This document shows, piece after piece, positions 1 to 32,000 of a DNA stretch of 32,000 nucleotides. The translations under genes were made by a program, and so were the position numbers. Each line of letters begins with the position of its first letter. The first letter of the stretch is position 1. Below the pieces are notes generated by a model. That model saw only the letters and a program-made list of their open reading frames with translations, did no database searches and was not told the DNA's origin. This stretch comes from Bacteroidetes bacterium ADurb.Bin013 (GTDB lineage: Bacteria > Bacteroidota > Bacteroidia > Bacteroidales > UBA932). The DNA is taken from assembly GCA_002071385.1 (NCBI GenBank), contig MWFB01000004.1, positions 1 to 32,000 of the forward strand, in the 5' to 3' direction.

Positions 1-1975
<1,975 letters not shown>

Positions 1976-2149
1976 TCCGAATCTCTTCTGTCTCCAGCCT
2001 CCCGGCTGAAAACCCTTGAGCTTCTTTTTGTAGTCCCTAATTTTTACGGTCTTAAAAACCTTCTTATTACAGACTCTTCTTTTTGATTTTTACCTCTATT
2101 ATCTCTCTTTAATACGTCAATGAACGACCGTTAATTTTCAAACGGGCTG

Positions 2150-2180
2150 CAAAGGTAACCGAATTTCCAGAATTCACAAA
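2150..2180 (-). promoter_or_regulatory. Bacteroidota-type promoter (TTTG-N19-TACCTTTG) facing the 23S gene
   Basis: The minus strand reads TTTG (reverse complement of 2177-2180), a 19-nt spacer, then TACCTTTG (reverse complement of 2150-2157). This is a full match to the -33 TTTG / -7 TAnnTTTG consensus. It lies about 170 nt upstream of the 23S 5' end. Confidence 0.6.
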
Positions 2181-2212
2181 TTTTTGTGGGATTATTTCAT
2201 TATTTTCGCAGA

Positions 2213-2887
2213 ATGAAACTGTTTTTCCTATGTTTTTTCATACAGTTTTTTTTTTCATCCCCAGGCTCCATTACGCAAAACCTACGGGACGGCTATGCTG
2301 AAATGGCAGAGGCCGATACCTCTCTGGGTATTCTGATCCTGGTAAACAAACACCATAAGCTTGCCGAAGGCTACCGGCCGCATGATCTTGTTCCTGTTGA
2401 TGACAGGTACAACAGGGGCATAATGAACCTGTTACGGAGTGAAGCCGCTGCCGCTTTTGCCCAAATGTGCAGCACAGCAGAGAAAGATAGTATCATCTTG
2501 TGGAACCATTCGGCTTACCGGTCAGACACGGTGCAGCGCCAGCTGTATGAAAATGCCGTTGAACGGAGGGGGGTTCAGAGGGCAGACCGGTTTTCCGCGC
2601 GGCCCGGCCATTCGGAGCACCAGACGGGACTTACCGTGGATTTGAACAGCACACACACCTCCTTTGGAAAAACACCAGAAGCGGCCTGGCTAAGGCAACA
2701 CGCCCATCTTTTCGGCTTCATAGAACGCTATCCCCGCCATCAGGAAGACATAACGGGTTATGAATATGAACCCTGGCACTACCGTTATGTCGGCATAGAA
2801 GCGGCTACCTATATATACAACAACAAACTAACTTTGGAAGAATACCATGGAACAAGCCAAAAACAAACCCGGCACCCTGCCAGATAA
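2213..2887 (+). CDS. M15B (VanY-like) D-alanyl-D-alanine carboxypeptidase, secreted
   Basis: Family motifs are present: SEHQTGLTVDL (SxHxxGxAxD-type zinc site) and EPWHYRYVG. The ATG at 2213 gives a hydrophobic signal-like N-terminus (MKLFFLCFFIQFFFSS), and I prefer it to the GTG at 2186. A near-consensus -7 box, TATTTTCG (2201-2208), ends 4 nt before the ATG. Confidence 0.85.
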   Translation: MKLFFLCFFIQFFFSSPGSITQNLRDGYAEMAEADTSLGILILVNKHHKLAEGYRPHDLVPVDDRYNRGIMNLLRSEAAAAFAQMCSTAEKDSIILWNHSAYRSDTVQRQLYENAVERRGVQRADRFSARPGHSEHQTGLTVDLNSTHTSFGKTPEAAWLRQHAHLFGFIERYPRHQEDITGYEYEPWHYRYVGIEAATYIYNNKLTLEEYHGTSQKQTRHPAR

Positions 2888-4850
2888 CGCTTACCGGGAA
2901 CTAAAACCGGGAGAAACATACGAACCTTTGATGTCTCCCCATAAAAAATACCCCGAAGTTACCTTCTGGTCTGTGTGCATAGGCCTGGTTATGACCGTGC
3001 TTTTTTCAGCGGCTGCCGCTTACCTGGGACTTAAAGTGGGACAGGTATTTGAGGCCGCCATTCCCATAGCCATCATTGCCGTAGGCCTTTCCTCAGCACT
3101 GAAGCGCAAAAATTCCCTGGGCGAAAACATAATCATCCAGTCCATCGGAGGCTGCTCCGGAGGTGTGGTTGCAGGAGCCATTTTTACGTTGCCCGCAATG
3201 TATATCCTTCAGGAAAAATACCCGGAAATGTCGGTGGATTTTATTAAAATCTTCTTCAGCTCCCTGCTTGGAGGCGTCCTGGGAATCCTTTTCATCATTC
3301 CCTTCCGCAAGTATTTTGTTAAAGACATGCACGGAAAATTTCCCTTTCCCGAAGCGACCGCATCCACACAGGTCCTGGTAAGCGGGGAAACGGGCGGTAA
3401 AGGTGCGCGCTATCTTTTGGTGAGTGGGCTAATTGGCGGGTTGTATGACTTTATTGTATCCTCCTTTGGCTGGTGGAGCGAGGTTTTTACCACCCGGGTT
3501 CTTCCCTGGGGGGAAACCATTGCAAACAAAGCCAAACTAGTGGGAAAATTGAATGTTAGTGCCGCTGTGCTGGGATTGGGCTACATAATAGGCCTTAAAT
3601 ATGCTTTTATCATCTGCTGCGGGTCTTTCCTGGTTTGGTTCGGGATCATTCCACTGATGAACCTGATCTGGGGAACACAGATCGTTGACCTGATGGGAAG
3701 CGGCATCATGCAGACTGTGGGAGAAATGAGCCCCGAGGTGATTTTTACCACCTACGCAAGACATATCGGCATAGGTGGAATTGCCGTTGCCGGTATCATA
3801 GGAATCATAAAGGCCTCCTCCACCCTCAAAGCCGCCCTGGGAATGGCCGGCAAAGAACTCCGGGGCAAGCGCGATCCGCACCAGGAAGTTATGATCCGCA
3901 CCCAGCGTGACCTTTCCATGAAGATCATAGTGATCGGGACACTGGTCACCCTGGCCCTTGTATTCATCTTCTTTTATTTTGGGGTGCTGAACATGAACCT
4001 CTGGCACGCTGTGATAGCGCTTATCGTGGTGGCTGTCATTGCATTTCTCTTTACTACGGTGGCAGCCAATGCCATAGCCATTGTGGGGACCAACCCGGTT
4101 AGCGGCATGACACTCATGACCCTGATCCTGGCCTCGGTCATCATGGTTGCCGCAGGGCTCAAGGGAACGGCGGGAATGACAGCTGCGCTGCTCATTGGCG
4201 GAGTAGTCTGTACGGCTTTATCCGTTTCGGGCTCATTCATTACCGATCTGAAAATCGGGTACTGGTTGGGAAGCAGTCCCTATAAGCAACAACTCTGGAA
4301 GTTTGCAGGTACCTTGGTTGCCGCTGCAACGGTAGGAGGAGTTATCATAGTATTAAACAAAACCTACGGTTTTACCGGGGAAAATGCGCTTGTAGCTCCT
4401 CAGGCCAACGCCATGGCTGCGGTCATTGAACCGCTCATGTCCGGAGGAGGTGCTCCGTGGCTCCTTTATGGGATTGGCGGCCTGATTGCCATCCTGCTGA
4501 CACTTTTCAAGGTTCCCGCGCTTGCCTTTTCACTGGGAATGTTCATTCCCATGGAACTGAACCTGCCTTTGCTCGTAGGTGGAGCTGTAGCCTGGTTTGT
4601 TTCGACACGCAGCAAGAAAAGCCTGGTTAACGAAGAACGTAAGGATCGTGGCACCCTGCTCGCTTCTGGCTTTATTGCAGGAGGTGCGCTCATGGGTGTG
4701 GTGAGTGCCATCATGCGCTTTGCCGGGATCAATCTGGTCAATGCAGAGTGGCAGCATTCAACGGCCGGTGAGCTCCTTGCACTGGCAGCTTATGCATGCA
4801 TAATCATATACTTGGCCATCAGCAGCATGAGGGCCGCAAAAGAAAGATAA
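2847..4850 (+). CDS. OPT-family oligopeptide transporter
   Basis: The 667-aa polytopic membrane protein has the size, N-terminal cytoplasmic tail and glycine-rich TM pattern of bacterial OPT transporters. It overlaps the upstream gene by 41 nt. Confidence 0.8.
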   Translation: MEQAKNKPGTLPDNAYRELKPGETYEPLMSPHKKYPEVTFWSVCIGLVMTVLFSAAAAYLGLKVGQVFEAAIPIAIIAVGLSSALKRKNSLGENIIIQSIGGCSGGVVAGAIFTLPAMYILQEKYPEMSVDFIKIFFSSLLGGVLGILFIIPFRKYFVKDMHGKFPFPEATASTQVLVSGETGGKGARYLLVSGLIGGLYDFIVSSFGWWSEVFTTRVLPWGETIANKAKLVGKLNVSAAVLGLGYIIGLKYAFIICCGSFLVWFGIIPLMNLIWGTQIVDLMGSGIMQTVGEMSPEVIFTTYARHIGIGGIAVAGIIGIIKASSTLKAALGMAGKELRGKRDPHQEVMIRTQRDLSMKIIVIGTLVTLALVFIFFYFGVLNMNLWHAVIALIVVAVIAFLFTTVAANAIAIVGTNPVSGMTLMTLILASVIMVAAGLKGTAGMTAALLIGGVVCTALSVSGSFITDLKIGYWLGSSPYKQQLWKFAGTLVAAATVGGVIIVLNKTYGFTGENALVAPQANAMAAVIEPLMSGGGAPWLLYGIGGLIAILLTLFKVPALAFSLGMFIPMELNLPLLVGGAVAWFVSTRSKKSLVNEERKDRGTLLASGFIAGGALMGVVSAIMRFAGINLVNAEWQHSTAGELLALAAYACIIIYLAISSMRAAKER

Positions 4851-4861
4851 ACACATCTATC

Positions 4862-6085
4862 ATGGAAAAGATACTGGATAAATTTCTCAGATATATCTCC
4901 TTTGACACGGCTTCTGACCCTCAGTCAGAAACACAGCCCAGCACGACAAAGCAGTGTGCCCTGCTGGAGGTACTGCTCAAGGAATTGCATCAGATGGGCA
5001 TTACAGACGCTCATCTGGATGAATACGGGTACGTCATGGCTTCCATTCCTTCAAATTTGGAAAAAGAAGTCCCCGCAATAGGCTTCCTTGCACACGTGGA
5101 TACCTCCCCCGATGCCAGCGGGAAGGATATCCGGCCGCAGATCATTCCCAAATACGACGGGAAACCCATCCTGTTGAACAAGGAAAAGGAATTGTACCTG
5201 GATCCGGCTGAATTTCCGGAACTGCTTTCCTATCAGGGGCAGACCCTGATAACCACCGACGGCAATACCCTGCTGGGAGCAGACGACAAGGCTGGAGTGG
5301 CAGCCATCATGTCTGCCGCCGAATATCTTATGACGCATCCCGGTATAAAACACGGACCGGTCAAGATCGCATTTACACCCGACGAAGAAATTGGCCGCGG
5401 GGTAGCAAAATTTGATGTGAAAAAATTCGGGGCGGCCTATGCCTACACCATTGACGGAGGCCAGCTGGGAGAAATGGAATATGAAAACTTCAATGCAGCC
5501 ATGGCCAGCATTCACATCCAGGGACGCAATATCCACCCGGGATATGCCAAAGGCAAGATGGTAAACGCCCTTATCATTGGAACAGAACTGAACAACATGC
5601 TACCGGTAGAGCAACGGCCCGAGTTCACAGACCATTACGAGGGATTCTTCCACATTACATCATTCCGGGGAACCGTAGAAGAAGCTTCTTTGATTTACAT
5701 CATCCGGGAACACGATCACGGGAAATTTGAACAAAAGAAGCAGCTCATGCAGGATGTCGCCGGTTTCCTTAACCTGAAATACGGTAATTGCATTACCCTG
5801 GAAATGAAGGACCAGTATTTCAATATGCGCAGGCAGATAGAGCCACACATGCATGTGGTGGAAAAAGCCATAAAAGCCATAAAAGCTGCAGGCATTACTC
5901 CCATAGTGCATCCAATTCGCGGCGGGACAGACGGGGCACAGCTTTCCTACAGGGGACTTCCCTGTCCCAACATTTTTGCAGGAGGGCATAATTTTCACGG
6001 AAAAATGGAATACCTTCCACTGAAAAGCATGGAGAAAGCTTCCAAGGTGATCCTCCGGATAATAGACGAATATGCTGTTACTTGA
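4862..6085 (+). CDS. pepT: Peptidase T (tripeptide aminopeptidase, M20B)
   Basis: It aligns with E. coli PepT along its full length. Matching strings include FLRYISFDT, AHVDTSPD, GQTLITTDGNTLLGADDKAG and IRGGTDGAQLSYRGLPCPNIFAGGHNFHG. I chose the ATG at 4862 (MEKILDKFL) over the ORF-track start at 4796. Confidence 0.95.
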   Translation: MEKILDKFLRYISFDTASDPQSETQPSTTKQCALLEVLLKELHQMGITDAHLDEYGYVMASIPSNLEKEVPAIGFLAHVDTSPDASGKDIRPQIIPKYDGKPILLNKEKELYLDPAEFPELLSYQGQTLITTDGNTLLGADDKAGVAAIMSAAEYLMTHPGIKHGPVKIAFTPDEEIGRGVAKFDVKKFGAAYAYTIDGGQLGEMEYENFNAAMASIHIQGRNIHPGYAKGKMVNALIIGTELNNMLPVEQRPEFTDHYEGFFHITSFRGTVEEASLIYIIREHDHGKFEQKKQLMQDVAGFLNLKYGNCITLEMKDQYFNMRRQIEPHMHVVEKAIKAIKAAGITPIVHPIRGGTDGAQLSYRGLPCPNIFAGGHNFHGKMEYLPLKSMEKASKVILRIIDEYAVT

Positions 6086-7277
6086 TTGCCAGATGGAGCA
6101 GCAGCCCGGCAAAAGTCTCTACCCCCCAGTCTGCATGTGTTCCGGGGCCTGATTTGTATTGAATATAAGCTCCGGCTTTCCTGAATTGCCTGTACGCATA
6201 GTTTGCCGCCTCTTCCGGAACGTACTGGTCTTCCGTTGAATGGTAGAGGTAAACCGGCATATAGGGAACCCACCCGTCAACGGCGGAATTCATATCCAGA
6301 ACAGGTTGGAGTTTTTGGAATTCGGAATTCCTTTCCTCTGCCGGCTTGAAGAAATCGGGGTGCATGTAATTGCGCATATCTTCTCCTATCAATGAAACCA
6401 GCCCGCTGGCAATGCGCGTTCTGTCATACCATAAAGCATAATTATCGGCCAGAGGTCCCTGGAATATCTTGTGGTAATCCAGGCTCAGGTTATAATAATG
6501 GTCAAGGGACATGATTATCCCGGGTAAAAGGGGGTAGGTACAGATGGGATTATCGGCAAACCCCTTGAATGTGGCGTTCAGGTCACAGGCACCTCCGCCT
6601 ATCACTACCCTTTCAACGTATACCTCATGCATGTGATGTTCCTGGTAATAACGGGCTACCGCCAATCCCACACCTCCTCCATAGGAATACCCTGAAATGA
6701 TCGTGTGCCTGGGAACGTTGTATCCGAGTGTTCTGAAATATTCAGTGGCAGCCATGCGCATATCCCACGCAACCTTGCCCAGGTTGTCACAGATCATGAA
6801 AGGATGAGGCATCTCCTTGGTATTGCCGTATTTGCCATAACCTATCATATCCGGCAGGATTACCGCGTAACCGACCAGGACCGGCAAAGCCTCCAGAACC
6901 GGAATATTCTCAGAGCTTCCGCCGTCTTTGCTCATATGGGCGATCCCCGACATTTCCACCACGCCCCTGATATCACAATCCAGCGGGTAATACAGCGTTC
7001 CGTCTGCAATCACAGGCTCCCCGAAAGGGTCTGTCGTGTGGTATGTGATGACAACTGCACGAAAATTCCTGCTGGAAATAACGTATTCCAGTTTTGAGGT
7101 GATCTCGGGATAATCCTCCACTCCAAACGTATTGAACAGCTCATCAAGGTTAAGGTCTATGATCTTATGTATACCGGCAAGGTATTGATCCGGACCTGAT
7201 GGTGCATCATGGTACGGCTGGCAGGAAGCAAGCAGTAATGCAAAAAAGCAGGTGGAAATTTTCAGGGCCTTTTTCAT
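6078..7277 (-). CDS. Alpha/beta-hydrolase (lipase/esterase-like) lipoprotein
   Basis: The start at 7277 gives the lipoprotein signal MKKALKISTCFFALLLASC. A GxSxG nucleophile elbow is present (SGYSYGGG). The substrate is unknown. Confidence 0.6.
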   Translation of the reverse strand: MKKALKISTCFFALLLASCQPYHDAPSGPDQYLAGIHKIIDLNLDELFNTFGVEDYPEITSKLEYVISSRNFRAVVITYHTTDPFGEPVIADGTLYYPLDCDIRGVVEMSGIAHMSKDGGSSENIPVLEALPVLVGYAVILPDMIGYGKYGNTKEMPHPFMICDNLGKVAWDMRMAATEYFRTLGYNVPRHTIISGYSYGGGVGLAVARYYQEHHMHEVYVERVVIGGGACDLNATFKGFADNPICTYPLLPGIIMSLDHYYNLSLDYHKIFQGPLADNYALWYDRTRIASGLVSLIGEDMRNYMHPDFFKPAEERNSEFQKLQPVLDMNSAVDGWVPYMPVYLYHSTEDQYVPEEAANYAYRQFRKAGAYIQYKSGPGTHADWGVETFAGLLLHLAIK

Positions 7278-7311
7278 ATTATTTGTATCTTTATTTTTTA
7301 AATCAGGCATT

Positions 7312-8360
7312 ATGGAAGTCACGCAGTATATTCATGGCTACTCTCCCAAAGGGGAGGCAATTGTCAGTTACAAAATTACCAATAAAAAAGGTTCTTACGT
7401 ACAACTTTGTAATATTGGAGCTACGGTCATGGGCATAGGAGTGCCTGACCGCAACGGACTGGTGGAAGATGTGGTACCGGGTTATCAGGACGTCATGCAG
7501 TATTTCCTGGATCCTCCGTACCTTGGAAAGACGGTAGGACGCTACGCAAACCGTATTGCCCGGGGCCTTTTCTCCCTGGAAGGAAAACAATACCAGCTGG
7601 CCGTCAACAATGGTTCCAACCACCTGCACGGGGGCCCGCAATCCATGTGTGTACAGGTCTGGGTGTCCCGCATCGAGGATGGTGACGATGCCGTATCTTT
7701 CACCTATGCAAGTCCCCACGGAGAAGAAAATTATCCTGGAAACATGCAGGTTACAGCCACTTTCCGCTGGAGCGAAAATGATGTCCTGACACTGGAACTG
7801 AGAGCCATCTCAGACCTGTCAACCATCATAAACATTACCAGTCATACGTATTTCAACCTGGCGGGCGAAGGCAACGGAACCATCCACAATCATATCCTGC
7901 AACTTAATGCCAACAATTACCTGCCCGTGGATCCCACCAGTATTCCCCTGGGAGATCCGGCCCCGGTCAAAGGAACGCCTTTTGATTTCACGGTTCCCAA
8001 ACCCATAGGTAAAGACATTGCCATGGACAACGAACAGTTACGCATTGGCAACGGATACGACCATTGCTGGTGTCTGCCTTCTTCTGACGGGACTTTGCAG
8101 CAGGCAGCCCTGCTGAAAGACCCGGTCAGCGGCAGAACGGTGACTATCAGCACAACGCAGCCAGGGATACAGGTATACACCGGCAACTGGCTGGAAGGTA
8201 ACGGAAAAGGAAAAAACGGGATACCACACAGAAACCGTCACGCAGTAGCCCTGGAATGCCAGAATTACCCGGACAGCCCCAACCGGTCTCAATATCCTGA
8301 TTGTATACTCAGGCCGGGAGAATTGTACCTGCAGAAAATAGTATATGCTTTTGGAACGGA

Positions 8361-8364
<4 letters not shown>
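7312..8364 (+). CDS. galM: Aldose 1-epimerase (galactose mutarotase)
   Basis: Family motifs GRYANRIA, NHLHGG and ALECQNYPDSPN are present, and the length (350 aa) fits the family. The start is the ATG at 7312. Confidence 0.9.
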
Positions 8365-12789
<4,425 letters not shown>

Positions 12790-12790
12790 T

Positions 12791-14791
12791 ATGAAAACCA
12801 AACCGGCTACAGGGATGCTGACCTTGGCAGTATTCACATTCCTCACCTGCGTGACGGGCACCATCCTGCAAGCAAAAGTTAAAGTCCACTCCATTTCGTC
12901 TCCGGACGGGAAACTGGAACTTCAGGCGGTAACAGAGCCCAACATCTCTTTTTGCCTGCTGCGGGGAGACCAGGTCCTTGTCTCATCCCCCGCCCTTTCA
13001 CTCAGCCTGGAAGACGGAACAATCCTGGGGCCAAATGCCAGGCTTTCCAGGGCCAAAACAACCAATGTACGGGAAATCATCCCGTCCCCGCTGTACAGGA
13101 AATCAGAAATAATAGCAGTGTATAACCAGTTGGATATCAGTTTTCGTGAAGGATTCGGGATTCGTTTCCGCCTGTATGACCAGGGAGCTGCTTACCAATT
13201 CTATACCACTGGAAGGGATTCCCTGCACATAGTGAACGAATCGGCCGGATTTGTGTTCGAAAAAGATTACACCTGTTACGTTCCTTACAGCCGGGGAGTG
13301 GAAAGCCCTTTTAATAATTCATTCGAAAACATATACACAGTTACCCCTGTCAGCGGTTTTAATCCTGATAGCCTGGCCTTCCTGCCGCTTCTGGTCTGCC
13401 TGGACGACGGCATAAAGATGGTTCTTACAGAATCTGACCTGGAGTCTTATCCCGGCATGTTCCTGCGGGGAGAAAAGACCAGCCGTGGTTTTGAATACCG
13501 CGGCGTATTCGCACCCATCCCTTCCGCAACCAGGACCGAGCCGGTACGCGGACAGGTAATCCCCACGGATTATTCCCGGGTGATAGCACGCACCCCGGGA
13601 ACACGTTCTTTTCCATGGCGCATCATGGCTATAGCTGAAAAAGACACCGAATTGCCTGTCAACGACCTGGTCTATGCGCTGGGTGCTCCCAACAGGACAG
13701 GCGCCACAGATTGGATCAAACCAGGCAAGGTAGCCTGGGATTGGTGGAATAACTGGGGTGTCACCGGGGTGGATTTCCCGGTAGGGATCAACACGGAAAC
13801 CTACAAATATTACATTGACTTTGCTGCCGCCAACGGCATTGAATACGTGGTGCTGGACGAGGGATGGTCGCCTCCCGCAGGTCGGAACATCATGCAGGTG
13901 GTCCCGCAGATTGACCTGCAGGAACTGGTTACATACGCCGAAAAAAAGAACGTTGGCCTGATACTCTGGTGTGTAGCCTACGTTCTGGATGAAAAGCTGG
14001 AAGAAGCCTGCAGCTTCTATTCCCGAATGGGTTTCAAGGGATTCAAGGTCGACTTCATGGACAGGGATGACCAGCCTGTAGTGGAAATGTTGTACCGGAT
14101 TGCAGAAACAGCCGCCAGGCACAAGATGCTGATTGACTTCCATGGCATGTACAAGCCCACGGGATTCAACCGCACCTATCCGAACGTGGTCAATTTTGAA
14201 GGCATCTTCGGACTGGAACAATCCAAGTGGAGCCGTGAAGACATGGTCCCTCACGAAGTCACTTTCCCTTACATAAGAATGATGGCCGGACCCGTCGACT
14301 ACACCCAGGGGGCGATGCGCAATGCAACACGCCAGGATTTCCATCCGGTATACAACAACCCCATGGCTGCCGGTACACGGGCCAGGCAGGTAGCCACCTA
14401 CATTGTCTTTGACAATCCCCTGGTCATGTTATGTGACAACCCTTCCACATATATGAAAGAACAGGAAACGACCAGTTTCATCACCTGCATTCCCGTTGCA
14501 TGGGATGAAACACGCATCCTGCAGGGAGAACTGGGAAAATACATAGTATCTGCACGCAGAAAGGACTCTCAATGGTTTGTGGGAGGCCTCACAGACTGGA
14601 CGCCACGCACCATCACCCTGGATTTATCCTTTCTGGAACCGGGACGCACCTACCGGGCGAAAATCTTCAGGGACGGTGTGAACGCACACCGGCATGCAAC
14701 AGATTACAGGATAGAAGAGCGGGAAGTTACCTCCAAGGATGAGATCAAGGTTTACCTGAGCCCGGGAGGGGGTTTTGCGATAATTTTTTAA
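12791..14791 (+). CDS. GH97 glycoside hydrolase (alpha-glucosidase or alpha-galactosidase)
   Basis: The ATG lies 1 nt after the upstream stop codon and is followed by a signal peptide. GH97-like strings are present: SPDGKLEL, WDWWNNW, IEYVVLDEGW, FKGFKVDFMDRDDQ and LIDFHG. I cannot settle the specificity by eye. Confidence 0.85.
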   Translation: MKTKPATGMLTLAVFTFLTCVTGTILQAKVKVHSISSPDGKLELQAVTEPNISFCLLRGDQVLVSSPALSLSLEDGTILGPNARLSRAKTTNVREIIPSPLYRKSEIIAVYNQLDISFREGFGIRFRLYDQGAAYQFYTTGRDSLHIVNESAGFVFEKDYTCYVPYSRGVESPFNNSFENIYTVTPVSGFNPDSLAFLPLLVCLDDGIKMVLTESDLESYPGMFLRGEKTSRGFEYRGVFAPIPSATRTEPVRGQVIPTDYSRVIARTPGTRSFPWRIMAIAEKDTELPVNDLVYALGAPNRTGATDWIKPGKVAWDWWNNWGVTGVDFPVGINTETYKYYIDFAAANGIEYVVLDEGWSPPAGRNIMQVVPQIDLQELVTYAEKKNVGLILWCVAYVLDEKLEEACSFYSRMGFKGFKVDFMDRDDQPVVEMLYRIAETAARHKMLIDFHGMYKPTGFNRTYPNVVNFEGIFGLEQSKWSREDMVPHEVTFPYIRMMAGPVDYTQGAMRNATRQDFHPVYNNPMAAGTRARQVATYIVFDNPLVMLCDNPSTYMKEQETTSFITCIPVAWDETRILQGELGKYIVSARRKDSQWFVGGLTDWTPRTITLDLSFLEPGRTYRAKIFRDGVNAHRHATDYRIEEREVTSKDEIKVYLSPGGGFAIIF

Positions 14792-15344
14792 GCGTCTGGT
14801 AATCTTCCGGATTGAAGATTTTGATTTCCCTGTGCCCGTGTCCTTCGGCTATCAGGGAGGAAGGAGTATCCGAGTTGTTTATAAGCAACCACCTGTCACT
14901 CAGGGGTATATATATGTTGAACAGGTTCTGGATGCCGGACCAGTACCTGCGGCGTATAACGTTTTCGGGGATGGTGTGCCCCCCGGCCATCACCCGGCTT
15001 TGTACACGTTTCACCGCCAGGTCGGGGCTTTTGAGCCAGAAATAAACCAGCATCACGTCGTATCCCTTTTTCTTTGTTTTTTCTATCAGACTGGCAAAAG
15101 AACGTACAGCCAGGGTTGTCTCTATGGCAAAATCCTCCTTGGATTCCGACAATTCCCTGACCCTTTTGAGCATCACCCTTCCCGCATCTATGGCGGCATT
15201 TGAAAGGTCAAAAGGAGAAATACCCCTGGCAATTTCGTCTGAATTCACAAAAGCCCTGCACTGAAGCAATTCAGATAAAATGGTATAGGAAGCGGTTGTT
15301 TTACCTGATCCGTTGCAGCCGCTTATGACATACATGGTTGGCAT
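14745..15344 (-). CDS. Zeta-toxin-like / COG4185-type P-loop kinase
   Basis: A Walker A motif (GCNGSGKTT) sits at the extreme N-terminus, followed by an NSDEIA acceptor-site-like motif. The ~200-aa size is typical of zeta-toxin-domain ATPases. Confidence 0.7.
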   Translation of the reverse strand: MPTMYVISGCNGSGKTTASYTILSELLQCRAFVNSDEIARGISPFDLSNAAIDAGRVMLKRVRELSESKEDFAIETTLAVRSFASLIEKTKKKGYDVMLVYFWLKSPDLAVKRVQSRVMAGGHTIPENVIRRRYWSGIQNLFNIYIPLSDRWLLINNSDTPSSLIAEGHGHREIKIFNPEDYQTLKKLSQNPLPGSGKP

Positions 15345-15348
15345 AGTA

Positions 15349-15356
15349 CAAATTTA
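15349..15356 (-). promoter_or_regulatory. -7 box TAAATTTG ending 4 nt before the ATG of the zeta-like gene
   Basis: The reverse complement of 15349-15356 is TAAATTTG, followed by TACT and then the ATG at 15344. Confidence 0.5.
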
Positions 15357-15369
15357 CACTAAAATCCTG

Positions 15370-15377
15370 TACATTTG
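15370..15377 (+). promoter_or_regulatory. -7 box TACATTTG ending 4 nt before the ATG of the SpoU-family gene
   Basis: TACATTTG occupies 15370-15377, followed by CCAT and then the ATG at 15382. Confidence 0.5.
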
Positions 15378-15381
15378 CCAT

Positions 15382-15915
15382 ATGCCGAGAAAAATTCCAA
15401 ACAGGGAACTCCGTCGTTTATCCCCCGGTGAGTTCCGCAACAGCCCCAGGATGCCCGTAGTGCTGGTTTTGGACAACGTCCGGAGCCAGCATAATATTGG
15501 CTCGGCTTTCCGCACTGCCGACGCATTCGCCCTGGAACATGTCTTTTTGTGCGGGATAACCGCCTGTCCGCCCTCCGCAGAGATCCATAAATCGGCCCTT
15601 GGGGCCGAAAACACCATGGAGTGGACATACGTTGAAAACACCCTGGATGCCGTCCGCCGGCTGCAGGAGCAGGGATATGCCGTACTGGCCGTGGAACAGG
15701 CCGAAGGGGCGGGAAACCTGGCGGCTTTCAGTCCTGGAAAACATCAGAAAACGGCGCTGGTATTCGGGAATGAGGTGCGCGGAGTCAAACAGGAGGTTGT
15801 GGATGCCTGTGACGGATGTCTGGAAATTCCCCAGCATGGCACCAAGCACTCGCTGAATGTATCCGTGGCCATTGGAGTGGTGCTCTGGCACTATTACCTG
15901 ACCATGAGAGTCTGA
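15382..15915 (+). CDS. SpoU/TrmH-family RNA 2'-O-methyltransferase
   Basis: SpoU motifs are present: NIGSAFRTADAF, LVFGNEVRGV and IPQHGTKHSLNVSVAIGVVLW. The start is the ATG at 15382. Confidence 0.85.
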   Translation: MPRKIPNRELRRLSPGEFRNSPRMPVVLVLDNVRSQHNIGSAFRTADAFALEHVFLCGITACPPSAEIHKSALGAENTMEWTYVENTLDAVRRLQEQGYAVLAVEQAEGAGNLAAFSPGKHQKTALVFGNEVRGVKQEVVDACDGCLEIPQHGTKHSLNVSVAIGVVLWHYYLTMRV

Positions 15916-16766
15916 TAGATCTCTACGGTTGCCCTTGACTTATTGAGTGTATAGAAATGAAGACCGGGGGCACCCAGCATGAGCAGGTCCCGGCATTGGC
16001 GGATGGCAAAGTCCATTCCGGCTTTGTAAACGGCTTCCGGATTGTAGCGGTTGCTTTCCAGTTGCTCCAGGAAAGCAGGTGGCACCGAGGCACGCGAAAG
16101 GTTAACAAAACGCTCCAGCTGAGAATATTTGGTCAGGGGAATGATCCCGGGAATGATCCGGCACTTGATCCCTGCCTTGCGTGCCCGGGAAACGAAATCA
16201 AAATACCGTTTATTGTCGAAGAAAAACTGGGTTATCAGGAAATCGCACCCGGCATCGACTTTCTTTTTGAGGTTCCTCATATCTATTTCTGCACTGGGTG
16301 ATTCGGGATGGACTTCAGGATAGGCTCCTCCTCCTATACAGCAATCATCAATGAACTCGCGGGCAAAAGTGATGAGTTCCGTCGCATTGGCAAAACCGTC
16401 GTAACAGGGGATGAAACCATACTTGGAACCCACTTCCGGATCCCCCCGCAACAGCATGAAATTCTGCAGTCCAAGCTTGCGCAGCGTCTTCAGGTCTTCC
16501 AGTGTCCTTGACCTTGTGCTGCCCACACATGTATAATGCGCCACGGTATTGAGTCCTACCCTGTTTTTCAAGTAATCGACCAGGTCAAAGGTACGGGACT
16601 GTGTGGAGCCTCCGGCTCCGTATGTAACAGAAACAAAGGAAGGACTCAGCTTGATAAGCTGTCCGATGTTCAATCCAAAATCAACGGCTGCGATTTCATC
16701 CCTGGGAGGATAGAACTCAAAGGAAAAAGTTTTCTCGGAAACCTTGAATATATCGGTCAGCTTCAT
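15894..16766 (-). CDS. metF: 5,10-methylenetetrahydrofolate reductase
   Basis: FSFEFYPPR and SVTYGAGGST are MetF signatures. The start ATG overlaps the metH stop codon in an ATGA (16763-16766). Confidence 0.9.
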   Translation of the reverse strand: MKLTDIFKVSEKTFSFEFYPPRDEIAAVDFGLNIGQLIKLSPSFVSVTYGAGGSTQSRTFDLVDYLKNRVGLNTVAHYTCVGSTRSRTLEDLKTLRKLGLQNFMLLRGDPEVGSKYGFIPCYDGFANATELITFAREFIDDCCIGGGAYPEVHPESPSAEIDMRNLKKKVDAGCDFLITQFFFDNKRYFDFVSRARKAGIKCRIIPGIIPLTKYSQLERFVNLSRASVPPAFLEQLESNRYNPEAVYKAGMDFAIRQCRDLLMLGAPGLHFYTLNKSRATVEIYQTLMVR

Positions 16767-19700
16767 AGGCCCGGATCCTTGTGTACAGTGATATAATGAG
16801 CCTGCGGGTGGCTGATGTACATGCCGCAAACGGATGCGGCGGGTTGCAGCATGCAGGACGATGTAAGGGCAATGCCCAGTTCATCCGCAGGTTGCAGCAT
16901 GGTCACAACGCTTTGCTTGAGGGTGTGGTCGGGACAGGAAGGATAACCAAAGGCCGGACGAATCCCGCGAGGTGCACCGCAGGAAAAAACCATAAGCTCC
17001 CTGTGCAGGGCTTCGCTGGCAGCTTCTGCCAGCAGGTCCAGCAATGTTCTCAAAATAAGCGCATTGTAGACATCTCCGCGCTTTTGCATGCTTTCCGCAA
17101 GTTTTTCCAGCTGCGGGGAGGAGGCAGTCAGCAGGAACAAGCCGGCATGATCCGGAGTGTGTGCGGGATCCGCGGCAGCAATGAAATCGGCAAGGCTTGT
17201 ATTCGGCGATCCGTCCGCATGGCGCAACAGGTCACGCTCCATGGGTAAATCCAGGACGATATGCAGGGAGGAATCCCCTGCAAAAAACAAGATATGATCA
17301 TCCGGAGTGGATACGGCAGGCCAGAATCCGGCGGCTGCCCGGACCTTTGCAATGTCCCCGTAATGTCCGCCAATCAGATCATCCAGCAGACGGACGGCAT
17401 CTTCCACGGCAATCTTTCCCTGTTCCCTGCTTTCACGAACCTCCCATATGTGCAGGAAAGTATCCCAGTCCAAATGCTTGCGGAGTTTTGCAAAGGGAAT
17501 CTCAACATGCTGTACTCCCATGAAAGGAGGAACAAAATCATCAGGCACCCGGTGCTGCCCGCAACATGGACAGGATTCCTGCCCTGCCAGGGAGAGAGAA
17601 GGGACCCATTTGTTGGCACGAGCCTCGGCGGGGGACAGGTATTCCTTCCTGGCTGCGGCCATGCCGTAGGCATCCCTCATCCTTTTCTGGGAAGCGCGCA
17701 AATCTGTAAAATAACGTTCGCGTTCCACGGGATCTTTTGAGGTACAAGCGGCCAGGACCGGCACCACACCGGCGGCATCGGGGCAATGGATGACCGGTCC
17801 GCTGTAAAGCGGCGCGATCCTCAGGGAGGTGAACAGGGATGAAGTCGTGGCTCCTCCAATGAGCAGGGGTGTTGTCAGTCCTGCCTTTTCCATGGCACCT
17901 GCCACATCAACCATTTCGTCCAGCGAGGGAGTGATCAGGGCGCTCAATCCTACAAAGGCAGCCTGCTCACGTATGGCTGCTTCCACTATCTTGTGTGCGG
18001 GCACCATGACCCCCAGGTCGCTCACCTTGTAATTGTTACATTCCATTACCAGGATCACCAGGTTTTTCCCAATATCATGCACATCGCCCCTGACTGTGGC
18101 AATGATGCCTTTCACAGTTTCCGTTGCTGCATTCCCCGAAGTCTTGCTGTTCTTTTCCGCCTCTATGCGGGGTTGTAATATGGATACTGCCCTTTTCATG
18201 GTCCGAGCTGTTCTGACAACCTGGGGAAGGAACATTTTTCCCTCTCCAAAAAGTTTGCCTACCCGTTTCATGCCTTCCATCAGGGTATGTTCCACAATAT
18301 CAATGGCCGGGGTGGTGCACAGGGCTTCCAGGTCTTCTTCAAGGTATTCTTCTATCCCGTGTGCCAGTGCATGGTGCAGGCGTTCCTCAGCATCCAGGTC
18401 CCGCCAGGCTTCGCGGGTCACGGTCCCGGCTTCCTGTTGTCCCGGACCGTTGATGGTTGCTGCCATTTCTATGAGCCGGGATGTGGCCCCTGCATCTGTG
18501 TCCAGGATCACATCTTCCACAGCCCGGCGCAAAGGTTCCGGAATTTCAGAATATATGGGCTGTGCTCCGGGTTTGACAATGGCCATATCCAGTCCTGCCG
18601 CTATGGCATGATAGAGAAAAACAGCATGCATGGCTTCCCGGATGGTTTCGTTTCCTCGGAACGCAAAAGAAAGGTTGCTTACCCCGGCAATGACCAGGGC
18701 TCCTTGCAGGTTTTGTTTCAGATAACGGACTGTATCTATGAAATCCACGGCAAAATGCCGGTGTTCCTCCATCCCTGTGCCCACCGCCAGCACGTTGGGA
18801 TCCAGAATAATATCATGGGGCTCAAAACCGGCCTGGTCCACAAGAAAACGAAAGGCCCGGGTACATATTTCTATGCGGCGTTCCCGGGTGGATGCCTGCC
18901 CCTGCTCATCAAAAGCCATGACAAGCGGAACCGCCCCATATTGTTTTATCAGTTTTGCCTTTCGCAAAAATGCTTCTGGCCCTTCTTTCAGACTGATCGA
19001 ATTCACAATGGATTTGCCCTGAACACACTGCAGGCCCGCAAGCAGCACTTCCCATCGGGAAGAATCCAGCATAAGCGGCACCCTGGCCACTTCCGGATCG
19101 GAGCCCAGCATGAAAAGGAATTCCCTCATGGCTGTGGGTGCATCCAACATGGGATCATCCGTATTGACATCCAGTATATGTGCCCCGTCCCGGACCATTC
19201 CCCGCGCTATTTCCAATGCCTGGTCGTATTGCTTTTCTCTTATCAACCGGGCGAACTTCCGGCTTCCAGACACGTTTGTACGTTCTCCGGCTATCAGGAA
19301 TGCAGGCTCTTCCCTTACTGTGAGCATCTCAAGACCGCTCAGGGTAATCCTTTGCGGCTGGCCTTCTTCTACCCTGACCGGCACTCTTCTCAACGGGGCC
19401 TGGTTCTTCCGGACCATCCCGGCCAGTGCTTCAATATGGTCCGGTGTAGTGCCGCAACATCCTCCTATGATATTGACCAGCCCTTCTTCAACATAAGGCT
19501 TTACCTGCTGCGCCATAGCTTCAGGAGAAAGGGTGTATTTGCCGAACATATCCGGCAATCCGGCATTGGGGTGTGCGCTGGTGAAACCTGGAGCGAATCT
19601 GGACAGTATGCGAACATAGGGAAGCATTTTATCCGGGCCAAAAGAACAATTCAGTCCAACGCTGAACAATCCGGCATGAGCCGTGGAAACAAGGAACGCT

Positions 19701-20311
19701 TCCAAAGTCTGGCCGGACAGGATGCGCCCCGAGTTGTCTGCTATGGTTGCAGAAAGCATTACAGGCATCCCCGGAGCTTCTTCGGACAGGGCAAAAAGGG
19801 CCGCCTTTGCATTGAGTGCATCAAAAACGGTTTCTACCAGGAAGAGGTCGACACCGCCCTCTTTAAGGCCTCGGGCCTGTTCACGGTAAGCTCCTACCAG
19901 GGTGGCAAAATCCGTGGCACGCACCCCGGGCCTGTTCATATCGGGTGATATGGAGGCCGATTTGTTCGTCGGGCCCAGGGATCCGGCAACAAACCGTGCA
20001 TCACTTTCTCTTGCCAGGCGTGCGGCCTGAAAGTTCATTGTGTAAACCTGGTCCTGCATGCCGTAATCCTGCTGGGATATGGCATTTGCGTTGAATGTAT
20101 TGGTGGTGATGATATCGGCGCCGGCCTGTACGTATTCCCTGTGAATGGACAATATGAGCTCCGGCTGTGTCAGGGTAAGGATATCGTTGTTCCCATCGTT
20201 TCCGGGGGGAAAAGACGGAGCAAAACGCTGGATCATTGTCCCCATTGCTCCGTCCAGGATCAATATGCGCCCTGACAAAAGACTCCCGGGCGGGTTATTT
20301 TGCCAATTCAC
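16763..20311 (-). CDS. metH: Cobalamin-dependent methionine synthase, full four-module form
   Basis: The Hcy module has LDGAMGT, GLNCSFG and GGCCGTTP. The B12 module has the GDVHDIGKN (DxHxxG) motif. The AdoMet reactivation module has RPAFGYPSCPDH. The only in-frame start after the upstream stop codon is the GTG at 20311. Confidence 0.95.
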   Translation of the reverse strand: MNWQNNPPGSLLSGRILILDGAMGTMIQRFAPSFPPGNDGNNDILTLTQPELILSIHREYVQAGADIITTNTFNANAISQQDYGMQDQVYTMNFQAARLARESDARFVAGSLGPTNKSASISPDMNRPGVRATDFATLVGAYREQARGLKEGGVDLFLVETVFDALNAKAALFALSEEAPGMPVMLSATIADNSGRILSGQTLEAFLVSTAHAGLFSVGLNCSFGPDKMLPYVRILSRFAPGFTSAHPNAGLPDMFGKYTLSPEAMAQQVKPYVEEGLVNIIGGCCGTTPDHIEALAGMVRKNQAPLRRVPVRVEEGQPQRITLSGLEMLTVREEPAFLIAGERTNVSGSRKFARLIREKQYDQALEIARGMVRDGAHILDVNTDDPMLDAPTAMREFLFMLGSDPEVARVPLMLDSSRWEVLLAGLQCVQGKSIVNSISLKEGPEAFLRKAKLIKQYGAVPLVMAFDEQGQASTRERRIEICTRAFRFLVDQAGFEPHDIILDPNVLAVGTGMEEHRHFAVDFIDTVRYLKQNLQGALVIAGVSNLSFAFRGNETIREAMHAVFLYHAIAAGLDMAIVKPGAQPIYSEIPEPLRRAVEDVILDTDAGATSRLIEMAATINGPGQQEAGTVTREAWRDLDAEERLHHALAHGIEEYLEEDLEALCTTPAIDIVEHTLMEGMKRVGKLFGEGKMFLPQVVRTARTMKRAVSILQPRIEAEKNSKTSGNAATETVKGIIATVRGDVHDIGKNLVILVMECNNYKVSDLGVMVPAHKIVEAAIREQAAFVGLSALITPSLDEMVDVAGAMEKAGLTTPLLIGGATTSSLFTSLRIAPLYSGPVIHCPDAAGVVPVLAACTSKDPVERERYFTDLRASQKRMRDAYGMAAARKEYLSPAEARANKWVPSLSLAGQESCPCCGQHRVPDDFVPPFMGVQHVEIPFAKLRKHLDWDTFLHIWEVRESREQGKIAVEDAVRLLDDLIGGHYGDIAKVRAAAGFWPAVSTPDDHILFFAGDSSLHIVLDLPMERDLLRHADGSPNTSLADFIAAADPAHTPDHAGLFLLTASSPQLEKLAESMQKRGDVYNALILRTLLDLLAEAASEALHRELMVFSCGAPRGIRPAFGYPSCPDHTLKQSVVTMLQPADELGIALTSSCMLQPAASVCGMYISHPQAHYITVHKDPGL

Positions 20312-20570
20312 TTATTTTTTCAAATAAGGCATCTATCCTGGTCAGAAATTCTTCCTTCAACGCTTTGATATGGGGTTTTGCCGGTTTCTCGCGTATCTTG
20401 TTCAGTCGTTCAAACATCTCATCCCTGAGCGCAATGGCCTCGTTTATAACGTCCATGGCCTCTGCCTCTTTTTTATCGGGATTGACATAGACGAACGTAC
20501 AGCAATCCGAGATCACCTCATCTATCAAATAGTCAAAATCTTTTTTAAGTGTTCTTAAATTTTCAGGCAT
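20295..20570 (-). CDS. Hypothetical small, predicted-helical protein (91 aa from the ATG, 102 aa from an upstream TTG)
   Basis: The ORF has a protein-like, charged and helical composition (LIDEVISDCCTFVYVNPDKKEAEAMDVINEAIALRDEMFERLNKI). I recognise no family. It ends 17 nt inside metH. Confidence 0.45.
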   Translation of the reverse strand: MPENLRTLKKDFDYLIDEVISDCCTFVYVNPDKKEAEAMDVINEAIALRDEMFERLNKIREKPAKPHIKALKEEFLTRIDALFEKISELAK

Positions 20571-20589
20571 ATGCTTTGGTATGTATTGT

Positions 20590-21768
20590 TTATAATGGTT
20601 CAACCCCTATCCCGGGTTTATCTTCCAGGGTTATGTACCCGTCCACGACTTTCATTCCGGTGAAGATATCGTTGGCAATCAACCAGTTTCCATCCAGATC
20701 TGCCCATTCCAGCTGACTTGCGAATTGAGCAGCTGCCGATATGGCTACAGAGGTTTCTGTCATGCAGCCCATCATGATTCGCATATTGAGGGCTTTGGCA
20801 AGGGTTATCATCTCCCGGGCTTCACGCATGCCGGTGCATTTCATCAGTTTGATATTGATCCCGTCGTAGGCACCGTAAAGTTTTCGTACATCGGACAGTC
20901 GTTGGCAGGCTTCATCTGCCATAATGGGAAGGGGACTCCGGTCACGCAGCCAGGCCGCTTCATCCAGCAGGAGCTTGGGCATGGGTTGTTCAACCATTTC
21001 CACACCGCGGGCAGCCAGCCATTCCATCATGGAAAGGGCATATCCTTTCTCTTTCCATCCCTGGTTGGCATCCACCACAATAGGAAGGTCGGTTACCTCT
21101 CTGATGGTGTTTATCATGGTTTTATCATTTTCTTCCGTGTTGCCGAGTTTTACCTTGATCAGGTTGTAATCAAGGGTTTCCAGTGTCTTTTTGCGCACCT
21201 CTTCCCTGTCAATGCTTCCATCCGGCGCATAGGCCAGTCCCACTGTTACGCAGGTGCTGGGAAGGTTTTTGTTGCTCCATCCCCAGATCTTCCACCAGGG
21301 CTGTCCCATAAGTTTTCCGCACAAATCGTGCAGGGCAATGTCCACAGCACACTTGGCTGCAGTATTGTTGGTCGTTATATTGTCCACATAGGTCAATATC
21401 TCTTCCAACTGGAAAGGTGAACTGAAACGGCTCAGATCTACTCGACTGAGAAATTCCATCACAGACGCGGTACTTTCTCCCAGATAGGGCGGCATAGAGG
21501 CTTCCCCGTAGCCCACATGTCCCTGGTACGTGATCCTGGTCAGGACTATGGGCGTAGTGGAACGGGAGGAACCCGAAATGGTAAAAACATGTTTCATTCT
21601 TGCCTCGAAAGGCTCGAAGGTAAGTACCATCTTATCCGATGAGGCGGCTTTTTTTGATTGGAGTGTCTTTTTTGCATTTCCGGCAAACAGTCTGGAGGGG
21701 CTGGCAAGAGCAGCCGCTGCGGCCATGGCCATGGATGTTTTCAGAAAATCGCGCCTTGTTGAATTCAT
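20590..21768 (-). CDS. Enolase-superfamily dipeptide (L-Ala-D/L-Glu-type) epimerase with a Tat signal
   Basis: The N-terminus is a Tat signal (TRRDFLK followed by an Ala-rich h-region). The MR/MLE-type barrel shows IKVKLG, VDANQGW, VEQP, MADE and INIKLMKCTG. It is adjacent to an NlpC/P60 gene, as in the B. subtilis ykfB/ykfC pair. Confidence 0.8.
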   Translation of the reverse strand: MNSTRRDFLKTSMAMAAAAALASPSRLFAGNAKKTLQSKKAASSDKMVLTFEPFEARMKHVFTISGSSRSTTPIVLTRITYQGHVGYGEASMPPYLGESTASVMEFLSRVDLSRFSSPFQLEEILTYVDNITTNNTAAKCAVDIALHDLCGKLMGQPWWKIWGWSNKNLPSTCVTVGLAYAPDGSIDREEVRKKTLETLDYNLIKVKLGNTEENDKTMINTIREVTDLPIVVDANQGWKEKGYALSMMEWLAARGVEMVEQPMPKLLLDEAAWLRDRSPLPIMADEACQRLSDVRKLYGAYDGINIKLMKCTGMREAREMITLAKALNMRIMMGCMTETSVAISAAAQFASQLEWADLDGNWLIANDIFTGMKVVDGYITLEDKPGIGVEPL

Positions 21769-21791
21769 TGTTTAGTCAAGGTTATGGTACA

Positions 21792-23003
21792 TTATTGAGT
21801 CTTGATCCCGTACCAGGGATGTTCCCTGACAGAAACCACTTGGGTTCCGTCATCAATATGATTCAGGATCCTGGCTGCCCTCAGCAACCTGTCTGAACCT
21901 TCATAATAAATGTCACTGGCAGGATCCAGCGAGTTGATCCTGACCCTCCCGGCTGAATGAATAAAACGGCCGTCTCCAATATATATTCCTACGTGGGTAA
22001 TGCTTTCCTTCCTGTCCTCCGTGGCTTTCCTCCCGAAAAATATCAGGTCACCCATGGTCAGTCGTTGCCAGCCTTCGCTTATGTCAACCTGTTCTCCCAT
22101 GCGTGCCTGCTGCGATGCATCCCGCAACAGGACAATCCCGTTCAGGTAAAATGCGGTTTTTACAAGACCGCTGCAATCCATTGCCTTGATGGAAGTTCCG
22201 GCCCAAAGATAAGGGAAGCCCACAAACTGCATGGCCGTTGCAATGATATCTTCCGGCAGGGGATTTCCCGATCTGGCCCATGCCTCAAAGGGTTCTGCAT
22301 CATAGCGTGGCAGGTATGCCTGTTTTCCATCCGGTAGCCTTACCTTATAAAACAAAGGTGTTTGCCCTTCCAGCTCCACAATATTGCCCCACACCCCGTC
22401 AGACACCACAGGTGCTCCCGGAAGAGGCTTCTCCCTGAATAAGGTATAATGTTTATTTACAATGACTTTGGGTGCTTTCATCCATTGACCGTATGTTTGT
22501 TCATCCATCTCCTGCAGGCTGGACGAAGAAACCCAGGCTATATAACCTTCCGGTGTCCTGACCCTGGTCCAGCTTCCTTTCTTGTCCAGAATGCGCAAGG
22601 GCATTCCCATGAGTGTCTGCGTGGCTGACTCGGATGAATAGCGTGGTTCATAGCGCAGGTTGGCCACTGACAGGCTGGTAACACCATATATACGGCCTTC
22701 CAGGGCAGGATCGGGCAACAAGACAATGCTGTCTGTAAGCTCTATTCCTTGTGATGCAGCGGCAGCAACCAGGGCGGGTACCACGCCGGGTTCGGTGGTA
22801 GAGCCTTTCATAACATAAGTTTTTGAACCCTGTAGTTTTACGAACACGATCTCATAAACATTATCGCGCCTGTCCGGAGTGAAAGCAGTTTTCACATTGT
22901 CGGAAATGTTGGAAAGTTTTTCCAAGGTCCTTGTTTTCGTGCATCCGGCGAGTACGGCCAGAGCAGCTGAAATTGCGACAAGATAATAGAATTGCTTTTT
23001 CAT
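21792..23003 (-). CDS. NlpC/P60 (C40) gamma-D-glutamyl-L-diamino-acid endopeptidase-like lipoprotein with SH3b-like domains
   Basis: It has a lipobox (LAVLAGC). The C-terminal catalytic region shows DCSGLV (Cys) and HVGIYIGDGRFIHS (His). The middle region resembles the paired SH3b architecture of YkfC. Confidence 0.85.
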   Translation of the reverse strand: MKKQFYYLVAISAALAVLAGCTKTRTLEKLSNISDNVKTAFTPDRRDNVYEIVFVKLQGSKTYVMKGSTTEPGVVPALVAAAASQGIELTDSIVLLPDPALEGRIYGVTSLSVANLRYEPRYSSESATQTLMGMPLRILDKKGSWTRVRTPEGYIAWVSSSSLQEMDEQTYGQWMKAPKVIVNKHYTLFREKPLPGAPVVSDGVWGNIVELEGQTPLFYKVRLPDGKQAYLPRYDAEPFEAWARSGNPLPEDIIATAMQFVGFPYLWAGTSIKAMDCSGLVKTAFYLNGIVLLRDASQQARMGEQVDISEGWQRLTMGDLIFFGRKATEDRKESITHVGIYIGDGRFIHSAGRVRINSLDPASDIYYEGSDRLLRAARILNHIDDGTQVVSVREHPWYGIKTQ

Positions 23004-23009
23004 ATCTTA

Positions 23010-23017
23010 CAAATTTA
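23010..23017 (-). promoter_or_regulatory. -7 box TAAATTTG ending 6 nt before the ATG of the NlpC/P60 gene
   Basis: The reverse complement of 23010-23017 is TAAATTTG, followed by TAAGAT and then the ATG at 23003. A partial -33 element (CTTG) lies 19 nt upstream. Confidence 0.5.
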
Positions 23018-23026
23018 CGGCAAATC

Positions 23027-23058
23027 TTTGATTTGACAAGGCATACTTGTTACCTTTG
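23027..23058 (+). promoter_or_regulatory. Promoter TTTG-N20-TACCTTTG abutting the radical SAM gene start
   Basis: TTTG occupies 23027-23030, followed by a 20-nt spacer and TACCTTTG at 23051-23058. ATG codons follow at 23060 and 23063. Confidence 0.6.
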
Positions 23059-23059
23059 C

Positions 23060-24052
23060 ATGATGCAACGTTACAAATCCTTTACGGGTTATTTCATAAG
23101 CCGGTACGGAACCCGCCTTCAGAAAGTAGTCGTTGATGCCGGTTTTTCCTGTCCCAACCGTGACGGTACCACAGGTACAGGAGGTTGTACCTATTGCGAC
23201 AACCGGGCTTTTCATCCCGGCTACAGCACACCGGATAAAAGCCTGACCCTGCAGATAGATGAGGGCATTGAATTCCATCGTGTGCGCTACTGTAAAGCGG
23301 GAGGTTATCTTGCTTATTTCCAGCCTTATTCCAACACACATGCCCCATTGGAGGACCTGCGCAGGATATACAAGCCTGCCCTGGAAGATCCCCGCATCAG
23401 CGGAATTGTGGTGGCTACCCGTCCCGATTGTATTGATGCACGAAAGCTGAAGTATTTCAGGGACCTGTCACTTGAAAAAATCGTTATTCTGGAATACGGC
23501 GTAGAATCCTGCTATAACAGGACACTGCAGCGCATCAACCGTTGCCACACCTGGGAACAATCTGCCGCTGCAATCCGTGACACCGCTGCCCTGGGGATTC
23601 ACACCTGTGTTCATATGATATTCGGGTTACCGGGAGAAAGCAGGGAAGAGATGCTTTCGGAAGCCGGAATCCTTAGCCGGTTGCCTCTGACAAGCCTCAA
23701 ACTCCACCAGTTGCAAATTGTGAAAGGAACTCCCATGGAAAAGGAATTTGCGGAAAAACCCGGAGACTTTGTCACTTTTTCACTCCATCAGTACCTGGAC
23801 TTTATCATAGATTTTCTGGAAAGGCTGCGCCCCGATATATTCATTGAACGTGTGGCCGGAGAAGTGCCGCCCCGTTTTGTGCATTCCAATCCCTGGGGAC
23901 TGATCCGCAATGTGGAAATCCTGCGTCTCCTTGAAAAAAGGCTGGAAGAACGCAATACCTTCCAGGGCGCCCTGTACGTCAATCCCACAGAAAGTGCAAC
24001 TGATGGCAATCCTCAACCGCCTGCAGGTTTGAACGAAAACGCTCCGGCATGA
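23060..24052 (+). CDS. TIGR01212/YhcC-family radical SAM protein
   Basis: The cluster region GFSCPNRDGTTGTGGCTYCDN and overall collinearity match E. coli YhcC. The true start may be the second ATG at 23063, given the promoter spacing. Confidence 0.85.
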   Translation: MMQRYKSFTGYFISRYGTRLQKVVVDAGFSCPNRDGTTGTGGCTYCDNRAFHPGYSTPDKSLTLQIDEGIEFHRVRYCKAGGYLAYFQPYSNTHAPLEDLRRIYKPALEDPRISGIVVATRPDCIDARKLKYFRDLSLEKIVILEYGVESCYNRTLQRINRCHTWEQSAAAIRDTAALGIHTCVHMIFGLPGESREEMLSEAGILSRLPLTSLKLHQLQIVKGTPMEKEFAEKPGDFVTFSLHQYLDFIIDFLERLRPDIFIERVAGEVPPRFVHSNPWGLIRNVEILRLLEKRLEERNTFQGALYVNPTESATDGNPQPPAGLNENAPA

Positions 24053-24512
24053 ATCCCGCTTTTACCATATGATCCAGCTGGGCCAGCAAAGGATCATAAT
24101 AGCCGCGAAAATTGAGCATCACAATGGGCTTGTCGATTTTTCCCAGCTGCTTCAGGACCAAAGCCGAGAACAATTCATCCAACGTTCCGTAACTCCCGGG
24201 AAAAACCACTATGGCATCGCAGTCTTCTATGAGCTTTTTCTTGCGTTCCTCCAGTGTTGAAACCAATACCATCCGGGTCAGGTGATGATGGGCTATGCGT
24301 TTTTCTTCGATCAGCGAAGGCATCACCCCCTCGACGCTGCCCCCACAGGCCAGTACACTGTTGGCCAGAACGCCCATGATGCCAATGTTTGTTCCCCCGT
24401 AAACAAGTTCGATTCCTTGCTCTGCCAGGATGGACCCCAGGAGTTCTGCCTGCTGTATTATTCCCGGGTCGTTCCCCGTATGGGAGCCGCAAAAGACACT
24501 TACCCTACGCAT
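23979..24512 (-). CDS. LOG-family (TIGR00730) nucleotide phosphoribohydrolase
   Basis: Family strings are present: VFCGS, LVYGGTNIGIMG and VVFPGSYGTLDELF (PGGxGTxxE-type motif). Confidence 0.85.
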   Translation of the reverse strand: MRRVSVFCGSHTGNDPGIIQQAELLGSILAEQGIELVYGGTNIGIMGVLANSVLACGGSVEGVMPSLIEEKRIAHHHLTRMVLVSTLEERKKKLIEDCDAIVVFPGSYGTLDELFSALVLKQLGKIDKPIVMLNFRGYYDPLLAQLDHMVKAGFMPERFRSNLQAVEDCHQLHFLWD

Positions 24513-25686
24513 ACATCTTATCCACTATGACGGCAATGGCCCCGTCACCGGTTACATTGCACGCCGTTCCAAAACTATCCATCGCAATATACAGTGATAT
24601 CATCAATCCTGTTGCCTCGGGGTCAAAACCCAGAACAGACTGAAGTACCCCTATAGCAGCCATGATGGCCCCCCCGGGAACACCGGGTGCTGCTATCATC
24701 GTAATAGCCAGCAGGAAAATAAATCCCACAAAGACAGCCGGGTCAACCGGTATGTTCATCATAATCATGACCGCCAGGGCACAGGCGGTTATCTTTAGCA
24801 TGCTCCCGGACAGGTGCACCGTTGCACACAACGGGATGACAGATCCTGCTATGCGCGGATCTATGCCTAAACTGATGGTCTGGCGCAATGTCACCGGAAT
24901 GGTTGCCGCAGAGGACTGCGTCCCCAGTGCCGTCACGTAGGCGGTAAGCATGGTGCGCAGCATGGTAAAAGGATTTCTTCTTGCTACCAGGCCGGCAACC
25001 GAAAATTGAAACACCAGGAGGATAACGGTCAGGATGAAAATCAATATTACAATCTTAACGAACACTCCCATTACCTGGACGACATGGCCTTCGGCTGCCA
25101 TTTTCATAAAAATGCCGAAAATAAAGAGAGGCAATAAGGGAATAATCACCCCTGATATGGTCTTGTTCACAATTTCACGGAATCCCAGGAGTGCCTGTTT
25201 CAGGACATCCCCGTTGTTGATGATGGTCAGTCCCAGACCCAGTACAAAGGCAAGAACCAGTGCCGGCATCACTCCAAACAGGGGGGAAAAATCCAGGGTG
25301 AAATACGGTACAAGCTGCTCTCCGGCAGACAATCCGTTTTCTGCCGGAGATGCCATGGTCATGGCAGTTTCTGCTCCATCCAGCAAGATTGGATATACCA
25401 ATTTACAGGCTAATAAGGTAAAAAAACCGGTCAATACAGTGGAACCGTACGCCAGTGCCATGGTTGTGCCCAGCATTTTACCGGCACCCTTTCCCAATTC
25501 TGCGATTCCCGGGGCAATGAGGCCCACTATAATGAGCGGGACAATAAAATCAAGGAAGTTGCTAAAAAGACCGTTGAATGTCAAAAAGATCCGTAACGCC
25601 CAGGTTGGGAAGAACAATCCCGACAGAATTCCGAGTATGATGGCTATGGCAACCCGGGCAAGTAAGCCGATCTTCCATTTCTTCAT
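24505..25686 (-). CDS. DAACS-family cation symporter, SstT-like neutral amino-acid type
   Basis: This is a 393-aa polytopic protein. Its C-terminal motif DSFGTACNVTGDG corresponds to the DxxRT..NVxGD site of glutamate transporters. The Arg is replaced here, as it is in Ser/Thr carriers. Confidence 0.7.
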   Translation of the reverse strand: MKKWKIGLLARVAIAIILGILSGLFFPTWALRIFLTFNGLFSNFLDFIVPLIIVGLIAPGIAELGKGAGKMLGTTMALAYGSTVLTGFFTLLACKLVYPILLDGAETAMTMASPAENGLSAGEQLVPYFTLDFSPLFGVMPALVLAFVLGLGLTIINNGDVLKQALLGFREIVNKTISGVIIPLLPLFIFGIFMKMAAEGHVVQVMGVFVKIVILIFILTVILLVFQFSVAGLVARRNPFTMLRTMLTAYVTALGTQSSAATIPVTLRQTISLGIDPRIAGSVIPLCATVHLSGSMLKITACALAVMIMMNIPVDPAVFVGFIFLLAITMIAAPGVPGGAIMAAIGVLQSVLGFDPEATGLMISLYIAMDSFGTACNVTGDGAIAVIVDKMYA

Positions 25687-25691
25687 GGTTA

Positions 25692-25699
25692 CAAAGATA
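25692..25699 (-). promoter_or_regulatory. -7 box TATCTTTG ending 5 nt before the symporter ATG
   Basis: The reverse complement of 25692-25699 is TATCTTTG, followed by TAACC and then the ATG at 25686. Confidence 0.5.
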
Positions 25700-25721
25700 A
25701 TACATAATCAGTCGTTTTCTT

Positions 25722-25729
25722 TATCTTTG
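25722..25729 (+). promoter_or_regulatory. -7 box TATCTTTG for guaB
   Basis: TATCTTTG occupies 25722-25729, 19 nt upstream of the guaB ATG at 25749. It is an inverted copy of the box at 25692-25699. Confidence 0.5.
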
Positions 25730-25748
25730 CAGGATAAAATCTTAGGCC

Positions 25749-27218
25749 ATGAAATCAATAAGTGATCGGATACTCTATGAAGGGCTCACCTTTGACGATG
25801 TGCTGCTCCTGCCTGCCGCCTCTGCTGTTCTTCCCCGGGAAGTGGACCTGACTACACGTTTTTCAAGGAATATCATACTCAGTACCCCTATAGTGTCATC
25901 TGCGATGGATACTGTGACAGATGCCACCCTTGCCATAGCCATCGCGCGTGAAGGCGGCCTGGGGGTGATCCATAAGAACATGACCATTGAACAACAAATG
26001 GAACATGTGAGGAAAGTAAAGCGATCCGAGAGCGGGATGATCTATGATCCCATTGTCATAGGACCGGAAGCTACCGTAGGTGATGCACTCCGGCTGATGG
26101 CCGAGAACAGCATTGGAGGAATACCGGTGGTTGACAGTAAGCATAGGCTTATTGGCATAGTGACCAATCGTGACCTCCGTTTTGTGAACAATGACTCCAC
26201 TCCCATCACAGAAGTCATGACAAAGGAAAACCTGATTACCATCCGTAACGGGGCCGATCTGAGCACTGCCACAGAATTGCTCAAGAAGTACAAGATTGAG
26301 AAACTACCGGTAGTAGACGAGAATTATAAACTTATAGGACTGCTGACATTCAGGGATATAAGAAAAATCAAGGATAATCCCAGGGCAACCAAAGACAGCA
26401 AAGGACGGCTTCGTACGGCAGCAGCTGTTGGAGTACGGGCCAATACCCTGGAACACATAGAAAAACTCCTGTCAGTAGATATTGATGCGGTAGTCATTGA
26501 CACAGCGCACGGTCATTCAATCAGCGTTCTGGAAACGTTGCGTAAAGCAAAAAAAGCATTTCCTCACCTTGATATTGTAGCCGGTAATGTGGCCACTGCT
26601 ACCGGCGCACTCGCCCTTGCCGAATGCGGGGCAGATGCTGTCAAGGTTGGCATTGGCCCCGGTTCTATCTGTACCACACGCGTGGTTGCAGGTGTAGGAG
26701 TTCCGCAATTATCGGCAATCATGGGAGCTTATAGCGTGCTTAAGGACAAGGGTGTTCCTGTAATTGCCGACGGCGGCGTGCGGTATTCGGGGGATATGGT
26801 CAAGGCTTTGGCGGCAGGGGCCGATACCGTTATGGCCGGATCGCTTTTCGCCGGAGTGGAAGAGTCTCCGGGTGAGACCATCATCCTGAACGGAAGAAAA
26901 TTCAAGAGCTACCGTGGCATGGGATCCCTGGAAGCCATGCAACAAGGGTCCAAAGACCGTTATTTCCAGGATGCCGAGGAAGATGTGAAAAAACTGGTCC
27001 CCGAAGGCATTGTCGCCCAGGTTCCCTACAAGGGAACATTGAGCGAAGTCTTTTACCAGCTGGCGGGAGGACTTCGTGCCGGAATGGGATACTGCGGCAC
27101 ACCGGACCTGGCATCACTGAAAAAAGCAGAATTCGTACGCATCACATCTGCCGGTGTCATAGAAAACCATCCGCACGACGTGACTATTACCCGTGAAGCT
27201 CCCAATTATTCCAGATAA
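25749..27218 (+). CDS. guaB: IMP dehydrogenase
   Basis: Matching strings are [11 protein letters not shown] and SSAMDTVT, a CBS-pair insert, and the catalytic loop [11 protein letters not shown]. Length is 489 aa. Confidence 0.97.
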
Positions 27219-27226
27219 AAACGGTC

Positions 27227-28093
27227 ATGAAAAAGTGGATCCTCATACTACTCCTTTTGACAACGCTGACTTCCTGCCACCAGATCAGACGATGGTTGGG
27301 GAACGAACCGGAAAGGGTGGCCCAGATTGGAAAAGAGATTCTCTACATTGACGAGGTTGAGGGATTGTTGAAAAGCGCCGCCACTTCTGATGATTCTCTG
27401 AACCTTGTCAATCACTATATTGACCTTTGGGCCATCGATAACCTTTTGCTGAAAAAGGCCGAGGCTGATCTATCCAAAGAAGACAAGGATGTGGACCAGG
27501 AATTGGCCGATTACAGGAAATCCCTGCTGGTCTTCAGGTACCAGAAAAAATACGTGGAAGAACGTATCGACACGGTCATAGAACAAGAAGAGATCTTGGC
27601 CTATTACCAAGACAATCTTGAACTATTCCTGCTGGACGATCCTCTTCTCAAGCTCAGGTTGATAAAAATGAGGCTCCACTCGCCTTACCTTCCCATGGTG
27701 CGCAATATTTACCGATCCAACACCATTGAAGACCAGACGCAATTGAGACGTTTGTGCGAAAGCTCTGCAGAAATCGACACGGATTATGAAGGCAAGTGGC
27801 TTACCGGTCAGGAATTGGCACAGGATTTGCCGGTTGGCAACATGGACAAGATACAGGCATTGAAAGCAGACGGATACATAGATACGCGTGACAGCCTGTA
27901 TGCCTACCTTGTAAGGGTATATGACTTTGTTCCGGCCGGTGAACCTGCACCCATAGAACAGACAGAAGCAAGAATACGCCAGATCATCATAATTAAAAGA
28001 AAACAGAAATTGCTGGAAGACCTTGAAGTTGAGGTGTTGAAAGAGGGCTGGAACAAACAAATGATAAAAATCTACAGAAAAAATGAAGATTAA
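27227..28093 (+). CDS. Lipoprotein, SurA-N-terminal-domain-like periplasmic chaperone candidate
   Basis: It has a lipobox (LTTLTSC) and a helical, charged body. It sits directly upstream of surA and overlaps it. I recognised no parvulin motif. Confidence 0.4.
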   Translation: MKKWILILLLLTTLTSCHQIRRWLGNEPERVAQIGKEILYIDEVEGLLKSAATSDDSLNLVNHYIDLWAIDNLLLKKAEADLSKEDKDVDQELADYRKSLLVFRYQKKYVEERIDTVIEQEEILAYYQDNLELFLLDDPLLKLRLIKMRLHSPYLPMVRNIYRSNTIEDQTQLRRLCESSAEIDTDYEGKWLTGQELAQDLPVGNMDKIQALKADGYIDTRDSLYAYLVRVYDFVPAGEPAPIEQTEARIRQIIIIKRKQKLLEDLEVEVLKEGWNKQMIKIYRKNED

Positions 28094-29447
28094 TAAAATT
28101 GCTTCAAGCCTGCTTTTTTTCCTATCAATAACGACTTTCGCATTTGGTCAAAAATACGCCAACGGCCTGGTAGATAAGGTTATCGCACTTGTCGGGAACG
28201 AAATGATCCAGCTTTCAGCCATAGAAGAAGAAGTGCAGATGCAAATTATGCAGGGAATCATCACCGACAAGAACCTGCGCTGCGAAATATTGGAGAACAT
28301 GCTGGTATCCAAGCTCATGCTTAATCAAGCCCGCTTAGACAGCCTGACAGTCAATGAAGAATATGTGGAGCTGGAACTGGAGAACAGGCTTCAGGAGATC
28401 AAGACACGTCTGGGCGGAGAAAAAGCAACGGAAGACTATTTTCACAAACCGATTTTCAAACTGAAACAGGAATGGCGGGACCTGTTCCGCGAGCAGAGCC
28501 TCACACGTGACATGCAATATGCCATAACCGATAAAATCCCCGACATGACACCCAAGGATATCGAGGATTTTTACGACCGTACCTCAAAAGACAGCATGCC
28601 CATAATTCCCACCCAATACCAGCTCAGCCAGATAGTTCTATACCCGCCCAAAGAGGAAGCCATCCTGCTGGTCAAGGAGCGTCTTCTCGAGTTCCGTGAA
28701 AGAATTATCAATGGGGAACGTTTCAACACACTGGCCACACTCTATTCACAGGATCCTTATTCGGCCATGCGGGGAGGAGAACTGGGCATGGCGGCCAAGC
28801 AAATGTACTGGCCTGCTTTTGGTGATGCAGCCATTGTCTTGAAAGAAGGACAGGTATCACAAATTGTGGAAACCCCTGACGGATTCCATCTGATCCAGAT
28901 GATTGAACGCGAAGGAGATATGTTCAATGCACGCCATATACTCCTCAAACCCGACGTGCTTACTGCAGACAAGCTGAAATGCCTGGGACGCCTGGACAGT
29001 ATTGCCACAGCCATCAAATCGGACAGTCTCACATTTGAAAAGGCTGCCATGAAATATTCCGGAGATCCGCCTTCCCGTCTTAATGGGGGACGTATGTCGG
29101 ACGAAAACTCCGGGTCCATGCTCTTTGACAAAGACCAGCTCAAGACAAATGATTATAATGTGCTCAAAGACATGAAGGAAGGCGATATTTCCTTTGCTTT
29201 TGAAAGCCGGGACAATGAAGGACGTGATGGGAATGTCATCTATAAGATAATCCGTCTGGACAAGATCGTTCCCTCCCATGTGGCCAATCTCCAGGATGAT
29301 TACTACATCATTCAGAATATGTCTAAAGAGAAGGAAAGCCAGAATGCCGTAGAAAGATTCATCAAAGAAAAACAACAGACCACATACATCCGTATTGACC
29401 CCCTGTTCAGGGATTGTCCCTTCAAGCGGGAAGGCTGGATCAAATAA
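28083..29447 (+). CDS. surA: SurA-like peptidyl-prolyl isomerase/chaperone
   Basis: A signal peptide is followed by a chaperone domain. A parvulin-type segment follows (SQIVL...GGELGMAA...FGDAAIVLKEGQVSQIVETPDGFHLIQMIER), and then a second, degenerate segment beginning ARHILLKP. Confidence 0.75.
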   Translation: MKINKIASSLLFFLSITTFAFGQKYANGLVDKVIALVGNEMIQLSAIEEEVQMQIMQGIITDKNLRCEILENMLVSKLMLNQARLDSLTVNEEYVELELENRLQEIKTRLGGEKATEDYFHKPIFKLKQEWRDLFREQSLTRDMQYAITDKIPDMTPKDIEDFYDRTSKDSMPIIPTQYQLSQIVLYPPKEEAILLVKERLLEFRERIINGERFNTLATLYSQDPYSAMRGGELGMAAKQMYWPAFGDAAIVLKEGQVSQIVETPDGFHLIQMIEREGDMFNARHILLKPDVLTADKLKCLGRLDSIATAIKSDSLTFEKAAMKYSGDPPSRLNGGRMSDENSGSMLFDKDQLKTNDYNVLKDMKEGDISFAFESRDNEGRDGNVIYKIIRLDKIVPSHVANLQDDYYIIQNMSKEKESQNAVERFIKEKQQTTYIRIDPLFRDCPFKREGWIK

Positions 29448-31663
29448 TGAAAAAACACCGGGTTCTGCTACTTTTCCTTTTTTTGGCCGGGTTGATCACA
29501 GCCCGGAGCAATACAGTCCTGACCATAAGACAGGAAAGGACAGAGGAAGACAAAGTACACCTTATCAGTGCCCAGATGGCCGAGATGTATGAACTTTTTG
29601 GTGTCAGTTACCGGAAAATCACTGGTCCTGCCCGTTTCCTTCACAATAACACGTATATTCTCTGTGACACAGCTATCTGGAATACAGCAGAAAACATAAT
29701 AGATGCTGTGGGAAATATTCAAATCATCCAGGAAGGCACGCGGCTGACAGGAGAAACCATTCATTACCTGGGGGACCTCAACACGGCAGAAGTCCGGGGT
29801 CGTGTGGTTGAACTCATAGATAAGGAAGAAAACCGGTTGCGTACTCAATACCTGAATTTCAACACGAAAGATAGCATAGCCTATTTTTTCAATGGTGGCA
29901 GCGTGGTCGACAACGAAGGAACCATACTGGAAAGCCGCAGGGGTTATTATTATTCAAAGGAAAAACTTTTCTGCCTGTATGAGCACGTGGAAATGGGCAC
30001 CGACACACTCAGGATAAAAGCCGATTCCCTGTATTATCATTCCGATTCGAATTTGGCAGAATTCTGGGGAAATGTACAGGCCTGGCATACCGATGGTTTC
30101 CTCACCTCCCGGGAAGGCACCTATCACAGAGATGAAGAATTGTACCATTTCCTGGACGATGTCTTCATCCGCTCGGACGAACAGGAAATCAGGGCCGAAG
30201 ATGTGCTGTACAACAAGGGAAGCAATTCCGGCATATTGCGCAATAATGTACAGGTCAGGGACACGACCCAGCAGATCCACATCCTGGGCGACAGGCTGGA
30301 TTTCCGGAGAGAACCGGATTGGGTCAGGGTAACGGAAGATCCCGTTTTGGTCGTCTGGGAGATTGACAGTGAAACGAACCGCAGGGATTCGCTATTCCTT
30401 CGTGCCGACACCCTGCTCGCCTATACATCCACATATGGGAAAATGGACTCCCTGGAGCGTGTGCGTGCCTTTGAAAGGCAGGAGATTCCTGAACGGAAGA
30501 GACCGGCAGCTGCCCCTGATTCCATCATACTTCCCGATTCCTCTTCGCATGCAATGCCCGGTTCTGTAAACCTGCCAGGATCCCCTGCCCTGCCCGAAAA
30601 GGACTCCCTCCCGCCTGCAAAGGACTCCCTGCCGTCCGGCAGGGATACCATCCCGGATCCCACGGCAGAAGCGGCCGTAAATTACCTCAGGCAAAATCTG
30701 CGTGATGTGCAGGTGTTCCTGGTCCGGGCGGACAGCACCCTCCTTGCCGATGTAAAGATTTTGGGTGACAGTCTGTTCAATACTACTGACGTGCACTTTT
30801 TATACGGTTACAACAATGTCAGGGTGTACAAAAGTGACATACAGTCTATATGCGACTCCTTGGTATTCAACAGCATAGATTCAGTTGTGCGGCAATATGG
30901 AAAGCCTGTACTGTGGAATGAGGAAAGCCAGTTAAGTGCAGACAGCATCCAGTTCCGGTTCAGCAGGGATTCCCTCTACCGGGTTGATTTTCTTTCCGCC
31001 GCATTCCTCATTTCCCAGGAAGAACAGGTGTTCTTCCACCAGATCAAGGCAGACCTCATGTACGCTCACATCAGCGATAATGATGTCAACCGGTTCGACG
31101 CCCTGAAAAACACTAGGGCTCTTTTCTACATTCCCGAAGACAGCATCATCACTTCCCTGAACATTAAAGAATGTGAAGAAATGAAAGTCATCCTGAAAGA
31201 CAGGCGGGCTCAGCGCATAACCTATAAAAAATCGGTAAAGAGCGATCTGATACCCCTGTATGACCTGACCAAAGAACAGGAGCGGCTATCGGGTTTCGAC
31301 TGGAGAGGCGCTGAAAGGCCACTGGACCGCACTTCCATAACTTCACGTACTATAGAGGAGACCTTTTCAGAACCAGGGATCATTTATAAAGAACCCTTGT
31401 TCCCCTATACCCTTAAATATTTTCCATTTGTCCACGCCTTGCCTTCAACACTGCGTACCGGTGTAACCACAGATGCCGTGAAGGAACTCAGTCAGAGGGA
31501 AAGGGAAAACAAGGTCAATCCTTACATTCCGCTTAAGGAAATACCGGCAGCTCCTGCACAGCAGGACAACATTCCGGCAAAACGGGATACCATTCCGGCT
31601 CAGACCAGGAGAATAAGACCTGTTCAGGAGCGCAGGCAGCTACAGATTCAGGAAATTGAATAA
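29447..31663 (+). CDS. Large OstA/LptA-like beta-jellyroll repeat protein with proline-rich linkers
   Basis: The ATG shares one nt with the surA stop codon (TAATG), and a signal peptide follows. OstA-like segments recur, of the form ...AD.L.Y......A...GNV.I... (for example ILCDTAIWNTAENIIDAVGNIQIIQ and IKADSLYYHSDSNLAEFWGNVQAW). Confidence 0.6.
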   Translation: MKKHRVLLLFLFLAGLITARSNTVLTIRQERTEEDKVHLISAQMAEMYELFGVSYRKITGPARFLHNNTYILCDTAIWNTAENIIDAVGNIQIIQEGTRLTGETIHYLGDLNTAEVRGRVVELIDKEENRLRTQYLNFNTKDSIAYFFNGGSVVDNEGTILESRRGYYYSKEKLFCLYEHVEMGTDTLRIKADSLYYHSDSNLAEFWGNVQAWHTDGFLTSREGTYHRDEELYHFLDDVFIRSDEQEIRAEDVLYNKGSNSGILRNNVQVRDTTQQIHILGDRLDFRREPDWVRVTEDPVLVVWEIDSETNRRDSLFLRADTLLAYTSTYGKMDSLERVRAFERQEIPERKRPAAAPDSIILPDSSSHAMPGSVNLPGSPALPEKDSLPPAKDSLPSGRDTIPDPTAEAAVNYLRQNLRDVQVFLVRADSTLLADVKILGDSLFNTTDVHFLYGYNNVRVYKSDIQSICDSLVFNSIDSVVRQYGKPVLWNEESQLSADSIQFRFSRDSLYRVDFLSAAFLISQEEQVFFHQIKADLMYAHISDNDVNRFDALKNTRALFYIPEDSIITSLNIKECEEMKVILKDRRAQRITYKKSVKSDLIPLYDLTKEQERLSGFDWRGAERPLDRTSITSRTIEETFSEPGIIYKEPLFPYTLKYFPFVHALPSTLRTGVTTDAVKELSQRERENKVNPYIPLKEIPAAPAQQDNIPAKRDTIPAQTRRIRPVQERRQLQIQEIE
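30599..30661 (+). repeat. Three tandem 21-bp (7-aa) units: KDSLPPA, KDSLPSG, RDTIPDP
   Basis: The units are in frame within the OstA-like CDS at 30599-30619, 30620-30640 and 30641-30661. Two more units (QDNIPAK, RDTIPAQ) lie at 31562-31603. Confidence 0.8.
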
Positions 31664-32000
31664 TTGTAACGCATTCTTTGCGTCATTCAGGTTCAGCTTG
31701 TTTTCAGCGATATATTTGTCAATATCGTCTTTTCTGTCGGGAAACATTCTTTTGAAATTCCGGACGTTGGCAATAAACAATTTGCTGCCATCATACAGTA
31801 AGCCAAAATGGGTAAGAGTATACGGGACATGCCTCAGGCTCTTCAACCTGATAGCAGTATTACCTTCCACACCATACATCATATCGACGTTGGTGATTGA
31901 CGATGTGACATCAGTTGTTCCATAAGCTCCGATTTTCACATCCTGGTGAATTTTCAAAACTGATTTCAGGCAGAAGGCAGCTGTTCCGCTTGTAGCCAGG
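31640..32000 (-). CDS. Hypothetical protein, partial. The frame stays open to the window end.
   Basis: There is no in-frame stop codon between 31957 and 32000. The upstream residues LATSGTAAFCLKS look like the end of a lipoprotein signal. I recognise no family. Confidence 0.4.
   Translation of the reverse strand, partial: LATSGTAAFCLKSVLKIHQDVKIGAYGTTDVTSSITNVDMMYGVEGNTAIRLKSLRHVPYTLTHFGLLYDGSKLFIANVRNFKRMFPDRKDDIDKYIAENKLNLNDAKNALQLFNFLNL

What the first reader, a model, noticed from the sequence alone, without database searches (positions are those of the whole stretch)
15345..15381. Back-to-back promoters with -7 boxes 4 nt from both start codons (predicted leaderless pair)
The 37-bp gap between the zeta-like gene and the SpoU gene holds two outward-facing TAnnTTTG boxes. 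One is TAAATTTG on the minus strand (15356-15349) and the other is TACATTTG on the plus strand (15370-15377). Each ends exactly 4 nt before its ATG.

In Bacteroides promoters the transcription start lies a few nt downstream of this box. Both mRNAs should therefore be leaderless or carry leaders of 3 nt or less. Each promoter's -33 region falls on the other gene's -7 box and first codons, which implies mutual occlusion by RNA polymerase.

The same 4-6 nt spacing recurs at 23003, 23063 and 25686, and as a near-consensus box at 2213. A motif with six fixed positions landing five times within 6 nt of a start codon is unlikely to be chance.
Basis: partly seen in the sequence, partly recalled or inferred. 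Interest (0 to 1): 0.6.

Follow-up and report, generated by a model that had tools for sequence, protein, structure and literature searches.

The report
Compact two-way promoter, leaderless mRNAs
The 37-base gap between two back-to-back genes is most likely a shared two-way promoter whose transcripts start right at each start codon, and this design is about five times more common in this uncultured Bacteroidales genus than in other members of its order.

Summary
TAAATTTG (15356-15349, minus strand) and TACATTTG (15370-15377, plus strand) each end exactly 4 nt before an ATG, at 15344 and 15382.

In the 2.26-Mb genome, exact TAnnTTTG boxes pile up 4-7 nt before about 160 gene-start ATGs, with the peak at 4 nt. 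Roughly 2-3 are expected by chance, and control motifs give 0-7 per offset. A separate hump at 15-30 nt holds the ordinary leadered promoters.

Published start-site maps place this box at -12 to -5. A 4-nt gap therefore puts +1 on the A of ATG, which gives a leaderless mRNA.

The two boxes, their spacing and both ATGs are conserved in 15 related genomes, while the 4-6 nt between each box and its ATG varies freely.

Back-to-back box pairs are also helically phased, with inter-box spacers of about 12, 22 and 33 nt. This locus has 13.

The signature is about five times denser in this genus than in eight other Bacteroidales families. No RNA data could be obtained, so the transcription start sites remain inferred.

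Earlier scan notes recorded boxes 3-4 nt before ATGs in two other genomes, without a genome-wide count.

The parts
14745..15344 (-). Zeta-toxin-like P-loop kinase/ATPase gene (199 aa). Its start ATG is at 15344-15342.
   Evidence: Translation. Pfam Zeta_toxin 1.2e-10 and AAA_33. The box's TAA lies in frame 12 nt upstream, so the ORF cannot extend further (read). The first ATG is kept in all 15 relatives, whereas the second ATG (residue 4) is Leu in two of them.
15345..15348 (-). 4-nt gap between the minus-strand box and its ATG. The predicted +1 is the A at 15344.
   Evidence: The length is fixed at 4 nt in all 16 genomes while the sequence varies. Published maps show 4-5 nt between box and start site.
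15349..15356 (-). -7 box TAAATTTG of the zeta-like gene's promoter.
   Evidence: It keeps the consensus in all 15 relatives (two read TACATTTG).
15357..15369 (.). 13-nt inter-box spacer with an AT-rich core, TAAAAT, at 15360-15365. The core lies at about -18 of both promoters and is probably a shared upstream element.
   Evidence: The AT-rich -21..-15 block appears in the logos of both the leaderless and the leadered promoter classes. The TAAAA core is conserved in relatives. Spacers of 11-13 nt are the modal class among back-to-back box pairs.
15370..15377 (+). -7 box TACATTTG of the SpoU gene's promoter.
   Evidence: All 15 relatives have TACMTTTG.
15378..15381 (+). 4-nt gap between the plus-strand box and its ATG. 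The predicted +1 is the A at 15382.
   Evidence: The gap is 4-6 nt in relatives and its sequence is unconstrained. These 1-2 nt indels show the stretch is non-coding.
15382..15915 (+). SpoU/TrmH-family RNA methyltransferase gene (177 aa).
   Evidence: Pfam SpoU_methylase 1.6e-36. The N-terminus M-x-R-K-I/L sits at the same place in homologues across Bacteroidales. Third-position wobble begins directly after the ATG. The next in-frame Met (residue 24) is Leu or Ile in 7 relatives.
23003..23063 (.). Second back-to-back pair. The box at 23017-23010 (minus) lies 6 nt before the NlpC/P60 ATG at 23003. The box at 23051-23058 (plus) lies 4 nt before the radical-SAM ATG at 23063. The inter-box spacer is 33 nt.
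25686..25749 (.). Third back-to-back pair. The box at 25699-25692 (minus) lies 5 nt before the dicarboxylate-symporter ATG at 25686 (leaderless type). The box at 25722-25729 (plus) lies 19 nt before the IMP-dehydrogenase ATG at 25749 (leadered type). The inter-box spacer is 22 nt.
2201..2215 (+). Near-consensus box TATTTTCG lying 4 nt before the ATG at 2213 of a VanY-type carboxypeptidase gene.
   Evidence: One-mismatch boxes of this kind (TAnnTTnG) show a small genome-wide peak at 4 nt: 13 against about 5.

Best explanation
The 37-bp gap is a compact two-way promoter of the Bacteroidetes housekeeping-sigma type. It has two outward-facing -7 boxes (TAnnTTTG) 13 nt apart and an AT-rich core (TAAAAT) that lies at about -18 of both promoters.

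RNA polymerase bound in one orientation is predicted to start at the A of the SpoU ATG (15382). Bound in the other orientation, it should start at the A of the zeta-like gene's ATG (15344). Both mRNAs would then begin with AUG, with no leader or at most 1 nt. They would have to be translated by the leaderless route, in which the ribosome recognises a 5'-terminal AUG.

What is shown:
- the boxes, their placement and their conservation;
- the genome-wide two-class distribution of box-to-ATG distances;
- the shared promoter logo of the two classes;
- the helical phasing of box pairs.

What is inferred:
- the exact transcription start sites, taken from published box-to-start spacing in Flavobacterium species;
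- the mode of translation;
- that only one polymerase can occupy the module at a time, since the two starts are 38 bp apart.

This locus is one of about 160 such genes and 14 such double-leaderless pairs in the genome. The design is a trait of the genus.
For: 1. Placement. Exact boxes lie 4 nt before both ATGs.

2. Genome-wide test. Among 1874 crudely called genes, the first ATG is preceded by an exact box at 4, 5, 6 and 7 nt in 57, 33, 19 and 14 genes. There is a trough at 8-14 nt (1-6 each) and a second hump at 15-30 nt. In all, 159-162 genes fall at 3-7 nt (8.5%). My calculation from base composition expects about 2-3. Control motifs give 0-7 per offset.

3. Start codon. The peak is seen only for ATG: 71 at 4 nt, against 1 for GTG and 1 for TTG. 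This is expected if a 5'-terminal AUG is required.

4. Promoter logo. Start-abutting and leadered boxes share the same flanks: AT-rich at -21..-15 and -31..-26, almost no G at -10/-9, and a pyrimidine at -4. These match the features reported for mapped Flavobacterium johnsoniae promoters.

5. Published spacing. The box spans -12 to -5, with 4-5 nt to the start site (PMC6847099; PMC9723704).

6. Gene context. 96 of 558 divergent-head genes carry a start-abutting box, against 26 of 851 genes that lie 30 nt or less behind a same-strand gene. That is promoter-like, not ribosome-site-like.

7. Conservation. In 15 related genomes (74-92% SpoU identity) both boxes, both ATGs and the AT-rich core are kept. 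The nucleotides between box and ATG vary in sequence, and on the SpoU side in length (4-6 nt). Codon-type wobble begins right after each ATG.

8. Recurrent design. There are 14 double-leaderless divergent pairs, 7 of them with gaps of 35-38 nt. The 135 back-to-back box pairs have spacers peaking at 11-13, 20-22 and 32-35 nt. The period is about 10 bp, and 0 of 20000 smoothed resamples reach the observed power. The phasing is kept in five genus-mates: 30-33 pairs at 11-13 nt, 2-4 at 16-18 nt and 17-23 at 20-22 nt.
Against: - The start sites rest on spacing measured in other Bacteroidota.
- My gene calls are crude: longest ORF with the first ATG.
- There is no -33 TTTG element at this locus or in the genome, so one textbook feature of the promoter family is missing.
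- Leaderless transcripts are few in the cultured relatives that have been mapped: 3.7% of 5' UTRs under 10 nt in B. thetaiotaomicron, 5.5% in F. psychrophilum, and 35-36 transcripts in Segatella copri. The efficiency of leaderless translation in this phylum has not been established.
- The relatives used for conservation are kin and are not independent.
Confidence: 0.8

Rival explanations
1. The boxes are real promoters, but translation starts at a downstream codon. The mRNAs would then have ordinary leaders and the '4 nt' would be an annotation artefact.
For: The zeta-like gene has a second in-frame ATG at residue 4 (15335), and SpoU has a Met at residue 24. My genome-wide gene calls take the first ATG.
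Against: The first ATGs are kept in all 15 relatives. The alternative Met codons are not: residue 4 of the zeta-like protein is Leu in two relatives, and residue 24 of SpoU is Leu or Ile in seven. Third-position wobble starts directly after the first ATG on both sides. SpoU homologues across the order begin M-x-R-K-I/L at the same position. A genome-wide peak at exactly 4-5 nt, and only for ATG, would be unexplained if those ATGs were not used.
Confidence: 0.05
2. The octamer next to the ATG acts in the mRNA as a non-Shine-Dalgarno translation signal. The transcripts would start at promoters further upstream, inside the neighbouring gene.
For: Bacteroidetes lack Shine-Dalgarno sites and use A/T-rich signals near the start codon. 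No RNA data are available here.
Against: The start-abutting boxes are about six times more frequent at divergent gene heads (17%) than at operon-internal genes (3%). They carry the full promoter logo for 20 nt upstream of the box, identical to the leadered class. The motif is exactly the mapped -7 element at exactly the mapped distance. Offsets of 8-14 nt are depleted, which a ribosome-site model does not predict. At this locus an upstream promoter would have to sit inside the other gene's coding sequence.
Confidence: 0.07
3. The inverted repeat formed by the two boxes (CAAATTTAC, 11 nt, GTACATTTG) is mainly the binding site of a dimeric regulator. Alternatively, the sigma-70-like match TTGGCA-16-TAAAAT (15338-15365) is the working promoter for SpoU and gives a leader of about 10 nt.
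For: The two arms match at 8 of 9 positions as an inverted repeat (read). The generic sigma-70 scan scores the second site 10 of 12.
Against: The same back-to-back layout recurs at more than 100 places, and only the six fixed box positions are shared. No single regulator site would show that pattern. Bacteroidetes housekeeping sigma does not use -35/-10 promoters (literature). The TTGGCA hexamer overlaps the zeta-like gene's start codon and varies among relatives. The scan found 3 such sites against 1.2 +/- 1.1 in shuffles.
Confidence: 0.05
4. The two boxes at this locus are there by chance and have no function.
For: The total box count in the window is not above the shuffled expectation (19 against 16.6 +/- 4.4).
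Against: Both boxes are conserved in 15 species while their flanks drift. The genome-wide excess at 4-7 nt is about 60-fold over the composition expectation.
Confidence: 0.01

Closest known systems
Bacteroidetes housekeeping-sigma (sigma-ABfr) promoters: -7 TAnnTTTG and -33 TTTG (B. fragilis, F. johnsoniae, F. psychrophilum, B. thetaiotaomicron)
   Same: The -7 octamer is the same, with non-G at the two free positions. There are AT-rich blocks near -18 and -28, and the implied distance from box to start site is 4-5 nt.
   Different: No -33 TTTG is detectable in this genome. That matches F. johnsoniae, where the -33 motif is described as much less evident. About a third of recognisable promoters here abut the start codon. 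In the mapped species the typical leader is about 23-33 nt.
Leaderless mRNAs of Actinobacteria and Deinococcus-Thermus (GeneMarkS-2 'group C') and the small leaderless minority of cultured Bacteroidota
   Same: The promoter box sits at a fixed short distance from an AUG start at the first gene of a transcription unit. Promoter-to-start distances fall into two classes. My estimate of 33% of box-bearing unit heads lies within the 25-50% reported for group C.
   Different: The box is the Bacteroidetes -7 element ending 4 nt from the ATG, not a Pribnow box 6-8 nt away. About 90% of Bacteroidetes/Chlorobi genomes were assigned to group B, meaning leadered with a non-Shine-Dalgarno site. Mapped relatives show few leaderless transcripts: 3.7% and 5.5% of 5' UTRs, or 35-36 transcripts. 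A Pribnow-based survey found leaderless genes in only 1 of 37 Bacteroidetes/Chlorobi genomes and flagged this as a likely underestimate.
Bidirectional promoters of E. coli and other prokaryotes (Warman et al.; PMC12825309)
   Same: A pseudo-symmetrical sequence drives divergent transcription. Binding of polymerase in one orientation excludes the other. There are preferred discrete distances between the two start sites.
   Different: In E. coli the two -10 elements overlap or interlock and the commonest start-to-start distance is 18 bp. Here the boxes are separate, the predicted start-to-start distances are about 37, 47 and 58 bp (spacer + 25), and both products are predicted to be leaderless mRNAs. 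In E. coli basal activity was too low for competition, so interference here should not be assumed.

Membership tests
Bacteroidetes sigma-ABfr-type promoter | -7 element TAnnTTTG, refined to TAHHTTTG | tested here: met
   TAAATTTG and TACATTTG. Neither has G at the free positions. Both are conserved in 15 relatives.
Bacteroidetes sigma-ABfr-type promoter | -33 element TTTG about 19-21 nt upstream of the -7 box | tested here: not met
   There is no TTTG at the right distance on either strand. Genome-wide, TTTG occurs at spacers of 19-20 nt in 2.6% or fewer of promoters. The motif is also weak in F. johnsoniae and present at only 15% of S. copri start sites, so it is not a strict requirement.
Bacteroidetes sigma-ABfr-type promoter | AT-rich upstream blocks near -18 and -28 | tested here: met
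   TAAAAT at 15360-15365 lies at -22..-17 of the plus promoter and -21..-16 of the minus promoter.
Bacteroidetes sigma-ABfr-type promoter | Transcription starts 4-5 nt after the box | not testable with these tools
   The run finder was unavailable, so no reads could be laid on the locus.
Leaderless mRNA | Transcript 5' end at the start codon, or within about 3 nt of it | not testable with these tools
   Inferred from the box position and the published spacing. No RNA data.
Leaderless mRNA | AUG start codon and first gene of a transcription unit | tested here: met
   Both genes start with ATG and are divergent unit heads. The genome-wide peak is ATG-only and is enriched at unit heads.
Leaderless mRNA | Promoter box at one fixed distance from many start codons, distinct from the leadered class | tested here: met
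   There is a peak at 4-7 nt, a trough at 8-14 nt and a second hump at 15-30 nt.
E. coli-type bidirectional promoter (interlocked -10 elements) | Overlapping or interlocked core elements on opposite strands, with start sites about 10, 18 or 23 bp apart | tested here: not met
   The boxes are 13 nt apart and the predicted start sites are 38 bp apart. It works like a bidirectional promoter but does not have that architecture.

The most novel reading that the evidence does not exclude
One uncultured Bacteroidales genus from anaerobic digesters, and a few other small-genome Bacteroidota lineages, may have moved about a third of their recognisable promoters onto the start codon. The promoters would also be packed into helically phased two-way modules, with box spacers of about 12, 22 and 33 nt that share AT-rich upstream elements. 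If so, leaderless initiation would be a major and evolvable route of gene expression in a phylum thought to be almost entirely leadered. Promoter pairs would follow a spacing rule not described for this sigma factor.
Probability: 0.55. Interest if true: 0.65.

Novelty: new variant of a known kind. Interest (0 to 1): 0.5.

Why it matters
Bacteroidota lack Shine-Dalgarno pairing, and how their ribosomes choose start codons is an open question. Mapped species have few leaderless transcripts, and gene finders treat the phylum as leadered.

A lineage in which at least 8.5% of genes, and about a third of box-bearing unit heads, are predicted to be leaderless would have three uses:
- It would give a natural system for testing leaderless initiation on Bacteroidota ribosomes.
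- It would improve start-codon calling in metagenome-assembled genomes, because a box ending 4-5 nt upstream marks the true ATG.
- It would supply very short (37 bp) two-way promoters for Bacteroides engineering.

The roughly 10-bp phasing of back-to-back boxes suggests a shared upstream element. It also gives a simple, testable spacing rule.

Tried and rejected
- A -33 TTTG element. I looked in logos and by direct counting and found none.
- Loss of ribosomal protein S1 as a cause of leaderless usage. rpsA is present at 548 bits.
- A repeat or mobile-element artefact. The 162 candidate proteins are diverse, with only a few paralogous pairs and three tandem ATG-ATG double counts.
- The box as a ribosome-site-like signal. 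Gene context and the shared promoter logo argue against it.
- A sigma-70-like promoter at 15338-15365. I treated it as a chance match.
- Earlier scan notes. They hold only first-reader notes on this window, plus two notes on boxes 3-4 nt before ATGs in other genomes. None has a genome-wide count.
- Correlation with genome size. I did not compute a formal statistic because the genomes are kin. It is reported only as an impression.
- Limits of the estimates. I did not run a proper gene finder, as none was on hand. I could not apply the gene-level method to whole genomes of other families. Only pattern counts and 378 kb of other-Bacteroidales loci were available.

Full report
**Observation**

I read window 15200-15520 directly. 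On the minus strand, TAAATTTG occupies 15356-15349. Four bases follow, then the ATG at 15344-15342. On the plus strand, TACATTTG occupies 15370-15377. Four bases follow, then the ATG at 15382.

The minus-strand ORF (14745-15344, 199 aa) matches Pfam Zeta_toxin and AAA_33. The plus-strand ORF (15382-15915, 177 aa) matches SpoU_methylase at 1.6e-36.

- 6 nt before the ATG at 23003
- 4 nt before the ATG at 23063
- 5 nt before the ATG at 25686
- a one-mismatch box (TATTTTCG) 4 nt before the ATG at 2213

These genes are ordinary housekeeping genes: an NlpC/P60 peptidase, a radical-SAM protein, a dicarboxylate symporter and a VanY-type peptidase.

**Are the start codons right?**

For the zeta-like gene, the box's own TAA lies in frame 12 nt upstream of the ATG. 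The ORF therefore cannot start earlier.

I aligned the region with 15 related genomes, which are uncultured Bacteroidales, mostly from anaerobic digesters, with 74-92% SpoU identity.
- Both first ATGs are invariant.
- The alternative Met codons are not. Residue 4 of the zeta-like protein is Leu in two relatives. Residue 24 of SpoU is Leu or Ile in seven.
- The every-third-base wobble typical of coding sequence starts immediately after each ATG.
- Indels of 1-2 nt occur between the SpoU box and its ATG, and in the inter-box spacer. The gap is therefore non-coding. The in-frame upstream ATG at 15334 and TTG at 15313 are not a conserved extension.
- More distant SpoU homologues begin M-x-R-K-I/L at the same position.

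The window's assembly has 2.26 Mb, 122 contigs and 48.8% G+C. It holds 1548 exact TAnnTTTG sites. I counted ATGs that open an ORF of at least 100 codons at each offset after the G of the box.

| Offset (nt) | 3 | 4 | 5 | 6 | 7 | background |
|---|---|---|---|---|---|---|
| ATGs | 15 | 71 | 45 | 25 | 23 | about 7 |

A second, broad hump lies at 17-26 nt.

With a crude gene call of 1874 genes, the first ATG of a gene is preceded by a box as follows.

| Offset (nt) | 4 | 5 | 6 | 7 | 8-14 | 15-30 |
|---|---|---|---|---|---|---|
| Genes | 57 | 33 | 19 | 14 | 1-6 each | hump |

In total 159-162 genes (8.5%) fall in the 3-7 nt class. From base composition I expect about 2-3.

Further checks:
- Eleven control motifs (reversed, complemented, one base changed, or one base longer or shorter) give 0-7 per offset.
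- The peak exists only for ATG: 71, against 1 for GTG and 1 for TTG.
- One-mismatch boxes add smaller peaks at 4-5 nt, so 8.5% is a lower bound.
- The candidate set is not a repeat family.

**Are these boxes promoters or translation signals?**

Three results point to promoters.

First, start-abutting boxes and boxes 15-30 nt upstream share the same flanking logo. Both have A/T-rich blocks at -21..-15 and -31..-26, almost no G at the two free box positions, and a pyrimidine just after the box. These features were reported for mapped F. johnsoniae promoters (PMC6847099).

Second, 96 of 558 divergent-head genes carry a start-abutting box. Only 26 of 851 genes lying 30 nt or less behind a same-strand neighbour do.

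Third, start-site maps place the box at -12 to -5. PMC6847099 reports 4-5 nt between the box and the start site, and PMC9723704 places the box at -12 to -5. A 4-nt gap therefore puts +1 on the A of the ATG. The genome-wide mode at 4 nt, then 5 nt, matches this. The trough at 8-14 nt fits two discrete designs: no leader, or a leader long enough for normal initiation.

**Local anatomy**

The predicted start sites, 15344 and 15382, are 38 bp apart.

However, this genome has no -33 TTTG signal. What the two promoters do share is the AT-rich core TAAAAT (15360-15365). It sits at about -18 of both and is conserved in the relatives. The nucleotides between each box and its ATG drift.

**A recurrent, phased design**

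The genome has 14 divergent pairs in which both genes are of the start-abutting type. Seven of these have gaps of 35-38 nt.

Counting all back-to-back box pairs regardless of genes gives 135 pairs with spacers of 0-60 nt. This is far more than convergent or same-strand pairs. The spacers peak at 11-13, 20-22 and 32-35 nt and dip at 16-19 and 24-29 nt. The period is about 10 bp, and none of 20000 smoothed resamples reaches the observed power.

The three pairs in the window have spacers of 13, 22 and 33 nt, one on each peak.

Five genus-mates show the same pattern.

| Spacer (nt) | 11-13 | 16-18 | 20-22 |
|---|---|---|---|
| Pairs per genome | 30-33 | 2-4 | 17-23 |

These are largely orthologous sites, so they show maintenance rather than independent replication.

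My reading is an inference. The A/T-rich upstream blocks at -18 and -28 are nearly symmetrical and one helical turn apart. Divergent promoters can therefore share them when the start sites are about 37, 47 or 58 bp apart.

**How unusual is this?**

I counted the pattern 'box, 4 nt, ATG' against the same pattern read backwards.

| Genomes | Pattern : control | Excess per Mb |
|---|---|---|
| 13 genomes of this genus | about 4:1 | about 26-40 |
| 8 other families of the order | 1.1-1.9:1 | about 3-14 |

- Within the family the excess ranges from about 0 to 40 per Mb.
- In a 200-genome sample of the phylum only a few genomes come close, notably two of 2.0-2.2 Mb.
- The same histogram on 378 kb from 65 other Bacteroidales loci gives 4, 1, 2 and 2 at 4-7 nt, against 14, 8 and 10 at 20-22 nt.
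- SpoU itself has its box about 15-22 nt upstream in many other Bacteroidales, so the leader seems to have been lost in this lineage.

The literature agrees that leaderless transcripts are rare in this phylum:
- 3.7% of 5' UTRs are under 10 nt in B. thetaiotaomicron (PMC7366714).
- 5.5% are leaderless in F. psychrophilum.
- 87% of leaders exceed 10 nt in F. johnsoniae.
- S. copri has 35-36 leaderless transcripts (bioRxiv 10.1101/2024.04.05.588293).
- About 90% of Bacteroidetes/Chlorobi genomes were put in the leadered 'group B' by GeneMarkS-2 (PMC6028130).
- Leaderless genes were found in 1 of 37 genomes by a Pribnow-based survey, which itself warned of underestimation in this phylum (PMC3160421).

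In this genome, among unit heads with an exact box within 60 nt, 129 of 393 (33%) are of the start-abutting type.

**Mutual occlusion**

Two polymerases cannot sit on start sites 38 bp apart. That follows from general knowledge of polymerase footprints and was not tested here. Work on E. coli bidirectional promoters found that basal activity was too low for competition unless one side was strongly activated (PMC12825309). Interference at this locus is therefore possible but should not be assumed.

**Limits**

- No RNA data could be obtained, so all start sites are inferred.
- The gene calls are crude.
- The related genomes are not independent.
- The taxonomic handles are anonymous.

**Verdict**

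The single locus is an ordinary member of a genome-wide class. The class itself is a new variant of known kinds in two respects: its frequency in this genus, and the phased two-way modules.

Noticed in passing
window 1-2212: A 23S rRNA gene lies on the minus strand at 1-1971 and is cut by the window edge (Rfam LSU_rRNA_bacteria, 1657 bits). A consensus box, TACCTTTG, at 2157-2150 (minus) lies about 178 nt upstream of its 5' end. No 16S match lies between the box and the 23S gene within 1-2400.
   Followed up: partly
genome contigs C5 and C12 (outside the window): Several proteins on C5 and C12 are 82-92% identical. The assembly may hold a second strain or sister species (stated contamination 3.1%) or a large duplication. 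A few of the candidate leaderless genes are therefore counted twice as near-copies.
   Followed up: no
window 14745-14791: The 3' end of the zeta-like gene (minus strand) overlaps the 3' end of the convergent GH97 glycoside hydrolase ORF (12662-14791, plus strand) by 47 nt. No small partner ORF for an antitoxin is evident on either side.
   Followed up: no
window 15338-15365: A sigma-70-like match, TTGGCA-16-TAAAAT (10 of 12), overlaps the zeta-like gene's start codon and the AT-rich core. It is probably a chance match in an organism whose housekeeping sigma does not read such promoters.
   Followed up: partly
L026, L027 and L029, about 3 nt upstream of the stated match start: In three more distant Bacteroidales genomes (63% SpoU identity) the SpoU homologue also has a consensus box (TAATTTTG) followed by 4 nt and an ATG. 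Start-abutting promoters on this gene may therefore have arisen more than once.
   Followed up: no
genomes G197 and G163 (other families or classes of the phylum): Two unrelated small genomes (2.0-2.2 Mb) show a box-4nt-ATG excess as strong as this genus (128 against 33, and 73 against 25). Larger genomes mostly show none. This hints at a link between genome reduction and leader loss.
   Followed up: no
whole genome: The leadered promoter class peaks at box-to-ATG distances of 20-23 nt, which implies leaders of about 16-19 nt. That is somewhat shorter than the 23-nt mode reported for B. thetaiotaomicron.
   Followed up: no
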